A stretch of DNA of 64,000 bases from an uncultured Candidatus Rokubacteria bacterium (lineage in GTDB: Bacteria; Methylomirabilota; Methylomirabilia; Rokubacteriales; CSP1-6), in NCBI GenBank assembly GCA_963721815.1, contig CAVRLO010000010.1:278257-342256 (forward strand), in the 5' to 3' direction. Positions 1 through 64,000 of this stretch are shown in pieces. The notes beneath the pieces were generated by a model, which was not told where the DNA came from, did not search any database, and saw nothing but the letters and a program-made list of their open reading frames with translations. Position numbers and translations under genes: made by a program. The number at the start of each line of letters is the position of its first letter. The stretch's first letter is position 1.

Positions 1-17
1 GGGCAAGCTCACCCCGG

Positions 18-989
18 TCAGCGAATCAGGTTCAGCGGCGGCTCCCCGCGTGCGGTTCGCTCGATGTTCTCGGCGATGAGCTTGGCGCGCGCCTCCAGCA
101 TGCCTTCGGTCCAGCCGGAGACGTGAGGGGTCATCAACACGTTGGCGAGCTCGTGGAACGGCCGGCGGGCCGGCAGGGTCGGTCCCGGCTCCTTCGGATA
201 TCGATACCAGACGTCGAGCGCGGCGCCGGCGATGCGTCCGTCGGCCAGCACGCGATAGAGCGCGTCCTCGTCGACGATCTCGGCGCGCGCCACGTTGACC
301 AGCCGGGCGGTCGGCTTCAGGAGGGCCAGCTCGCGCGCGCCGATGAGACCCCGCGTCTGGTCGCTGAGCGAGAGCGTGACGGCCAGATAGTCGGCCCGCC
401 GCAACACCTCGTCGAGCGCCTCCGGCCCGCCGAGGAGCGACAGGCCCTCCGCGCCGGCACGCGTCACGTCACGCCGGATCGCGCAGACCTCCATGTCGAA
501 CGCCCGGGCGCGCCGCGCCAGAGCCTGACCGATTCGGCCATAGCCGAGGATGCCGAGCGTCTTCCCCGCCAGCTCGGGCCACGCCGCCGGCGCCGGGCTC
601 GCCACGCCCCACTGGCTCACCCAGGTGCCGCGCCGGAGCGCCGGGTCGATCTGGCCGAAGCTCCGCGTCAGCGCGAGCATCGCGCCGATCACGTACTCGG
701 CGATGCCGACCTCGTGGCCGTAGGCGTTCGCGAGCGCGGCTCCCATCGGCAGCGCAGACCGGTCGATGCGATCGAGCCCCGCCCCGGGCACTTGAACGAG
801 CTTCAACCGCTTCGCGGACCCGGCCATCTCGCGATTGAACGCGAGGGTCACCAGCACGTCCACCTCGGAGAGCCGCGGGACGATCCCCGCCTCGTCGCCC
901 AGGATGACGGTGCACGGCGTCGACAGGCGCGCGCGCACCGAGGGCTCGAGCGTGGCCGAGAACGTTCCCGCGAACGCGACCTGGAGCAT
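18..989 (-). CDS. D-isomer-specific 2-hydroxyacid dehydrogenase (SerA/GhrB-like)
   Basis: GILGYGRIG Rossmann motif, LVNVARAEIVDE, AALDVW and TPHVSG catalytic motifs; GGAGG RBS upstream. Confidence 0.9.
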   Translation of the reverse strand: MLQVAFAGTFSATLEPSVRARLSTPCTVILGDEAGIVPRLSEVDVLVTLAFNREMAGSAKRLKLVQVPGAGLDRIDRSALPMGAALANAYGHEVGIAEYVIGAMLALTRSFGQIDPALRRGTWVSQWGVASPAPAAWPELAGKTLGILGYGRIGQALARRARAFDMEVCAIRRDVTRAGAEGLSLLGGPEALDEVLRRADYLAVTLSLSDQTRGLIGARELALLKPTARLVNVARAEIVDEDALYRVLADGRIAGAALDVWYRYPKEPGPTLPARRPFHELANVLMTPHVSGWTEGMLEARAKLIAENIERTARGEPPLNLIR

Positions 990-1037
990 GCATCGTCCTC
1001 CCGCACGGCATCGTCCTCCCGGGCGCCCGGAAGATCA

Positions 1038-1054
1038 ATGACCTCCGAGGTAAT
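1038..1054. promoter_or_regulatory. Palindromic operator, copy 1 (ATTACCTCGGAGGTCAT on minus strand)
   Basis: 16/17 match to copies at 5879 and 9841; overlaps TTGATC-N17-GACGAT putative promoter of the dehydrogenase. Confidence 0.75.
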
Positions 1055-1119
1055 GCGACCGACGCGCCGCCGGGCTCTTGTGTATCATTTTCGAAAATCG
1101 AGCGCGTCCCGGGGGTGCG

Positions 1120-1287
1120 GTGGTCGAGCACGAGCTGCTCACCTCGGCCGATTTCCGCGACTTCATGTTCACGAACGCGGTCCGCTTCTGGGGCGAGGTG
1201 AACCCGGACTTCTTCAAGGGGACCGTCGTCGAGAAGGCCGCGGCTCAGGAGCTCGCTCGGCCGGCGGCGGCGTCGGGCGGCCGCTGA
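1120..1287 (+). pseudogene. Orphan C-terminal fragment of an amidohydrolase-family protein
   Basis: VEHELLTSADFRDFMFTNAVRFWGEVNPDFFKGTVVE resembles the C-terminus of Amidohydro_2-type proteins; no upstream body present. Confidence 0.55.
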
Positions 1288-1308
1288 GGGGTTCCGCCGA
1301 GACGGCGC

Positions 1309-2349
1309 TCAGGCCGGCGCCAGCCCCCGAGCGAGATCCATGAGCCGGCCGAGCGTCGACACGCGCGTGTCGAGATCGTCCGCGGCGGGCTCGACCCTCA
1401 ACGTCGTGACGCCGGCGGCGCGGTATTTCGCGAGCCGCTCGCGGACCATCTTCTCGGTGCCCAGGAGGTTCGTCTTCAGCACCAGGTCGTCGGGCACGCG
1501 CGCGGCGGCCTCGTCTCGCTTGCCGTCGAGCCACAGCCGCTGCACCTCGATCGCCGCGTCGGCATAACCGGCACGCTTGTAGGCGTCGTTGTAGAAGTTG
1601 TGCCGCCGCGAGCCCATGGCGCCCAGCGAGAACGCGAGCCCGGCCTTGCGTGGCTCGATCAGGCGCTCGAGGTCGTCGCCGAACGCCACGACGCCGCCCG
1701 CCTGCAGGTCGAGTGCCTGCAGGGTGCGGCCGGCGCGCGCGGCGCCCGCGGCGATGTGGTCGAAGAACACGCGCGCGTGATCCGGCATGAACGACGTGCC
1801 GAGCCAGCCGTCGGCGATCTCCCCCGTCATCTCGAGGCTCTTCGGCGACAAGGTCGCGAGGTAGATCGGAATCGCGGGCTGCGGGCGGGCGGCCGACCGG
1901 AGTGCCTTGCCCTCGCCTCCCGGCAGCGGCAAGGTATACACGGACCCCGCATATTCCAGCCGCTCGCCCCGGACCGCGCGGCGGACGATCTCGGCCGTCT
2001 CGCGCATACGCTGGACCGGACGATCGAACGGGATGCCGTGCCAGCCTTCGATCACCTGGGGCCCGCTCACTCCGAGCCCGAGGCGAAACCGACCGCCGGT
2101 CATCGAGGCGAGGCTCATGGCCGTCATCGCGATCAGCGCCGGCGTGCGCGTGCCCGCCTGGATGATCCCCGAGCCCAGCTTGATCGTGGTCGTCTTCGCG
2201 GCCAGGAACGCCAGCGGCGTCACGGCGTCGTGTCCCCACGCCTCCGCCGACCACACGCAGTCGACGCCGAGCCGCTCGGCCTCGCCGACCCACGCGCTGG
2301 CCCGCGCCCAGTCGTCGTTGGCCAGGCGGAGCGAGATCGCGACCTTCAT
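1309..2349 (-). CDS. LLM-class (probably F420-dependent) oxidoreductase
   Basis: WSAEAWGHD, LGLGVSGPQVIEGWHG and GEIADGW motifs; ATG at 2349 overlaps the upstream stop. Confidence 0.88.
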   Translation of the reverse strand: MKVAISLRLANDDWARASAWVGEAERLGVDCVWSAEAWGHDAVTPLAFLAAKTTTIKLGSGIIQAGTRTPALIAMTAMSLASMTGGRFRLGLGVSGPQVIEGWHGIPFDRPVQRMRETAEIVRRAVRGERLEYAGSVYTLPLPGGEGKALRSAARPQPAIPIYLATLSPKSLEMTGEIADGWLGTSFMPDHARVFFDHIAAGAARAGRTLQALDLQAGGVVAFGDDLERLIEPRKAGLAFSLGAMGSRRHNFYNDAYKRAGYADAAIEVQRLWLDGKRDEAAARVPDDLVLKTNLLGTEKMVRERLAKYRAAGVTTLRVEPAADDLDTRVSTLGRLMDLARGLAPA

Positions 2350-2876
2350 CAGGCGCGCGAGCCCAGCGCCGCGGCGATCTTCTCGAGCTGACCCGCGTGA
2401 TCCAAGTCGTGGACGCGGATGAACAGGAGGGTCTCGCGCCAGTTGAGCAGGCCGAAGAACCCGTGGGAGATCGACTGCTCGAGCCGCGCGGCCGGGTCCG
2501 CGCGCAGGGCGCGATCGAACAGCTGCTCGCGATCCCGGTCGAGCATCGCGAGCCACTCCGCGGCGGTGTGGTTCGGCGCCGCCGGCCGCTCGGCGGCGTG
2601 GCGCCGCTCGCCCGGGGCAAGGCCGTCGAGCGCGCGCACGATCCCCTCGCCGAAGTGGCGCCCGGCGTCCACGACGTGGGCCATCACCTCGTTGGCGCTC
2701 CACTCACCCGGCGCGGGCGCCTGCGCGAACCCCGCGGCCGGGATCGCCATCGCCGCGGCGCGCAGGCGCTCCATCGCCTCTCGCACCTTGTCGACGATGG
2801 CTGCCGGCGTCAGCTTGGCGCCTTGCGCTTCCAGATAGCCGCGGATCCGCTTCTGCTCGTCTGTCATGGTGGTCAT
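2349..2876 (-). CDS. DinB/maleylpyruvate-isomerase-like (DinB_2) protein
   Basis: WSANEVMAHV and HDLDHAGQL metal-binding His pattern. Confidence 0.8.
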   Translation of the reverse strand: MTTMTDEQKRIRGYLEAQGAKLTPAAIVDKVREAMERLRAAAMAIPAAGFAQAPAPGEWSANEVMAHVVDAGRHFGEGIVRALDGLAPGERRHAAERPAAPNHTAAEWLAMLDRDREQLFDRALRADPAARLEQSISHGFFGLLNWRETLLFIRVHDLDHAGQLEKIAAALGSRA

Positions 2877-2884
2877 AGGGCTGG

Positions 2885-2914
2885 TTGTACCGCCGGGCGC
2901 ACCCGGCGCACAAG
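2885..2914 (-). repeat. 30-bp element duplicated at 9681-9710; promoter-like (TTGTGC-N18-TACAA)
   Basis: CTTGTGCGCCGGGTGCGCCCGGCGGTACAA vs CTTGTGCGCCGGGTGTGCACGGCGGTACAA, 28/30 identical. Confidence 0.7.
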
Positions 2915-2929
2915 TCGACCGCGATGGGG

Positions 2930-3931
2930 TCACGACGTCGAGTTGCGCCGGCCCCTGCGCACGCTGTCGAACGCCACGGCCACCACGATGAACGTGCCGA
3001 CGAAGGTGCCCTGCCAGAACGTGCTGATGCCGAGCAAGGTCAGGCTGTTACGAATGATCTCGATGAGCGCGGCGCCGACGACGGCGCCGAGGATCGTGCC
3101 ATGGCCTCCCGTCAAGTTCGCCCCGCCGATGACCGCCGCCGCGATCACGCTGAGCTCCATCGACTGGCCGAGATTGGTCGTCACGCCGCCGAGCCAGCTC
3201 GCCTCGAGGACGCCGGCCAGGCCGGCCATGAAGCCGGACAGCATGTAGATGCCGATCTTGATTCGCCTGACCGGGAGGCCGGTCAGGATCGCGGCGCGCT
3301 CGTTGCCGCCGACGGCCATGATCCTGGCACCCCAGCGCGTCCAGTTCAGCGCAAACCCAGTGGTCAGACAGCACGCCGCCAGCACCACGACCGGATTCGG
3401 AACGCCCAGGGTCGAGCCGCCACCCAGCCACAGGAAGAAATCATGGTCCGGACCGAATTGGTAGACCATCGTGTTCTGCGACGACACCATCGCCAGGCTG
3501 CGCGCGATCGACAGCATCCCAAGCGTGGCCACGAACGGCGGGATCCCGACGTAGGTGATCAGAGCGCCGTTGACCAGTCCAACCGCCAGCGCGGCGATGA
3601 GCCCGGCGGCGATGCCCACCCAGACGGAGGTCCCGGCGTGCAGCACGACGCCGGTGACCATCGCGGAAAGACAGAGGATCGAGCCGACCGACAGATCGAT
3701 GCCGCCGGTGATGATCACCGCCGTCATCCCGATCGCAACGATCGCCACGAAGGCGAAGTTACGGGTCACGTTGAACAGATTCTGCGGTGTGGCGAACGAC
3801 TCGGTCGCCAGCGACAGGACGACGGCGGCCAGCAGGGCGGCCGCCAGAACCCAGAACGCTTGCAGCCCGAGCACCCGCGCCAGTAGCCCGTGGCTCCGGG
3901 CCTCGATGGCGCGCTGAAGGTCGACCGACAC
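2930..3931 (-). CDS. Sugar ABC transporter permease (RbsC/CUT2 type)
   Basis: GGIDLSVG, PPFVATLG and ELSVIAAAVIGG motifs; hydrophobic. Confidence 0.93.
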   Translation of the reverse strand: MSVDLQRAIEARSHGLLARVLGLQAFWVLAAALLAAVVLSLATESFATPQNLFNVTRNFAFVAIVAIGMTAVIITGGIDLSVGSILCLSAMVTGVVLHAGTSVWVGIAAGLIAALAVGLVNGALITYVGIPPFVATLGMLSIARSLAMVSSQNTMVYQFGPDHDFFLWLGGGSTLGVPNPVVVLAACCLTTGFALNWTRWGARIMAVGGNERAAILTGLPVRRIKIGIYMLSGFMAGLAGVLEASWLGGVTTNLGQSMELSVIAAAVIGGANLTGGHGTILGAVVGAALIEIIRNSLTLLGISTFWQGTFVGTFIVVAVAFDSVRRGRRNSTS

Positions 3932-3933
3932 GC

Positions 3934-4674
3934 TCAGGCCTCCGCGATCGCGCCCGTGATGAGGCCGGTCACTTCCTCGGGGCTGGTCGATGCGATCGCC
4001 TTGTCGGCGACCTTCGCGCCGCGGCGCAGGACGATGATGCGATCGGCCACCGCGAACACGTCGGGCATGCGGTGGCTGATCAACACGACGGCGATGCCCT
4101 GATCGCGCAGCCGCCGTACCAGGCTCAGCACCTCGGCCACCTGGCGCACTGAGATCGCCGCCGTCGGCTCGTCCATGAGCACGATCCTCGGATCCGAGAG
4201 CCGCGTCCGGGCGATCGCAACGGCCTGACGCTGGCCGCCGGACATGTTGCGAACGACGTCTCGCGGCCGCGTCTCGGACTTCAGCTCCGTGAACAGCTCG
4301 GCGGCGCGCCGGCTCATCGCCGTGAAGTCGAGCACGCGCAGCGGGCCGATCCAGCGCGTGAGCTCGCGGCCCATGAAGATGTTGATGGAAGCCGGCAGGT
4401 TATCGCAGAGCGCCAGATCCTGGTAGACGATCTCGACGCCGCGCTCGCGGGCCTCCGCGGGCCGCGCGAACACGGCCGGCTTTCCGTCGACGAACAGCTT
4501 GCCGGCCGTGGGCGGATAGTTGCCGGCCACGATCTTGACCAGGGTGGATTTGCCGGCGCCGTTGTCGCCCATGAGCCCGACGACCTCGCCGGCCGAAATG
4601 GTCAACGAGACATCGTCGAGCGCGTGGATCGCGCCGAAGTGCTTCGAGATTCCCCGGCATTCCAGGATCGGCAT
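3934..4674 (-). CDS. Sugar ABC transporter ATP-binding protein (single domain)
   Basis: GDNGAGKST Walker A, MSGGQRQ signature, MDEPTA; GGAGGG RBS before ATG 4674. Confidence 0.93.
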   Translation of the reverse strand: MPILECRGISKHFGAIHALDDVSLTISAGEVVGLMGDNGAGKSTLVKIVAGNYPPTAGKLFVDGKPAVFARPAEARERGVEIVYQDLALCDNLPASINIFMGRELTRWIGPLRVLDFTAMSRRAAELFTELKSETRPRDVVRNMSGGQRQAVAIARTRLSDPRIVLMDEPTAAISVRQVAEVLSLVRRLRDQGIAVVLISHRMPDVFAVADRIIVLRRGAKVADKAIASTSPEEVTGLITGAIAEA

Positions 4675-4841
4675 CCAGTCCCTCCACCGCGCCGGCGACA
4701 ACGAAAGCCGCCGAATCGGTCGTCAGATGATAACGGAATGCCGGTCGTCTTGACCGTCGATCGGCGGCTTCGCTACACTCCGCGCCAGACTCGACCGCTC
4801 GACACGGGTGCGAGCCGCTACTCTCACAAGGGAGTGAGACC

Positions 4842-5828
4842 ATGACAACGCTCGTCGGGCTGGCCGTTGCATTCCTCCTGTCGGTCGTCGCGCAACCCGC
4901 ACACGCTCAGGACAAGACCCTGGCCATCGTGGTCAAGGGGCTCGACAATCCGTTCTTCGAGCAGATCAATCGCGGCTGTCAGAAGTGGAACGCCGAGAAC
5001 AAGGGCAAGGGCTACACCTGCCTCTACACCGGGCCGGCGTCCAGCGCCGACGAGGCCGGTGAGGTTCAGATCGTGGACGACCTCTTGACCAAGGGCGTTG
5101 CCGCGATCGCGATCTCGCCCTCCAACGCGCCGTTGATGGCGAATCTCCTGAAGAGGAAGGCGCCGAAGATTCCGGTGATGACGATCGATGCCGACCTCGC
5201 GAAGGAAGACGCCGGGCTGCGGAAGACCTACCTCGGGACCGACAACTACCTGATGGGCGTCAAGTTCGCCGAGTATCTCAAGAAGTTCAAGCCGAAGGGC
5301 GGGACCGTCTGTCTACAGCTCGGCAACGTGGCCGCGGACAACATCAATGCGCGCGCCGCCGGCACCCGCGACACCTTGGCGGGCGCCAAGGGAACCAAGC
5401 GGCTGACCGGCCAGAACGGCTGGACGGAAATCAACGGTTGCCCGGTCTTCACGAACGACCAGGCCGACCTCGCCAACCGGCAGATGGCCGACGTCTTCAC
5501 CGCCAATCCCAAGCTCGATGCGTTCGTACTGGAAGGCGGCTGGGCCCAGTTCGCGCCCCAGGCCTATTCGCAGGTCACCGGTCAGGTGATAGAGAAGCTG
5601 AAGAGCAAGGCGCTCGTGATCGTGGCCGGCGACACGTTGCCCCCGCAGCTGGAGGCGCTGAAGGCGGGGCGAAGCCATGTCCAGGTCGGGCAGCGCCCCT
5701 TCGAGATGGGCTATCGCGCGCCGTCCGTGATGATCGACCTGATCAACGGCAAGAAGGTCGAGCCGGTGATCTACACCGGCCTCGACGAGTGCACGCAGGA
5801 CAATCTCGCCACCTGCATCGCCAAATGA
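4842..5828 (+). CDS. Sugar ABC transporter substrate-binding protein (RbsB-like)
   Basis: Signal peptide AHA-Q; KGLDNPFF, GTDNY and GQRPFEMG motifs. Confidence 0.92.
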   Translation: MTTLVGLAVAFLLSVVAQPAHAQDKTLAIVVKGLDNPFFEQINRGCQKWNAENKGKGYTCLYTGPASSADEAGEVQIVDDLLTKGVAAIAISPSNAPLMANLLKRKAPKIPVMTIDADLAKEDAGLRKTYLGTDNYLMGVKFAEYLKKFKPKGGTVCLQLGNVAADNINARAAGTRDTLAGAKGTKRLTGQNGWTEINGCPVFTNDQADLANRQMADVFTANPKLDAFVLEGGWAQFAPQAYSQVTGQVIEKLKSKALVIVAGDTLPPQLEALKAGRSHVQVGQRPFEMGYRAPSVMIDLINGKKVEPVIYTGLDECTQDNLATCIAK

Positions 5829-5878
5829 CTCGCATTCGCCGCGATGAACGCCGGGCGGGCCCGGTTTGCGGTGCGGGA

Positions 5879-5895
5879 ATTACCTCGGAGGTAAT
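5879..5895. promoter_or_regulatory. Palindromic operator, copy 2 (ATTACCTCGGAGGTAAT), between convergent genes
   Basis: Identical to the copy at 9841-9857. Confidence 0.65.
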
Positions 5896-5918
5896 CACGT
5901 GGGCGGAGAGGTCTTCGT

Positions 5919-6854
5919 CTAGCGGCTCCGCAGCCGAGGATCCAGAAGGTCGCGCAATGCGTCGCCCAGCATGTTGAAAGCCAGCACCACGATGCTGATC
6001 GCCGCACCGGGAAAGATCGCCAGATGGAGCGCCGTCTCAAGATTCCGCCGACCCTCCCCGCTCAACATCGCGCCCCAGGTCGGAGTGGGCGGCGGCGTTC
6101 CCAGCCCGAGGAAGCTCAACGCGGCCTCGATGACGATGGCATTTCCCAGCCACACGGTCGCGATGACCAGAATCGGCGCGAACACATTCGGTAGCACGTG
6201 TCGCGCCACGATCCGAGCCGGCGAGGCCCCCAAGGCCTGCGCCGCATCGATGAACGTGTGCTGCTTGATCGCGAGCACGGTGCCCCGGACGACCCGCGAG
6301 GCTCCCGGCGCGATCACCAGCGCGATGACGAGAACGATGTTGGTAAGGCTCTGTCCCAGCACCGACATCACCGCCAGGGCCAACACGATCCCTGGAATCG
6401 CCATGGTTGTATCGACGCCCCGCTGAATGACCTGATCCAGCTTCCCCTCCCAGTACCCGGACACCAGCCCGACGACCGTGCCGAGCAGAGTCCCGATCAT
6501 CACCGACGCGAGCCCCACGACGAGCGATACCCGCGCCCCGTAGACGATCCGACTCAGAACATCCCGCCCGAGTGGATCCGTCCCCAACGGGAACGCGGCG
6601 GTGGGTGCCTGCATGCGAATCGGCAACCCGCGCTCGTTCAGATTGAACTCGTAGGGGTCCCGGGGCGCCAACACCGGAGCCAGAATCGCGACGACGACCA
6701 GCCCGAGGACGATCATCGCGCTCACCGCGCCGAGCGGCTTGCGCCGCGCGAGCAGCCACACCACGCCCCAGGCATGCCGCAGGGCGATGAGTGGCCCCAC
6801 CCCCCCAGGCGACACTTCGGGTGCCGCGTCAGCGGTAACGGATTCGCGGATCAA
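5919..6854 (-). CDS. Peptide/nickel ABC permease (DppC-like)
   Basis: LGTDPLGRDVLSRIVYGARVSL; EAALSFLGLG; start position uncertain. Confidence 0.93.
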   Translation of the reverse strand: MIRESVTADAAPEVSPGGVGPLIALRHAWGVVWLLARRKPLGAVSAMIVLGLVVVAILAPVLAPRDPYEFNLNERGLPIRMQAPTAAFPLGTDPLGRDVLSRIVYGARVSLVVGLASVMIGTLLGTVVGLVSGYWEGKLDQVIQRGVDTTMAIPGIVLALAVMSVLGQSLTNIVLVIALVIAPGASRVVRGTVLAIKQHTFIDAAQALGASPARIVARHVLPNVFAPILVIATVWLGNAIVIEAALSFLGLGTPPPTPTWGAMLSGEGRRNLETALHLAIFPGAAISIVVLAFNMLGDALRDLLDPRLRSR

Positions 6855-7779
6855 GCCAGGCGTAGCTCAGGTCGACGAGTAAGTTCGTCGCCACGATCAC
6901 CACGGCGAAGAAGAGCACGGCGCCCTGGATCAGGGTGTAGTCGCGCAGCAGAACGGCGTCGAGCATCAGGCTGCCGACGCCCGGCTGCAGGAAGATGAAC
7001 TCCACGATCACGGTGCCTCCGAGCAGCACCGAGAACTGCTGGCCGATGACGGTGATGACCGGGATGAATGCGTTCTTCAGCGCGTGCCGCACGATCACCG
7101 CGCGCTCGCGAGCGCCCTTGGCGCGCGCGGTGCGGATGTAATCCTGTCGCAGCACCTCGAGTAGCGACGAGCGTGTCATCCGCATCGACACCGCCGCCAG
7201 CCGCGCCCCGATGATGAGGGCTGGAATCAAGAGCTGGCCGAGGCAGCGCGCGGGATCCTCCCACAGCGGCGCGAAGCCGATGGGCGGGATCCACTGGACC
7301 CAGATCGCGAGGAACGTGATGATCACCGTGGCCAGCCAGAAGTCCGGAAGCGACAGGCCCAGGACGGCCAAGAAGCGGGCAATGTAGTCGCTCGCGGTGT
7401 CCTGTTTCACCGCGGAAAGCACGCCGACAGGGAGCGCGATGAGCATCGCCACGATGATCGACATCACGGCCAGATGGCACGTCAGGTTGATGCGCTTCAG
7501 AAGCTCCTGCGTCACGGGGCGGCGGGTGATCAGCGAACGGCCGAGGTCGCCCTGCACCGCGCTCGTGATCCAGCTGCGGTACTGGACGAGAAACGGGCGC
7601 TCGAGGCCCAGTTCCTGACGGGCCCGCGCCAGGATCTCGGGCGTGGGAGCGGCGGCCTGGTCGAGCTGCATGATGACGGCGTCGCCGGGCAGGATGCGCA
7701 CGAGCGAGAAGATCACGAGCGACACGAGCCACAACACCAGCAGTCCGTGCAGGAGGCGACGCACGACGTACATCCGCAT
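6829..7779 (-). CDS. Peptide/nickel ABC permease (DppB-like)
   Basis: GDLGRSL, DYIRTARAKG and DPRIRY motifs. Confidence 0.94.
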   Translation of the reverse strand: MRMYVVRRLLHGLLVLWLVSLVIFSLVRILPGDAVIMQLDQAAAPTPEILARARQELGLERPFLVQYRSWITSAVQGDLGRSLITRRPVTQELLKRINLTCHLAVMSIIVAMLIALPVGVLSAVKQDTASDYIARFLAVLGLSLPDFWLATVIITFLAIWVQWIPPIGFAPLWEDPARCLGQLLIPALIIGARLAAVSMRMTRSSLLEVLRQDYIRTARAKGARERAVIVRHALKNAFIPVITVIGQQFSVLLGGTVIVEFIFLQPGVGSLMLDAVLLRDYTLIQGAVLFFAVVIVATNLLVDLSYAWLDPRIRYR

Positions 7780-7786
7780 CGCTTGG

Positions 7787-9550
7787 TTACTGGGCGAACT
7801 TCTCGAACTTCCGGTTCGGCGCCTTCTCCGTCATCCAGGCGGTCTTGGCTTCATATGAACAGTACCCGGGGAACCAGCAATATGGGTTCGCGCCTGCGTG
7901 GACGTACGCGTGACCGATGCGGTAGTGTGGCGGCACGATCGTCGTGATGCGGTACACGTTCTTGCGCAGGTGATCCCAGATGGCTCGCTGGAGGGCCGGG
8001 CGCTTCTCCCCGGGATCCAGGCGCCACGTGCTGAGCAGATCATCCAGCTTCGGGTCGCTGATCCCTTCCCGGTTGATCGTCCGGGGGAACGACGAGTGGT
8101 AGCGCAAGTACACCCAGTCCATGAAGCTCGGCCCCGCGCCGATGGGACTGAAGGCGGCCAGCGTGTGCGCAAAGGGCTGGACGCCGGCGGCCTTGGCGAT
8201 CCAGGTCGACGTCTCGAGCTGCTTCAGCTTCACCCGGACGCCCACGTCGCCGAAGAATCGCGCGACGAGCTGAACGAATTCGTTGAAGGTCCAGCCCTGG
8301 AACTCGGCCCACTCCAGATCCATGTCGAAGCCCTTCGGATAGCCCGCCGCCGCCAGCAGCTCCTTGGCTTTCTTGACGTTGTGCTCATAGTTGGGGCCGA
8401 GGCTGGCGTACGTATAGTCCGCGCGCTTGGTGTAGCCGGCCAGGGCCCAAGGGAACGGACCATACAGTGCCGCATCGCCTCGGTTGATCACTTCGGCCAC
8501 GACCTCGCGGTTGATGGCCATCGAGAGGGCCTGTCGGACGCGCACGTCGCTGTAGGGCGCTTTGTCGAGCGCCATGCTCACCCCGTAATCGCCCCACCCG
8601 AACGATGGCACCCGGTAGAGCTGCATATCGGGTACGGTTTTCATCAGCGCATAGAGCACGTCCAGGGTAGAGACCCGCATCAGGTCCAGCTGCCGAGTAC
8701 GGAACAGCGCTGTGTCCGTGGCGGGATCCTTGGTGAAGAACAAACGGACCGCATCGACGTAAGGCAGTTGCCGCCCGTCCTTGTCTTTCAGGTAGTAGTC
8801 GGGATTGCGCACGAGCAACGCGCCCTCCCCGGGGGCAAACTCCTTCAGCATGAAGGCGCCGGTCCCGATGGGATTCTCGGCCAGACCGCCGGGCGCCTCG
8901 ACGGCCTCGCGGGGCACGATCACCGGCGACAACGAATCGACCACGTTGAGATAGAACTTCGGGTCGGGCATCGACAGCTCGAACTTGACGGTGTGCTTGT
9001 CGACGACCTGAATCGTTTTGACGAGAGCGGCGCGGGTGGAGTATTGCGCCTTGTCCTTCAGCAATTCATACGAGTACTTGACGTCCTCGGCGGTCATCTC
9101 TCGACCGTTGACCGGCGGCCGGTTGTGGAACTTCACGCCTTGCCGGAGCTTGAAGATCCACGTCGAGGGATTGACCATCTCCCAGCTCGTGGCCAGGGTC
9201 TTCCGAATCATCGGAGTTCGCTGGACCTCTGGGAAATACCAGGTCGCCTCCCACTCCGTGAGGGTGTCCCAGACCAGCGCAAGCTCCGGACGATAGCCCG
9301 CGGTGGGATCGAAGGCCCTGACGGTTGCGGGAAAGTGCAAAACGCCGCCGTAGCGGGGCGGAGAGGGTGGGACGGGAGGCTGGACCGGGTACCGAGAGTC
9401 CAGCTCCTTGATGAAGGCCGGTGCGGCGTAGGCGAATCCTGGTGCATCGCCGGGTGTCGGCGACTTCTCCTGCGCCGCCGCCGCGGAGGGATACCAGGTG
9501 AGTACGATCAGGGCGATGTAGCACGCGAGGGACGACACGACCGTCTTCAT
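7787..9550 (-). CDS. Family-5 ABC substrate-binding protein (DppA-like)
   Basis: Signal peptide; FKLRQGVKFHN, TAEDVKYS, PIGTGAF and VRQALSMAINR motifs. Confidence 0.92.
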   Translation of the reverse strand: MKTVVSSLACYIALIVLTWYPSAAAAQEKSPTPGDAPGFAYAAPAFIKELDSRYPVQPPVPPSPPRYGGVLHFPATVRAFDPTAGYRPELALVWDTLTEWEATWYFPEVQRTPMIRKTLATSWEMVNPSTWIFKLRQGVKFHNRPPVNGREMTAEDVKYSYELLKDKAQYSTRAALVKTIQVVDKHTVKFELSMPDPKFYLNVVDSLSPVIVPREAVEAPGGLAENPIGTGAFMLKEFAPGEGALLVRNPDYYLKDKDGRQLPYVDAVRLFFTKDPATDTALFRTRQLDLMRVSTLDVLYALMKTVPDMQLYRVPSFGWGDYGVSMALDKAPYSDVRVRQALSMAINREVVAEVINRGDAALYGPFPWALAGYTKRADYTYASLGPNYEHNVKKAKELLAAAGYPKGFDMDLEWAEFQGWTFNEFVQLVARFFGDVGVRVKLKQLETSTWIAKAAGVQPFAHTLAAFSPIGAGPSFMDWVYLRYHSSFPRTINREGISDPKLDDLLSTWRLDPGEKRPALQRAIWDHLRKNVYRITTIVPPHYRIGHAYVHAGANPYCWFPGYCSYEAKTAWMTEKAPNRKFEKFAQ

Positions 9551-9680
9551 CTCTCTACTCCTTCTACGGAGTGAGGATCACGAAGGTCGCGAGCACCCCA
9601 CCCCGCGGCGCGAGAGCCGGACTGTCGAGAAGCGGCCCGATGCTACGTCGTCACGCGGGAGCGGTCAAGCCGAGGGGCGC

Positions 9681-9710
9681 CTTGTGCGCCGGGTGTGCAC
9701 GGCGGTACAA
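9681..9710 (+). repeat. Second copy of the 30-bp promoter-like element
   Basis: 28/30 identity to the reverse complement of 2885-2914. Confidence 0.7.
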
Positions 9711-9840
9711 GGGGCTCATGACGCCCCCCTCACCTCGCGCCCTCACTAAAAATGGGCGCGTCCTGGCGCGCGCCGTGCCTTTCATTGCCTCGCATTGCAC
9801 AGGAGCACGTGCTCAGTAGCAAGCACTTGAGGAGTTCAGC

Positions 9841-9857
9841 ATTACCTCGGAGGTAAT
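9841..9857. promoter_or_regulatory. Palindromic operator, copy 3, upstream of the XRE regulator
   Basis: 8-1-8 palindrome overlapping TTGGTC-N17-TAGAGT, which ends 6 nt before GTG 9892. Confidence 0.8.
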
Positions 9858-9891
9858 TGGTCGCACGCTCCGGCCCGTGTAGAGTGCGGGC

Positions 9892-10722
9892 GTGAGCGAC
9901 AGCAAGAGCGCGCGACGACATCTTCGGAATGCTCGGCCGAGCACCGTCGGCGGGCTTCTGAAGCAGTGGCGCGAGCGGCGGCGGATGAGCCAGCTCGGCC
10001 TGGCCCTCGAGGCCGAGATCTCGACGCGGCATCTGAGCTTCCTCGAGACCGGGCGCACGCAGCCGAGCCGCGAGATGCTCTTGCTCCTGTCCCGCGTCCT
10101 CGACGTGCCGCTGCGCGGCCGCAACGAGCTCCTCATCGCGGCCGGTTACGCGCCGGTCTATCGCGAGACCGGGCTGGACGCGCCCGAGATGGCGCAGGTC
10201 AAACAGGCGCTCGGCTTCATGCTCCGACAGCAAGAGCCGCTGCCCGCGATGGTCCTCGACCGGCACTGGAACATCCTGATGACGAACGAGGCGATGGGCC
10301 GGGTGATGGGGCTGTTCCTGGACCCGGCGGCCGCGGCGGCGCTGGGCCCACCGAACGCGATGCGCCTGTCCTACCACCCGCAGGCGCTCCGGCCCTACAT
10401 CGTCAATTGGGAAGCGACGGCGGCGGCCTTCATCCAGTGGCTCCACCGGGATCTCCTGCGCACGGGTGACGCCGAGACGCGCCGGCTGCTCGACGAGCTC
10501 CTGTCCTATCCCGACGTGCCGAGCCAGTGGCAGCTGCTCGACCTCGACGCGTCGACGGCGCCGTTTCTCGCGATCGAGCTCCGGAAGGGAGACGTGCGCT
10601 TCAGTTTCTTCACTTTGCTCGCGAGCCTCGGCACGCCGTACGACATCACCCTGCACGAGCTTCGGATCGAATGCTTCTTCGCCGCCGACGCGGCGACCGA
10701 CGCGGCGCTCCGCCGGTTGTGA
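9892..10722 (+). CDS. XRE-family HTH regulator with MmyB-like ligand-binding domain
   Basis: WRERRRMSQLGLALEAEISTRHLSFLETGR HTH; PAMVLDRHWNIL and ELRIECFFAAD in the C-terminal domain. Confidence 0.92.
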   Translation: MSDSKSARRHLRNARPSTVGGLLKQWRERRRMSQLGLALEAEISTRHLSFLETGRTQPSREMLLLLSRVLDVPLRGRNELLIAAGYAPVYRETGLDAPEMAQVKQALGFMLRQQEPLPAMVLDRHWNILMTNEAMGRVMGLFLDPAAAAALGPPNAMRLSYHPQALRPYIVNWEATAAAFIQWLHRDLLRTGDAETRRLLDELLSYPDVPSQWQLLDLDASTAPFLAIELRKGDVRFSFFTLLASLGTPYDITLHELRIECFFAADAATDAALRRL

Positions 10723-10743
10723 CGTCTGCGCGCGGGGCGCCCT

Positions 10744-11628
10744 TCAGCGCTCCACGCTCAACGTGATCGTGGCCCGGAGCGCTTCGCCAGGCTCCAGGAT
10801 TTGCGTTCCCGTGTCGGCCCGCCCAGCCGCGGCAAGATTGAACGCGTCGGTGACGTGGCTCACCGGCTCCGCGCAGAAGAATGGCCGGTGGGGTGGCGTG
10901 TAGACGACGAGGCAGTCGAGCGGCGTCTCGGCCATCATGATCAGACGCACGCCGGATTCGGGACGCTCGATCACGACTCTGCGCCGCCAGCCCACGAAGC
11001 AGTTGTCGAGCGCGACGGCATCGACCATGACCCCGCGCGTCGGATCGGCGTCGGGGCGCGGCGCCGCCAGCACGGTCGGCATCACCTCGTCGTCGGTCAG
11101 CCAGATCGCCTCGACGTCCGCGGTGACGGTCGTTTGCGGCGTGCGCAGGAAGTACGGGTGCCAGCCGATCCCGGCCGGCATCGCCGTGTTGCTTTCGTTT
11201 CGCATGGCCAATGCCACCGACAGACTCGACGCCGCGAGCACGAAGCGCTGCGTGGCGCGATAGGCCCAGGGCCACGCACCGGGCTCGTGACGATACTCTA
11301 CGGCGGCCTCGTGAGCTCGTACCTCGAGCGGCTGCCAGCCCGCCTGCCAGCCGTGACCGTGGATGCTGTGGCGCTCGGGCGGGCGATTCAGCGGCAAGGC
11401 CACGTCGCGTCCCCGGAAGGAGAAGCGCCCCGCGCGGATGCGATTCGAGTACGGAACCAGCGGGAAGGCGGCCGCCTCCAGCGGCTCGCCGGGGCACGGC
11501 GCCGACCATGGGCGGAGCAGATCCAGCATCGCCGCGCCGTCGTCGATCCAGTAGCGCGCGACGGATCCACCGGCCGAAGGCGCCAGCACGAGACCAGCGC
11601 CCTCGGCGCGCAGGGTGATAAGGTCCAT
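10744..11628 (-). CDS. Aldose 1-epimerase family protein
   Basis: FPLVPYSNRI, HSIHGHGW, GWHPYF and FFCAEP motifs. Confidence 0.9.
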   Translation of the reverse strand: MDLITLRAEGAGLVLAPSAGGSVARYWIDDGAAMLDLLRPWSAPCPGEPLEAAAFPLVPYSNRIRAGRFSFRGRDVALPLNRPPERHSIHGHGWQAGWQPLEVRAHEAAVEYRHEPGAWPWAYRATQRFVLAASSLSVALAMRNESNTAMPAGIGWHPYFLRTPQTTVTADVEAIWLTDDEVMPTVLAAPRPDADPTRGVMVDAVALDNCFVGWRRRVVIERPESGVRLIMMAETPLDCLVVYTPPHRPFFCAEPVSHVTDAFNLAAAGRADTGTQILEPGEALRATITLSVER

Positions 11629-11674
11629 ACTTTGGCGCGCCCCAGAGCCTAGCACGCGCGACCGGGAGGGTTGC

Positions 11675-12442
11675 ATGATCGGAACCGCCTCGTACCCCAG
11701 CCTCGAGGCTCGCGCCGCGTTCGTGACCGGCGGCGGCAGCGGCATCGGCGCGTCGATCGTCGAGCACCTCTGCGCCCAGCGCGCCCGGGTCGCGTTCGTG
11801 GACATCGATCTGGCGGCGTCAGAGGCGCTAGTCAAGACCGTCGCGGAGCGCGGTCACCCCGCGCCGATCTTCATCCCGTGCGATCTCCGCGACATCCCGG
11901 CGCTCAAGTCGGCGATCGCCGAGGCGCGGGCGCGGCTCGGCGCGATCCGCGTGCTGGTCAACAACGCCGCCAACGACGAGCGCCACACGATCGAGCGCGT
12001 GACGCCCGAGTACTGGGACGACCGGTTCGCGGTGAACCTGCGCCACCAGTTCTTCGCGGCGCAGGCGGTCGCCCCCGAGATGGCCGGCGCGGGCGGCGGC
12101 TCGATCATCAACTTCGGCTCGACATCGTGGCTGGTCGGGCAGGGCGGGATGCCCGCGTATCTCAGCGCGAAGGCCGCCGTGGCCGGGCTGACCCGCGCGC
12201 TGGCCCGAGACCTCGGCCCGATGAACATCCGCGTCAACTCGATCGTGCCCGGCTGGATCATGACCGAGCGCCAGATCAAGCTCTGGCTGACTCCGGAGGG
12301 TGAGCAGGAGCTGCTGCGGCGTCAGTGCCTGAAGCGAAAGCTGGTCCCGGAGGACATCGCGCGCGTCGTGCTCTTCTTCGCCTCGGACGACAGCGCGGCG
12401 TGCACGAGCCAGAGCTATATCGTCGACGGCGGCTGGGTCTGA
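11675..12442 (+). CDS. SDR oxidoreductase, D-xylose 1-dehydrogenase-like (Weimberg/Dahms entry)
   Basis: TGGGSGIG, NNAANDERH, YxxxK (YLSAK) and PGWIMTERQ, typical of Caulobacter XylB-like SDRs. Confidence 0.82.
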   Translation: MIGTASYPSLEARAAFVTGGGSGIGASIVEHLCAQRARVAFVDIDLAASEALVKTVAERGHPAPIFIPCDLRDIPALKSAIAEARARLGAIRVLVNNAANDERHTIERVTPEYWDDRFAVNLRHQFFAAQAVAPEMAGAGGGSIINFGSTSWLVGQGGMPAYLSAKAAVAGLTRALARDLGPMNIRVNSIVPGWIMTERQIKLWLTPEGEQELLRRQCLKRKLVPEDIARVVLFFASDDSAACTSQSYIVDGGWV

Positions 12443-12458
12443 GCGGGCGCCGCGTCAG

Positions 12459-14387
12459 ATGACGACAAGGCGCACGGCAGGACCAGTCGATGACGCGAAG
12501 AGCCCCGCGGCCACGTTGACGACCCTCGACGGCCGGGCCGTGACGATCGAGGACGGCCTGTGGGCCCGCCGTCAAGCGGTCAACCACGATAGCGCGCTGG
12601 CGCACGGCTTCCGCATGCTCGAGGCGGCGGGGAATCTCGAGAATCTCCGCATCGCCGCCGGCCGCTCGACGGCCCCCTACCGCGGCCCGGTGTTCATGGA
12701 CTCCGATGTGTACAAGTGGCTCGAGGCCGCGGGCTGGGAGCTGGGCCGCGCGCCGAGCGAGTGGCTCCGCGCGACCAGCGAGGCGACGATCGACCTGGTG
12801 GCCGCGGCGCAGGGTGCGGACGGCTACATCAACTCCTACTACACCGTGGCCGAGCCGGGGAAGCGCTGGATCGACTTCGCCCACGGGCACGAGCTCTATT
12901 GCGCCGGCCACCTCATCCAGGCCGCGGTCGCATTCAGGCGAGCCACCGGTGACGACCGGCTGCTGACGATCGCCCGGCGCTTCGCAGACCACCTGCACTC
13001 ACTCTTCGGGCCGGGCCGACGCATCGCGACTCCGGGCCATCCCGAGATCGAGATGGCGCTGGTCGAGCTCTATCGTGAGACGGGCGAGCAGCGTCACCTC
13101 GAGCTGGCCGCCTTCTTCCTCGAGCATCGAGGACGAGGCTGGCTCGGACCCGGCCGCTATGGCTCGGCATCGTTCCAGGACCGCGTGCCCGTTCGCGACG
13201 CGACGGCAGTCGAGGGCCACGCCGTTCGCGCCCTCTACCTGACAACGGGCGCCACGGATATCTATCTCGAGACCGGTGAAGCGGCGCTTCTCACCGCGTT
13301 GAAAAGCCAGTGGCACGACCTAGTCAGCCGCAAGGTCTACATCACCGGCGGCGTCGGCGGCCGGCATCTCAGCGAGGCGTTCGGCCAGCCGTACGAGCTG
13401 CCGAACGACCTCGCGTACTGCGAGACGTGCGGCGCGATCGCGAGCGTCATGTGGAGCTGGCGCTTGCTCCTGGCCACGGGCGACTCGCGCTTCGGCGATC
13501 TCATCGAGCGCACCCTCTACAACGCCGTCCTCGCCGGCGTCTCACTCACCGGCGACCGCTACTTTTACGTGAACCCGCTGGCCAGCAACGGCGAGGCCGA
13601 GTACCTGAGCCGAGGTGGTTGCATCCGTAAGGATTGGCACACGGTCGCCTGCTGTCCGCCGAACGTCATGCGCCAACTCGCGACGTTCGGCCACTACATC
13701 GCCACCCGCGACACCTCGGGCCTGCAGATCCACCAATACGCCGGCGCGCGCATCGCCGCCGATCTCGGCTCCGGACCGGCCCTGGTGATGCGCATGGAGA
13801 CCGCCTACCCGTGGGAAGGCCGGGTCCGGCTCGCGATCGAGCAAGCACCAACGGCGTCACGCACGTTGAGCTTCCGCGTGCCCGGCTGGTGCACGGCGGC
13901 GACAGCGCGGGTCAACGGGCGTCAGGTCTCGCCCGGATCGAACGGCTATCTGCGAATCGATCGCGTCTGGCACGCCGGCGATGTCATCGAGCTCGACTTC
14001 CCGATGGACGCGCGACTCGTCGAAGCCCATCCGTGGATCGAGTCGACACGGGGCTGTGTGGCGATCGAGCGCGGCCCGCTCGTCTACTGCCTCGAGCAGG
14101 CCGATCATCCGGACGCGGCGATCGCCGATCTCGAGATCGACACCGCGGCGCCGCTCGAATCGTCCTGGGTTTCAGGGTGCCTCGAGGGGGTGACCGTCGT
14201 CCGCGGCTCCGGGTGGGCGGTTGACACCGCGCCGTGGAATGATCGCCTCTATCGACCCGTCGGACTCGGCTCGTCGGCGGCCCGCCGGCGCATGGCGCTG
14301 ACGGCCATCCCGTACTACGCGTGGGCGAACCGCGGGCCGGGAGCTATGCGGGTCTGGATTCCGCGAGGCCCGCGAGGCGCCGCGTAG
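12459..14387 (+). CDS. GH127 beta-L-arabinofuranosidase-like glycosidase
   Basis: DSDVYKWLEA, HELYCAGH, GHAVRA, YCETC, CCPPN and IPYYAWANR motifs. Confidence 0.93.
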   Translation: MTTRRTAGPVDDAKSPAATLTTLDGRAVTIEDGLWARRQAVNHDSALAHGFRMLEAAGNLENLRIAAGRSTAPYRGPVFMDSDVYKWLEAAGWELGRAPSEWLRATSEATIDLVAAAQGADGYINSYYTVAEPGKRWIDFAHGHELYCAGHLIQAAVAFRRATGDDRLLTIARRFADHLHSLFGPGRRIATPGHPEIEMALVELYRETGEQRHLELAAFFLEHRGRGWLGPGRYGSASFQDRVPVRDATAVEGHAVRALYLTTGATDIYLETGEAALLTALKSQWHDLVSRKVYITGGVGGRHLSEAFGQPYELPNDLAYCETCGAIASVMWSWRLLLATGDSRFGDLIERTLYNAVLAGVSLTGDRYFYVNPLASNGEAEYLSRGGCIRKDWHTVACCPPNVMRQLATFGHYIATRDTSGLQIHQYAGARIAADLGSGPALVMRMETAYPWEGRVRLAIEQAPTASRTLSFRVPGWCTAATARVNGRQVSPGSNGYLRIDRVWHAGDVIELDFPMDARLVEAHPWIESTRGCVAIERGPLVYCLEQADHPDAAIADLEIDTAAPLESSWVSGCLEGVTVVRGSGWAVDTAPWNDRLYRPVGLGSSAARRRMALTAIPYYAWANRGPGAMRVWIPRGPRGAA

Positions 14388-14418
14388 CGGCGCGCGTAAG
14401 GCCAGTCGTGAGGTACGT

Positions 14419-15576
14419 CTAGGCCCGCGACGGAGATGGAGCCGAAGTGTAGCGGGGCATCACCTCGGACGCGAAGAGCTCGATCGAGCGCATCGCGTCC
14501 TGGTGAGAGATGTCGCCCCACTGGAACGAGCAGACGAAGTAGTTCGCCCCCGTCGCCACGTACTCGTCCATGTATTCGAGCACCGCGCGGGACGAGCCCG
14601 CCAAAGCCACGCCCCCGATGCGGTTGGGATGGGAGCCTTGCTTCACCTGGTCGAAGCGCTCGAGCTCGGCGTCGATGTCCCGGCGCATCTCGCGCGTCGG
14701 CAACCCCTTGGGGCGCTCGCCGACGAAGCCGAACGATCCGTCCTTGGCCTGCATGAACTGAGTGAGGCCGCGTTTCTCCGCTTCGAGGCGGCGGGGCGCG
14801 GCGAGGTTCCAGCGATACTTCTCCCACGCGGGGGCGGCGATCCGCATCGCCTCGGCATCCGTCTCCGCCAGGACCAGGTGCACGACCAGCCCGATCATCG
14901 GCTCGTGCCCCTGCACCGTGAGCGTGCCCGAGCCCTGATGCTGTTCCCACGCCGCCCGGTATCGCGGGACCGCCACGGCGAGCCCGTCGATCGAGCCGAC
15001 GATGATCGTGTGCATCCCTTCCATCGCCGCCGTCACCGGATTGCGCATGTACCAGAGCGGCGGATAGGGCTTCTGCAGCGGCCGCAGGTACATCGGGAGG
15101 TTCTCGAATTTGTGAAAGTGGCCGGCATAGGTGAGCTGATCGTGGCTGAGCCCTTCGCGGAGGATCGCCAGGGTCTCCAGATACCGCGCGTAGTTGGTCT
15201 CGGGGTCGGCTTCCTGACCCCAGAAGAAGGCTTCCATGACGCCGCCGCGGCCGACGCCGATCTCGAGGCGCCCGCCGCTCAGGTTGTCGAGCATGCTGAT
15301 CTCCTCGATCAGCCGGAGCGGGTGGTGGAGCGGCAGGACGTAGACGCAGGGGCCGAACCGCATGCGCGTCGTGCGCTGGGCGACGCTGCCGAGGAACACG
15401 TTCTGCGACGGCGCCAGGCTGTGGATGGCGGGCGTGTGGTGCTCGGCCAGGTGATAGGCGTAGAAGCCGGCGCGGTCGAGGCGCTCGATCTGGACCAGCC
15501 GCTCGCGGTAGATCTGATCGAGTCGCTGTCCCGGAACCGGCTCGATGTGGTCGAAGACCCCGAATCGCAGTGACAT
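14419..15576 (-). CDS. LLM-class flavin-dependent oxidoreductase
   Basis: YHLAEHH, LPLHHPLRLIEEISMLDNLSGGRLEIGVGRG. Confidence 0.9.
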   Translation of the reverse strand: MSLRFGVFDHIEPVPGQRLDQIYRERLVQIERLDRAGFYAYHLAEHHTPAIHSLAPSQNVFLGSVAQRTTRMRFGPCVYVLPLHHPLRLIEEISMLDNLSGGRLEIGVGRGGVMEAFFWGQEADPETNYARYLETLAILREGLSHDQLTYAGHFHKFENLPMYLRPLQKPYPPLWYMRNPVTAAMEGMHTIIVGSIDGLAVAVPRYRAAWEQHQGSGTLTVQGHEPMIGLVVHLVLAETDAEAMRIAAPAWEKYRWNLAAPRRLEAEKRGLTQFMQAKDGSFGFVGERPKGLPTREMRRDIDAELERFDQVKQGSHPNRIGGVALAGSSRAVLEYMDEYVATGANYFVCSFQWGDISHQDAMRSIELFASEVMPRYTSAPSPSRA

Positions 15577-15730
15577 GTCGCCCCCCGTCCCGTAATCCTA
15601 CAGGATTTCGCGGCTCGGCGGCTTGACAGCCCCGAGGCCGTGGCGTAGCGTCGCGCCATTCACGACGCGGTCGCGCGTGATGTGGGTCGGGTCTGCCGGC
15701 GCGCCGCGGCTACAAAGTGAGGATCGATCA

Positions 15731-16987
15731 ATGAGGATCTCGCGGACCTTCAGGTGTCTGGCGGTCGTAGTTCTTTCGGTGCTGGTGGTCTCGTCGGGCC
15801 CCGAGGTGCCGGTGTCGGCGCAGAGCAAGACGATCACGCTTTCGATGCTCGCCGGCTTCAAGGAAGACGTGCTGCGCGCGAGCCTGCCCGACTTCGAGAA
15901 GAAGACGGGCATCAAGGTCGTGGTCGACGCCTCGCCGTTCGGCGATCTGTACAAGAAGCAGCTTCTGTCGCTCTCCACCGGCGCCGGCCGGTACGACGTC
16001 GTCTTCGTGGACGAGCCCTGGATTCCACCGCTCTCGGAATTTCTCCTCCCGCTGAACGAGCGCATGAAGACCCTGGACCTTCAGGATTTCATTCCCACGA
16101 CGGTCGCCTCCGGCGCGTTCCAGGGCACGCAGTACGGGGTCCCGGTCGATCCCAACGTGCAGCTCCTCGTCTATCGAAAGGACCTCTTCGAGCAGAAGGG
16201 GCTGAAGCCGCCGGCCACCTGGGACGAGCTTCTCGCTCACGCCAAGGCCTTCCACGATCCGGCCAAGCAACAGTACGGGATCGCCGTCACCGCCAGCAGC
16301 GACATCCAGACCGCGCTCTACATGCTGTTGGCGATGTGGTCCTACGGCGCCGAGCTGGTCGACGCCAACGGTCGCGGCTCGCTCAATAGCGCCGCCGGCA
16401 AGAAAGGCGGCGAGGTCTTTCTGGAGCTCCTGAAGTACACGCCGCCGAACGTGAAGAGCTACAACTTCGCCGACGTGAACAAGGCCGTCCAGCTCGGTCA
16501 GGCCGCAATGGCCATCCAGTGGGCGTCGGGCGCCCGTCCGATGGAGGACAAGACACGCTCCACCGTCGCCGGCAAGCTCGGGTACGCGCAGGTGCCGAAG
16601 GCGGTTCGGCAGACGCCGATGCGCGGCGTGTGGACGCTGGCGATCGCCAAAAACAGCACCAGTCAGGATGCCGCCTGGCAGTTCGCGACGTGGCTCTCCG
16701 GCAAGGACTTCGGCCACGCCGCGGTGAAATATCCGAGCGCGACCTCGGCCATCCATAGCCCGCGCTTCTCGGTGCTGAAGGATCCCGGCACCAAGGCCAC
16801 TCTGCCCTACGCCGATGCGCTGCTCGAGAGCCTGCAGATCACGAAGGAGCGGCCGCGCCTGCGAGAGTACGCGGACATTCAGGAGAATCTTCGGGTGACG
16901 GCGGGCAAGCTGACGGCGGGCGAGCTGACCCTGGAAGCCGCGCTGAAGGAGATCGACGCGGGGACGAACCGGATCCTCGGGAAGTAG
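15731..16987 (+). CDS. Carbohydrate ABC substrate-binding protein (CUT1)
   Basis: Signal peptide; DFEKKTGIKV and YRKDLFEQKGLKPPATWDEL. Confidence 0.92.
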   Translation: MRISRTFRCLAVVVLSVLVVSSGPEVPVSAQSKTITLSMLAGFKEDVLRASLPDFEKKTGIKVVVDASPFGDLYKKQLLSLSTGAGRYDVVFVDEPWIPPLSEFLLPLNERMKTLDLQDFIPTTVASGAFQGTQYGVPVDPNVQLLVYRKDLFEQKGLKPPATWDELLAHAKAFHDPAKQQYGIAVTASSDIQTALYMLLAMWSYGAELVDANGRGSLNSAAGKKGGEVFLELLKYTPPNVKSYNFADVNKAVQLGQAAMAIQWASGARPMEDKTRSTVAGKLGYAQVPKAVRQTPMRGVWTLAIAKNSTSQDAAWQFATWLSGKDFGHAAVKYPSATSAIHSPRFSVLKDPGTKATLPYADALLESLQITKERPRLREYADIQENLRVTAGKLTAGELTLEAALKEIDAGTNRILGK

Positions 16988-17000
16988 CGGCGCACCGGGC

Positions 17001-17870
17001 ATGGCCGCCGGCCGGGCAGGACGGTGGTTCCTGCTTCCGGGCCTGGTGTTCCTGTTCGCCATCGACCTCATCCCCCTCGCCTATTCGGGCTGGGTGAGCT
17101 TCTACAACTGGTGGCTCATTCGGCCGCGCGACGTGCGCTTCATCGGTCTGGCGAACTACACGCGCCTCGCCGACGACCCCGAGTTCACGCGCGCGGTCGT
17201 CGTCACGACGCTCTTCACGGTGGGCGCCGTGCTGCTCGAGTTCCTGGTGGGCCTCCTGCTGGCGCTGCTCTTCGCGCAGCCGTTCAAATTTCTCCGGCCG
17301 ATCCGCGTGCTGCTGCTGCTGCCGCTCTTCGTCGTGCCGGTCGTCGGCGCCACAATGTGGCGCGTGATCTTCCATCCCGAGGTCGGCGTGCTGAATCACT
17401 ACCTTGGCGCGATCGGTCTCGGCCCGCTGCCCTGGCTCAGCGACCCACGCCTGGCGCTGGTGTCGATCACGCTCGTCGATGCCTGGCGCACGATCCCGTT
17501 CATGTTCCTCGTGATCTACGCCGGGCTCGAGGTGCTCCCGGCGGAGCTCTTCGAGGCGGCCGCGGTCGATGGCGCCTCCGCGTGGCAGAGCTTCCGACAC
17601 ATCACGGTGCCATTGCTGACCTACATCATGCTGCTCGCCGTCCTCATCCGGGGGATGGACGCGTTCCGCGAGTTCGACATCATCTTCGTACTCACCGGCG
17701 GCGGGCCGGGCACGGCGACGCAGACGATCCAGATCTTGAACTACCGCGCCTTCGGCCTGGGCCACATGGGCGAGGCCAACGCGATCGGAATCGTGACCCT
17801 GATCATCGTGGCGGTGTTGTGCTTCGTGTTGATGCGGGCGGTCCTGCGGCCGCAGACGGCGCGGGGCTGA
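17001..17870 (+). CDS. Carbohydrate ABC permease (MalF-like)
   Basis: EAAAVDGA EAA loop; LTGGGPG. Confidence 0.93.
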   Translation: MAAGRAGRWFLLPGLVFLFAIDLIPLAYSGWVSFYNWWLIRPRDVRFIGLANYTRLADDPEFTRAVVVTTLFTVGAVLLEFLVGLLLALLFAQPFKFLRPIRVLLLLPLFVVPVVGATMWRVIFHPEVGVLNHYLGAIGLGPLPWLSDPRLALVSITLVDAWRTIPFMFLVIYAGLEVLPAELFEAAAVDGASAWQSFRHITVPLLTYIMLLAVLIRGMDAFREFDIIFVLTGGGPGTATQTIQILNYRAFGLGHMGEANAIGIVTLIIVAVLCFVLMRAVLRPQTARG

Positions 17871-17871
17871 C

Positions 17872-18696
17872 GTGAAGCCGACGCGACTTCGCGCGGCGCT
17901 GACGGGCCTGGCGCTCCTGCCCGTACTCGCCTGGACGCTCTTCCCGATCTATTGGATCACGACGGCGTCCTTCAAGACCGAGCTCTCGCTCTACGCCAAG
18001 CCACCGCAGTGGCTCTTCACGCCGATCCTCGACAACTACACGCGCGTGCTGACCAACATTCCCTTCTTCCAGTACTTGAAGAACAGCCTGGTCATCGCGA
18101 TCGGGACCACGGTCGGAAGCCTCGTGCTCGGCACCCTGGCCGGCTACGGCTTCGCGCGCTTCCGGTTCCGCGCCTCGGAGGCCGTGCGGTTCCTGGTGCT
18201 GGTCACACGGATGGCGCCGCGCATGGTGCTCGTGGTCCCGTACTACTTGATGATGCAGCGCCTGGGTCTGCTCGACACCTATACGGGCCTCCTGGTGGCG
18301 TATGTCTCGTTCGCGCTGCCGTTCTCGATCTGGCTCTTGATCGGCTTCTTCGTCGACGTGCCGCTTGACGTCGAAGAGGCTGCCATGATCGACGGCTGCT
18401 CGCGTCTGGGCGTGCTGATACGCATCGTGATCCCGATCGCCGCGCCCGGCCTCGTCGTCGCCGCCATCTTCGCGTTTCTCGTGTCCTGGAACGAGTTCCT
18501 GTTCGCGCTGATCCTGAGCGGCGTCGAGGCGAAGACCTTGCCGGTGGTCATCGCCGGGCTCAACACCGACGCCGGGCCGCTCTACGGCGAGATGAGCGCA
18601 GCCGCGGTGATGGTGATGCTGCCCAACATCATCATGACGCTCGCCCTGCAACGCTATCTGGTCAAAGGCCTCACCTTGGGGGCCGTCAAGGGGTAG
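17872..18696 (+). CDS. Carbohydrate ABC permease (MalG-like)
   Basis: EEAAMIDG; SWNEFLFA; GLTLGAVKG terminus. Confidence 0.94.
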   Translation: MKPTRLRAALTGLALLPVLAWTLFPIYWITTASFKTELSLYAKPPQWLFTPILDNYTRVLTNIPFFQYLKNSLVIAIGTTVGSLVLGTLAGYGFARFRFRASEAVRFLVLVTRMAPRMVLVVPYYLMMQRLGLLDTYTGLLVAYVSFALPFSIWLLIGFFVDVPLDVEEAAMIDGCSRLGVLIRIVIPIAAPGLVVAAIFAFLVSWNEFLFALILSGVEAKTLPVVIAGLNTDAGPLYGEMSAAAVMVMLPNIIMTLALQRYLVKGLTLGAVKG

Positions 18697-21051
18697 ATGC
18701 AATTGGAGACTCGCAACCTCGGCATCGTCAGGGCGCTCGGCTGGGAGCGAACCGCCATGGGCATCGAGTTCCAGTGCGTGACCGAAGGGCTGGCGGCCGT
18801 GCGCGTGGCGTTGAGCGCGATCGCGCCGCGTGTCGTTCGCGTGCGGACGACGCCGGGCCCGGTCGCGGCGGCGAAGCGATTCAGCTACGTGGTCGGCCGA
18901 CCGAGCCCTGGATCGTGGTCAGTTGACGCCGATACGAGTCGCGTCGTCCTGACCACAGCGCAGATCGTCGTCGAAGCGAGTCTGGACCCATGGCAGCTTC
19001 TGTTCCGGACGCCGGACGGCCGGCTCCTGACCCATCAAGTCCACGACGACGCCAACTTCGCCGGCCAGCGCTTCGGGCCGCGCCCGGGGCTCGAGGTCGA
19101 GAGTCTGCCGCACGATCCGGCCCGGCGCGTGCGCGGCGTGGTCGAGACCTTGCTGCTTGATCCCGAGGATCACTTTTACGGGAGTGGCGAGCGGTTCGGC
19201 CGACTCGATCTGGTGGGCCGCACCGTCCGCATCTGGAACCGGAACCCATACGGCGCGCGGTCGGAGCTTGCCTACAAGAATCTGCCGGTGATCATCGGCA
19301 GCCGAGGCTACGGGATCTTCGTGGACGTGCCGACCGCCGTCGGCTTTGATCTCGGGAGTCGATCGAATCGAGCCTACAGCGTACAGGCCGAGGGCGACGA
19401 GCTCGACTACTACCTGATCGCAGGCACGCCCAAGGAGATCGTGACCGCCTACACGCAGCTGACGGGTCGGCCCGCAGTGCCTCCGGAGTGGGCGTTCGGC
19501 CTGTGGGCTTCGACCTGTTTCGTGCAGTTCACCGAAGCCTCGGTCCTCGAGGTCGCGCGCCGCCTGCGCGCCGAAGGCATCCCCTGCGACGTCTTCCATC
19601 TGGACTCGTTCTGGCAGCGCGCCTACATGTGGTGCGATTTCGAGTGGGATTCGGCACGCCTTCCGGACCCCAGGCGCCTCCTGGCCGAGCTCCACCGCGA
19701 AGGATTCCACAACTGTCTGTGGATCAACCCCTACGTCTCGCTGCAGAGCTCTCTCTACACGGAGGGCGAGACGCACGGCTATTTCCTCAAGCGGCCCGAC
19801 GGCAGCGTCTATCACCCGATCGTCTGGAGCCAGCGCACCGAACGAGGCATGGGGCTCTGCGCCATCGTGGACTTCACGAATCCCGCGGCGGCGCGGTGGT
19901 ATCGCGGCAAGCTCACGGAGCAGCTCGACCTCGGCGCCGATTCGTTCAAGCCGGATTTCGGCGAGGAGATTCCCCACGACGCCGTCTTCGCCAACGGGCT
20001 CACCGGCGCAGAGATGCACAACCCGTATCCGCTCCTGTTCCAGAAGGAAGTCTTCGATGCGACGCGCGCCCGCGCCGACCGCGTGATGGCCTGGTCCCGC
20101 AGCGCCGCCCCGGGTGCCCAACGCTATCCGGGCCACTGGTCGGGAGATCCGGAGTGCACGTTCACCGATCTCGCGAACACCTTGCGCGGCGGTCTGGCCG
20201 CATCGATGAGCGGGCTCGCCTACTGGAGCCACGACATGGGCGGCTTCTGGGGCGATCCGTCGCCGGAGCTCTTCGTGCGCTGGTCGCAGCTTGGCTTTCT
20301 GTCGGCGCTGAGCCGCTTCCACGGCGCGACCCCGCGCGAGCCCTGGCGCTACGGCGACGACGCGCTCAGGATTTTTCGGCAATACGCGTGCCTTCGCAGC
20401 CGGCTCGTGCCCTACGTGGTGAGCTACGGGTGGCAGGCGTCCGAAGACGGTATCCCGATCATGCGTCCGATGGTCATGGAGTTCCCCGAAGACCCGGCCG
20501 GCTATGCGTTCGATCTTCAGTACTGTCTCGGACGAGAGCTGCTCGTCTCGCCGGTGGTGCGCGCTGACGGTATCGTCACGACCTACCTGCCGCGTGGCAA
20601 GTGGACCGACTGGTGGACCGGCGCCGTCCACGAGGGGCCGACGACGGTCCGACGCCAGGTGCCGCTGGAGGAACTACCGCTCTACGTCAGGGACGAGAGT
20701 CTCGTCGTCCTGGGACCTGAACGGAGCCACGTGGGCGAGAAACCGGTCGATCCGCTTACCGTCGAGGCGTTCGTCACGAAAGACGCCTCGTTCACCTTGC
20801 GCGGAGACTCGGGCACCGTCGCCATGCACTGCCAGCGTCGAGGTAACGCAGTCTCATTCGAGGCGAGCGCGTCGGCGGCGACGTTCGTGCTCAGGCTGCG
20901 TCAGCCGCACTCTGTCAGCTCAGTCTCGGCGGACGGTCAGACGATTCCGCGACTGGACGTCGCAGAGCTCGAGCGAAACGGAGCAGGATGGACGAGTGAC
21001 GAGCGTGTCGTGGTCGTCAGGGCCCGAGCGCGTCGGATCGAGATTCGCTAA
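18697..21051 (+). CDS. yicI: GH31 alpha-xylosidase (YicI-like)
   Basis: PPEWAFGLW, WINPY, FKPDFGE nucleophile motif, WSGD acid/base, WSHDMGGF. Confidence 0.88.
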   Translation: MQLETRNLGIVRALGWERTAMGIEFQCVTEGLAAVRVALSAIAPRVVRVRTTPGPVAAAKRFSYVVGRPSPGSWSVDADTSRVVLTTAQIVVEASLDPWQLLFRTPDGRLLTHQVHDDANFAGQRFGPRPGLEVESLPHDPARRVRGVVETLLLDPEDHFYGSGERFGRLDLVGRTVRIWNRNPYGARSELAYKNLPVIIGSRGYGIFVDVPTAVGFDLGSRSNRAYSVQAEGDELDYYLIAGTPKEIVTAYTQLTGRPAVPPEWAFGLWASTCFVQFTEASVLEVARRLRAEGIPCDVFHLDSFWQRAYMWCDFEWDSARLPDPRRLLAELHREGFHNCLWINPYVSLQSSLYTEGETHGYFLKRPDGSVYHPIVWSQRTERGMGLCAIVDFTNPAAARWYRGKLTEQLDLGADSFKPDFGEEIPHDAVFANGLTGAEMHNPYPLLFQKEVFDATRARADRVMAWSRSAAPGAQRYPGHWSGDPECTFTDLANTLRGGLAASMSGLAYWSHDMGGFWGDPSPELFVRWSQLGFLSALSRFHGATPREPWRYGDDALRIFRQYACLRSRLVPYVVSYGWQASEDGIPIMRPMVMEFPEDPAGYAFDLQYCLGRELLVSPVVRADGIVTTYLPRGKWTDWWTGAVHEGPTTVRRQVPLEELPLYVRDESLVVLGPERSHVGEKPVDPLTVEAFVTKDASFTLRGDSGTVAMHCQRRGNAVSFEASASAATFVLRLRQPHSVSSVSADGQTIPRLDVAELERNGAGWTSDERVVVVRARARRIEIR

Positions 21052-21759
21052 GCGACTCGTCACACCCGTACGTACCCACCCTGCAAATCCTCCTGCCGTG
21101 TTGAGGTAGAGGCCGATCACGTAGTGTGGCCGCGCCAGCTCCGCGGCCGAGACGCGCCCCTCGGCGCTCCTGTACCGCCGGCCGCGCTTCAAAACCAGAT
21201 AGGGCAACCACGACACGGCGAGCAGGGGTACGAGGTACCAGAGCCACCGCCATCTAGCGGCGAAAACACAGAGGGCGACCAGGATCAGCGGGAGGCAGCC
21301 GATCAAGCCGAGGCGGTCGACCATCTGCATGAATTTCGCATCGGCGCCGAGGAGCTTCGCCATGTCTTCCGCATGGCGTTTTCCTTCGAAGGGCCGACGC
21401 GTGAAGACAGACAGCAGATGTGCTCCCGGACTGACCGATACGCTCCCGGCCTCGCGAGGCGTGCCTGTCTTGTCCCAGCCGATCAGCGCGACCCGACCGT
21501 GCGGGGCCTCGAGGCGGAATGCGCCGCCGAGCGGTTCGAATTCGCGCTCGAGCTCAGGCGGCAATGTTTCGTTCACCATCACGTCGATCCGATACTTCAC
21601 GGGGTCATCGGTCACCAGGAAGAAGATGTCGGCCGACCGCGCGCGCGGCTCCAATTGCCGAAGCAGAACCTCCTGATCGAGTCCGGCCGGCAACCCTAGC
21701 GTCGCCTGACCCAAAGCGACAACACCAGATTCCGAGGAGACCTCGATCCGAGCGCTCAC
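20920..21759 (-). CDS. Hypothetical membrane protein with two C-terminal TM helices; true end may be about 21060 via a frameshift
   Basis: Protein-like ORF; the 130-bp overlap with yicI disappears if a 1-nt shift near 21110 gives ...EDLQGGYVRV-stop. Confidence 0.6.
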   Translation of the reverse strand: MSARIEVSSESGVVALGQATLGLPAGLDQEVLLRQLEPRARSADIFFLVTDDPVKYRIDVMVNETLPPELEREFEPLGGAFRLEAPHGRVALIGWDKTGTPREAGSVSVSPGAHLLSVFTRRPFEGKRHAEDMAKLLGADAKFMQMVDRLGLIGCLPLILVALCVFAARWRWLWYLVPLLAVSWLPYLVLKRGRRYRSAEGRVSAAELARPHYVIGLYLNTAGGFAGWVRTGVTSRLANLDPTRSGPDDHDTLVTRPSCSVSLELCDVQSRNRLTVRRD

Positions 21760-21881
21760 CTATCCTTCACCCGAGCGATCACGCCGAGCCGCCGGGGCGA
21801 GCCGGCGGGCGGTTTCCCTTGTAATGGGCTAACCGCTCGAACGCCGCGAATGGGCTCGCCCTTGAGTCCGATACACCGGGG

Positions 21882-22610
21882 CTAGTCGAGCGCCCGGTAC
21901 ATCCGCTCGTCGTAGAGCGCGCCCGTCATCGTGGCGAGCTTGTCGCGGAACTCGCGCGTCGGGGCCGCCATCGAGTGCGTCTCGACCGCCTTCACGTCCT
22001 TCCAGATCTCGACCACAGTGAAGTGATTCTGGCGGTTGACCTGCTGGACGACCTCGAAGCGCAGGTTGCCCTCGCCCCGCCGGCTGTCCTCGCCCAGACG
22101 CTTGAGGGCGGCCACGCCGTCGTCCTTGCGTGGGGGAATGACGTCGACGTGGGTCGCCACGTAGATGCCGGCCCGAGCGGAGGGCGCGTCGATGGGACCA
22201 ACGGACAGAGCGGTGTGCACCCGCTCGTCGGTCGGCGCGTTGCGGATGGCCGCGATCTTCTCGCGCGTTTCGGTGGTGCTGGCGCTCTTGCCGTGCGCCT
22301 CGAACGCGGCCTGGTCCTTCCAGATCTCGAGGATCGCGAACTGGTGCGGCTGGTCGATGCGCTGGATGACTTCGCAGCGCAGATTGCCGCCTTCCTTCTG
22401 TGCCGCCTCGCGGTAGCGCCGGAGGAGGGTGGCGGCCTCCGCCTTCGACGTCGGCATGACCTCGACATAGGTCACGGTGTAGACGTTGCCTACGATCGGA
22501 GCGGGCGCCGGCGTCGGGGCCGGCGACGGCGTCTGGGCGCGCGCGTCTCCGATCGCGCCGATCGCCATCACGACCAGCCCGAGGAAGAGGACACGAAGGA
22601 GCGTCTCCAT
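21882..22610 (-). CDS. Secreted tandem ABM (antibiotic biosynthesis monooxygenase-like) domain protein
   Basis: Signal peptide, Pro-rich linker, two repeats of EGNLRxEVxQ...FxxxEIWKD...H. Confidence 0.85.
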   Translation of the reverse strand: METLLRVLFLGLVVMAIGAIGDARAQTPSPAPTPAPAPIVGNVYTVTYVEVMPTSKAEAATLLRRYREAAQKEGGNLRCEVIQRIDQPHQFAILEIWKDQAAFEAHGKSASTTETREKIAAIRNAPTDERVHTALSVGPIDAPSARAGIYVATHVDVIPPRKDDGVAALKRLGEDSRRGEGNLRFEVVQQVNRQNHFTVVEIWKDVKAVETHSMAAPTREFRDKLATMTGALYDERMYRALD

Positions 22611-22660
22611 GGCGTCACCCCCACGCATGCTACCCTATGCGCTCGAAGCGCGGAGAAGCT

Positions 22661-23431
22661 ATGTCAACGGGCCACGTCGTCGGGGGGATAGATCTGGAAG
22701 TGGTGCGCCGCGGCGCCGGCCGGCCGCTGGTGCTGCTGCACGGCTTCCAGACCGTCGATCCGCGGGCGCCGTTCCTGCGAGCTGCTCGGGCGTCACGCCG
22801 AGGTCATCGCCCCGTCGCACCCCGGCTTCGGCCGCTCGCCGCGGCCCGCGGACTTCGAGACGGTCTACGACCTCGTGCACCTCTATCTGCGACTTCCTCG
22901 AGACGCTCCCGCACGAAAAGGTGACGCTGATGGGCTTCTCGTTCGGCGGCTGGCTCGCGGCGGAGCTGGCGGTGAAGTGCCGCCGCCGGCTCGACGCGCT
23001 GGTCCTGGTCGACGCGCTCGGCATCAAGGTGAGCGACCGCGAGACGCCGGACATCCTGGACGTCTTCAACACCTCGCCGCCAAGAGGTGCAGCGCCGGAG
23101 CTGGCACGATCCCGCGATGGGCGCCCGACCTCGACGCCATGTCGGACGACGAGCTGGTCGTCCGCGCGCGCAACTGGGAGGCGCTCTGCCTCTACGGCTG
23201 GCAGCCCTACATGCACAACCCGCAGCTCAAGCGCTGGCTGCGCCGCATCGACGTGCCGACGCTGGTGCTGTGGGGCGCCAGCGACGGCATCGTGACGCCC
23301 GCCTACGGCGGGCCTACAGCGCGCTGATCCCCGGCGCGCGCTTCGAGCTGATCGAGGCGCGCCGGCCACCATCCCGAGATCGAGCAGGCCGAGGCTTTCG
23401 CCGACACGGTCGTCGCTTCCTGAATCGCTGA
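22661..23431 (+). CDS. Alpha/beta hydrolase with several frameshifts (assembly errors or pseudogene)
   Basis: Pieces LLHG, PSHPGFG, GFSFGG, VPTLVLWG and GHHPEIE are spread over three frames. Confidence 0.75.
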
Positions 23432-23453
23432 GGCGGCTCCGGGGAGAGCCGCC

Positions 23454-24657
23454 ATGGACGCCTGGTGGCAGTGCGAAATCCCGTATCCGTTCGTGCCGCA
23501 GGAGGTGCTCGACGCGCGCGGACTCGGTGCGCGCCAGCCTGCCGAACAAATACTGCGACCCGAAGATCGCCGCCGATCTGTTCGAGGAAGTCATGGACGA
23601 GTTCCTGCTGTGCGACGACCTCGGGCTGAACGTGCGTGGCGATCGAGCATCACGCCGGCATCAACTCGCTGCTCGGCGCCAATCCGCTGTCGCTCGGCAT
23701 CCTCGCGCGTCAGACGCGACAGGTGCGGATCCTGAGCCTCGGCACGCTGATCTCCCTGCGCCAGGATCCGGTGCGGGTCGCGGAGGAGTACGCGACCGCC
23801 GACGTCATCTCGCGCGGGCGCCTCGAGATCGGGTTCGTCAAATCGGGCGGCAGCGAGATGGCGTCGAACAACGCGAACCCCGTCGAACAACGTCGAGCGC
23901 TACTGGGAGGCGATCGACCTCATCACGAAGACGCTCAGCCATCACGACGGGCCGTTCAGCTGGGAGGGCAAGCACTACACCCATCGTCACGTCAACATCT
24001 GGCCGCGTCCGTGGCAGCAGCCGCATCCGCGCATGTGGTCGGCCACCGGCGATCCGGAGACCGCCGCCGAGGTCGGCCGGCGCGGCATGGTCCACGTGCT
24101 CGTGCTGCGCGGACCGGAGGGCACCAAGCGGGCCTACGCCGCGCATCGCAAGGCGCGCGCCGAGGCCGGCTTGCCGAAGGTGACCACCGACAACTTCGCC
24201 TACGCCGCCTTCGTCTACGTCGGCGACACCGACGAGGAAGGGATGCGGGTCGGCAGCAAGCTGCTGTGGTTCCTGAACACGAGCCTCAAGTCGGCGCCGC
24301 AGTACTCGAAATTCCTGCCCGGCGGCGCGCCGCCGCAGGCCGCGCCGCAGGTCTATCGCACGGCGCCCACGGAGCGGGACCGGCACGGGAACGATGACGG
24401 CCAGCCAGAACGCCGCCCGGCTGACGGCGCTCAGCGCCGAGCAGGCGATGGCGCAGGGCATCCTCTTCGCGGGCAATCCCGACAGCGTCTACCGGCAGAT
24501 CATGGAGTTCTACGACAAGGTCGGCGGCTTCGGCCATCTGTGCCTGGTCGGCCGCTCGGGCTTCATGACCCACGCCGAATCGGAGAAAGGCATCCGCCTC
24601 TTCTCGAAGGAGGTCCTGCCCCGCCTTCGCGAGATCAAGGCCGTCACCGCGGACTGA
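23454..24657 (+). CDS. LLM-class oxidoreductase with several frameshifts
   Basis: Pieces AIEHHAG, RVAEEYATADVISRGRLEIG, WPRPWQQPHP and IRLFSKEVLPRL lie in different frames. Confidence 0.78.
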
Positions 24658-24671
24658 GGCCCGCTCGAGCC

Positions 24672-25463
24672 TCAGCGCCCAGTGAAGCGCGGCGGCCGGT
24701 GCTCGCGGTGGGCGGCCATGCCTTCGTCGACGTCCTGGCTCCATTCCAGCGCGTAACGAAGGGCGTCGGCCAGCGCGCGCGAGGCCGCGAAGCCGGCGGC
24801 GTTGCGGACATTCATGATGCGCTTGGCCCCTCGCGTGGCGAGTGGGCCGCTGGCCGAGATCCGGGTGGCCAGCGCCTGGGCTTCAGGGAGCAGTCGCGCC
24901 GCCGGATGAACCGCGAGCACGAGCCCCAGCCTCTCCATCTCGGCCGCGTCGATCTCGCGACCCGTGCAGATCAACTCCAAGGCGCGCGCCCGGCCGACGA
25001 TACCCGGGAGGCGAACCGGACCGCCGGCGCCCGGAAATCCGCCCCAGAGCGCCTCGGGCAGCGCGAACGTCGCGTGCGCCGCCGCCAGCCGGATATCGCA
25101 CGCGAGCGACAGCTCGGCCGCGCCGGCGCGCGCGGCTCCGTTGAACGCCGCGATCACGACCTGCGGCAAGGCTTCGATCGCGTCGTAGAGCCGGTTCGCG
25201 ATGCGGACGAGCTCGAGGATCTGGTCTTTCGTGTAGCCGGCGCGAACGACCGGATTCAGGATGCCCATCGAGAAGCACTCGGCGCCGGCGCCGGTGATGA
25301 CGATCGCCTGCGTCTCTTCGTCGGCGCCGAGGCGATCGACGAGCCCTTGTAAGGTCAGCAGCACGTCGCGGGTCAGGCGATTCTGATCGCCCGGCCGGTC
25401 GAGAGTGATCGTCATGGTGCGGCCGTCGCGCGCGACCCGGACTTCCTCCGTTCCTGGCGTCAT
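24672..25463 (-). CDS. Enoyl-CoA hydratase/isomerase (crotonase) family protein
   Basis: [18 protein letters not shown]...PGAGG, PPRFTGR terminus. Confidence 0.9.
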
Positions 25464-26132
25464 CCACGCTCTCCTGTGAGCAGCCCGCCGAAGATTCGGG
25501 CGCCGAGCTTGAAGCCTTCGGCCAGCGTGGTGCCGGCGCCTTCCGCCGCCGGATTCTCGGCTCGCCACGCTCGCAGGTGATCTTCCGACCGGAAGAAGTT
25601 GATCGTCGTTCAGAGAGAGTCGGCGATCTTGCACCGGTCGTCGGCCCGCTGACCGATCCACAGCATGATGCGCGACCCTTCCGGGCTCGCGCCCTCCGGC
25701 GTGGCCGCGAGCTCGAGGGGTACCCCGCAGTGGTGGCAGCGCGATCGGATCTCGATGGCTTGCCCGATCATCGGCGCGATGCCGAGCGCGTCCACGGCGC
25801 AGCAGGCGAACCGTTCTCCGCCGTCGCGCAACCGCACGACGAATGGCGTGGCCGGCGCGGAAAAGGGATACGCCATGTCGATCATCCCGTCCCGGATGCG
25901 GATCAGGTCGCCATCGTCCAGCGCGGCGAGCGCCCGGCGCATTGGCGCAGCCTCGCCGTCAGCAAAGCCGGCCAGCATCTCCTGCACTGGGAATCGGGCC
26001 GCCTCGTTCCAGGAAACGCTGCAGAACGAATCGGGACGCGGCGGTTTCCCGCGCGGCCCGGCGATCCCGCCAGCGGTGTTCCAGGTCGAGCGCCGCGAAT
26101 TCGTCGGCGCTCTTGATCTCGAGGCTCGCCAC
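25460..26132 (-). CDS. merB: MerB-like organometallic lyase, predicted selenoprotein (UGA at 25612-25610); one 1-nt frameshift near 25990
   Basis: [15 protein letters not shown] (MerB CxxD), SRCHHCG, then DSL-UGA-TTINFF and 49 codons after the UGA ending in an ATGA overlap with the crotonase; AAGGAGGG RBS. Confidence 0.8.
25579..25609 (-). promoter_or_regulatory. Putative bacterial SECIS hairpin
   Basis: UCUUCC-GGUC-GGAAGA stem-loop starting 13 nt after the UGA; G-first apical loop 19 nt downstream. Confidence 0.7.
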
Positions 26133-26230
26133 GGCTTCCCTCCTTGTGTCGCCGCGGCTCGGGCCGCGACGCACCGGCTTCTGTCCCGCCAGGGAGCAGG
26201 ATAAACTCTGGCGCAAGCCAGGAGGGCGCG

Positions 26231-27115
26231 ATGTACGAGGGCTTCCGCCGCTTCGATATCCAGACCAGCGATCCGCAAGTGACCATCCGCGGTGTGGTGG
26301 GTGGCGCGGGGCCGCCGGTCCTCCTGCTGCACGGCAATCCGCTGACGTACTACCACTGGCGATTCGTCGCGCCGCGACTGGCGAACGACTTCACCGTGGT
26401 CGCGACCGACCTGCGCGGCTACGGCGACAGCGGCAAGCCGCGCGGCTTGCCCGATCACAGTAACTACTCGTTCCGCCGCATGGCGCAGGATCAGGTGGAC
26501 GTCATGCGAGACCTCGGCTTCGAGCGATTCATGGTCGCGGGCCACGATCGGGGCGCGCGCACCGCCTATCGCATGGCCCTCGATCATCCGGCCGCGGTGC
26601 GGAAGCTCTGCGCCATCGACATCCTGCCGACCCACCACGTGTGGACACACGTTACGCGCGAATGGGCGCTCAACAGCTATCACTGGGCCTTCATGGCGCA
26701 GCCCTACGATTTCCCCGAGCGCCTGCTCGCCGGCAAGGAGGAGTACTACATCCGACTCAAGCTCGGCTCCCAGGGCATGGGCAAGGGTGGGTTCGCCGAG
26801 GACGCGATCCAGGAGTACCTGCGGTGCTGCACGCCCGAGAACATCCACGGGGTGTGCGAGGACTACCGCGCCGGAGCCACGATCGACTACGAGATGGACA
26901 GGAAGGACCTCGAAGCCGGCCACAGGATCGCGTGCCCGGTGCTCGTGATCGTCGGCGGCCAGAGCCACACCGCGAAGTTCTACGGCTACGAAAAAGCCTG
27001 GTCGACCTACGTCAGCAATCTGGTCGGCTGCATCGCCCTACCCTGCGGCCACTACCCCGCCGAACAAGCCCCCGAAGCAACCTACGAACAACTCCACAAA
27101 TTCTTCACCTCCTAA
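26231..27115 (+). CDS. Haloacetate (fluoroacetate) dehalogenase-like alpha/beta hydrolase
   Basis: DLRGYGDS, YSFRRMAQD, GHDRGAR (Asp nucleophile), YHW, EDYRA and CGHY. Confidence 0.88.
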   Translation: MYEGFRRFDIQTSDPQVTIRGVVGGAGPPVLLLHGNPLTYYHWRFVAPRLANDFTVVATDLRGYGDSGKPRGLPDHSNYSFRRMAQDQVDVMRDLGFERFMVAGHDRGARTAYRMALDHPAAVRKLCAIDILPTHHVWTHVTREWALNSYHWAFMAQPYDFPERLLAGKEEYYIRLKLGSQGMGKGGFAEDAIQEYLRCCTPENIHGVCEDYRAGATIDYEMDRKDLEAGHRIACPVLVIVGGQSHTAKFYGYEKAWSTYVSNLVGCIALPCGHYPAEQAPEATYEQLHKFFTS

Positions 27116-27212
27116 GCCCACCCCCGACGGGTTCGCGGCGAGCGACCCCGAGTGGAATCTGAGCGACCCGCTCGGCGATTACGAACAGTTCCGGCAGACG
27201 ACCGACGAAGCG

Positions 27213-27365
27213 GAGCCGGGCGGGTGGCGCCGGGAGCGGCCCTGCCGGACCGGCGTGAGCGGGACCCCCTCGTCCCGCGAGCAGCCCGAAGGGCTGCGTA
27301 CGGGCGAGTGGGTGACGGAGCCGGTCCGGCGGGGCCGCTTCCCGGCGCCAGGCCCCGCTCGACTC
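27213..27365. repeat. Large multi-branched inverted-repeat element between convergent genes
   Basis: 27226-27254 pairs with 27320-27349; inner hairpins at 27259-27278 and 27281-27297. Confidence 0.7.
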
Positions 27366-27394
27366 ACGCGCGCAAACGAACGCTCCTGAAGTGA

Positions 27395-28519
27395 CTACCG
27401 AAACCGCGGAATAACCTTCTCAGCAAACAGCTCGAGCGTTTTCAAGCAGCGGGAGCGTTCCAAAATTCCCTGGCCGAACAACAAGAAAACTTCGCGGAAC
27501 GGCACGTGGCGCGCCGCGTTCTCGATCATGCGCGTGACGGTGTCGGCGTCGCCGATCAGGAGCGGCGGGCGGTCCTGCCCGAAGGGCACGGACCACGAGT
27601 CCCACATCCAGAGGCAGTCCTCGGCCCACGCCTCGGCCTCGCTCTTCGTGTCGGCCAGCACGAGATAGCCGCCCCACGCCGCTTCCTCGCCGCGCGGCAC
27701 CTCGCGCCCGTGCTCCTCGGCCACCTCGCGGTAGCGGCGCCAGAGCATCTCGCAGAAATCCATCTCGCTGGCCATCACGATGGGCTTGCCGCCCTCCCGC
27801 GCCCAGTAGAGCGAGGTTTGCAGACTGTGCGTGAAGCCTGAATAGACCGGGATCGGGTTCTGCAGCGGCCGGGGCGCGATGCCGACCTCGCGGATCGTGC
27901 CGTCGGCGTCGACGCCGCGGCCGTACTTCAGATAGACCGGATGGGGATGCGGCTGGCGCTGGCCCTCCGCCGGGTAGGACCAGTACTTGCCCTTGAACGA
28001 GAAGGTGTCGTTGGCCCAGGCCGTCTTGATGATGGCCACGCACTCCTCGAAGAGCTCGCGGTTACGCGCATCCTCGTCGCTCTTGCGATTCCACGGCCCC
28101 GTCGCCTTGGCGCCTGGCACCGCGGCGTAGTTCTCGAACCATCGCGCCTGGTAGCCGCGCACGAACGCCACGTTGAGCCGGCCGCCCAGCAGATGATCGA
28201 GGGTCGCCGCGTGCTCGGCCACGCGGAGCGGATTGTGCGTCGGCAGCACGTAGCCGAACTGGTTGATCCGCAGGCGCGGGCCGTGCTTGCCGAGGAACAT
28301 CGCCATGAGCCCCGGGTCCTGACCGAGCTCGAACCCTTCGATCTGCAGATGATGCTCGGGGATGCCGATGCCCGACCAGCCCGTTCGGTCGCACGCGCGC
28401 GCGTACTCGCCGATCTCGTCCAGCATGCGCTGGTAGAGCACGGGGTCCTTACCGGCCATGCCGCGCTCTAGCTCGCCGCGCCGTCCGATCGTCACGTACA
28501 TGAACGCGTGGAAGTCCAT
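27395..28519 (-). CDS. LLM-class flavin-dependent oxidoreductase
   Basis: PEHHLQIEG, PLRVAEHAATLDHLLGGRL and LELFAEKVIP. Confidence 0.9.
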   Translation of the reverse strand: MDFHAFMYVTIGRRGELERGMAGKDPVLYQRMLDEIGEYARACDRTGWSGIGIPEHHLQIEGFELGQDPGLMAMFLGKHGPRLRINQFGYVLPTHNPLRVAEHAATLDHLLGGRLNVAFVRGYQARWFENYAAVPGAKATGPWNRKSDEDARNRELFEECVAIIKTAWANDTFSFKGKYWSYPAEGQRQPHPHPVYLKYGRGVDADGTIREVGIAPRPLQNPIPVYSGFTHSLQTSLYWAREGGKPIVMASEMDFCEMLWRRYREVAEEHGREVPRGEEAAWGGYLVLADTKSEAEAWAEDCLWMWDSWSVPFGQDRPPLLIGDADTVTRMIENAARHVPFREVFLLFGQGILERSRCLKTLELFAEKVIPRFR

Positions 28520-28528
28520 CGCTGACTG

Positions 28529-29782
28529 TTATACCACCCACCGCGCGGGCGGCCGGCGCAGCGCCCAGAAAGCGACGCAGCCGACCAGATACGACGCGAT
28601 CGAGGCCAGAAAGGCGATCCGATAGCTGCCGAAGGCGTCGAAGATCCACCCGGCGGCCCAGGCGCCGATCGGCCGAGCCGATCCCGGTGCCGACCGTGAT
28701 CACGCCCAGGATGGTTCCGAGATGCGGCCCCGGGAACAGATCGGCGGTCTTGGCGGTGATCGCCGGGCCGCGCGCGCCCCAGGTGAGGCCGAAGAAGCAC
28801 GCGTGAAGCCACAAGAGCCACGCGTGCTCGGGGCCCGTGATGAAGAGCGCGAAGATCACGCCGACGATCGAGACCGCGTAGGCGAGGATCGCCGAGAGCT
28901 CGCGCCCGATGTAGTCCGAGATCGTCCCGGTGACGATCGTTCCCCCGACGGCGAGGAAAGCGCCGAATCCCGAGGACGCTGGCCGCGTAGAGCTTGTCGA
29001 AGCCGGCGTCCACGGCGAACGCGAGCTGATGCAGCGAGACGAAGAAGCTTCCGAGACCCGTGCAGAGGTAGACCGTGAACAGGAGCCAGAAGTGAGGCGT
29101 CGCCATCGCCTCGGCCAAGGTCCAGTCGCGGCGAGCCGGACGGGCCGAGGCTCTCCCTTCGTCGGACGATGGCGCGGACGCGGATGAAGCGGTCGGCGAG
29201 GCCGCCGGCGCGGGCCGGCTCGTCACGTCGAAAGAGGGCGGCAAGCGGCCACACCAGGGCGCCCATGAGGCCGGCCTGCGCCAGATAGGCGTGCCGCCAG
29301 CCGATCGCGGAGATCACGAGCTGAGCGAGCGGTGCCGACACGGCGCGCGCGAAGCCGTTCGCCGACTGGACGATCGAGATCGCCATGCCCCGGTTGCGTA
29401 CGAAATGGCGCGAGAGGATCGGCACGAACACGACCAGCCCGAGGCAGTTGGCGCCGAGCGTCATCAAGACGCCGTAGAGCGCCACCAGCTGCCAGAGCGC
29501 GCCGACGTAGGCGCTGCCCAGGAGCCCCAGAGTGAGAACGGCCCCACCCAGCAGCACGAGACGCCGAGGGCCGAGGCGGTCCACCAGCGCGCCGACGAAC
29601 GGCGCGCTCACGCCGTGCACGAGCGCGGACACCGAGAAGGCCAGCGACGTCTCGGCGCGGCTCCACCGGAACTCCTCGAGAAACGCCACGAGGAACACCG
29701 AATAGGAATGCATCAGCGCGGCGCTGATGGCGAAGGTCACGAAGGCGCCGGTGAGCAGGAGTCCGCCGCGCCGCGAGCTCAT
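28529..29782 (-). CDS. MFS transporter with about 3 frameshifts
   Basis: GALVDRLGPRR motif A; later TM segments (FWLL, SDYIGRE, GWIFDAFGSY) are in shifted frames. Confidence 0.8.
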
Positions 29783-29814
29783 GCGCTGTCCCTATACAAT
29801 GGGGCCCGGGACCC

Positions 29815-31385
29815 ATGACCCGGCTGACGGACTACACGACCTACGCCGATGCCCACCGCCACTTTTCGTCCGCGGCGCTGTGGTCGCTCTTCGACGGCGA
29901 TCGCGAGTCGCTGAACATCGCGCACGAGTGCGTCGACCGCCACGCCGGATCCGGACGCGTCGCCGTCCGGGTGGCTCACGCCGACGGGCGCGACGAGAGC
30001 CTGAGCTTTCGCGACCTGGCCGAGTGGTCCTCGCGCTTCGCTCACTGGCTCGCCGCTCGCGGCGTCGAGCGCGGCGATCGCGTGGCGATCATGCTGGAGC
30101 CGTCGCTCGCCTTCTACGCGGCGCTCTTCGGCGCCATCAAGCGCGGCGCCATCGCCGTGCCGCTCTTCACCCTGTTCGGGCCGGACGGCATCAGGCTGCG
30201 GGTCGACGACTGCACGCCGAAGCTCTTGCTGACCAACGCCGAGAAGGCCGAGACGGCGCGCGCGCGCGACGGCCTCGACGTGGTGGTGGCCGACGATCAG
30301 CTGCTGGCCGCGCTCGCGGCTCAGCCGATCCGCTACGAAGCGCGCAGCGCGCTCCGATGATCTCGCCGTATTCCAGTACACGTCGGGTACGACGCGCGAG
30401 CTGCCCGCCGCGGTGCGCCATCCTCAGCGTGCCATCGTCGCGCTCATGGTGGCCGCGCTCTACGGCACCGGCATTCGTCCGGGCGATCGCTTCTTCTGCC
30501 CGTCGTCGCCCGCGTGGGGGCACGGCCTCTGGCACGGCACGCTCGCGCCGCTCGCGCTCGGGCGTCACCACCGGCACGATGGCGGGCAAGTTCGATCCGG
30601 TGAGAATGCTGCAGGCGCTCCAGGAATACGACGTGACCAACCTGTCCGCGGCGGCGACTCACTATCGCATGCTGAAAAGCTCCGGCGAAGACGCGCGGCC
30701 TACCACTACAGCATCCGGAAGCTCTCCTTCACGGGAGAGCCCATGGACAGCGCCACGCGGACGTTCGTCGGGACGACGTTCGGCGCGCCGGCGTGCAGCA
30801 TGTACGGCACGACCGAGGTCGGCGTGATCCTCGCCGACTATCCGGGGGCCGCCGACCACACCGTCAAGCCCGGCGCGCTCGGCAAGCCGGTCCCCGGCGT
30901 CCGCGTCGAAGTGCAGGGCGTCGACGGTCAGCCCTGCTCGCCCGAATCAGATCGGCGAGATCAAGGTATGGCGACGGGGTGCCTGGTTTCCGACGAAGGA
31001 TCGAGGCCACGTGGACGGCGATGGCTACTTCTACCACGCCGGCCGAGCCGACGACGTCATCATCTCGGCGGGCTGGACCATGAGCGCCGTCGAGATCGAG
31101 GACGTGCTGCTCCGGCATCCCGACGTGCGCGAGGCCGCGGTCATCGGCGTCGCCGATCCCCTGCGCGGCCAGGTGGTCAAGGCGTTCATCGTGAGCGCGC
31201 GCGGGGGCGACGACGCCTTCGCCCGCGAGCTGCAGGACTTCACGCGCGCGCGGCTCAGCCAGCACGAGTATCCGCGTCAGGTCGCGTTCGTGACGGCGCT
31301 GCCCAAGACGCCGGCCGGCAAGGTCAACCGCAAGGCGCTTCGTGAATCGGAGTCGAGCGCCGTGGAGCCCACGCATGCCCCGTGA
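29815..31385 (+). CDS. Acyl-CoA synthetase (acetate-CoA ligase-like) with about 4 frameshifts
   Basis: NIAHECVDRH, YTSGTT, YGTTE, GRADDVI and LPKTPAGKV across frames. Confidence 0.82.
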
Positions 31386-32511
31386 GCAGTCGCTCTTTCC
31401 CAAGATCACCGAGCAGGGGCTGGACGACCTGCGCCGCCGCATCGGCGTCAAGATCACCGACACGCTCGAGCCATGGTGCTACGAGGCCACGCGCGACAAC
31501 ATCCGCCACTACGCGCACGGCATCGGCGACGACAACCCGCTCTGGTGCGATCCCGACTATGCGGCGGGCACGCGCTGGGGCGGCATGCTGGCGCCCCGAG
31601 CTTTCTCTTCGCCACGAGCCGGATCATCTCGGGCTACGTCGGCGGGCTCCCGGGCGTGCACGCGATGTGGGCCGGCGCGGACTGGACGTGGCATCTGCCG
31701 GTGCGGCGCAACGACGCGATCTCGACCGAGGCGTCGCTCAAGGAGCTGATCGAGCACCAGACGACGTTCGCCGGGCGATCGATCCAGCAGGTCTATCACG
31801 TCGATTTCTACAACGAGCGCGGAGACCTCGTGGCCGCCGCCGACAGCTGGTGCTTCCGGACCGACCGCGACCAGGCGCGCGAAACGGGCACGAAGTACAC
31901 CGCCGTGAAGGCGAAGCCGCCCAAGCGCTACACGGACGAGGAGCTGGCCGACGTCTACCGGCTCTACGCGAACGAGCAGGTGCGCGGCTCCGGTCGCGCG
32001 GTACTGGGACGACGTGCGCGAGGGCGAGCGGTTGCCGACGATGGCGAAGGGCCCGATGACCGTGACCGGCTTCATCGCCTACGCTCAGGGCTGGGGCGGC
32101 CTCTACATCCGGGCGAACAAGCTCGCCTGGAAGCAGGTGCATCGTCATTCCGGTCTCGGCATCAAGAATCGCTTCGGCATTCCCGACTGCCCGGAGCGCG
32201 TGCACTGGGAGCCCGAGTTCGCGACGATGGTCGGCGCGCCCGGCGCCTACGACTATGGCCCCGAGCGCTGCTCGTGGCTCACCCATCACCTGACCAACTG
32301 GATGGGCGACGACGGGTTCCTGCGCCGCGCACATTGCAAGATCCGGCGCCACAACCCCGAGGGCGACACCCTGCGAATCGACGGCACCGTGGTGAAGAAG
32401 CTCGTCGAGAACGGCCGCCACCTGGTCGAGATCGAGCAGGAAGCGCGCAATCAGGACGGCGAGCTCTCGGTCCTCGGCGGCGGCCTCGTCGAGCTGCCCA
32501 AGCGCGACTGA
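31375..32511 (+). CDS. Tandem MaoC/hotdog (FAS1-like) dehydratase with about 2 frameshifts
   Basis: IRHYAHGIGDDNPLW; second domain HW...GAYDYGPER...NWMGDDG. Confidence 0.8.
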
Positions 32512-32521
32512 GCCGGTCGCG

Positions 32522-34150
32522 ATGGACACGAGCGCGGTGACCCGGTTCGGCGACCTGACCGGCGCGGCCGCCGCGCGCTGGGGCGATCGCGAGGCGCTCG
32601 TCTTTCGCGAGCGCCGCTACACGTTCCGGCAGATCGCCGCCGAAGTCGACCGCGTCGCGCTCGGGCTGATCGGCGCGGGAGTCCGGCCCGGCGAAAAGGT
32701 CGCGATCTGGCTGCTCAACCGCCCGGAGTGGATCTTCGCGATGTTCGCCCTGGCGAAGATCGGCGCCGTCCACGTGCCGATCAACACCCGGTTCAGGACC
32801 GTCGACCTGGCCCAGGTTCTCGAGCGCTCGAACACGGCGACCCTGATCACGCACGACGTCTCCGGCCCGGTCGACTACCTCGGCATGGTCCGTGAGCTCG
32901 CGACCCTCGACGGAGCCGGCGCCGACCGGCGCGTCCAGAGCACGCGGCTGGCCGATCTCGAGCGTGTGATCGTCGTGAGCGATCGGACGTATCCCGGCGT
33001 CTGGAGCTGGCCCGAGCTGCTGGCGGCGACGGGCACGGTCGAGGCGGCGACCCTCGCCGAGCGCGCCGCGGCGGTTCGCCCCGACGACACCGCCTTCATC
33101 ATGTACACGTCGGGGACGACCGGATTCCCCAAGGGCGTGATGCGCGACCACACGATCCTCGCGCATCTGGCCGACCGCTACCGTCGCTTGCAATCCTCCG
33201 AGCGCGACGTGTTCCTCAACTACCTGCCGCTCTTTCACATCTTCGGCTACATCGAGGGACCGCTCGGCTCGACGCTGACCGGCTACCGGCAGATCCTCAC
33301 CGACACGTTCGATCCCGACGAGGCGCTCGACCTCGTCGAGCGCGAAGGCGTCACTCACATCGACGGCTTCGACACCCACCTGAAGCTCCTGATCGACGCG
33401 CAGGAAGTCCGCCCGCGCAACCTCTCGACCCTGCGCACCGGCGTGATCGCGGCAGGCGCCGCGAGCGCGACACCGCTCGTGTACCGCGCGCGCAAGGCGC
33501 TGGCGCCGCTGCGTCATCTGACCGCCTACGGCATGACGGAGGTCGGCGCGACGATCTCGCTGTCGTTCCTCGACTCGACGGAGGAGCAGGCGTGCGAAGC
33601 CTCCGGCGCCCCGTGCGAAGGATTCGAGGTGCGGGTGATCGATCCCGAAACCGGCCGCGACCAGCCATACGGCACGCCGGGCGAGGTCGTGGTTCGCACG
33701 CGATACCTGATGCAGGGCTACTACCGTGATCCCGAGGCCACCGCGCGCGCGATCGACGCGGAGGGCTGGTTCCACACCGGCGACGCCGGCATCCTGCGCG
33801 AGGACGGCCACCTTCGCTTCGTCGGCCGCTACAAGGACATGATCAAGGTCGGCGGCGAGAACGTCGACCCGACCGAGATCGAAAGCTATCTGAGCACCTA
33901 CCCCGGCGTGAGCCAGTCAGCTGTCGTCAGCTATCCGGACCCGCGGCTCGGCGAGGTGCCTGTGGTCTTCGTTCTGGCTGCGCCGGGAGCCACGGTCGCT
34001 CCCGACACGCTGATCGCGTTCTGTCGCGGCCGGATCGCGAGCTTCAAGATCCCCCGTCACGTCTTCGTCGTCGACGAACTGCCGATGACGTCGAGCGGCA
34101 AGGTGCAGAAGGCCCGGCTTCGAGACGAGGCGCGGGCGAGACTCGGCTAG
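32522..34150 (+). CDS. AMP-dependent acyl-CoA ligase (FadD/CaiC-like)
   Basis: YTSGTTGFPKG, YGMTE, WFHTGD, GRYKDMIKVGGENV and PMTSSGKVQK. Confidence 0.94.
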   Translation: MDTSAVTRFGDLTGAAAARWGDREALVFRERRYTFRQIAAEVDRVALGLIGAGVRPGEKVAIWLLNRPEWIFAMFALAKIGAVHVPINTRFRTVDLAQVLERSNTATLITHDVSGPVDYLGMVRELATLDGAGADRRVQSTRLADLERVIVVSDRTYPGVWSWPELLAATGTVEAATLAERAAAVRPDDTAFIMYTSGTTGFPKGVMRDHTILAHLADRYRRLQSSERDVFLNYLPLFHIFGYIEGPLGSTLTGYRQILTDTFDPDEALDLVEREGVTHIDGFDTHLKLLIDAQEVRPRNLSTLRTGVIAAGAASATPLVYRARKALAPLRHLTAYGMTEVGATISLSFLDSTEEQACEASGAPCEGFEVRVIDPETGRDQPYGTPGEVVVRTRYLMQGYYRDPEATARAIDAEGWFHTGDAGILREDGHLRFVGRYKDMIKVGGENVDPTEIESYLSTYPGVSQSAVVSYPDPRLGEVPVVFVLAAPGATVAPDTLIAFCRGRIASFKIPRHVFVVDELPMTSSGKVQKARLRDEARARLG

Positions 34151-34163
34151 GGCTGCGCAGGAA

Positions 34164-34415
34164 TCACTTCGCCGGGCCCGAGGTATACCCGCGGTCGGTC
34201 ATGCAGCGCCGATAGCGATCCTGATTGACCTGCTCGATGGGGCCGCCCGGGCCCGGCGTCACGCGTTTGGCCTCGTCGAGACAATCGAGCGTGTCGCGGC
34301 CGCGCTGCTCTTCGGTCACCCCAGGCTTCGTCCAGGTGTCGCCGGACGAAGCGCAAGCGGCGAGCCAGGCTTGACCGATGACGAGCGCCCCGACGACCAT
34401 CGCACGTCTCACCAT
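34164..34415 (-). CDS. Small lipoprotein
   Basis: Lipobox LAAC; WTKPG...DC...CMTDRGY; GAGGAG RBS. Confidence 0.72.
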   Translation of the reverse strand: MVRRAMVVGALVIGQAWLAACASSGDTWTKPGVTEEQRGRDTLDCLDEAKRVTPGPGGPIEQVNQDRYRRCMTDRGYTSGPAK

Positions 34416-34552
34416 GGCGGTCTCCTCTTCGAAGATCCTCTCCAGAGGATCCAGAGTTTGTCACCGTAGGTCTGGCTCGGCCAGCGATTAGGACGCAAGG
34501 GAGCCGCGGTGGGATCTGCTCGAGGGCCTTCGCGGAACGCCTGAGGAAGATA

Positions 34553-34584
34553 CTTCGGGGGGAGCGGCGGCACTCCCCCCGAAG
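34553..34584. terminator. Hairpin terminator downstream of htrA
   Basis: CTTCGGGGGGAG...CTCCCCCCGAAG 12-bp stem. Confidence 0.65.
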
Positions 34585-34591
34585 AGTTCAG

Positions 34592-36058
34592 CTACGCGGC
34601 GGGAATCGCCACGTACATCGTCTGCCCGTCACGATTCACGAGCATCACGACCGGCGCGTCCTTGGCCTTCTTGTCCAGATGCGCCTTGAAATCCTCGACC
34701 GTGCGAACCGGCCGGCGGTCGACTTCGACGATCACGTCGCCAGCGCGGATGCCGGCCTCGGCGGCGCGACCGCCCTCGATCACATCGCGGACCAGCACGC
34801 CCTCTCGCACCTTGAGCCCGAGCTCGCGGGCCACCGGCGGCGTGAGCGGCTGAACCGAGAGGCCCAGCTTGCCCTTGCCATCGGTGTCGGCGTCGACCTT
34901 GGCGGGCGTCTCATCCTCGAGCCTGGCGATGTGCGCGTTGAGGCGCAGCTCAGCGCCGTCCCGCATCACCACCATCGGCGCGTCCTTCCCGACCGGGACA
35001 TCGGCGACGAGCCCCGGCAGATCGGTCGCCTTCGAGACTTTCTTGCCGTTGAACTCGACGATCACGTCACCGGCCTTCACGCCGGCCTTGTCCGCCGGCG
35101 AGCCTTCGACCACCGTCGAGACCAGCGCCCCGGTGCCATCGCCGCGCTTGAAGCTCTTGGCGAGCTCCTTCGTGAGCGGCTGGATCGACACGCCGAGCCA
35201 GCCGCGCTCGACCGTACCGCGGTCGGCGAGCTGCGTGATCACCGTCTTGGCCAGGCTCGACGGCACCGCGAAACCGATGCCGACCGAACCGCCGCTGCGG
35301 CTGAAGATCGCCGTGTTGATGCCGATGACCTCACCGCGCGCGTTGATCAGCGGGCCGCCGCTGTTGCCGGGGTTGATCGACGCGTCGGTCTGGATGAAGT
35401 TGTCGTACGGCCCGCTGCCGATCACGCGGCCGGTCGCGCTCACGATCCCGGTGGTCACCGTCTGCTCGAGCCCGAACGGATTGCCGATGGCCATCACCGG
35501 CTCGCCGACCTGAAGCGCCGTCGAATCGCCGAGAGGGATCACCGGCAGTCCCGTAGCCTCCACCTTCAGGAGGGCGAGATCGGTCTTCGCGTCACGCCCC
35601 ACCACCTTGGCGGGCAGCTCGCGGCCATCGCTCAGCTTCACCTGGATCTCGGCCGCGTTCTCGACCACGTGGTTGTTGGTCACGATGAAGCCATTGGCGT
35701 TCAGGATGAACCCCGAGCCCCCGGCCCGCATGGGGCGGCGCGGCCCCTCGTCGAAGAAGCGTTTGAAGAAATCTTCGAACGAGCGCTCGTCCGGGCGCCC
35801 TTTGGGCGACGGCGCCTCCGCCGACTCGGCATTCCGCTTGGCGCTGATGTTCACCACCGCGGGCTTCGCCTCCTTGCTGAGGCGCACCCAGTCCGGCGCC
35901 TGGATCTGGGCGCTCTGAGCCGTCGGGCGCTCCGTCCAGATCGCGGTCTTGGAGGTTCCGGTGAAGCCGAAATGGGGCAGCAACCCTATCAGGGCCGCTA
36001 CCGCGGTCAGGGCGACGACGGGCGCCGCCCAGCGTTGATACTTCCTTGAGAGATTCAT
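34592..36058 (-). CDS. htrA: HtrA/DegP-DegQ serine protease with two PDZ domains
   Basis: TNNHVV, DLALLK and INPGNSGGPL catalytic triad; two PDZ repeats; GGAGG RBS. Confidence 0.95.
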   Translation of the reverse strand: MNLSRKYQRWAAPVVALTAVAALIGLLPHFGFTGTSKTAIWTERPTAQSAQIQAPDWVRLSKEAKPAVVNISAKRNAESAEAPSPKGRPDERSFEDFFKRFFDEGPRRPMRAGGSGFILNANGFIVTNNHVVENAAEIQVKLSDGRELPAKVVGRDAKTDLALLKVEATGLPVIPLGDSTALQVGEPVMAIGNPFGLEQTVTTGIVSATGRVIGSGPYDNFIQTDASINPGNSGGPLINARGEVIGINTAIFSRSGGSVGIGFAVPSSLAKTVITQLADRGTVERGWLGVSIQPLTKELAKSFKRGDGTGALVSTVVEGSPADKAGVKAGDVIVEFNGKKVSKATDLPGLVADVPVGKDAPMVVMRDGAELRLNAHIARLEDETPAKVDADTDGKGKLGLSVQPLTPPVARELGLKVREGVLVRDVIEGGRAAEAGIRAGDVIVEVDRRPVRTVEDFKAHLDKKAKDAPVVMLVNRDGQTMYVAIPAA

Positions 36059-36138
36059 GAGTCCGCCTCCGTGTTCGTTCAAGTTGAGCTCCTCGCGCGA
36101 CCTCGTCCGTCTCACGAGACATACGATAGCGGCCGAAG

Positions 36139-36165
36139 GTAAGCCGGTCGTGAGACGTGGATGAG
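36139..36165 (-). promoter_or_regulatory. Tandem direct repeats, putative OmpR-family response-regulator site for htrA
   Basis: CTCAT/CTCAC/CTTAC at 11-bp periodicity, just upstream of a TATCGT -10-like hexamer. Confidence 0.5.
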
Positions 36166-36192
36166 AAGATTCTTATTCGGTCGAGCCGGGAG

Positions 36193-37584
36193 CTACGCGG
36201 CGGGGAGGCGAATCGTGAACCGGCTGCCGCCGCCGGCGCGGCTCTGAACCTCGAGGGTGCCGCCGTGGGCCAGGACGATCGAGCGGGCGATGGCCAGGCC
36301 GAGCCCGCTGCCGCCGGCCTCGCGGTTGCGCCCGGCGTCGAGCCGCACGAAGGGCTCGAAGATACGCTCGGTATCGGCCGGATCGATGCCGATGCCGGTG
36401 TCCTCGACGACGAGCGCCGCTCCCTCGTGCGTCCGATCCAGCGAGATCACGACACTGCCGCCGGCGGGCGTGTACTTGACCGCGTTGTCGACCAGGTTCA
36501 GCAGCGCGCGCCGCAGCGCGCCGGCGTCGCCGGGCGCCACCGCGGGGGCCGTCGCGTCCAGGCGCACCGTGACGCCCTTGCCCTTGGCCAGCCGCACGCC
36601 GAGTTCGAGCGCCTCGAGACACAAGGCCTCGAGGTCCACCGGCTGGCGGGTTGCGGTGGGCCCGGCCGTCGATCGCGAGAGGAGCAGCAGGTCCTCGGCC
36701 AGACGGATGAGCTGGTCGACCTCTTCGAGGCTCGAGGCGAGAACCCGGCGGTACTCGGTCGGCGAGCGCTCGGCGCGCAGCGCGATCTCGATGCCGCCCC
36801 TGAGGGCGGTGAGCGGCGTCCGCAGCTCGTGCGCGGCGTCGGCGGTGAAGCGCTGCATCCCGCCGAAGGCGGCCTGCAGCCGGCCGAGCATCGCGTTGAG
36901 CGTGCCCGCGAGCCGGTCGATCTCATCGTCCGTGCCCCGCCGCTCGAGGCGCCGGCTCAAGTCCTCGGCGCTGATGCGAAGCGCGCTCTGCGACATCCGA
37001 TCGACCGGCCGGAGCGCGCGCCGAGCCAGGAGCCAGCCGCCGACGGCCGAGAGCACCACCCCCAACGGGACCAGCACGAGCAAGGTCTCGATGTAGCGGA
37101 GGAGGGTCTGGCGTGTGCGCCTGAGCGGCATCGCCACCTGGACCAGGTCGACGATGCGGCCGCCGCGCACGACGGGCATCGTGAGCAGGCGGGCCGGCTC
37201 GCCCGTGGTGAGCTCCACCGTCTCCAGGGTCGGCGCGCCCCGCAGCGCGTTCGTGCGCGCCTCGCGCGAGAGCGGCAGCGAGGGCCGCAGCGCCCGGGAG
37301 CGCACGCGTCCCTCGGGGTCGAGGAGCTGCATCAGCGCGTCAGCGAACTCCGGGCCGAGAAACCCGCGCACCAGGGGCTCGAGGTCCGGCGGCAGCGGCG
37401 AGGCCGGATCCGCCGGTGGGGCATCGCGCAGGACGCCGGCCACGGTGAAGAGCGAGGCGTCGAGGTCGTTGAGAAGATGCCAGCGCAGGAGCGAGTACGA
37501 GGCGACACTGACCGTCAACAAGATCGCGACGACCACGCCCGTGTACCAGAGCGTGAGGCGGGCCCGGATCGAGAGCGGTTTCAT
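36193..37584 (-). CDS. HAMP sensor histidine kinase (CusS/CpxA-like)
   Basis: DAAHELRTPL H-box, NLVDNAVKY, DTGIGI and GSGLGL. Confidence 0.95.
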   Translation of the reverse strand: MKPLSIRARLTLWYTGVVVAILLTVSVASYSLLRWHLLNDLDASLFTVAGVLRDAPPADPASPLPPDLEPLVRGFLGPEFADALMQLLDPEGRVRSRALRPSLPLSREARTNALRGAPTLETVELTTGEPARLLTMPVVRGGRIVDLVQVAMPLRRTRQTLLRYIETLLVLVPLGVVLSAVGGWLLARRALRPVDRMSQSALRISAEDLSRRLERRGTDDEIDRLAGTLNAMLGRLQAAFGGMQRFTADAAHELRTPLTALRGGIEIALRAERSPTEYRRVLASSLEEVDQLIRLAEDLLLLSRSTAGPTATRQPVDLEALCLEALELGVRLAKGKGVTVRLDATAPAVAPGDAGALRRALLNLVDNAVKYTPAGGSVVISLDRTHEGAALVVEDTGIGIDPADTERIFEPFVRLDAGRNREAGGSGLGLAIARSIVLAHGGTLEVQSRAGGGSRFTIRLPAA

Positions 37585-37586
37585 CG

Positions 37587-38264
37587 TCAGGCCTCGTCCT
37601 TCAGCACGTAGCCGGCGCCGCGGATCGTGTGGAACAGCTTGCGCTCCTGCGGCCCGTCGATCTTGCGGCGAAGGTAGCCGACGTACACGTCGACGATGTT
37701 GCTCTCGGGGTCGAAATCGAGCCCCCACACGTGCTGGACCAGCATCGGCCGCGTGAGGATGCGGCCGGCGCTGCGCATGAAGTACTCGAGCAGCGCCCAC
37801 TCTCGCGTGGTGAGCTCGATTCGCCGGCCCGCTCGCTCGACCTTGCGCGTGGCGGGATCCAGCGTCAGGTCGGCCAGCCGGAGCACGGGCGCGCGCCGAT
37901 CCGAGCCGCGCCGGAACAGGGCCCGGACCCGGGCTAGCAGCTCCTCGAAAGCGAACGGCTTGGCCAGGTAGTCGTCGGCGCCCAGATCGAGCCCGGTCAC
38001 CTTGTCGGCCACGCTGTCGCGTGCGGTGAGCATGATGACGGGCGCGCGCACGCCCGCCTGGCGCGCGGCCTTGAGCACGGCGAAGCCGTCGCGCTTGGGC
38101 AGCATGACGTCGAGCACGATCAGATCGTAGGGATTACCCGCCAGGAGCAGCTCGAGCGCGCCGTCACCATCGGCCGCGGCCTCCACGGTGTGCCCTTCTT
38201 CCTCGAGCCCCTGGCGGATGAAGCTCGCGACCTTCCGATCGTCCTCGACGACGAGAATCCGCAT
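37587..38264 (-). CDS. OmpR-family response regulator
   Basis: MRILVVEDD, LDVMLP, GADDYLAKPF, winged-helix TIRGAGY. Confidence 0.95.
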   Translation of the reverse strand: MRILVVEDDRKVASFIRQGLEEEGHTVEAAADGDGALELLLAGNPYDLIVLDVMLPKRDGFAVLKAARQAGVRAPVIMLTARDSVADKVTGLDLGADDYLAKPFAFEELLARVRALFRRGSDRRAPVLRLADLTLDPATRKVERAGRRIELTTREWALLEYFMRSAGRILTRPMLVQHVWGLDFDPESNIVDVYVGYLRRKIDGPQERKLFHTIRGAGYVLKDEA

Positions 38265-38381
38265 GGTGTGCCTGGCCCATCGTACCTCGCCCTCCGGGCC
38301 AAGCGCCGAATGCGCCGAGACTAAGGTCCAATACGGAAGGACGCGACACAGTGACAGGCTTTCCGGCACAGGAGAACTATC

Positions 38382-38753
38382 ATGCGTAATCTTCGGTTCG
38401 TGGTGCTCGCGGTCCTGTTGCTCCTCGTCCAAGCGTGCGCGTCGGCCACCCCGAGAACACCCGTCACCAGCATCGATCAGCTCGCCGGCAAGTGGAAAGG
38501 CACGGTGACGATCGGGCCGCGCGTCGATTTTCTCTGGCTCACGATCAACAAGGACCGAACGCTGATCGCGATCTGGGGAGACATCACCGCCCGCGGTACG
38601 GTGACCGTGTCGGGCGGGCAAGCGACGTATGAGATGGGTCCGCCGCTGCAGGAGGGCTCGCTCACGCTGTACGTCGACGCCGGGGGCAAGCGCCAGATCA
38701 ACATGGAGAGCATGAACGGCGTCTTCTATGCCACGGTCACGCCCGAGTCATAG
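38382..38753 (+). CDS. Hypothetical lipoprotein
   Basis: Lipobox VQAC, LAGKWKG beta-rich body, AGGAG RBS. Confidence 0.75.
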   Translation: MRNLRFVVLAVLLLLVQACASATPRTPVTSIDQLAGKWKGTVTIGPRVDFLWLTINKDRTLIAIWGDITARGTVTVSGGQATYEMGPPLQEGSLTLYVDAGGKRQINMESMNGVFYATVTPES

Positions 38754-38780
38754 CGACGACTCGCGGCGTCGGCCGTCCGG

Positions 38781-39785
38781 TCAATAGGACCGCTTCACCG
38801 CTGTGATGGCGCGCGTGATGCCCGGAATGACTTCCGCGTGCTCGGGCTTCTCGAACCCCTGGGCGAGGAGCCGCTGCTCCAAGAGGCCCGGTGAGAGGCG
38901 CACAACGTCCGGATCGATCATGAGCGCGTTCACGAGCCACAGGGCGGCCGTCGCCGGCCCGCGCCCTTCGTCGTCGACCATGAAGTCGTGCAGGACGATC
39001 CGTCCGCCGGGAGCCAGCGCCGCGAACGCCCGCGCGAGGAGCTGGTCGACGCCGCGCGCGGAGACCGCGCTGAGGAGATACGAGAGCAACACGACGTCCT
39101 GACCCGCGGGCCACTCCGTGATCAGCGCGTCGCCCGGGGTGAACGTGATGCGGTCGCTCATGCCGGCGTCGCGGACGAAGGCCGCGGCCGGCGTCTGGAC
39201 ACCGGGAAAATCCAGGATGGTCGCCGTCAGCCCCGGGAACCGCTGACAGAGGGTGATGCTGAAGGCGCCGCTACCCCCGCCGACGTCGAGCAGACGCCGG
39301 GCGCCTTTCAGGTCCACGGTGCGCGCTAGCACGACCGCCGGGCCGAGCGAGCCGGCGTGCTGACCGCGGCTGAAGCTCAGCGCCTCTTCCGGGTCGTCCA
39401 TGAGGCGATAGAAATCGGCGCGCTCACCGCGTAGCGCGTCCGGCAACCGGGCGAATGCCGGGTAGACCTGGCGATCGATCTGGAAGCGATAGTAGTCGCC
39501 GAAGTAGCTGGGAGCCCCCCGGACGAGATAGGCCTGACTGGCTGGAGCATTGCCGTACGCGTCAGCGTGCTTCACGAGCAGGCCGAGGCTGACACAGGCG
39601 GTGAGCAAGATCTCGAGCCGGCTCCGGAGCAGGCCGGTCTCTGCGGCGAGCTCGTCCACGCTCTTCGAGGCCGTCGCGAGCCGCCCGAAAAGGTCGAGAT
39701 CGAGCGCCGCGAACAGCACCTTCGACGCCATGAACCCGTACGCGATCCGCGAGATATCGCGGACATTGTCGAGCGGCTCTGTCAC
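38781..39785 (-). CDS. SAM-dependent methyltransferase (Methyltransf_2 plus dimerisation domain), DsyB-like
   Basis: GFMASKVLFAAL, FGDYYRFQIDRQVYP, QHAGSLGPA, LLDVGGGSG and HDFM. Confidence 0.88.
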   Translation of the reverse strand: MTEPLDNVRDISRIAYGFMASKVLFAALDLDLFGRLATASKSVDELAAETGLLRSRLEILLTACVSLGLLVKHADAYGNAPASQAYLVRGAPSYFGDYYRFQIDRQVYPAFARLPDALRGERADFYRLMDDPEEALSFSRGQHAGSLGPAVVLARTVDLKGARRLLDVGGGSGAFSITLCQRFPGLTATILDFPGVQTPAAAFVRDAGMSDRITFTPGDALITEWPAGQDVVLLSYLLSAVSARGVDQLLARAFAALAPGGRIVLHDFMVDDEGRGPATAALWLVNALMIDPDVVRLSPGLLEQRLLAQGFEKPEHAEVIPGITRAITAVKRSY

Positions 39786-39883
39786 CGGGCGATCTTCCGC
39801 CACCCACCGGTCCGGCGCAACCCGATTTGCCTCGTGACGCTTGTGTGAGACAAAGATGCAACACACCAGACAGGGAGGCCGGC

Positions 39884-40549
39884 ATGGACCCGTCCGCTGG
39901 GGACGGCTTGCTCTCACCCCTCGCGTACGCGCGCGAGGACGAGTCGACGGACGATCGCTTCTATCTGATGCCGCGCAAGGTCGTCCACATCGACGACGGG
40001 GCCATCGGCGCGCTCGGCGAGCTGTACGCCGCGTTGCTGCCGCCCGGCGGGCGCCTGCTCGACCTGATGAGCAGCTGGCGAACCCACCTGCCCCGCGACT
40101 TTCGCGCGCGTGAGGTCGTCGGGCTCGGCCTGAACGCCGAGGAGATGGCCGACAATCCGCAGCTCGCGGCCCACGTCGTGCACAACGTGAATCGAGAGGC
40201 GCGCCTGCCCTTCGGCGATGCCGAGTTCGATGGTGCCACATGCGCCGTCTCGATCCAGTACGTGATCCATCCCGTGCGGCTGTTGCGCGAGGTCCGCCGG
40301 GTGCTGCGGCCGGGAGCGCCCTTCGTGGTGTCCTTCTCGAACCGCTGCTTTCCGACCAAGGCCGTGGCCGTCTGGCTCGACACGACCGACCAGCAGCACG
40401 TGCAACTCGTCCGCAGCTATTTCGAGGCTGCCGGAGGTTTCACCGACGTGACGGACGAAGACCGCTCGCCCGGACGCGGTGACCCGCTGTACGCCGTGTG
40501 GGCGCGCGCGTCTTCAGGTACCATCGAGGCGAGGCCCATGACCCGATGA
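39884..40549 (+). CDS. Class I SAM-dependent methyltransferase (type 11)
   Basis: REDESTDDRFY..PR.V.HID, LDLMSSW and FSNRCFPTKA family motifs. Confidence 0.88.
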   Translation: MDPSAGDGLLSPLAYAREDESTDDRFYLMPRKVVHIDDGAIGALGELYAALLPPGGRLLDLMSSWRTHLPRDFRAREVVGLGLNAEEMADNPQLAAHVVHNVNREARLPFGDAEFDGATCAVSIQYVIHPVRLLREVRRVLRPGAPFVVSFSNRCFPTKAVAVWLDTTDQQHVQLVRSYFEAAGGFTDVTDEDRSPGRGDPLYAVWARASSGTIEARPMTR

Positions 40550-41373
40550 GCAGACTCGCGTCGTCCGCAGTCGAGCGATATCAACGAGACGGCTTCCACT
40601 TCCCGGTCCCCGTGCTGACCCGCGACGAGGCGACCGGGCTGCGCCGCCGGCTCGAGGCGGTCGAGGCCGAGCACGGCGGCCGGCTCGGCGGCGAGCTCCG
40701 CCACAAGCCGCATCTTCTCTTCACGTGGCTCGCCGATCTCGTGCGCCACCCGGCGATCCTCGACGCCGTCGAGGACCTGCTCGGGCCCAATCTGCTGGTC
40801 TGGAGCACGAGCTTCTTCATCAAGGAGGCGCGCGATCCGGCCTACGTCTCCTGGCACCAGGACGCGACCTACTGGGGGCTCAGCGCGCCGGACGTCCTCA
40901 CCGCGTGGGTGGCGTTCACCGACGCGACGGTCGAGAACGGCGCGATGCGGATGGTGCCGGGATCGCACGCCGAGCAGCTCGCCCATCGCGACACGTTCGC
41001 GCCGCACAATCTGCTCTCCCGTGGTCAGGAGATCGCGGTCGAGGTCGACGAGGCGCGCGGGGTCGATATCCTGCTGCGCGCCGGAGAGATGTCGCTCCAT
41101 CACGTACGGATGGTCCACGGCTCGCCGGCCAATCGGTCAAACGACCGGCGCGTCGGCTTCGCGATCCGCTATATCCCGACGTACGTGCGGCAGATCGCGG
41201 GGGAGCGCGACAGCGCCTTGCTCGTACGGGGCGTCGACGACTACCACTACTTCGATCCCGAGCACGCGCCCGCCGCCGATCTGGCGCCGGAGGCCCGCGC
41301 CCACCACGCCGCCGTCGTGGCGCAGTCGGCGAAGATTCTCTACCGCGGGACGGGGGTCGAGCGATTCAGGTAA
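40546..41373 (+). CDS. Phytanoyl-CoA dioxygenase (PhyH) family Fe/2OG enzyme
   Basis: WHQD (HxD), ENGAMRMVPGSH and HGSPAN..RR; ATGA-coupled to the methyltransferase. Confidence 0.9.
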   Translation: MSRLASSAVERYQRDGFHFPVPVLTRDEATGLRRRLEAVEAEHGGRLGGELRHKPHLLFTWLADLVRHPAILDAVEDLLGPNLLVWSTSFFIKEARDPAYVSWHQDATYWGLSAPDVLTAWVAFTDATVENGAMRMVPGSHAEQLAHRDTFAPHNLLSRGQEIAVEVDEARGVDILLRAGEMSLHHVRMVHGSPANRSNDRRVGFAIRYIPTYVRQIAGERDSALLVRGVDDYHYFDPEHAPAADLAPEARAHHAAVVAQSAKILYRGTGVERFR

Positions 41374-41406
41374 GGAGGCCGCCGCACGATCGCGGCCTCC
41401 TTACCT
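41368..41406. terminator. Bidirectional hairpin between convergent genes
   Basis: 15-bp perfect inverted repeat AGGTAAGGAGGCCGC/GCGGCCTCCTTACCT. Confidence 0.7.
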
Positions 41407-41412
41407 CTGTCC

Positions 41413-42939
41413 TTACTTCCCTTTGAGCTTCACGTCCTCGTAGGGCGCCGAGTAGGCGTGACCCGGGATGAGGCCGAGACCCGACTCCTGCACCCGGGGC
41501 CCCTGGCCGTTGATGAAGGCCAGCTCCCAGATCGGGATGACCATCGTCTTCTCGTGCACGATCTGCTGGATCTTGTGCAAGAGCGTCTCGCGCTTCTTGC
41601 GATCCATCTCGGCGGCCTGGTCCTTGAACAAGGAGTCGATCTCAGGATAGCTGCCGTAGACGTACGCGCCGCCGGCGACGACGAACGTCTCCAGCCGCGT
41701 CGCCGCGTTTCCGAAGGCGCCGCTCGCCGTGTAAGCGAGGTTCTTGTACTTCTTGTCGGTATAGCTCGCCCAGTGGGTCGCGCGCTCGACCGGCCTCAGC
41801 TTGGTGCGGATGCCCACCTGCTGCAGATAGTTGGCGACCGCCTCCTGCACGTTCGCGTACGCGATGTCCAGGTAGTATTCACCGGCGTCGAACCCGTTGG
41901 GGAAGCCCGCCTCGGCGAGGAGCTTCTTGGCCTGCGCGGGATCGAACGCATACGTGGGCGGCTGCCAGTAGAAGTCGAACGTGCTCGGAATGATGCTGTA
42001 CGTCAGCCGGGAGTGGCCGAGCGTGATGGCCTCGTTGATCGCCTTGCGGTCGATCGCCAGGTTAGCGGCCAGCCGCACGCGCCGGTCGTGCCAGGGAGAT
42101 TTCGGATCCCACTGGTCGAGCATGCTGACCCACTGCGGCGACTGGATCACCGTCGGCTTCAAGACGAGCCCGGGGGTACGCTGCAGCTCCTCGGCCAGCT
42201 CACCGCGGATCGAGTACACGATGTCGATCTCACCCCGCTTCAAGGCCGCCAGACGCGTCGACTCGTCCCCGATGACCTTGAAGACGAACCGCTTGACGTT
42301 CGGCGTCTTGCGCCAGTACCCGTCGAACGCCTCCATCACCAGCTCGATGCCGGGCGAGAACGAGACGAACTTGTAGGGCCCGGCGCCGATAGGCGCCTTC
42401 TTGTAGCCCTCGTCACCGACCTTCTCGACGTACTTCTTCGGGACGATCCAGCCCGCGCCGCTGGCCGCGGTGTAGAACGTCATGAAGTCGGGCCAGGGAT
42501 TCTTCAGCCGGAACCGCACGTGGAGCGGGCCCGGCGTCTCGACGGCGGCGACGCGGTCCTTGAGCTGCTTGGCGTTCGCGCCGCGGTAGCGGTCGAACGA
42601 GAATTTCACGTCCTCTGAGGTGAGCAGGTCACCGTTGTGGAACTTCACACCCTTGCGGAGCATGAAATCGTAGACGCGCCCGTCGGCCGAGACCTGCCAC
42701 GACTCGGCCAGGCTCGGGGCGGCGGTGCTCCCGGGCATCGCCTTGGCCATCGCATCGTGGATCGCGTACAGGATCATGAACGGCGTGATGAGACCCTGGG
42801 TCTCTGCCGGATCGAACCACGTGGGCGCGAGCGAGATGTGAACGCCCCACGTCATCTGACCCTCGGGGGCTGCCGCCGCCGGGGCGGCGACGGCGAACAC
42901 GGCGAGCAGGACCCATGCGACAGGACGGAAAAACCGCAT
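41413..42939 (-). CDS. Family-5 ABC substrate-binding protein (orphan)
   Basis: Signal peptide; APTWFDPAET, LAESW, LRKGVKFHNG and PIGAGPYK. Confidence 0.93.
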   Translation of the reverse strand: MRFFRPVAWVLLAVFAVAAPAAAAPEGQMTWGVHISLAPTWFDPAETQGLITPFMILYAIHDAMAKAMPGSTAAPSLAESWQVSADGRVYDFMLRKGVKFHNGDLLTSEDVKFSFDRYRGANAKQLKDRVAAVETPGPLHVRFRLKNPWPDFMTFYTAASGAGWIVPKKYVEKVGDEGYKKAPIGAGPYKFVSFSPGIELVMEAFDGYWRKTPNVKRFVFKVIGDESTRLAALKRGEIDIVYSIRGELAEELQRTPGLVLKPTVIQSPQWVSMLDQWDPKSPWHDRRVRLAANLAIDRKAINEAITLGHSRLTYSIIPSTFDFYWQPPTYAFDPAQAKKLLAEAGFPNGFDAGEYYLDIAYANVQEAVANYLQQVGIRTKLRPVERATHWASYTDKKYKNLAYTASGAFGNAATRLETFVVAGGAYVYGSYPEIDSLFKDQAAEMDRKKRETLLHKIQQIVHEKTMVIPIWELAFINGQGPRVQESGLGLIPGHAYSAPYEDVKLKGK

Positions 42940-43014
42940 CAATCGATCTCCTCAAGGGGACGGCGAGGTTTTGCTCCTGGGATCGTCAGTCGAGAATCGG
43001 CCCGGTCTCCCGCC

Positions 43015-43707
43015 TCATTCCCGCCGGCCGCCGGTGAGGCGCAGCAGCATCAGGAAGAGGTTGATGAAGTCCAGATAGAGGGAGAGCGCGCCGACGACGG
43101 CGTAGGCGCCGACCTGCCCCTCCGGCAACGCCAGGGCCATCTGCTTCAGCCGCTGCGCGTCGTATGCCGTGAGACCGGTGAAGACGATGACACCCACCAC
43201 CGAGATCAGGAACTGCAGGGCGTCGTTGTGCCAGAACATGCCGAGGATCGAGGCGAGGATGAGGCCGACCAGCCCCATCATGAAGAACTGTCCGGCGCCC
43301 GCCAGACTCCGCTTCGTCGTCGAACCGAAGAACGCCAGCGCGCCGAACATGCCGGCGGTGACCACGAAGGTCATCGCCACCGACTCACCCGTATAGGCGA
43401 GCAGGATCGCCGATAAGGTGACGCCGTTCAGCACCGAGTAGAGCGCGAAGAGGCCGGAGGCTGTCCCTGGGGACAGGCGGTCCGCCCTCGCGGACAGGTA
43501 GAACACCAGCCCGAGCTCAGCGATCACGAGCGCGAAGAACACGAGCCGGTTGCCGATCAGCACCCGCATGATCTCCGGCGAGCCGGCCACCGCGAACGCC
43601 ACCACCGCCGTGAGGCCGAGGCCCACGGCCATCCAGCCGTACACTTTCCAGAGGAAGGCGGAAACCCGATCCGCCGTCTGGACTGTTTGCGTTGTCCTTG
43701 CGTCCAT
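43015..43707 (-). CDS. Bax inhibitor-1/YccA family membrane protein
   Basis: VYGWMAVGL, TAYDAQRLK and ALSLYLDFINLF. Confidence 0.93.
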   Translation of the reverse strand: MDARTTQTVQTADRVSAFLWKVYGWMAVGLGLTAVVAFAVAGSPEIMRVLIGNRLVFFALVIAELGLVFYLSARADRLSPGTASGLFALYSVLNGVTLSAILLAYTGESVAMTFVVTAGMFGALAFFGSTTKRSLAGAGQFFMMGLVGLILASILGMFWHNDALQFLISVVGVIVFTGLTAYDAQRLKQMALALPEGQVGAYAVVGALSLYLDFINLFLMLLRLTGGRRE

Positions 43708-43873
43708 TGGCACCCCCCTTTGCTTGGAGTTGACGGCGCCTATTGTACCGGGGAGGGGCCTCCGGCGGGGAACGGCGACAGTACGCTGCCGGCAGTGGCT
43801 GGGCGGCCAGGCGACGCCGGCCGGGCGCGCCCAGGATCGGCGGCCCGGCCCTTGCCGGAACGCGCCCGTGGAA

Positions 43874-45025
43874 TCAGCTGCCGCCGGTATAGGTGATGCG
43901 GTAGATGCGTCCGGCCTTGTCGTCGGAGACCAGGAGCGCTCCGTCGGGCATCACGAGCACGTCGGCCGGACGCCCGGATGCGGTACTGCCCTTGAGCCAG
44001 CCCGCGGCAAAGGGCTCGTAGGACGTGCCCCGCCCGTTCTCGATCTTCACGAACGTGACGCGGTAGCCGATCGGCGTCGAGCGGTTCCAGGAGCCGTGCT
44101 CGGCGATGAAGACACCGCCCCGGTACTTCTCGGGAAACATGCGGCCCGTGTAAAAGCGCATCCCGATCGCCGCGACGTGCGGACCGAGCTCGCGGGCCGG
44201 CCCCGTGAACTCGCCGCACGCGCGTCCGGCGTTGTGCTCCGGATCGCGGATGCCGTTGCCGTGGCAGAACGGATAACCAAAGTGCTCGCCCGCCTTCGCC
44301 AGACGATTCAGCTCGTCGGGCGGCTGGTCGTCCCCCAGCCAGTCTCGGCCGTTGTCCGTGAACCACAGCTCGCCGCTCGCCGGATCGAAGTCGAAACCGA
44401 CGCTGTTCCGTACGCCCCTCGCCACGACCTCGGGCCGGCCGCCGCCGACGTCGATCCGAGTGATCGTCGCGTACAGCGGCCCCGGGAGGGCGCAGATGTT
44501 GCACGGCGCTCCGACCGGGACGTAGAGCCGCCCGTCCGGACCGAAGGCGATGAACTTCCAGCCGTGGTGCGCGTCGGACGGATAGGCGTCGCTGACGACC
44601 TCGGGCTTCGGCGGCCGCGCGAGATCGCGCGCGACGTCGGCGAAGCGCAGGATCCGGTTCACCGCGGCGACGTAGAGCGCGCCGTCGCGGAAGGCGACGC
44701 CGCTCGGCGCGTTGAGGCCGCTGGCCAGCACGTGGACCTGGTCCGCCCGGTGGTCACCGTCGCGATCCACGACCGCGTACACCTTACCCGCGGAGCGAGA
44801 GCCGACGAACACGACGCCGGCTGGACCGAGCGCCATCTGGCGGGCGTCCGGTACGTCGGCGGCGAAGACCGCGATGCGGAAGCCCGGCGGCAGGGTGATC
44901 TCGTCCATCTCGGCGGCGGAGCTCGGCAAGATGCTCGTGAGATACCCGCGATAGAGGCAGCCGACGACTACGAGCGCGGCAAGGGGAATCAGGAGCGCGG
45001 TCAGGATCACGGGTGATCTACGCAT
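43874..45025 (-). CDS. Glucose/sorbosone dehydrogenase (PQQ-type beta-propeller) family protein
   Basis: HHGWKFIAFGPDG, GVRNSVG, DNGRD, EHGSWNR and GRPADV. Confidence 0.9.
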   Translation of the reverse strand: MRRSPVILTALLIPLAALVVVGCLYRGYLTSILPSSAAEMDEITLPPGFRIAVFAADVPDARQMALGPAGVVFVGSRSAGKVYAVVDRDGDHRADQVHVLASGLNAPSGVAFRDGALYVAAVNRILRFADVARDLARPPKPEVVSDAYPSDAHHGWKFIAFGPDGRLYVPVGAPCNICALPGPLYATITRIDVGGGRPEVVARGVRNSVGFDFDPASGELWFTDNGRDWLGDDQPPDELNRLAKAGEHFGYPFCHGNGIRDPEHNAGRACGEFTGPARELGPHVAAIGMRFYTGRMFPEKYRGGVFIAEHGSWNRSTPIGYRVTFVKIENGRGTSYEPFAAGWLKGSTASGRPADVLVMPDGALLVSDDKAGRIYRITYTGGS

Positions 45026-45152
45026 CGCTCCGGCCTCCGAGCAGGCTCGCTGACGTCGCCACGTCGCATCGTCCCCCTACCTTCGATTCTAGCCCGACGA
45101 GCTAGAGGCGACGGATCGCGGCGGGCGTGAGTCGGTGATCGGAGGCTCGCGC

Positions 45153-46109
45153 TCAGCGGATCGCGATCGGCGCGACGGTCGAGCCTGTCGCTCCCTTCAG
45201 CTTGAGTGGCTGCATCACGAACGCGAACTCGTGCACGCGCTTGGACGCAAGCTCGTCGAGCTTCAGATTCTCGAGCAGGTGGATGCCATTGACGACGAGC
45301 ATGATCTGATGAACCGGCAAGGAGATTTGCGCATCCGGGTTTGGCGAGATCTCCACCGGAAAATTGTCCGAGCCGACCAGCATCGGATCCTGGCGCGCCA
45401 GCCACTCGGCGGCGGCGACGCCGATGCCGGGACATCCCTTCATATAGCGTGCGTTGTCGCGCGCCCACAGCTTGCCCCACCCGGTGTGAATGATCACCGC
45501 ATCGCCGGGTTGCAGCGTGAGGTTCTGCCGCTGCAGCGCCTGCTGCAGATCCCCCACCGTGATCTCATAGTTGTCGGGCAAGATGTCGACGCTCTTGAGG
45601 GCTGCGACGTCGATCAGCACGCCGCGCGTCATGAGCGCGCCGACGTTCTCGATGCCGAGCTTCGTGAAGCCCGTGCGGGTGGACACCTCGTCCAGCTTGA
45701 AGCAGTTGTAGAGACCGTTCTCGATCGTCTGGTGGGCGAAGCCGTCGAACTGCGTGCCCACCTGACCGATCTCGGACAGGACGACCTCCTCGTTGCTGCC
45801 ACGGCGATTCGACTGCGGGTTCATGAACGTGCGCTTGACGTGCACGTCGAATCGCCGCGTGCTCGAGATCGGCATGTCGGACGAGAGCACGTGACCAATC
45901 TCGATGACCTCACCGGTGCGGACCAGGCGTGTCGCGCGCAGCACGCTCTCGGGCTTCATGTGATTCGCCGACCCTCGCTGGTCGCCGGCGCCCCACTTCG
46001 AGGGGCACCGCTGGCTGTCCGCCGGAGGCCGCCACGACTGCGCGTCGACCGGTTCACCGAGCAGAACGAGCGCCGTGGCCAGCGTGATCGCGGTCGCGAT
46101 GTGTCGCAT
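45153..46109 (-). CDS. Secreted cyclase-family (kynurenine formamidase-like) protein
   Basis: Signal peptide; WGAGDQRG, GTQFDGFAH, GSDN, PVHQ and GATGS. Confidence 0.88.
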   Translation of the reverse strand: MRHIATAITLATALVLLGEPVDAQSWRPPADSQRCPSKWGAGDQRGSANHMKPESVLRATRLVRTGEVIEIGHVLSSDMPISSTRRFDVHVKRTFMNPQSNRRGSNEEVVLSEIGQVGTQFDGFAHQTIENGLYNCFKLDEVSTRTGFTKLGIENVGALMTRGVLIDVAALKSVDILPDNYEITVGDLQQALQRQNLTLQPGDAVIIHTGWGKLWARDNARYMKGCPGIGVAAAEWLARQDPMLVGSDNFPVEISPNPDAQISLPVHQIMLVVNGIHLLENLKLDELASKRVHEFAFVMQPLKLKGATGSTVAPIAIR

Positions 46110-46418
46110 GAAATCCTCCGTCGATCCGTTGTTCGAACGCCGTGCCGAGAATGGGTCGCGCCAGCGCTGATGTCAAGCCAGGCTGATCGGCCCGGCCATC
46201 CCTGGCACGCCGGCCAACCCGCACAGTTCCTGACGAACATCGCCTCCCCGCCGCTCCCGGCAGCGATCGCTGGACTCGCCTGGCGGCGCAGGAGCAGATC
46301 GGGACGTTCTTCGAGAGCGACGGCGCCGTCAGCATCGATCCGGACGGGCCGCGGGCCATTCTTCGAAGTACCGATCGGGGCCCGCTGCCGGAGGTCCTGA
46401 ACTTCTGACGGGGGCGCG

Positions 46419-47642
46419 TCAGGTCGCCAGGCTTGGACTCGGCATCGCCGCGGGCTGCCGGCGCGGCGGGCGGAACGTGAACGCGATCGCCACGGCGCCC
46501 AGGCCGATGCCGAACGAGCCCATGTAGAGCCAGAAGTAGCCGCCGAGCGAGTCGTAGAGCCACCCGCCGGCCCACGGCCCGAGAGCCATTCCGAGCGTGG
46601 AGACGGCTGAGACCGCCCCGAAGGTCGTTCCCATGATGCGGGCGCCGAAGTACTCGCGAATCAGGATCGCGTAGAGCGGCATCACCCCGCCGTAGCTAAA
46701 GCCGAACAGGAGTGCCAGCGCGTAGAAGCTTCCGAGGCTGCTCGTGAAGACGTAGAGACTCACGGCGACCGCTTGCATCGCGAGGCCGATCAACAACATG
46801 CGCTTGGCGCCGATACGATCCGCGATGAGCCCGCAAAGGATCCGGCCGCTCAGCGAGGCCAGGCCGGCCACACTGAGCACCGTGGTGGCGGCCATCGCCG
46901 ACACGCCGTGATCGATCGCGTGCGTGATCATGTGGAAGATGGGGCCGGAGTGCGCCGCGCAGCACGCGAAAAAGGCGAGCGCGATCGCGGCAAACTGCGG
47001 CGAGGTGAGCGCCTGCGCCACCGTGAAGCTCGGACCGTCCGGCGCAGCCCCACCCTTCGCGAGAGTCTCCGCCGATGGCGGCTCACGCACCAGGAAGGCG
47101 GCCGGGATGATCAAGAGCCACGCGAGATCGCCGACCACGAGCATGGCGGTGCGCCAGTCGTAGGCGGTGATGAGCCAGCGCGCCAGCGGGCCCACGACGG
47201 TCGAGCCGAGGCTGAGCCCGGCAGACACCAGCGCGACGGCGAGACTTCGATTACGCGTGAACCAGCGCGTGGTCGTCGCCGTCAGCGGAGCGTAGAAGCT
47301 GCCCGCCGCAACCCCGACGAGCACGCCGAACAGGAGCTGGAACTGCCCGAGCGTCGTCGCCCGGCTCGCCGTCACCAGGCCGAGGCCGAGCAGCACCCCT
47401 CCGCTGAGCACGATCGCGCGCGTGCCGAAGCGGTCGGAGAGCGCGCCCCAGACGAACGCGCTGCCGCCCATGCAGAGCCAGCCGACGAGGGCCGTGGTCG
47501 AGATGCCCGTCCGCGACCAGCCCATCGCTTCCGACATCGGCTGGAGAAAGACGCTGAGCGAGAGCATCGCGCCCATCCCGATGCAGGTGACGACGATGCC
47601 CGCGCCGACGACGAACCAGCCGTAGAAGATTCTCCGCGTCAT
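46419..47642 (-). CDS. MFS transporter
   Basis: GALSDRFGTR motif A; intact 12-TM pattern. Confidence 0.92.
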   Translation of the reverse strand: MTRRIFYGWFVVGAGIVVTCIGMGAMLSLSVFLQPMSEAMGWSRTGISTTALVGWLCMGGSAFVWGALSDRFGTRAIVLSGGVLLGLGLVTASRATTLGQFQLLFGVLVGVAAGSFYAPLTATTTRWFTRNRSLAVALVSAGLSLGSTVVGPLARWLITAYDWRTAMLVVGDLAWLLIIPAAFLVREPPSAETLAKGGAAPDGPSFTVAQALTSPQFAAIALAFFACCAAHSGPIFHMITHAIDHGVSAMAATTVLSVAGLASLSGRILCGLIADRIGAKRMLLIGLAMQAVAVSLYVFTSSLGSFYALALLFGFSYGGVMPLYAILIREYFGARIMGTTFGAVSAVSTLGMALGPWAGGWLYDSLGGYFWLYMGSFGIGLGAVAIAFTFRPPRRQPAAMPSPSLAT

Positions 47643-47656
47643 CTCTCTCGGTCCCC

Positions 47657-47953
47657 TTAACCTCCGGCCATCGCTCCGATGACCAGGAACGGCTCCGCGC
47701 CGCGCGCGATCGCCTCCGGCAACGGCGTGTCGGGCGATTCCTGCGACAGGTCCTGCTCGCATGCGAAGAATCTCACGAATGCCCGGCGTTCGCGCGTGAC
47801 CTGATCGCGGATCGTCCCGCGCAGCATCGGGTAACTAGCCTCGAGCGCATCGAGGATCGAGCGCTGCGTCACGGTGCCGCCGACGTCGAGCTTCACCTCG
47901 CCGTCGACCCGCGCGAGCGTGCGCAGGTGGGCTGGGAGCACGACGCGGATCAT
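47657..47953 (-). CDS. MoaD/ThiS-family ubiquitin-like protein
   Basis: [10 protein letters not shown] ... C-terminal AMAGG; ATGA-coupled to the upstream gene. Confidence 0.88.
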
Positions 47954-49065
47954 GGCAGGGTCTGCGCTTCGACCGACACCACCGCCGGAAGGTCGCGGAC
48001 GATCGGCGTCCAGCTGTCTCCCGCGTCGGCCGAGGCGTACACCTGACCGCCGCTCGTGCCGAAATAGACGCCGCACGGCTCGAGCGAGTCGACGGCCATT
48101 GCATCGCGCAGGACGTTGACGTAGCAGTGGCTCTGCGGCAGCCCCTTCGTCAGCGCCTCCCACTCGTGGCCGCCCGTGCGGCTCCGGTACACGCGCAGCT
48201 TGCCGTCGGGCAGATAGTGCTCCGAGTCGCTCTTGATCGGAATGACGTAGACCGTGTTCGGTTCGTGGGCGTGCACGTCGATCGGGAAGCCGAAGTCGGT
48301 CGGCAGGTTGCCGCCGATGTCCTTCCACGATTCGCCCGCGTCGTCGCTGCGCATGACGTCCCAGTGCTTCTGCATGAACAGCACGTTCGGACGCGACCGA
48401 TGCATCGCGATGCGATGGACGCAGTGGCCGACTTCCGCGGTGGGGTCGGGGATCTGCTCGGACCTGAGGCCGCGGTTCATCGGCCGCCACGTCTCGCCGG
48501 CGTCGTCGCTGCGGAACACGCCCGCCGCCGAGATCGCGATGAAGATCCGTCCGGCCGTGCTCGGATCCAGGAGGATCGTGTGCAGGCACATGCCCCCGGC
48601 GCCCGGCTGCCACGCGGCCGCCGACGGATGAGTGCGCAGCCCAGGGAGCTCGCTCCACGTCTGGCCGCCGTCGGTCGTCCGGAACAGCGCCGCGTCCTGA
48701 ATGCCCGCATAGACGGTGTCCGGATCGGTGAGCGACGGCTCAAGATGCCAGACCCGCGCGAACTCGAAGGGCCGCTGCGTGCCGTCGTACCAGAGGTGAT
48801 TGCCGACGGCGCCCTCGTAGGCGAACTTGTTGCCCACGGCCTCCCAGGTCTTGCCGCCGTCGCTGGAGCGCTGGATCACCTGTCCGAACCAGCTGCTCGA
48901 CTGCGACGCGTAGATTCGATTCGGATCGGCGGGCGAGCCCTTGAGGTGGTAGAGCTCCCAGCCCCCGAAGTGCGGGCCGCTCACGTCCCAGCGTTCGCGC
49001 TTGCCGTCGGCGGTCAGGACGAACGCGCCCTTGCGTGTGCCGACCAGTATCCGTACTTGGCTCAT
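47950..49065 (-). CDS. BNR/Asp-box beta-propeller protein (exo-sialidase-like)
   Basis: Repeated SxDGGxTW boxes; GTRKG N-terminus. Confidence 0.9.
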
Positions 49066-49109
49066 GCTGTGCTCCTTCCCTCGGGCTCCGGGTCGGTTCC
49101 TGGGCCTGG

Positions 49110-49538
49110 TTACTTGTTCTTCGCGGCGATCTGGTCGCGCAGGCGCTGTTCGGCTTCGCGCAGCTCCGGCGTGAACTCGGGGCCGAAATCTTCCGCCTCG
49201 AACACCTGCCGAATCTCGATCTCGGTCTCGCCCTCGACGGGATTCGGGCAGCGCTTGACCCACTCGATGGCTTCTTCCCTCGACTTCACCTGGAACATCC
49301 AGAAGCCGCAGATCAGATCTTTCGAGTCCTTGAAGGGCCCGTCGATGACCGTGCGCTTCGTTCCCGAGAACTTGACGCGCGCGCCCTTCGAGGTCGGATG
49401 GAGCCCTTCGCCCGCCAGGAGCACGCCGGCCTTGGCCAGCTCCTCGTTATACTTGCCCATGTCGGCGAGCAGCTTCTCGCTCGGCATGACCCCCGCTTCC
49501 GTGTTCTTGTCCGCCTTCACCAGAATCATGAATCTCAA
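49110..49538 (-). CDS. YciI/DGPF-family protein
   Basis: AGEGLHPT...IDGPF...W..RCP...EIR. Confidence 0.92.
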
Positions 49539-49551
49539 GTCTCTCTCCTTC

Positions 49552-50109
49552 TTACTTCTTGGCCGAGGCTTCCGCCACCGACTTTATGCTGGCAAGGCCC
49601 TTCTCGAACTCCTCACCGAGTACCTTGTCCATGTTCACGAAGAGGCCGACGGCCCGGCCGACGAAGTCGTTGTGACCGTACATGCTCCACGTCACGGCGG
49701 TTCGCTCGCCCTGGGGCTTGAACGTGAACTCCGCCGTGTTCGTCGCCTCGAACGGCTTCAGGAACTCGAGCTTGATCCTGACCAGTTCGCTCGGACGGCT
49801 CTCGATGATCGTCATGCGTCCCTCGCCCACCTGACTGTTGCCGGACCACGCGAACGCAGCCCCATGGCCGGCCCGAGGTCCCGCGAACGAGTTCTTGGCC
49901 GCGGGATCGAGCTTCGCCCAGGGAGACCAGGCCTCCCAGTTGTGAAAATCGTTGACCTGCGCGAACACCACCGGTGCGGGGGCGGCGATGGTCAGGCTCC
50001 GCTCGATCCGGAACTCGGACGGCTGCATCGCGACGAGCACCGCGAGCACACCGACGACCAGCACGACGGCCCCGGCGACGCCGAGGAGGATCTTGAGCGG
50101 CTTGCTCAT
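49552..50109 (-). CDS. SRPBCC (polyketide cyclase-like) protein with N-terminal TM helix
   Basis: DFHNWEAWSPW, WSGN..VGEG and FEKGLA. Confidence 0.9.
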   Translation of the reverse strand: MSKPLKILLGVAGAVVLVVGVLAVLVAMQPSEFRIERSLTIAAPAPVVFAQVNDFHNWEAWSPWAKLDPAAKNSFAGPRAGHGAAFAWSGNSQVGEGRMTIIESRPSELVRIKLEFLKPFEATNTAEFTFKPQGERTAVTWSMYGHNDFVGRAVGLFVNMDKVLGEEFEKGLASIKSVAEASAKK

Positions 50110-50504
50110 CGTGCCTCCCGAAGCGCCGCGCGCGGCGCCGAGCCGCCGATCGGCGCCAGCTTCCAGCGGCCGTACGCCACGAAAGCCGCGAGGAGCCCCA
50201 CCACGAACGGCATCAGGGCGGTCACGACGGATCCGATCATCAGACTGACCACGGTCGCGCCGATCATGACAATGACCAGCCCGGCGGCGGCCAGCGGGGT
50301 CAGCCCAGGACGGATCCGCAGCAACGAGGGCAGGATCAGGCCGAGCGCGCCGAGGATCTCGACCGCGCCGATGAACCGCAAGAAGGCGCCGGGCATCTGG
50401 ATCTCCTTCGTCATCTCCTCGATCGGCATGATGAACTTCGCGACGCCGGCGAACAGAAACAGCAGCGCGAGAAGCCCCTGGACGATCCATAACGCATACG
50501 TCAT
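50106..50504 (-). CDS. DoxX-like membrane protein
   Basis: LWIVQGLLA, EILGALGLILP and LTPLAAAGL. Confidence 0.88.
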   Translation of the reverse strand: MTYALWIVQGLLALLFLFAGVAKFIMPIEEMTKEIQMPGAFLRFIGAVEILGALGLILPSLLRIRPGLTPLAAAGLVIVMIGATVVSLMIGSVVTALMPFVVGLLAAFVAYGRWKLAPIGGSAPRAALREAR

Positions 50505-50573
50505 GTTCCGTCTCCTCTGGTGGTTGGCAATTGGGATGCGGCGGCGAAGGCGGCCCCGGCGAGTCGCTCCTCG

Positions 50574-50927
50574 TTACGCCGGGGGCCCCTCTCTGACCGG
50601 ACGGACCTCAATAGTACCAACGCGCGCCAGCGGGCCTCGAGCCGCGAATGCGAGAGCCTCGTCGAGATTCTCGACGTCGATCAGCATATATCCGCCGAGG
50701 TGCTCGCGGGTTTCCGCGAACGGCCCGTCGGTCAGGAGCCGCTTGCCGTCGCGCACCCGGACGCTGGTCGCCGTGGACGTCGGATGGAGCGCACTACCGC
50801 CCAGATATTGCCCGCGCGCCACGAGCTCTTCGGCGGCGCGCATCTGACCCCAGTACGCCTCCTGGCGCTCGGCCAGGGGGCGCTTGTCCCAGCTCTCGTC
50901 GAGATACACCAGCAACAGGTATTTCAC
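50574..50927 (-). CDS. YciI/DGPF-family protein
   Basis: VKYLLLVY, TDGPFAETREHLGGY and IEVRP. Confidence 0.92.
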   Translation of the reverse strand: MKYLLLVYLDESWDKRPLAERQEAYWGQMRAAEELVARGQYLGGSALHPTSTATSVRVRDGKRLLTDGPFAETREHLGGYMLIDVENLDEALAFAARGPLARVGTIEVRPVREGPPA

Positions 50928-50942
50928 GCGCGCCTCCATCAG

Positions 50943-50972
50943 TAGATCGAACGGGCCAGGCCGGAATCGACA
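50943..50972 (-). promoter_or_regulatory. ECF42-type promoter TGTCGATT-N11-CGTTCGATCTA
   Basis: Identical boxes and spacing recur at 55239-55268; -35 TGTCGA matches the ECF42 consensus as I recall it. Confidence 0.75.
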
Positions 50973-50992
50973 CCCCGCGTAGATTATCTATC

Positions 50993-51239
50993 GTGGAGCC
51001 GCTTCAAAGGTCCAGCGCCGACGGCGACGGCGTATACCGTGTCCGATTGGGGGCCGGATCGTCGCCACCCTGATCCGGCTGGCGGCCCAGGAAGCCTTTT
51101 CGGGTTGCTGGCGGACGCGGTGAAGAGTCAGGGCAGGCGCTCGCCCCTGGTCACCCGCGATGCCGAGCGCCGATTTCTCGAGCGGCGGCTGCGCGAAGTC
51201 GCGCCGGCCCGCTACGCGAGCCGCGCTGGCGACGCCTGA
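50993..51239 (+). pseudogene. Internally deleted ECF42-type sigma factor remnant
   Basis: N-terminal VYR-SDW-GRIVATLIRL-AAQEAF joined directly to C-terminal LVTRDAERRFLERRLREV; divergent from the DGPF gene. Confidence 0.7.
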
Positions 51240-51772
51240 GCGAGACGGCGACGGATCAGCTGCGCGGCGCCCGCGACCACCTGGCGCAACCCGAAGAGTC
51301 CCACGAGCGTCACCACGTTGATCAGCAGCACCTGACTGACGATGCCGGGCGCGAACATGTCCGTCCCACCGAGCCAGGACACCGCCGCCACGAAGAGAGT
51401 CGCCTGGTACAGGACGAATGCCGCGCCGAACGCCGCGGCCGACTGAGCGAGCTGCGGCAGGGATCCGAGACGGCGGAAGGTCCAGAGCGCGGCCAAGGTG
51501 CCGATCACCGCGGCGACGCCGAGGGCGACGCCCCAGGCGAGCGTCGACGCGGTCCACGGATAGTGCAACACGCCGAAGCCGACCGCCTGGTTGGTGAGCC
51601 ACAGGGCCACCGCCAGCAGGACCGCGTCGCGCCGCGACACGGTGATCGCGGCAATCACGGCGAACGCCGCAAACGGCGTGACGCACGTGAAGACCGTGGT
51701 GATCACCGCACTGATGGCGATGAGCAGAGCGAGCCACACCGGACGGGACCACACCGAGCTGCGTTCTGACAT
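51212..51772 (-). CDS. Hypothetical integral membrane protein (about 5-6 TM)
   Basis: GGAGGAG RBS; FTCVTPFAA and WLTNQAVGFGVLHYP segments; hydrophobic. Confidence 0.75.
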   Translation of the reverse strand: MSERSSVWSRPVWLALLIAISAVITTVFTCVTPFAAFAVIAAITVSRRDAVLLAVALWLTNQAVGFGVLHYPWTASTLAWGVALGVAAVIGTLAALWTFRRLGSLPQLAQSAAAFGAAFVLYQATLFVAAVSWLGGTDMFAPGIVSQVLLINVVTLVGLFGLRQVVAGAAQLIRRRLAQASPARLA

Positions 51773-51850
51773 TTCCGGCTCCTCCCTCGAAGACCGGTCG
51801 AGGCGCCCAGGCTGCGTTGCACCCCCGAGGCTACCCGCAAACCAACCCAG

Positions 51851-51879
51851 TTGACAATGGCGCGCGGAACCCCGACAAT
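51851..51879 (+). promoter_or_regulatory. sigma70 promoter of the leuA leader
   Basis: TTGACA-N17-GACAAT. Confidence 0.7.
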
Positions 51880-51889
51880 AACCGGGCAC

Positions 51890-51964
51890 ATGAGTACCAT
51901 GACCTTTGAGAGCGCGAGGACGACGAGCGCGGATTTCCCGCTCGCGAGCCTGTCCCTGAACTAG
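51890..51964 (+). CDS. Putative leucine attenuator leader peptide MSTMTFESARTTSADFPLASLSLN
   Basis: Short ORF between promoter and terminator with three Leu codons near its end. Confidence 0.62.
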   Translation: MSTMTFESARTTSADFPLASLSLN

Positions 51965-51990
51965 GCGCGCGTCCCCGAGGGCGCGCGCCG

Positions 51991-52029
51991 AAAAAGCCTC
52001 TCCCGTAACCCGGGGAGGCTTTTTTGTTT
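51991..52029 (+). terminator. Intrinsic terminator (attenuator) upstream of leuA
   Basis: AAAAAGCCTCTCCCG-TAACC-CGGGGAGGCTTTTTT; preceded by hairpin 51964-51989. Confidence 0.85.
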
Positions 52030-52036
52030 GCCCTGA

Positions 52037-53734
<1,698 letters not shown>

Positions 53735-53744
53735 CCGGGCCGGC

Positions 53745-54656
53745 GTGAACGATCTGCTCCAGCTCCTGTCGGCGGAGCTGCCGCGCGCCGTCCGCTGGTC
53801 GGGCGCCCTCGCGCGTCAGCTTCGCCGGCACGATATCTCGCTCACCGGAAAGCACTCCGGATCCGCGGACACCGATGCGCTCACGCTCGCGGACCTGGCG
53901 GTGCAGGAGATCCTGGTCGCCGCGCTGCGCGACATGGGCCCGATCGTTCGCGGCTGTCGAATCGAAGCCGAGGAAGCGTCGGGGGATCTCGGCCGCTTCT
54001 CCGAGCAGAGCGAGTGGGTGCTCGCCATCGATCCCATCGATGGCACCCGCGAGTACCGCGACCGGACCGGCCACCGCTACGCCGTCATGGTCCACGCGCG
54101 CACGGCGGACGCAATTCGCTATTCCCTGGTGTACTTGCCGGAGGAAGGCGCCGCCGGGACCTGGCTCGAGGTTCGCGATGACCGCATGGTGCTCGGCCCC
54201 GACGACTGGACGCGCCCGGCCCGGCCGGCGCTGGACGCACTACCGCCCATCGCCTCCGATCGACCGCGCGAGAGCCGGCGCATCCTCGTCAGCGGGTTCC
54301 TCGGCCGCGAGGCGGAGCGGGCGCGCGCGGTCAGCGCCGCCGGACTCGAGGGCGTCCTGGGCGGAGACACGCCGGGGAGCCTCTTCCCGCTGATGGCGAA
54401 CGGGTACCTGGGCGGCGCCCTCTTTCACACCCCGAACGTCTACGACTTCCCGGTGTGCATGCACGTCGCACGGGCGCTTGGCGGCGATGCGGTCTGGGCG
54501 CACACCGGTGCGCGCGTCGACTTTCGCCGGGTGTGGCGCGACAAGCGCGCCAACATGTTTCGCCTTCCGGGGATCGTCGCATGCGCGAGCGACCCCCGCG
54601 TCATCCCGACCCTGCTCGACGTCGCCCGCCACTGGAGCGCCGAGCGTTACGAGTGA
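53745..54656 (+). CDS. Inositol monophosphatase/FIG-family protein
   Basis: TLADL, EE, IDPIDGT and YD motifs. Confidence 0.82.
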   Translation: MNDLLQLLSAELPRAVRWSGALARQLRRHDISLTGKHSGSADTDALTLADLAVQEILVAALRDMGPIVRGCRIEAEEASGDLGRFSEQSEWVLAIDPIDGTREYRDRTGHRYAVMVHARTADAIRYSLVYLPEEGAAGTWLEVRDDRMVLGPDDWTRPARPALDALPPIASDRPRESRRILVSGFLGREAERARAVSAAGLEGVLGGDTPGSLFPLMANGYLGGALFHTPNVYDFPVCMHVARALGGDAVWAHTGARVDFRRVWRDKRANMFRLPGIVACASDPRVIPTLLDVARHWSAERYE

Positions 54657-54683
54657 CCCGGCCGGGCGGCGCCGACGCCCGCG

Positions 54684-55181
54684 TTACCGTCCCTGGTGCG
54701 CCTTCTGCAACGCGTCGACGTCGAGCTTCTTCATCTTCAGCGTCGCCGACATTACGCGACGGGAACGTTCGGGGTCCTTGTCCTGCAGCAGCTCGACCAG
54801 GACGGTGGGGACGACCTGCCACGAGACGCCGAATCGATCCTTGAGCCAGCCGCACTGGACTTCCTCGCCGCCGGCCGAGAGCTTGTCCCAGAAGTGGTCG
54901 ACCTCTTTCTGGTTCTCGCAGTTCACGACGAAAGAGATGGCTTCGGTGAACTTGAAGAGCGGGCCACCGTTCAGCGCCGTGAATTTCTGCCCGTCGAGCT
55001 CGAATTCGACCGTCATGACCGAGCCTTTCGGTCGGCCGGCGACCTTCGACGCCTCATCGTCGTAGCGGGTGATCGCTCCGACCCTCGACTGCTCGAAGAT
55101 CGACACGTAGAAATTCGCGGCCTCTTCGGCCTGGTTGTCGAACCACAGGCACGCGGTGATTCTTTGGGTGATCTTCGGCAT
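54684..55181 (-). CDS. VOC/PhnB-like (3-demethylubiquinone-9 3-methyltransferase domain) protein
   Basis: CLWFDNQAEEAA, ALNGGP and CGWLKDRFGVSWQ. Confidence 0.93.
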   Translation of the reverse strand: MPKITQRITACLWFDNQAEEAANFYVSIFEQSRVGAITRYDDEASKVAGRPKGSVMTVEFELDGQKFTALNGGPLFKFTEAISFVVNCENQKEVDHFWDKLSAGGEEVQCGWLKDRFGVSWQVVPTVLVELLQDKDPERSRRVMSATLKMKKLDVDALQKAHQGR

Positions 55182-55238
55182 GGATGCCTCCTCTGCGCCG
55201 CGCTGTCGCGTCTATCTGCTTATTGTCGCGTCCATCTA

Positions 55239-55268
55239 TAGATCGAACGGCGAGGCGAAAAATCGACA
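55239..55268 (-). promoter_or_regulatory. Second ECF42-type promoter
   Basis: TGTCGATT-N11-CGTTCGATCTA upstream of the VOC gene. Confidence 0.75.
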
Positions 55269-55368
55269 GGGAACGTCTCGTTTCAGGCTACACCCCGAAA
55301 TGAGCGCGTGTCGATCGGACCAGCCGAGAGGAGCGCCTTCCCGCATCAGCGGGCGACACGAAAGGAAA

Positions 55369-55393
55369 CGGGGGCTGGCCAACCCAGCCCCCG
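55369..55393. terminator. Hairpin terminator downstream of the FAD oxidoreductase
   Basis: CGGGGGCTGG/CCAGCCCCCG stem; T-rich run follows on the minus strand. Confidence 0.65.
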
Positions 55394-55446
55394 CGTTCAG
55401 CGCCGGTGGCGACCTCAAGGCCGGCGCTGGACTTCGTCTCGATCGG

Positions 55447-56838
55447 TCAGGGCGCGATATTCGCGTTGACGCGGAACAAGTTCTTGGGGTCGTACGTCGC
55501 CTTCAGCGCGCGCAGTCGGGCATAGTTCTCGCCGAACGACGCGCGTACCTTTTCCGGCCGGTCGTCCGCCGCCAGGTGATTCACGTACGCGCTGCCCTGC
55601 AGATGTGGCTCCAGCTTGGCCCAGAGCGCCCGCACCCACGCCGTGTGCGTCGCGGACTCTGCCACGTCGGTCCACTGGCCGATAGCGTCGAAATCGAACT
55701 GCGGGCGACGCGGCGCGAAGGCGGTGGCCGCGGGCGAGACGCGTGTCATGGCCCCGTGCATGTGGAAGAAGAGCAAGGCGCTCAGCGGCGAGCTGAAGCT
55801 CGAGGCGCCTTCCACCATGACGTCGATCAGCCCGTCGGAGATCTGCTCGGTGAACGCCGAGCGCCAGTATCGCTGGAGACCGTGCGTGGCGTTGGGCTCG
55901 TCGAGCAACCGCTGGCGGGCGGCGTACGGCATGGGTCCAACGACATCGGCGACGGGCTTGCCAAACTTCCGCGCGGGCGCGAGCACCTTTTCACCCTCGG
56001 CGATCGGCCCGTTGTAGCCGAGGATCAGCGCCGCGACGGGCATCCCCTGCGGCGCCGTCAGCAGCGCCGCGTACGCCTCAGCCTCGTCGGGCAAGGTGGC
56101 GGCGAAGTCGCGATAGAACCGCAGGAGGTCGCGAGCCTGATCCAGCGGATAGATCACGAGTCCGCCGAGGACTTGCGTGACGGGATGCAGCCGATACTCG
56201 AGGGACGTCACCACGCCGAAGTTGCCGCCGCCGCCTCGTAGGGCCCAGAAGAGATCCGGGTTGTCCTTCGCGCTCGCCCGGCGGAACTGGCCGTCCGCGG
56301 TCACGATGTCGGCCGAGAGGAGATTGTCGATGGTCAATCCGTGCTTGCCCATCAGCCAGCCGAGGCCGCCGCCGAGGGTCAATCCCGCGATCCCGGTGTT
56401 GGAGACCGTGCCGCCCGTCGTCGCGAGACCGAACGCCTGCGTTTCATGATCCAGATCGCGCCACAACGCGCCACCCTGCGCGTGGACCGTGCGCGCGTCG
56501 GGATCGACGCGAATGCCCTTCATGAGCGACAGATCGATGACGACGCCGCCGTCGTTGGTCCCGTATCCGGGAGCGCTGTGGCCGCCGCCGCGGACGGAAA
56601 CCAGCACGCCGAGTGATCGGGCGAAGTTCACAGCCTGCTGGACATCCGCGACGCCCAGGCATCGCACGATGAGGGCGGGCCTCCGGTCCACGTTGCCGTT
56701 CCATACCCGCCGCGCCTCGTCGTACCGCGCTTCCCCGGCGAGGACGAGCTCGCCGCGAATGCTGCGCCGCAGATTTTCGACGTCGGCGTCGTTCAGACTG
56801 GTGCCCACCCCATCCAATGTTGTCGCGGTGATCGTCAT
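55447..56838 (-). CDS. FAD-binding oxidoreductase (berberine-bridge-enzyme-like)
   Basis: RGGGHS covalent-FAD motif, LFWALRGGGGNFGVVT and YDPKNLFRVN. Confidence 0.93.
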   Translation of the reverse strand: MTITATTLDGVGTSLNDADVENLRRSIRGELVLAGEARYDEARRVWNGNVDRRPALIVRCLGVADVQQAVNFARSLGVLVSVRGGGHSAPGYGTNDGGVVIDLSLMKGIRVDPDARTVHAQGGALWRDLDHETQAFGLATTGGTVSNTGIAGLTLGGGLGWLMGKHGLTIDNLLSADIVTADGQFRRASAKDNPDLFWALRGGGGNFGVVTSLEYRLHPVTQVLGGLVIYPLDQARDLLRFYRDFAATLPDEAEAYAALLTAPQGMPVAALILGYNGPIAEGEKVLAPARKFGKPVADVVGPMPYAARQRLLDEPNATHGLQRYWRSAFTEQISDGLIDVMVEGASSFSSPLSALLFFHMHGAMTRVSPAATAFAPRRPQFDFDAIGQWTDVAESATHTAWVRALWAKLEPHLQGSAYVNHLAADDRPEKVRASFGENYARLRALKATYDPKNLFRVNANIAP

Positions 56839-57047
56839 GACATCGTCCTCGGCTCGGAGCCCGCTACTCGCGGCGCCCCTTTCGGTCTCGTACGTCTAGC
56901 CCACCGTCAGCAGAAGTCGTGCCTGAGAGCGAGGTGTGAGTAATCAGAGGCTTAGCGCGGGGGCGCCCTGATTCGGGCACGTCACAGTTCCTGAAGCTTC
57001 TGGAAATATGCCCGATCTCGCGGGATCGGGCCGATCTCCGGGGAGCG

Positions 57048-58310
57048 CTATAGCCGGGCGTGCTCGACCGGTGTTCCCGGTCGCCGCAGCAGGCCCACGG
57101 CGATGCCGATGTTCAAAAGGTTCCACAGGATGCCGTTGAGGAACGCGGTCTGGTAGGAGCCGGTCAGATCAAAGATCACGCCGGACATCCAGCCGCCGAG
57201 CGCCATGCCGAACACGGTGGCCATCAGCACGGTGCTTACGCGCACGCCGGCCTCTTCGGGAGGAAAGAACTCCCGGACGATGACGGCATAGGCCGGCACG
57301 ATCCCGCCCTGAAACAACCCGAACAGCGCTGACACCATGTAGAGCGACGCGAGTCCGTCGAAGGGGAGGAACAAGGCCAGCGCCAGCGCTTGCAGGCTCG
57401 ATCCCAGCAGGAGCGTGCGCCGGCCGCCGATGCGGTCGCAAATCCAGCCCGACACGAGACGGCTCACGACGCCGAAGCCCAACATCAAGGACAGCATCTC
57501 CGCGCCCCGCGCCGCGCCATGCCCCAGATCACCGGAGTACGCGACGATGTGGACCTGCGGCATCGACATCGCGACGCAGCAGCTGAGGCCGGCGATGACC
57601 AGCACGGTCTGCAGCGCGGCCGGCGACATCCCCAGGGGTCGCGGCGATCGCGACACGACATGCGCTGTCGCGGAGGTCGTCTCGGTCAGCGGCGACCGGC
57701 GCCGCAGGGCCAACGCCAGCGGCAGCATGGTGACCACACAGAAGACGGCGATGCCCAGATATGCCCGGCGCCAGCCCCAGCTCTCGATGAAGTGCTGCAC
57801 GACGGGCGGCCAGACTGTTCCGGCGAGATAGCTGCCGCTCGCGATGATCGCCACGGCCATGCCGCGATGACGGGTGAACCAGAGCGAGGTGTCGGCGATG
57901 AGCGGTGCGAACGCGACCGAGCTGGCAACTCCAACCAGCAGCCCCTGGGTCAGGATGAACTGTCCGAGGCTGGTCGCCTGGCTGGCGGCAGCATAGCCGA
58001 ACCCCAGCGAGATCGCCCCGCCGACGACGGGCGCGATGATGCCGTAGCGATCGGAGAGCCGGCCCATCAGGATGCCGCCGAAGCCGAAGCAGATCATCGT
58101 CATCGTGTAGGGCAGCGAGGCGGCGGAGCGCGCGACGCCGAACTCCGCCTGGACCGCCGGGAGGGCCACGATCACCGACCACATGCCCACGCCGCCGATG
58201 GCCGAGAGCAACAGCGCGGCACAGAGCCGCATCCACGCATGGGCGGACTCCGGCACGCCACGCGAGGTGTCCTCAACTCGCTTCCCGATGTCGACTACGC
58301 GCTGAGACAT
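57048..58310 (-). CDS. MFS transporter
   Basis: GRLSDRYG; MPQVHIVAY; DLTGSY. Confidence 0.92.
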   Translation of the reverse strand: MSQRVVDIGKRVEDTSRGVPESAHAWMRLCAALLLSAIGGVGMWSVIVALPAVQAEFGVARSAASLPYTMTMICFGFGGILMGRLSDRYGIIAPVVGGAISLGFGYAAASQATSLGQFILTQGLLVGVASSVAFAPLIADTSLWFTRHRGMAVAIIASGSYLAGTVWPPVVQHFIESWGWRRAYLGIAVFCVVTMLPLALALRRRSPLTETTSATAHVVSRSPRPLGMSPAALQTVLVIAGLSCCVAMSMPQVHIVAYSGDLGHGAARGAEMLSLMLGFGVVSRLVSGWICDRIGGRRTLLLGSSLQALALALFLPFDGLASLYMVSALFGLFQGGIVPAYAVIVREFFPPEEAGVRVSTVLMATVFGMALGGWMSGVIFDLTGSYQTAFLNGILWNLLNIGIAVGLLRRPGTPVEHARL

Positions 58311-58459
58311 GATGTGGCGTTCAGTATCCGGGTGATCGTTCCGTTTGTACTCCTCCAATTCCAGACCGCGCGGCGCTTGATTGGCTCACGGTCTCGAGAA
58401 ACAGCGAGGGTGGCCGCGAAGCCACCCTCGCCCGAGCTCCAGCGCCAGGGACCGCGACG

Positions 58460-59416
58460 TTACCGGCGGACGCACTGGGGACCGAGCTGGATCGCCAGGC
58501 CCACGATGAGCTCGCCCTTGCCTATCCGTCCGAGGTCCACGGCGTTGCCGGACGGCAGATCGATGAAATAGAGGTGCGAGGACGCGCTGCCCACCCGGAG
58601 GATCGCCGCGAGGGCCTCGTTGTCTGGACCGATGTCGAACGCGACGAGATCGTCGGCGTCGATGCCGAGACTACCGACCGTGTTCAGCACGCCGCCGTTC
58701 GGCGGAACCTGAATGGCGAGCACGTCGCTGTCGCGGTCGGCATCGGCTGCCCGATTCACGTCGATGTCGTGGAGGACCGTGTTGGTCTGCGCGTCGGCAT
58801 CGGGATTGGTGTAGGCGATAGCGACCACGCGTGCGAGCCGGGTCGCGTTCGGATCACCCATCGCCGGGTAGGCCAGGTTGGCATCGGTTCCGGCGACGGT
58901 GCCGTCGCCGGGCCTGACGCGGATGTTCTGCCCGGCATCGCTCACGATCCGCAGAAGATCGGGCACCGGGTTGAAGTCGACGCCGAACGCCGTGCCAAGC
59001 AGCGGAATCGTGCGCGCGCCGACGGCCGTGGCGTACGCGCTCTTCAGATCGATCGTGTAGAGCTGACCGGCGCCGCTCCCGCCGATCCGACCGACGGCGT
59101 AGAGCACCCCGGTCGCCGGACGAAAGTCGATTCCTACCAGCGTCTCGCCGTCGGCCAGGCCGGAGATGAACGTTCGGTCGCGGATTGCCACCGAACGGCT
59201 ACGGCCGCCGAATTCGGCAACAGCTTCGAAGATCTCCGCGGTGCTTCGAAGACGGAGCAGCTCGTTCTGCGTGTTGGCGAGATACACGCGCCCGCACCCC
59301 GACTCGGTGGCCCACGCCCACGCCGGGTGGGCGAGCGCCGCGAGGCCGAGCAACACGGCGGTGACGGACACGCGCGAGAGGCGCCCGGCGGCGCCTCGAC
59401 ACAGGAACTGGTTCAT
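58460..59416 (-). CDS. Secreted DUF4394-like beta-propeller protein
   Basis: GIDFRPATG.LY, FGVDFNP..D.LR.VS..GQN.R, AYTN and PPNGG.L..VG.LG. Confidence 0.85.
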   Translation of the reverse strand: MNQFLCRGAAGRLSRVSVTAVLLGLAALAHPAWAWATESGCGRVYLANTQNELLRLRSTAEIFEAVAEFGGRSRSVAIRDRTFISGLADGETLVGIDFRPATGVLYAVGRIGGSGAGQLYTIDLKSAYATAVGARTIPLLGTAFGVDFNPVPDLLRIVSDAGQNIRVRPGDGTVAGTDANLAYPAMGDPNATRLARVVAIAYTNPDADAQTNTVLHDIDVNRAADADRDSDVLAIQVPPNGGVLNTVGSLGIDADDLVAFDIGPDNEALAAILRVGSASSHLYFIDLPSGNAVDLGRIGKGELIVGLAIQLGPQCVRR

Positions 59417-59594
59417 GGCTCCCTCCTTGGTCGAGTCGTCTGGACCTGCTATCCGCGTCTACGACGCGCAGGGCGCCGGCGGATTCATCGGAGGAAGCAG
59501 TGGTCGCGAGCTAGAGGCAAACCACGGAGCCGAAACCCGCTGACCGAAAATCGAACGGGCGCTTTCCGTTGCTCTGGAAGCTGCCCGTCGTGAT

Positions 59595-59639
59595 TGGTGG
59601 GCCGTCACGGACTCGAACCGTGGACCCGCTGATTAAGAG
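59595..59639 (-). tRNA. 3' half of tRNA-Lys(CTT); att-site duplication, not a full tRNA
   Basis: CTCTTAATCAGCGGGTCCACGGTTCGAGTCCGTGACGGCCCACCA: anticodon loop, T-arm and CCA present; 5' half absent. Confidence 0.88.
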
Positions 59640-59744
59640 ACGAGGGCCGGCTCGCCGCCGGCCCTCTCAGTTCCGCGCAACCGCGCGTTGCCGCTCGACT
59701 TCTCGTCCCTCGCCTCAGGGACTGAGCGGGACTCTCGGCGCACT

Positions 59745-59920
59745 CGCGCGCCGAATCTGACTCCTCAGCGCGAGCGCCTTCCTGAAGTCGACCCGGACCT
59801 CAGCCCAAGCCTCCGCGCTCCAGCGCGCGTGTGTAGCATCACGCGCAGGACGCGGTTGATGCGGAGCCAGGGATGCCAGAGGCGGGCGTTGGTGTCGCTC
59901 ACTTGCACTTCGGCCCACAC
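59745..59920 (-). repeat. 176-bp direct repeat, copy 1 (small-gene duplicate)
   Basis: Ungapped match to 61805-61980, 18 mismatches by hand count. Confidence 0.9.
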
Positions 59921-59968
59921 ATTTAGCTGAGGTTTACTTGTGGCGACGTACAGGTTGCGAAGACTGGC

Positions 59969-60160
59969 TCAGTCGGACACCCGTACAAGATCATCGGAAC
60001 GGTGCGTACTCTCTCGGCCTTCTAGGCCGAGCCAACCGTACCACTGCACAGTCACAACATAGCCGTTGGCAGTCACATGGATGACCGTGCCGCGCGTGGT
60101 GTGCGTGGCGTTAGACAATTCGCTCCGTTCGACTACCTCACCGACATAGTAGTGCAGCAC
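59969..60160 (-). CDS. Small hypothetical protein, SH3/KOW-like beta pattern
   Basis: AAGGAG RBS; VLHYYVGEVV...GTVIHV...VTVQW...DDLVRV. Confidence 0.6.
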   Translation of the reverse strand: MLHYYVGEVVERSELSNATHTTRGTVIHVTANGYVVTVQWYGWLGLEGRESTHRSDDLVRVSD

Positions 60161-60339
60161 AGGCTTCTCCTTGGTTGGCGAATGGCATACAAAGCCATCA
60201 TCCGAATGCCGGTCTCGAGCGTGGCAATTCCGGCGACGCAACAAGCCAGATACACTTGGGTCTCGACACTATGAGCGTCAAACAGAGGCCGGAGTGCAAG
60301 CGGACCAAGGGTAACACGGACCTCACGCCCGGCTTGCGT

Positions 60340-60816
60340 TTACCCTGGGCCGCTCACTGGGGATCGCCACGCTCGCCCGTGATGCGGTGGCCGAGCCCGG
60401 CATGCGGCCAAGCTTCTTCGTGTCCAGATGCAGCAGGTCCCCGGGGCTCGGTGTTCATAGCGTGCACCGCGGGCGCGCCGGCCGCCCACGGCGCGACAAG
60501 CCGGCGCGGCGTAGGATCCGGGCGGCCGTCGCCGCGCTCACCCCGACCGCCCCGGCGATCTGACCACACGTCCAACGCTGCAGCCGCAGCACCTTCATGC
60601 CGAGGGCAATAGCCGGGGCCGTCTCACGCGGACTCGCGTGCGGGCGACTCGATCGATCGTTGAGGCCCGCCACGCCCTCGGTGCGATAGCGGGCCAGCCA
60701 CTTGCGGGTCGTGCGTAGCGAGATCCCAAGCTGGCGAGCGAGCTCCGGGACCGGCTCCCGCGGCCAGCGTGACAATCGGTCGACGGAGGGTGAGTCGGGA
60801 GGACGTCACCAGGACA
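60340..60816 (-). mobile_element. Degenerate IS481-family transposase remnant
   Basis: LARQLGIS.RT.RKWLARYR.EG..GL.DRSSRPH, then RYEH..PGDLLHLDTKKLGR; truncated and frameshifted; possible TGT end at 60816. Confidence 0.85.
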
Positions 60817-61104
60817 GGGAAAGTGACGGGGAGACAAAGTGGGGGGAACAAGCAGCTAGGTCGCGCTGCATTCCGAGGGAAACCACATTATCCCACGCAC
60901 ACTCGGCGTAGGCTGTCGCGGCCGAGGTGAGCAGGGAGAGGGGACGATCAGCGAGGCCGTTCGTGTGAGTCGCATCATCGGGGTCGGCACGGCAGGCTGC
61001 GCGGGCCGAGCGCCAGGCTGGGTGCGCGTCAGACGACTGTGGTGTCGTTGAATGGAGCATCGGGGGCGTATCTTAGAGGAGGACCGACCCAACGGAACCC
61101 TCTC

Positions 61105-61320
61105 ATGGCCATTACGTTCAAGGTAGACAGCACCACCGCTGAAGGAACGTTCATCCGGGTCCTTCGCGCCGGGCGACCATTCGGGAAGATCCTCGATGCC
61201 GTTGGGCTCTACAGATTCTACGAAGCCGACCACGAAAAGCTCGGTAGCGCGGACCTCAAAGATGTGAATCTCGAGCGGCTCAAGACAGCGATCCAATCGA
61301 GGTACGAAGGACGGGGATGA
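61105..61320 (+). CDS. Small hypothetical protein
   Basis: 71-aa protein-like ORF MAITFKVDS... Confidence 0.6.
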   Translation: MAITFKVDSTTAEGTFIRVLRAGRPFGKILDAVGLYRFYEADHEKLGSADLKDVNLERLKTAIQSRYEGRG

Positions 61321-61406
61321 TTAGTCGCCGCGACCTGTGACCTCTAGGCACCAGTCTGCGAAACGGTCTGAGCCGGTCCCGTCATCCGACAGCCCGCATC
61401 CTCCCC

Positions 61407-61607
61407 ATGCAACTCCAAGTCGGGGACCGCATCACGGACGAGACTGATAAATGGGAAGTCGTTGGCCATCCATTCACCACAGCAGGCGGGAAGAATGCTC
61501 ATGTGCGGCTCCAACGCGTGGACAAGCCCGGCGTGACGGAGATTCGGACGTGGGGCGCACACGAGCGGGTCAGTGTAAAGCGAACGATCTCTAAGGAGGG
61601 CAAATAG
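61407..61607 (+). CDS. Small hypothetical protein, SH3-like (LQVGDRI...WEVVG)
   Basis: Protein-like beta pattern; coupled to the next ORF. Confidence 0.7.
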   Translation: MQLQVGDRITDETDKWEVVGHPFTTAGGKNAHVRLQRVDKPGVTEIRTWGAHERVSVKRTISKEGK

Positions 61608-61608
61608 C

Positions 61609-61773
61609 ATGGACGGTCTAGTTCAGATTCAAGTGGTGGTGCAAGGGAACGCGGGGGCAGTCGGTCTGGTAGGTCTGGATAGCCAAGGGCGAGTCTGGTA
61701 CGGCGAACTCTCGGGAGCCAAAGCACCCGCCCGCTACTCCATCAAGTGGACAAGGATCGAAGATCGTCCGTAG
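61609..61773 (+). CDS. 54-aa hypothetical protein (below the ORF-track cutoff)
   Basis: TAAGGAGG RBS; MDGLVQIQVVVQGNAGAVGLVGLDSQGRVWYGELSGAKAPARYSIKWTRIEDRP. Confidence 0.65.
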   Translation: MDGLVQIQVVVQGNAGAVGLVGLDSQGRVWYGELSGAKAPARYSIKWTRIEDRP

Positions 61774-61804
61774 TCCGTTCTCAGGCCGGAGGTCTGAACC
61801 ACCC

Positions 61805-61980
61805 CGCGCGCCGAATCTGGCTCCTCAGCGCGAGCGCCCTCCTGAACTCGACACGTACCTGAGCCCTCGCCTCCGCGCTCCAGCGCGCGAGTGGAGCATC
61901 ACGCGCAGGAGGCGGTTGATACGGAGCCAGGGGTGCCAGAGGCGGGCGTCGGTGTCGTTCACTTCCCCTTCGGCCCGCAC
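61805..61980 (-). repeat. 176-bp direct repeat, copy 2
   Basis: Offset exactly 2060 bp from copy 1; has an AAGGGG RBS before GTG 61962. Confidence 0.9.
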
Positions 61981-62035
61981 ACGAGAAGCTAACGATCCGG
62001 CGAGCGCGCGACGCCGGGACCAACTGACCACAGAG

Positions 62036-64000
62036 TCAGCGCCGTGGCCTGCGCCCGCGCGCTGCGGGCGGCGGCGAATCAGCTCGCGACGGCCGGCTGC
62101 AGTCTCCCCAGATCCCTCCGGCGAAGGCTGGCATCGTGTGCAAAAGGTGCTGGAAGCTCTGCGTGCTCATGAACAGAACCTCGGCATCGGCGGAGACGAC
62201 GGTGACGCTGGCCTCGCGAGTTGCGCCTTCCAGCAGGCCCATTTCTCCGAAGACGTCGCCCTCGCTCAGTTCGCTGGTAAACCGCCCCTCGGTCCCGACC
62301 GCGAGGTGGCCCGACAGGAGGACGTAGAACCCGTCGGCCTTGTCTTTCTCGACGAAGACGTGATGACCTTGCTTGAACTCCTTGACCAGGCTGAAGATTG
62401 CGAAGCCGGAGAGCTGACTCGCGGTCATGTGCTCGATCACGCTCCTGGCGCCAGGCTCCAACGCCGCCTTGAGTCGGGCGCGCTCCTGGGCGAGTTGCAG
62501 CCGCGGGAGCAGGCCCCTCATCTTGTTGACCCGCTCCTGGATCACCGGGTGCTTCCCGACCAACCAGTGGTACTGCTCTTCGCTGAGCCGGATCGCCTGG
62601 GTGGGGCGGTCGGCCACGACGTCGGCCGCGCGGAAACCGCGCTGCTGGCCGATGCCCCATTCGCCGAAGGTGTCGCCCCTGCTCAGCGTCGTGATGACAC
62701 GGCGGCCGTCACGCACGCTCACCCGTCCGTCGGCGACAATCTGGAAATGCATGGGTTCCCCGGGGGCGACCGGCCCCTTCCGAATGATGACCTCATCCGG
62801 GAAGTTGGTGACGATCTCCGCGCCGTGGAGCAGCGTCTCGAGCGTGGTGGACGACATGTCGTATAGGTAGGCGACGTGCCGCATCGCCCCGAGCAGCACG
62901 CGCCGCCGAGAACGCGGCGTCGTCGGCAGGAGGACCTGGGTCGCGAAGAGGCGGGGCTTGCTAGGCGCGAAGCCTCGGGGCACCTCCCCGTCCGCGATGT
63001 GGACCAGGGACATTTTACTGGTGATGGCGTCGGTCAGGGCGCGCAGCGCCTCCTTGTCGGTGTGAATGGGAGGGATGCCGGCCTCGTGGTAGAGAAGGTC
63101 GACGGTGGGTTCTCCGTCCGGCGTCCAGAAGAAGTACATCAGGTCTTGGAAGTGCGCCTCCGCCAGCATCCCGCGGCGCCGGAGATCTTCGAGTGTCGCA
63201 GGATCGTACTGGGTGTCTCCCGAGTAGCCGAACGTCCGCCCGCCGAACGTGAGCTTGAAGCCGTTGGTCGGGATCGGATGGAGGTTCCAGCGGGTCTCGA
63301 GCTCAGCGTAGTCGGCCGCCACCTCGATCCGCACTCGATTGCCCGGGTTCGCGGAGATGTGAGTCACCAAGCGCTCTCCCTCGAAGTCGCGCCCTGTGAG
63401 GAGTCGCGCCTTCTCGACGAAGGCGCGGAAGACGGGGTCCGAGGCGATCACCCTCGTCGGGCTCCCGCTCACTAGCTTCTCGACGAGCCCACCATCGTGG
63501 TCAGCGTGGACGTGGGTCAGGAACACGTACAGCACATCCGCCGGCGCGACCCCGATCTGGTCGAGGTAGGCGAGCGCTTCCGAGGACGGATCGACGAGGA
63601 TGCCCTTGCCGTTAACCCAGATGATGAAGCTCGTAAAGTCGCCACTCGCGTCGAAGCCGTGGCTGGTTCCGAGAGGTGTGACCCCGAACCGCGGCCGGTC
63701 GCTCGCGAACTGAATGGCCTCGCGGAGCTCGGCGGGGATGGGCCGGAGCAGCCGCGGCGGCGTCCCCACCTCGAGTTTCTTCTCGCTCGACCGGCCGTCC
63801 GGCTGGGCGATGCGAACGTCGAACCCGCGCCCGGAGGGCGCCACTCGCACCTCCGCCGACGGCAACGGGATGACGGTCGCCTCGCCGTCGAGAGTGAAGA
63901 AGTCCACGTACGCGTCGACCCCGAGGAGCGGGCTTTCCGGGCTGCCATCGTGGCGCGCGGCATAGAGCTCATGGGCGGTGCGCAGGAAGTGGTACGTCTC
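62036..64000 (-). CDS. MBL-fold metallohydrolase fused to two cyclic-nucleotide-binding domains (5' end outside the window)
   Basis: THVHADHD, HPIPT, SGDT and HEAG.PPIHT; two FGE...R phosphate-binding cassettes; frame open to 64000. Confidence 0.9.
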   Translation of the reverse strand, partial: ETYHFLRTAHELYAARHDGSPESPLLGVDAYVDFFTLDGEATVIPLPSAEVRVAPSGRGFDVRIAQPDGRSSEKKLEVGTPPRLLRPIPAELREAIQFASDRPRFGVTPLGTSHGFDASGDFTSFIIWVNGKGILVDPSSEALAYLDQIGVAPADVLYVFLTHVHADHDGGLVEKLVSGSPTRVIASDPVFRAFVEKARLLTGRDFEGERLVTHISANPGNRVRIEVAADYAELETRWNLHPIPTNGFKLTFGGRTFGYSGDTQYDPATLEDLRRRGMLAEAHFQDLMYFFWTPDGEPTVDLLYHEAGIPPIHTDKEALRALTDAITSKMSLVHIADGEVPRGFAPSKPRLFATQVLLPTTPRSRRRVLLGAMRHVAYLYDMSSTTLETLLHGAEIVTNFPDEVIIRKGPVAPGEPMHFQIVADGRVSVRDGRRVITTLSRGDTFGEWGIGQQRGFRAADVVADRPTQAIRLSEEQYHWLVGKHPVIQERVNKMRGLLPRLQLAQERARLKAALEPGARSVIEHMTASQLSGFAIFSLVKEFKQGHHVFVEKDKADGFYVLLSGHLAVGTEGRFTSELSEGDVFGEMGLLEGATREASVTVVSADAEVLFMSTQSFQHLLHTMPAFAGGIWGDCSRPSRADSPPPAARGRRPRR

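Follow-up and report, generated by a model that had tools for sequence, protein, structure and literature searches.

Canonical MerB is an organomercurial lyase (EC 4.99.1.2). MerB of the E. coli plasmid R831b, the structures PDB 1s6l, 3f0o, 3f0p and 3f2f, and the MerB2 structure 5c17 served as references for this group. A selenoprotein related to these enzymes is also on record, the MerB-like organometallic lyase SaoL (NCBIfam NF040728; Haft and Gwadz, bioRxiv 10.1101/2022.07.06.499078), and the SaoL precedent named in the original prediction is thus real. According to this preprint, the SAO locus consists of nine genes, including those for the ABC transporter SaoB/SaoP/SaoX and for SaoC, SaoE and SaoT. 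A search of the literature (MerB, organomercurial lyase, Rokubacteria and Methylomirabilota selenoproteins) yielded SaoL as the only MerB-like selenoprotein. The terms 'MerB' and 'mercur' do not occur in the main texts of deep-Sep (PMC12013277) and BSepDB (PMC13326102); the family described here may already be listed in the supplementary tables of these resources or by Deng et al. A 2026 review (PMC13188914) cites Deng et al. for a MAG of the Methylomirabilota in which 63 selenoprotein genes were predicted.

SaoL is described only from anaerobes, e.g. Clostridioides difficile, whereas the host lineage of the locus analysed here is annotated as Candidatus Rokuibacteriota and was recovered from soil metagenomes. 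It is located in a stretch of 64,000 nucleotides, referred to as the window. Very probably, the gene specifies a MerB-fold enzyme of 223 residues in which selenocysteine (Sec) replaces the second catalytic thiol, Cys159, the UGA codon being recoded via a hairpin.

Organization of the MerB-like gene

The predicted selenoprotein gene extends from 26132 to 25460 on the minus strand and comprises 223 codons and a stop once a single extra base is removed. It starts with GTG at 26132, preceded within a few bases by a Shine-Dalgarno-like AAGGAGG, and its real stop is the TGA at 25462-25460. The extra base (CCC-A-GTG, 25987..25988, minus strand) places the N-terminal 48 codons (VASLEIKS...ERGGPIP, 25989..26132, minus strand) in another frame than the remainder; 45 of these 48 residues agree with the corresponding positions (1-48) in the 173-aa database homolog P0002. 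Residues 49-223 (175 codons, 25463..25987, minus strand) contain the MerB catalytic domain including the predicted Sec codon and the tail. The codons for C-A-V-D are found at 25790..25801 on this strand, with the Cys96 equivalent at 25801-25799 and the Asp99 equivalent at 25792-25790, and a Cys codon corresponding to MerB Cys117 follows 21 residues past the Cys96 equivalent (25736..25738, minus strand). The predicted Sec codon, an in-frame TGA at 25612-25610 (minus strand), specifies residue 174 of the corrected protein. It is followed by 49 sense codons (25463..25609, minus strand; ...GERG), exactly the number given in the original prediction, and the motif SRCHHCG reported there is present in the translation of the minus-strand reading frame. 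The other sequence statements made there were confirmed on this strand as well.

Downstream, a gene for an enoyl-CoA hydratase (crotonase) is located at 24672..25463 on the minus strand (Pfam ECH_1, E 2.1e-42). Its ATG overlaps the stop codon of the MerB-like gene in the sequence ATGA at 25463-25460, as had been claimed. Upstream and divergent, outside the gene itself, an alpha/beta hydrolase is encoded at 26144..27115 on the plus strand.

Relationship to MerB, SaoL and Cys-containing homologs

The Pfam MerB profile PF03243 matches the window protein with 105.2 bits (cut-off 27) over profile positions 1-126 of 126, spanning the TGA, and an intact relative, L015, with 103.8 bits. In the phmmer comparison to MerB of the PDB (1s6l/3f0p family, E about 3e-10), C-A-V-D is aligned with Cys96 and Asp99 and the TGA with Cys159 of E. 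coli MerB, in agreement with the claim that the UGA lies at a catalytic Cys position. The tail is aligned with MerB residues about 160-199. Of the catalytic triad Cys96/Asp99/Cys159, the first two are kept and invariant in 38 of 38 sequences (alignment A1), while residue 159 is specified by TGA here and is Cys in the Cys forms. At the Cys117 equivalent, C132-H133 (L015 numbering) is invariant in the alignment.

For structural comparison, L015, which is 75% identical to the window protein, was modelled instead of the frameshifted window gene. The AlphaFold model has a pLDDT of 89.5; confidence is low in the loop bearing the Sec position (pLDDT 53-66). With this model, the top 11 Foldseek matches in the PDB are all MerB or MerB2 (TM 0.51-0.75), and the 12th match has an E-value above 0.06. 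The fold is shared with canonical MerB over about 200 residues, with TM values of 0.62-0.75 for crystal structures and 0.51 for the NMR model. By profile, predicted fold and catalytic triad, the window gene is a member of the MerB superfamily.

Identity to canonical MerB is about 21-23%, and both proteins have an F-F motif past the second catalytic residue. Canonical MerB possesses Cys159 and Cys160, whereas in the window protein Sec is predicted at 159 and Cys160 is missing. Scores with the canonical MerB models NF009710 and NF033555 were 55.7 and 43.3 bits for the window protein and 62.3 and 43.6 bits for L015, below the cut-offs of 193 and 200. With the SaoL model NF040728, for which the cut-off is 140, the window protein reached 55.7 bits and L015 58 bits; only model positions 9-127 of 159 were matched, leaving the C-terminal part unreached. 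By its published description, SaoL shares with the window protein the MerB fold, Sec (predicted in the window protein) at the position of Cys159 and equivalents of Cys96 and Asp99. It differs by a C-U dipeptide at the metal site, where the TGA-form loci analysed here have (L/F)-U, and by the nine-gene SAO locus, in place of which crotonase and alpha/beta hydrolase genes, and in relatives mer-like genes, are annotated as immediate neighbours. Judged by these sequence features, the window protein is outside the SaoL family. Being below both NCBIfam cut-offs and lacking the CU motif and the SAO neighbourhood, it would constitute a variant apart from MerB and SaoL.

The same subfamily includes Cys-form homologs (P0084, P0086, P0087, P0096, P0108; L028, L031), which are 43-52% identical over the full length. 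Their N-terminal domain, tail and C-x3-N-F-F-R-S-E context match the window protein; they differ in having TGC (Cys) at the column of the TGA and A-V-C at the first catalytic motif versus A-C-C.

Conservation of the TGA codon and the tail

In related genomes of the same taxonomic order, 40 homologous loci were compared. TGA is present at the aligned column in 38 of them and TGC in the remaining two, L028 and L031; such a recurrence of the TGA is well beyond chance. All 38 TGA-form loci carry a conserved tail of about 48 residues after the TGA, in which the codons for conserved Gly, Ala, Glu and Leu vary synonymously among loci. The residue preceding the TGA is Leu in 37 of the 38 and Phe in one. 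More distant database homologs have Cys at the column, namely all five full-length sequences listed above and P0148, P0150, P0151, P0152, P0164, P0165 and P0169. The exceptions are P0062, in which the segment of the column is missing, and P0138 and P0162, which are without both catalytic Cys residues. Thus, in these 40 loci and the distant Cys homologs, the column holds TGA or Cys and the tail is kept. The family profile matches 131 of the 251 genomes of the phylum, and among the matches listed the large majority contain exactly one TGA.

A SECIS-like hairpin downstream of the UGA

On the minus strand, a hairpin is located at 25581..25596, consisting of UCUUCC (25596-25591), the loop GGUC (25590-25587) and GGAAGA (25586-25581). 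As stated in the original prediction, it begins 13 nt past the UGA; it lies within the codons for F-F-R-S-E-D. The arrangement TGA-N13-TCTTCCGGTCGGAAGA was found once in the window, at 25581-25612, with a chance expectation of 0.01. The published bSECIS model demands a loop of 3-9 nt, a stem of 4-16 bp, a G among the first two loop bases, a distance of 16-37 nt from the UGA and an MFE of -7.5 kcal/mol or lower. In loop (4 nt, opening with GG), stem (6-7 bp), spacing (19 nt from UGA to loop) and MFE (-10.1 kcal/mol over a 53-nt stretch), the hairpin fits this model. By itself it reaches -7.3 in the window and -8 in the RNAalifold consensus. Compared to shuffled sequences there is no excess stability (z = +1.08; 177 of 200 shuffles were equally stable or more so). 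Since the energy is not significant by this measure, hairpin stability was left out of the evidence.

Over the stretch that opens with the codon preceding the UGA and closes with the hairpin, the codons CTC for Leu (30/30), TTC for Phe (31/31, twice), CGG for Arg (31/31) and TCG for Ser (29/29) are invariant, whereas elsewhere in the gene the top codon at conserved columns accounts for a share of only 0.40-0.62 for Arg and 0.52-0.81 for Leu. Judged by this codon conservation, RNA-level constraint acts on the hairpin. It is broken in both Cys-form loci for which DNA was read (L028 and L031), a nucleotide contrast that comprises two Cys loci only, while the FFRSEE motif is conserved as protein in the Cys forms too. 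Compensatory changes were not observed in the seven stem pairs, the only changes being six from U-A to U-G; the structure is therefore supported by invariance and not by covariation. A longer lower stem, in which the T-T-I codons pair with the L-R-A-W codons, appeared in folds of single sequences and was rejected; its register depends on the clade, and it is lost in RNAalifold. A scan of 25400-25700 against Rfam at E-values up to 10 revealed no SECIS family and only a chance sRNA match. A UGA also occurs within selD of this genome, and a hairpin with the loop GAUC lies downstream of it at equal spacing.

Selenocysteine genes in the genome and in relatives

Genes for Sec insertion, selA, selB, selC and selD, are all present in the genome. 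Contig C20 carries a cluster of selA (E 1.2e-149), a selB wing domain and tRNA-Sec (69.8 bits), and selD is located on contig C31, where it is split by at least four frame changes in about 1 kb of assembly. SelA was found in all 33 related genomes carrying a strong TGA-form match. One further genome, G027 (88% complete), has a single weaker TGA-form match, and SelA was not found in it.

Proposed translation and catalysis

During translation, SelB and Sec-tRNA(Sec) would recognise the hairpin UCUUCC-GGUC-GGAAGA, Sec would be inserted, and 49 further codons would be translated up to the stop overlapping the crotonase start. By analogy with MerB, an organometallic substrate would be bound through its metal or metalloid by the Cys of C-A-V-D together with the selenolate, and the leaving carbon would receive a proton from the Asp. 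The original prediction of a Sec-containing MerB-like lyase is supported by the homologs, the SECIS fit, the sel genes and the contigs described below; lyase activity of the window protein is presumed by analogy with MerB.

Frameshift and competing interpretations

The original prediction had suspected an assembly error near 25990. The extra base is missing in all seven close relatives shown, and in contigs from independent metagenome runs it is left out by all of the depth covering 25987/25988 (8.33 of 8.33 in X1, 2.62 of 2.62 in X3 and 16.6 of 16.6 in X6). Bridging contigs of X1, X2 and X6 show the TGA codon at 25610 without difference. Because the base is absent from every independent metagenome contig covering the site, the frameshift about 25988 is most likely an assembly error. 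A real insertion in a decaying gene of the window strain is very improbable. This possibility is in line with the frameshift standing in the assembly and with selD being in several frames as well, and if both were real, the strain would be unable to make the protein. Against decay, the base was absent in three independent runs, and the gene is otherwise undamaged, with 84-90% identity to intact relatives. That selD changes frame at least four times within about 1 kb, in an assembly of 31 contigs scored only 66% complete, also suggests an indel-prone assembly rather than biology.

It is very improbable that the TGA is a true stop, yielding a MerB-like product of about 173 residues and leaving the 49 codons as an untranslated leader of the crotonase gene. 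Public gene calls agree with such a stop, with entries of 173 aa named 'organomercurial lyase', among the best 150 cluster representatives about 29 terminate there (counted by hand), and the stability of the hairpin is unremarkable. However, in 38 of 40 loci the tail combines protein-level conservation with synonymous variation, its counterparts being the C-terminal portion of solved MerB structures and the same region of stop-free Cys-form homologs, and a product truncated at this point would be missing a catalytic residue that does not vary across the family. That near-cognate decoding or a reassigned code places a standard amino acid (Cys, Trp or Gly) at the UGA appears extremely improbable, and nothing specific speaks in its favour. 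Here, Cys in homologs without the TGA has to be set beside three further points: TGA also ends the same gene within the ATGA overlap, the genome has a complete set of Sec genes, and the RNA-level constraint is found exactly at the expected site of a bacterial SECIS. Sec is thus almost certainly inserted at the UGA, as far as can be judged from sequence comparison.

Database annotation

With the UGA almost certainly specifying Sec, the window protein and many relatives are listed cut short in public databases; entries for relatives comprise 173 aa and that of the window gene 110 aa. Gene callers had been expected to split the gene; truncated entries were found instead of split ones. The protein is widespread and belongs to an abundant, uncultured soil lineage, and in public databases it would be truncated at a catalytic residue. 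Surveys for merB that require Cys159 would miss a MerB-like Sec protein, and those relying on annotation or on protein length would include fragments that look inactive. Besides SaoL, this would be a second lineage with Sec at the metal-binding position of a MerB-type protein, unlike SaoL in motif, host ecology and gene context, which suggests Sec/Cys exchange at a carbon-metal lyase site as a recurring theme. The subfamily itself offers natural pairs of predicted Sec and Cys forms that would lend themselves to tests of the role of selenium (nucleophilicity, soft-metal affinity, product hand-off).

Gene neighbourhood and mer-like clusters in relatives

The crotonase neighbour is kept in eight of the 40 loci, all from one genus, and the alpha/beta hydrolase was matched in the same eight, in L015 only as a fragment of 30 residues. 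The order hydrolase, MerB-like gene, crotonase was considered as a clue to function and discarded; confined to these loci of a single genus, it fails to define the family.

By analogy with MerB, the substrate is likely an organomercurial. It is uncertain since mer partner genes were not found in the genome: MerR-, MerTP- and close MerA-like genes were not detected by tblastn in the 66% complete assembly, which agrees with the reported absence of merA, merR and merT nearby, and a search of the genome with NF041115 returned only an ordinary HMA domain. A mer operon location (merR, merT/P, merA) is thus not seen here and is partly seen in some relatives, in which the neighbour genes are of sigma/anti-sigma, MerR-like, MerTP-like, Grx-like, LysW-like and MerA-like type. 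Organomercury is not dismissed as a substrate because some of these orthologs adjoin MerR-like, MerTP-like and MerA-like genes. Two families next to the ortholog in relatives, the UxxU metal-binding (seleno)protein NF041115 and the MerTP fusion NF033556, are different proteins from the one described here. They indicate that in this lineage Sec is predicted in other mercury-type metal-handling proteins next to the MerB-like gene as well; neither family was found adjacent to the window gene or at any other place in the genome.

In two related genomes, which represent different genera, the ortholog is part of a same-strand mer-like cluster of five consecutive TGA-containing genes. With U denoting predicted Sec, these genes specify a MerT-MerP-like transporter (GMT-U-x-x-U), the MerB-like lyase (U at position 159), a glutaredoxin-like protein (U-x-x-C), a LysW-like zinc-ribbon protein ((U/C)-P-N-U) and a MerA-like flavoprotein (C-x4-U). 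A tentative explanation is that the lineage runs a selenium-dependent mercury/organometal detoxification distinct from clostridial SAO, and that the window copy was recruited elsewhere. Selenolate ligands would pass the metal from protein to protein within the five-gene cluster, and such clusters would tie selenium availability in soil to mercury/organometal turnover. The window copy would have departed from the cluster and would now be translationally coupled to the crotonase; with this change of context, recruitment for another carbon-metal(loid) bond in an acyl-CoA-linked pathway is conceivable. The MerT-like neighbour in relatives is blank in Pfam searches without read-through of the TGA and is recognised once read through.

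Reading frame of the MerB-like gene

On the minus strand of the window, an open frame from 25987 encodes 175 residues if the TGA at 25612-25610 is read as selenocysteine (Sec). As originally predicted, the frame continues for 49 codons downstream of this TGA to a terminal stop, TGA 25462-25460, which forms an ATGA overlap with the ATG of the next gene, an enoyl-CoA hydratase (crotonase; Pfam ECH_1, E 2.1e-42). Further upstream, 48 codons in another frame, beginning with a GTG at 26132 (VASLEIKS...ERGGPIP), match the N-terminus of a 173-aa database homolog, with 45 of 48 residues identical to its residues 1-48. Because of this out-of-frame match, the gene was taken to extend from 26132 to 25460 with one extra base at about 25988. 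Once this base is removed, the gene comprises 223 codons, with the TGA at codon 174.

The original prediction had regarded a 1-nt indel near 25990 as a probable assembly error and had proposed read mapping at 25610 and 25990. Contigs of four public runs, which represent near-identical strains and not the source reads, were compared over 25300-26300. One base was left out at 25987/25988 in all covering depth (three runs reaching the site), and it was also missing from all seven close relatives shown, in agreement with an assembly error. The TGA was retained without difference in the three runs with contigs bridging the codon. The assembly consists of 31 contigs scored only 66% complete, and its selD gene switches frame at least four times within about 1 kb, which suggests that it is prone to indels; such errors would also explain the completeness score. 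One run was a metatranscriptome with contigs covering the MerB-like gene and its junction with the crotonase gene, which hints weakly at transcription.

Conservation of the TGA and the downstream tail

Family matches were obtained in 44 of 61 related genomes, with exactly one TGA inside the match in almost every case. Reading at sequence level covered all 40 loci at E of 1.3e-33 or better, leaving out 21 weaker ones. TGA was found at the same column in 38 of them and TGC in two, L028 and L031. In the 38 TGA loci the codon lies in the context (S/G)(L/F)-TGA-T-x-(I/L)-N-F-F-R-S-E, and the tail beyond it, about 48 residues long, is conserved. Third positions of conserved Gly, Ala, Glu, and Leu codons in the tail vary freely, the signature of a translated tail. 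The column holds Cys in each of the five full-length homologs from the database (P0084, P0086, P0087, P0096, and P0108) and in the more distant P0148, P0150, P0151, P0152, P0164, P0165, and P0169. Homologs with Cys or TGA and a conserved tail, the comparison that had been suggested, are thus present. Among further entries, P0138 and P0162 are degenerate homologs missing both catalytic Cys, the metagenomic P0011 carries a Ser in the Sec column and a shifted tail thereafter, and P0062 is missing the segment around the column.

In the phylum, the family profile was matched by 131 of 251 genomes (E of 1e-10 or better), with one TGA in the large majority of rows listed; rows without a stop came mainly from two further families within the same class. 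The profile matched 3045 proteins (E of 0.001 or better) among 1.84 billion cluster representatives. Of the best 150 of these, about 29 by hand count terminate exactly one profile position before the Sec column, the mark of truncated gene calls. The entries closest to the window protein are 173 aa long, one being named 'organomercurial lyase [Candidatus Rokuibacteriota bacterium]', and the entry for the window's own gene has 110 aa. Standard calling had been expected to split the gene; it did miss it, but the entries are truncated, not split.

A SECIS-like hairpin

The hairpin predicted 13 nt after the UGA was recovered as TGA-N13-TCTTCCGGTCGGAAGA, which occurs once within the window. Its geometry, with a 4-nt loop starting with GG, a stem of 6-7 bp, 19 nt from UGA to loop, and an MFE of -10.1 kcal/mol, agrees with the bacterial SECIS model as outlined in section 5 of PMC13188914. 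In 37 TGA-form sequences, RNAalifold retained a 7-pair stem with the loop GGUC. Covariation was uninformative, since no compensatory changes occurred in the stem among these 37 sequences, only six changes from U-A to U-G. The folding energy of the window's hairpin was not better than that of shuffles (z = +1.08).

The main evidence is constraint at synonymous sites, which argues strongly for a putative SECIS-like element. In the 31 TGA-form genes with definable start and end, the codon preceding the UGA is CTC (30/30), and in the hairpin region both Phe codons are TTC (31/31), Arg is CGG (31/31), Ser is TCG (29/29), and Glu is GAA (26/31) despite the G+C-rich gene. Elsewhere, the share of the top codon was 0.40-0.62 for conserved Arg columns, 0.52-0.81 for Leu columns, and 0.75 for the other Ser column. 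In the two Cys-form loci the hairpin is broken, the stretch being altered in amino acids and nucleotides. In selD of the same genome, a hairpin with the loop GAUC lies at an equal distance downstream of the gene's own UGA.

Metagenomic and metatranscriptomic contigs accumulate over 25572-25606, on about 33 nt only. They are short pieces of otherwise unlike contigs, matching nowhere else in the examined stretch, and this is the invariant UGA-to-hairpin segment common to divergent relatives in the same samples.

Sec machinery

The Sec genes proposed as a check are found in the window's genome: contig C20 carries a cluster of selA (E 1.2e-149), the wing domain of selB, and tRNA-Sec (selC; 69.8 bits), and selD, outside the window on contig C31 (86322-87259, locus L052), has its own in-frame TGA in the context SCAG-U-ASK. 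SelA was detected in 55 of 61 related genomes, among them each of the 33 that have a strong match of TGA form. One of the two Cys-form genomes has SelA and none was found in the other (98% complete); one genome with a weaker TGA-form match also yielded no SelA. Because the genomes are close kin, this co-occurrence is only a consistency check. As judged from sequence, the window gene appears to be a real, conserved selenoprotein gene missed by standard calling, and its UGA is very probably recoded as Sec.

Relation to MerB and SaoL

The assignment as MerB-like with UGA at a catalytic Cys position was borne out. Pfam MerB matched with 105.2 bits over the full profile, the alignment crossing the TGA, and the best solved-structure matches were those to MerB of E. 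coli (E about 3e-10). C-A-V-D aligned with Cys96/Asp99 of MerB, the Cys of RSRC with Cys117, and the TGA with Cys159. Equivalents of these four residues are invariant in a 38-sequence alignment; variation is seen at the second Cys in CHHC and at the DDRC Cys. A structure model was made from the intact relative L015 (75% identical) instead of the window's two-frame gene (pLDDT 89.5, pTM 0.88); its sole low-confidence stretch is the loop bearing the Sec position. In a Foldseek search of the PDB, the top 11 hits were MerB or MerB2 (TM 0.62-0.75 with crystal structures and 0.51 with an NMR model), and beyond these no match was found at E below 0.06. We infer a lyase-type enzymatic function.

The precedent named in the original prediction, SaoL, is published: in the pertinent parts of the preprint (bioRxiv 10.1101/2022.07.06.499078), Sec162 of a C-U dipeptide aligns with MerB Cys159, and saoL marks a nine-gene SAO locus in anaerobes. 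Two reviews, in their passages on such proteins, name SaoL as the sole MerB-like selenoprotein. The window protein has its predicted Sec at the same Cys159-equivalent position, but it scores only 55.7-58 bits against a SaoL cut-off of 140 (NCBIfam NF040728), and motif and neighbourhood also differ. In contrast to canonical MerB, it misses the NCBIfam equivalog cut-offs. It would represent a new MerB-like selenoprotein outside both families. A published description was not found in the literature searched; a groundwater-MAG study or supplementary tables could hold one.

Gene neighbourhood and mer-like clusters

In the window, the gene is flanked by the coupled crotonase gene and a divergent alpha/beta hydrolase gene (26144-27115, plus strand; best NCBIfam haloalkane dehalogenase, 60.4 bits, far under the cut-off), which is syntenic within the same genus. 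This arrangement of three genes occurs in eight of 40 loci, all from one genus. On the plus strand at 23527-24657, two or three adjacent ORF pieces resemble one gene broken by frame changes, which may encode a luciferase-like monooxygenase. The reported absence of merA, merR, and merT nearby extends to the genome: this 66% complete assembly yielded no gene like MerR or MerTP and none closely resembling MerA.

Relatives present a different picture. A divergent MerR-family regulator lies upstream in five loci (best NCBIfam MerR 129 bits versus a cut-off of 151). In two genomes of different genera, at L058 (G039:C3, about 3177-6755, minus) and L059 (G051:C116, about 4144-6566, minus), an ortholog 52-54% identical is part of a same-strand five-gene cluster, each gene with in-frame TGA at the position of a Cys motif. 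The clusters specify a MerT-MerP-like fusion with GMT-U-x-x-U (GMT-U-GS-U; UxxU_metal_bind 92.2 bits, cut-off 95), the MerB-like protein (SL-U-T), a glutaredoxin-like protein with U-x-x-C (YTQPG-U-xxC), a zinc-ribbon protein resembling LysW (D-U/C-PN-U), and a flavoprotein resembling MerA, with C-x4-U (GTCLGxG-U-IPKK; MerA 352.8 bits versus a cut-off of 454, lipoamide dehydrogenase 349.5 bits). They may constitute a selenium-dependent mer-like operon. A divergent relative of TGA form adjoins a true MerA (571.7 bits) in a third genome. These mer-like neighbours support the view that the family probably handles some mercury-type metal or organometal. The chances that the window copy acts on an organomercurial appear about even.

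Many of these related genomes contain MerA-like or disulfide-reductase genes of about 445 residues that have a single in-frame TGA; in L058, L059, and L061, it stands in place of the second Cys in the redox-active C-x4-C. Small genes of the LysW-like zinc-ribbon type are located upstream of the MerB-like gene in L025 and L045, with TGA for the last Cys of the C-P-N-C knuckle, and L048 has an all-Cys version. An ECF sigma and anti-sigma pair precedes the L058 cluster. In L042 (G054:C5, oriented 2854-4434), the MerB-like frame continues without a stop into the downstream ORF, giving 527 codons, and the added part may resemble a rhodanese/sulfurtransferase. Neighbours in loci of this genus are ECF sigma, anti-sigma (zf-HC2 plus bactofilin), and E1 dehydrogenase genes.
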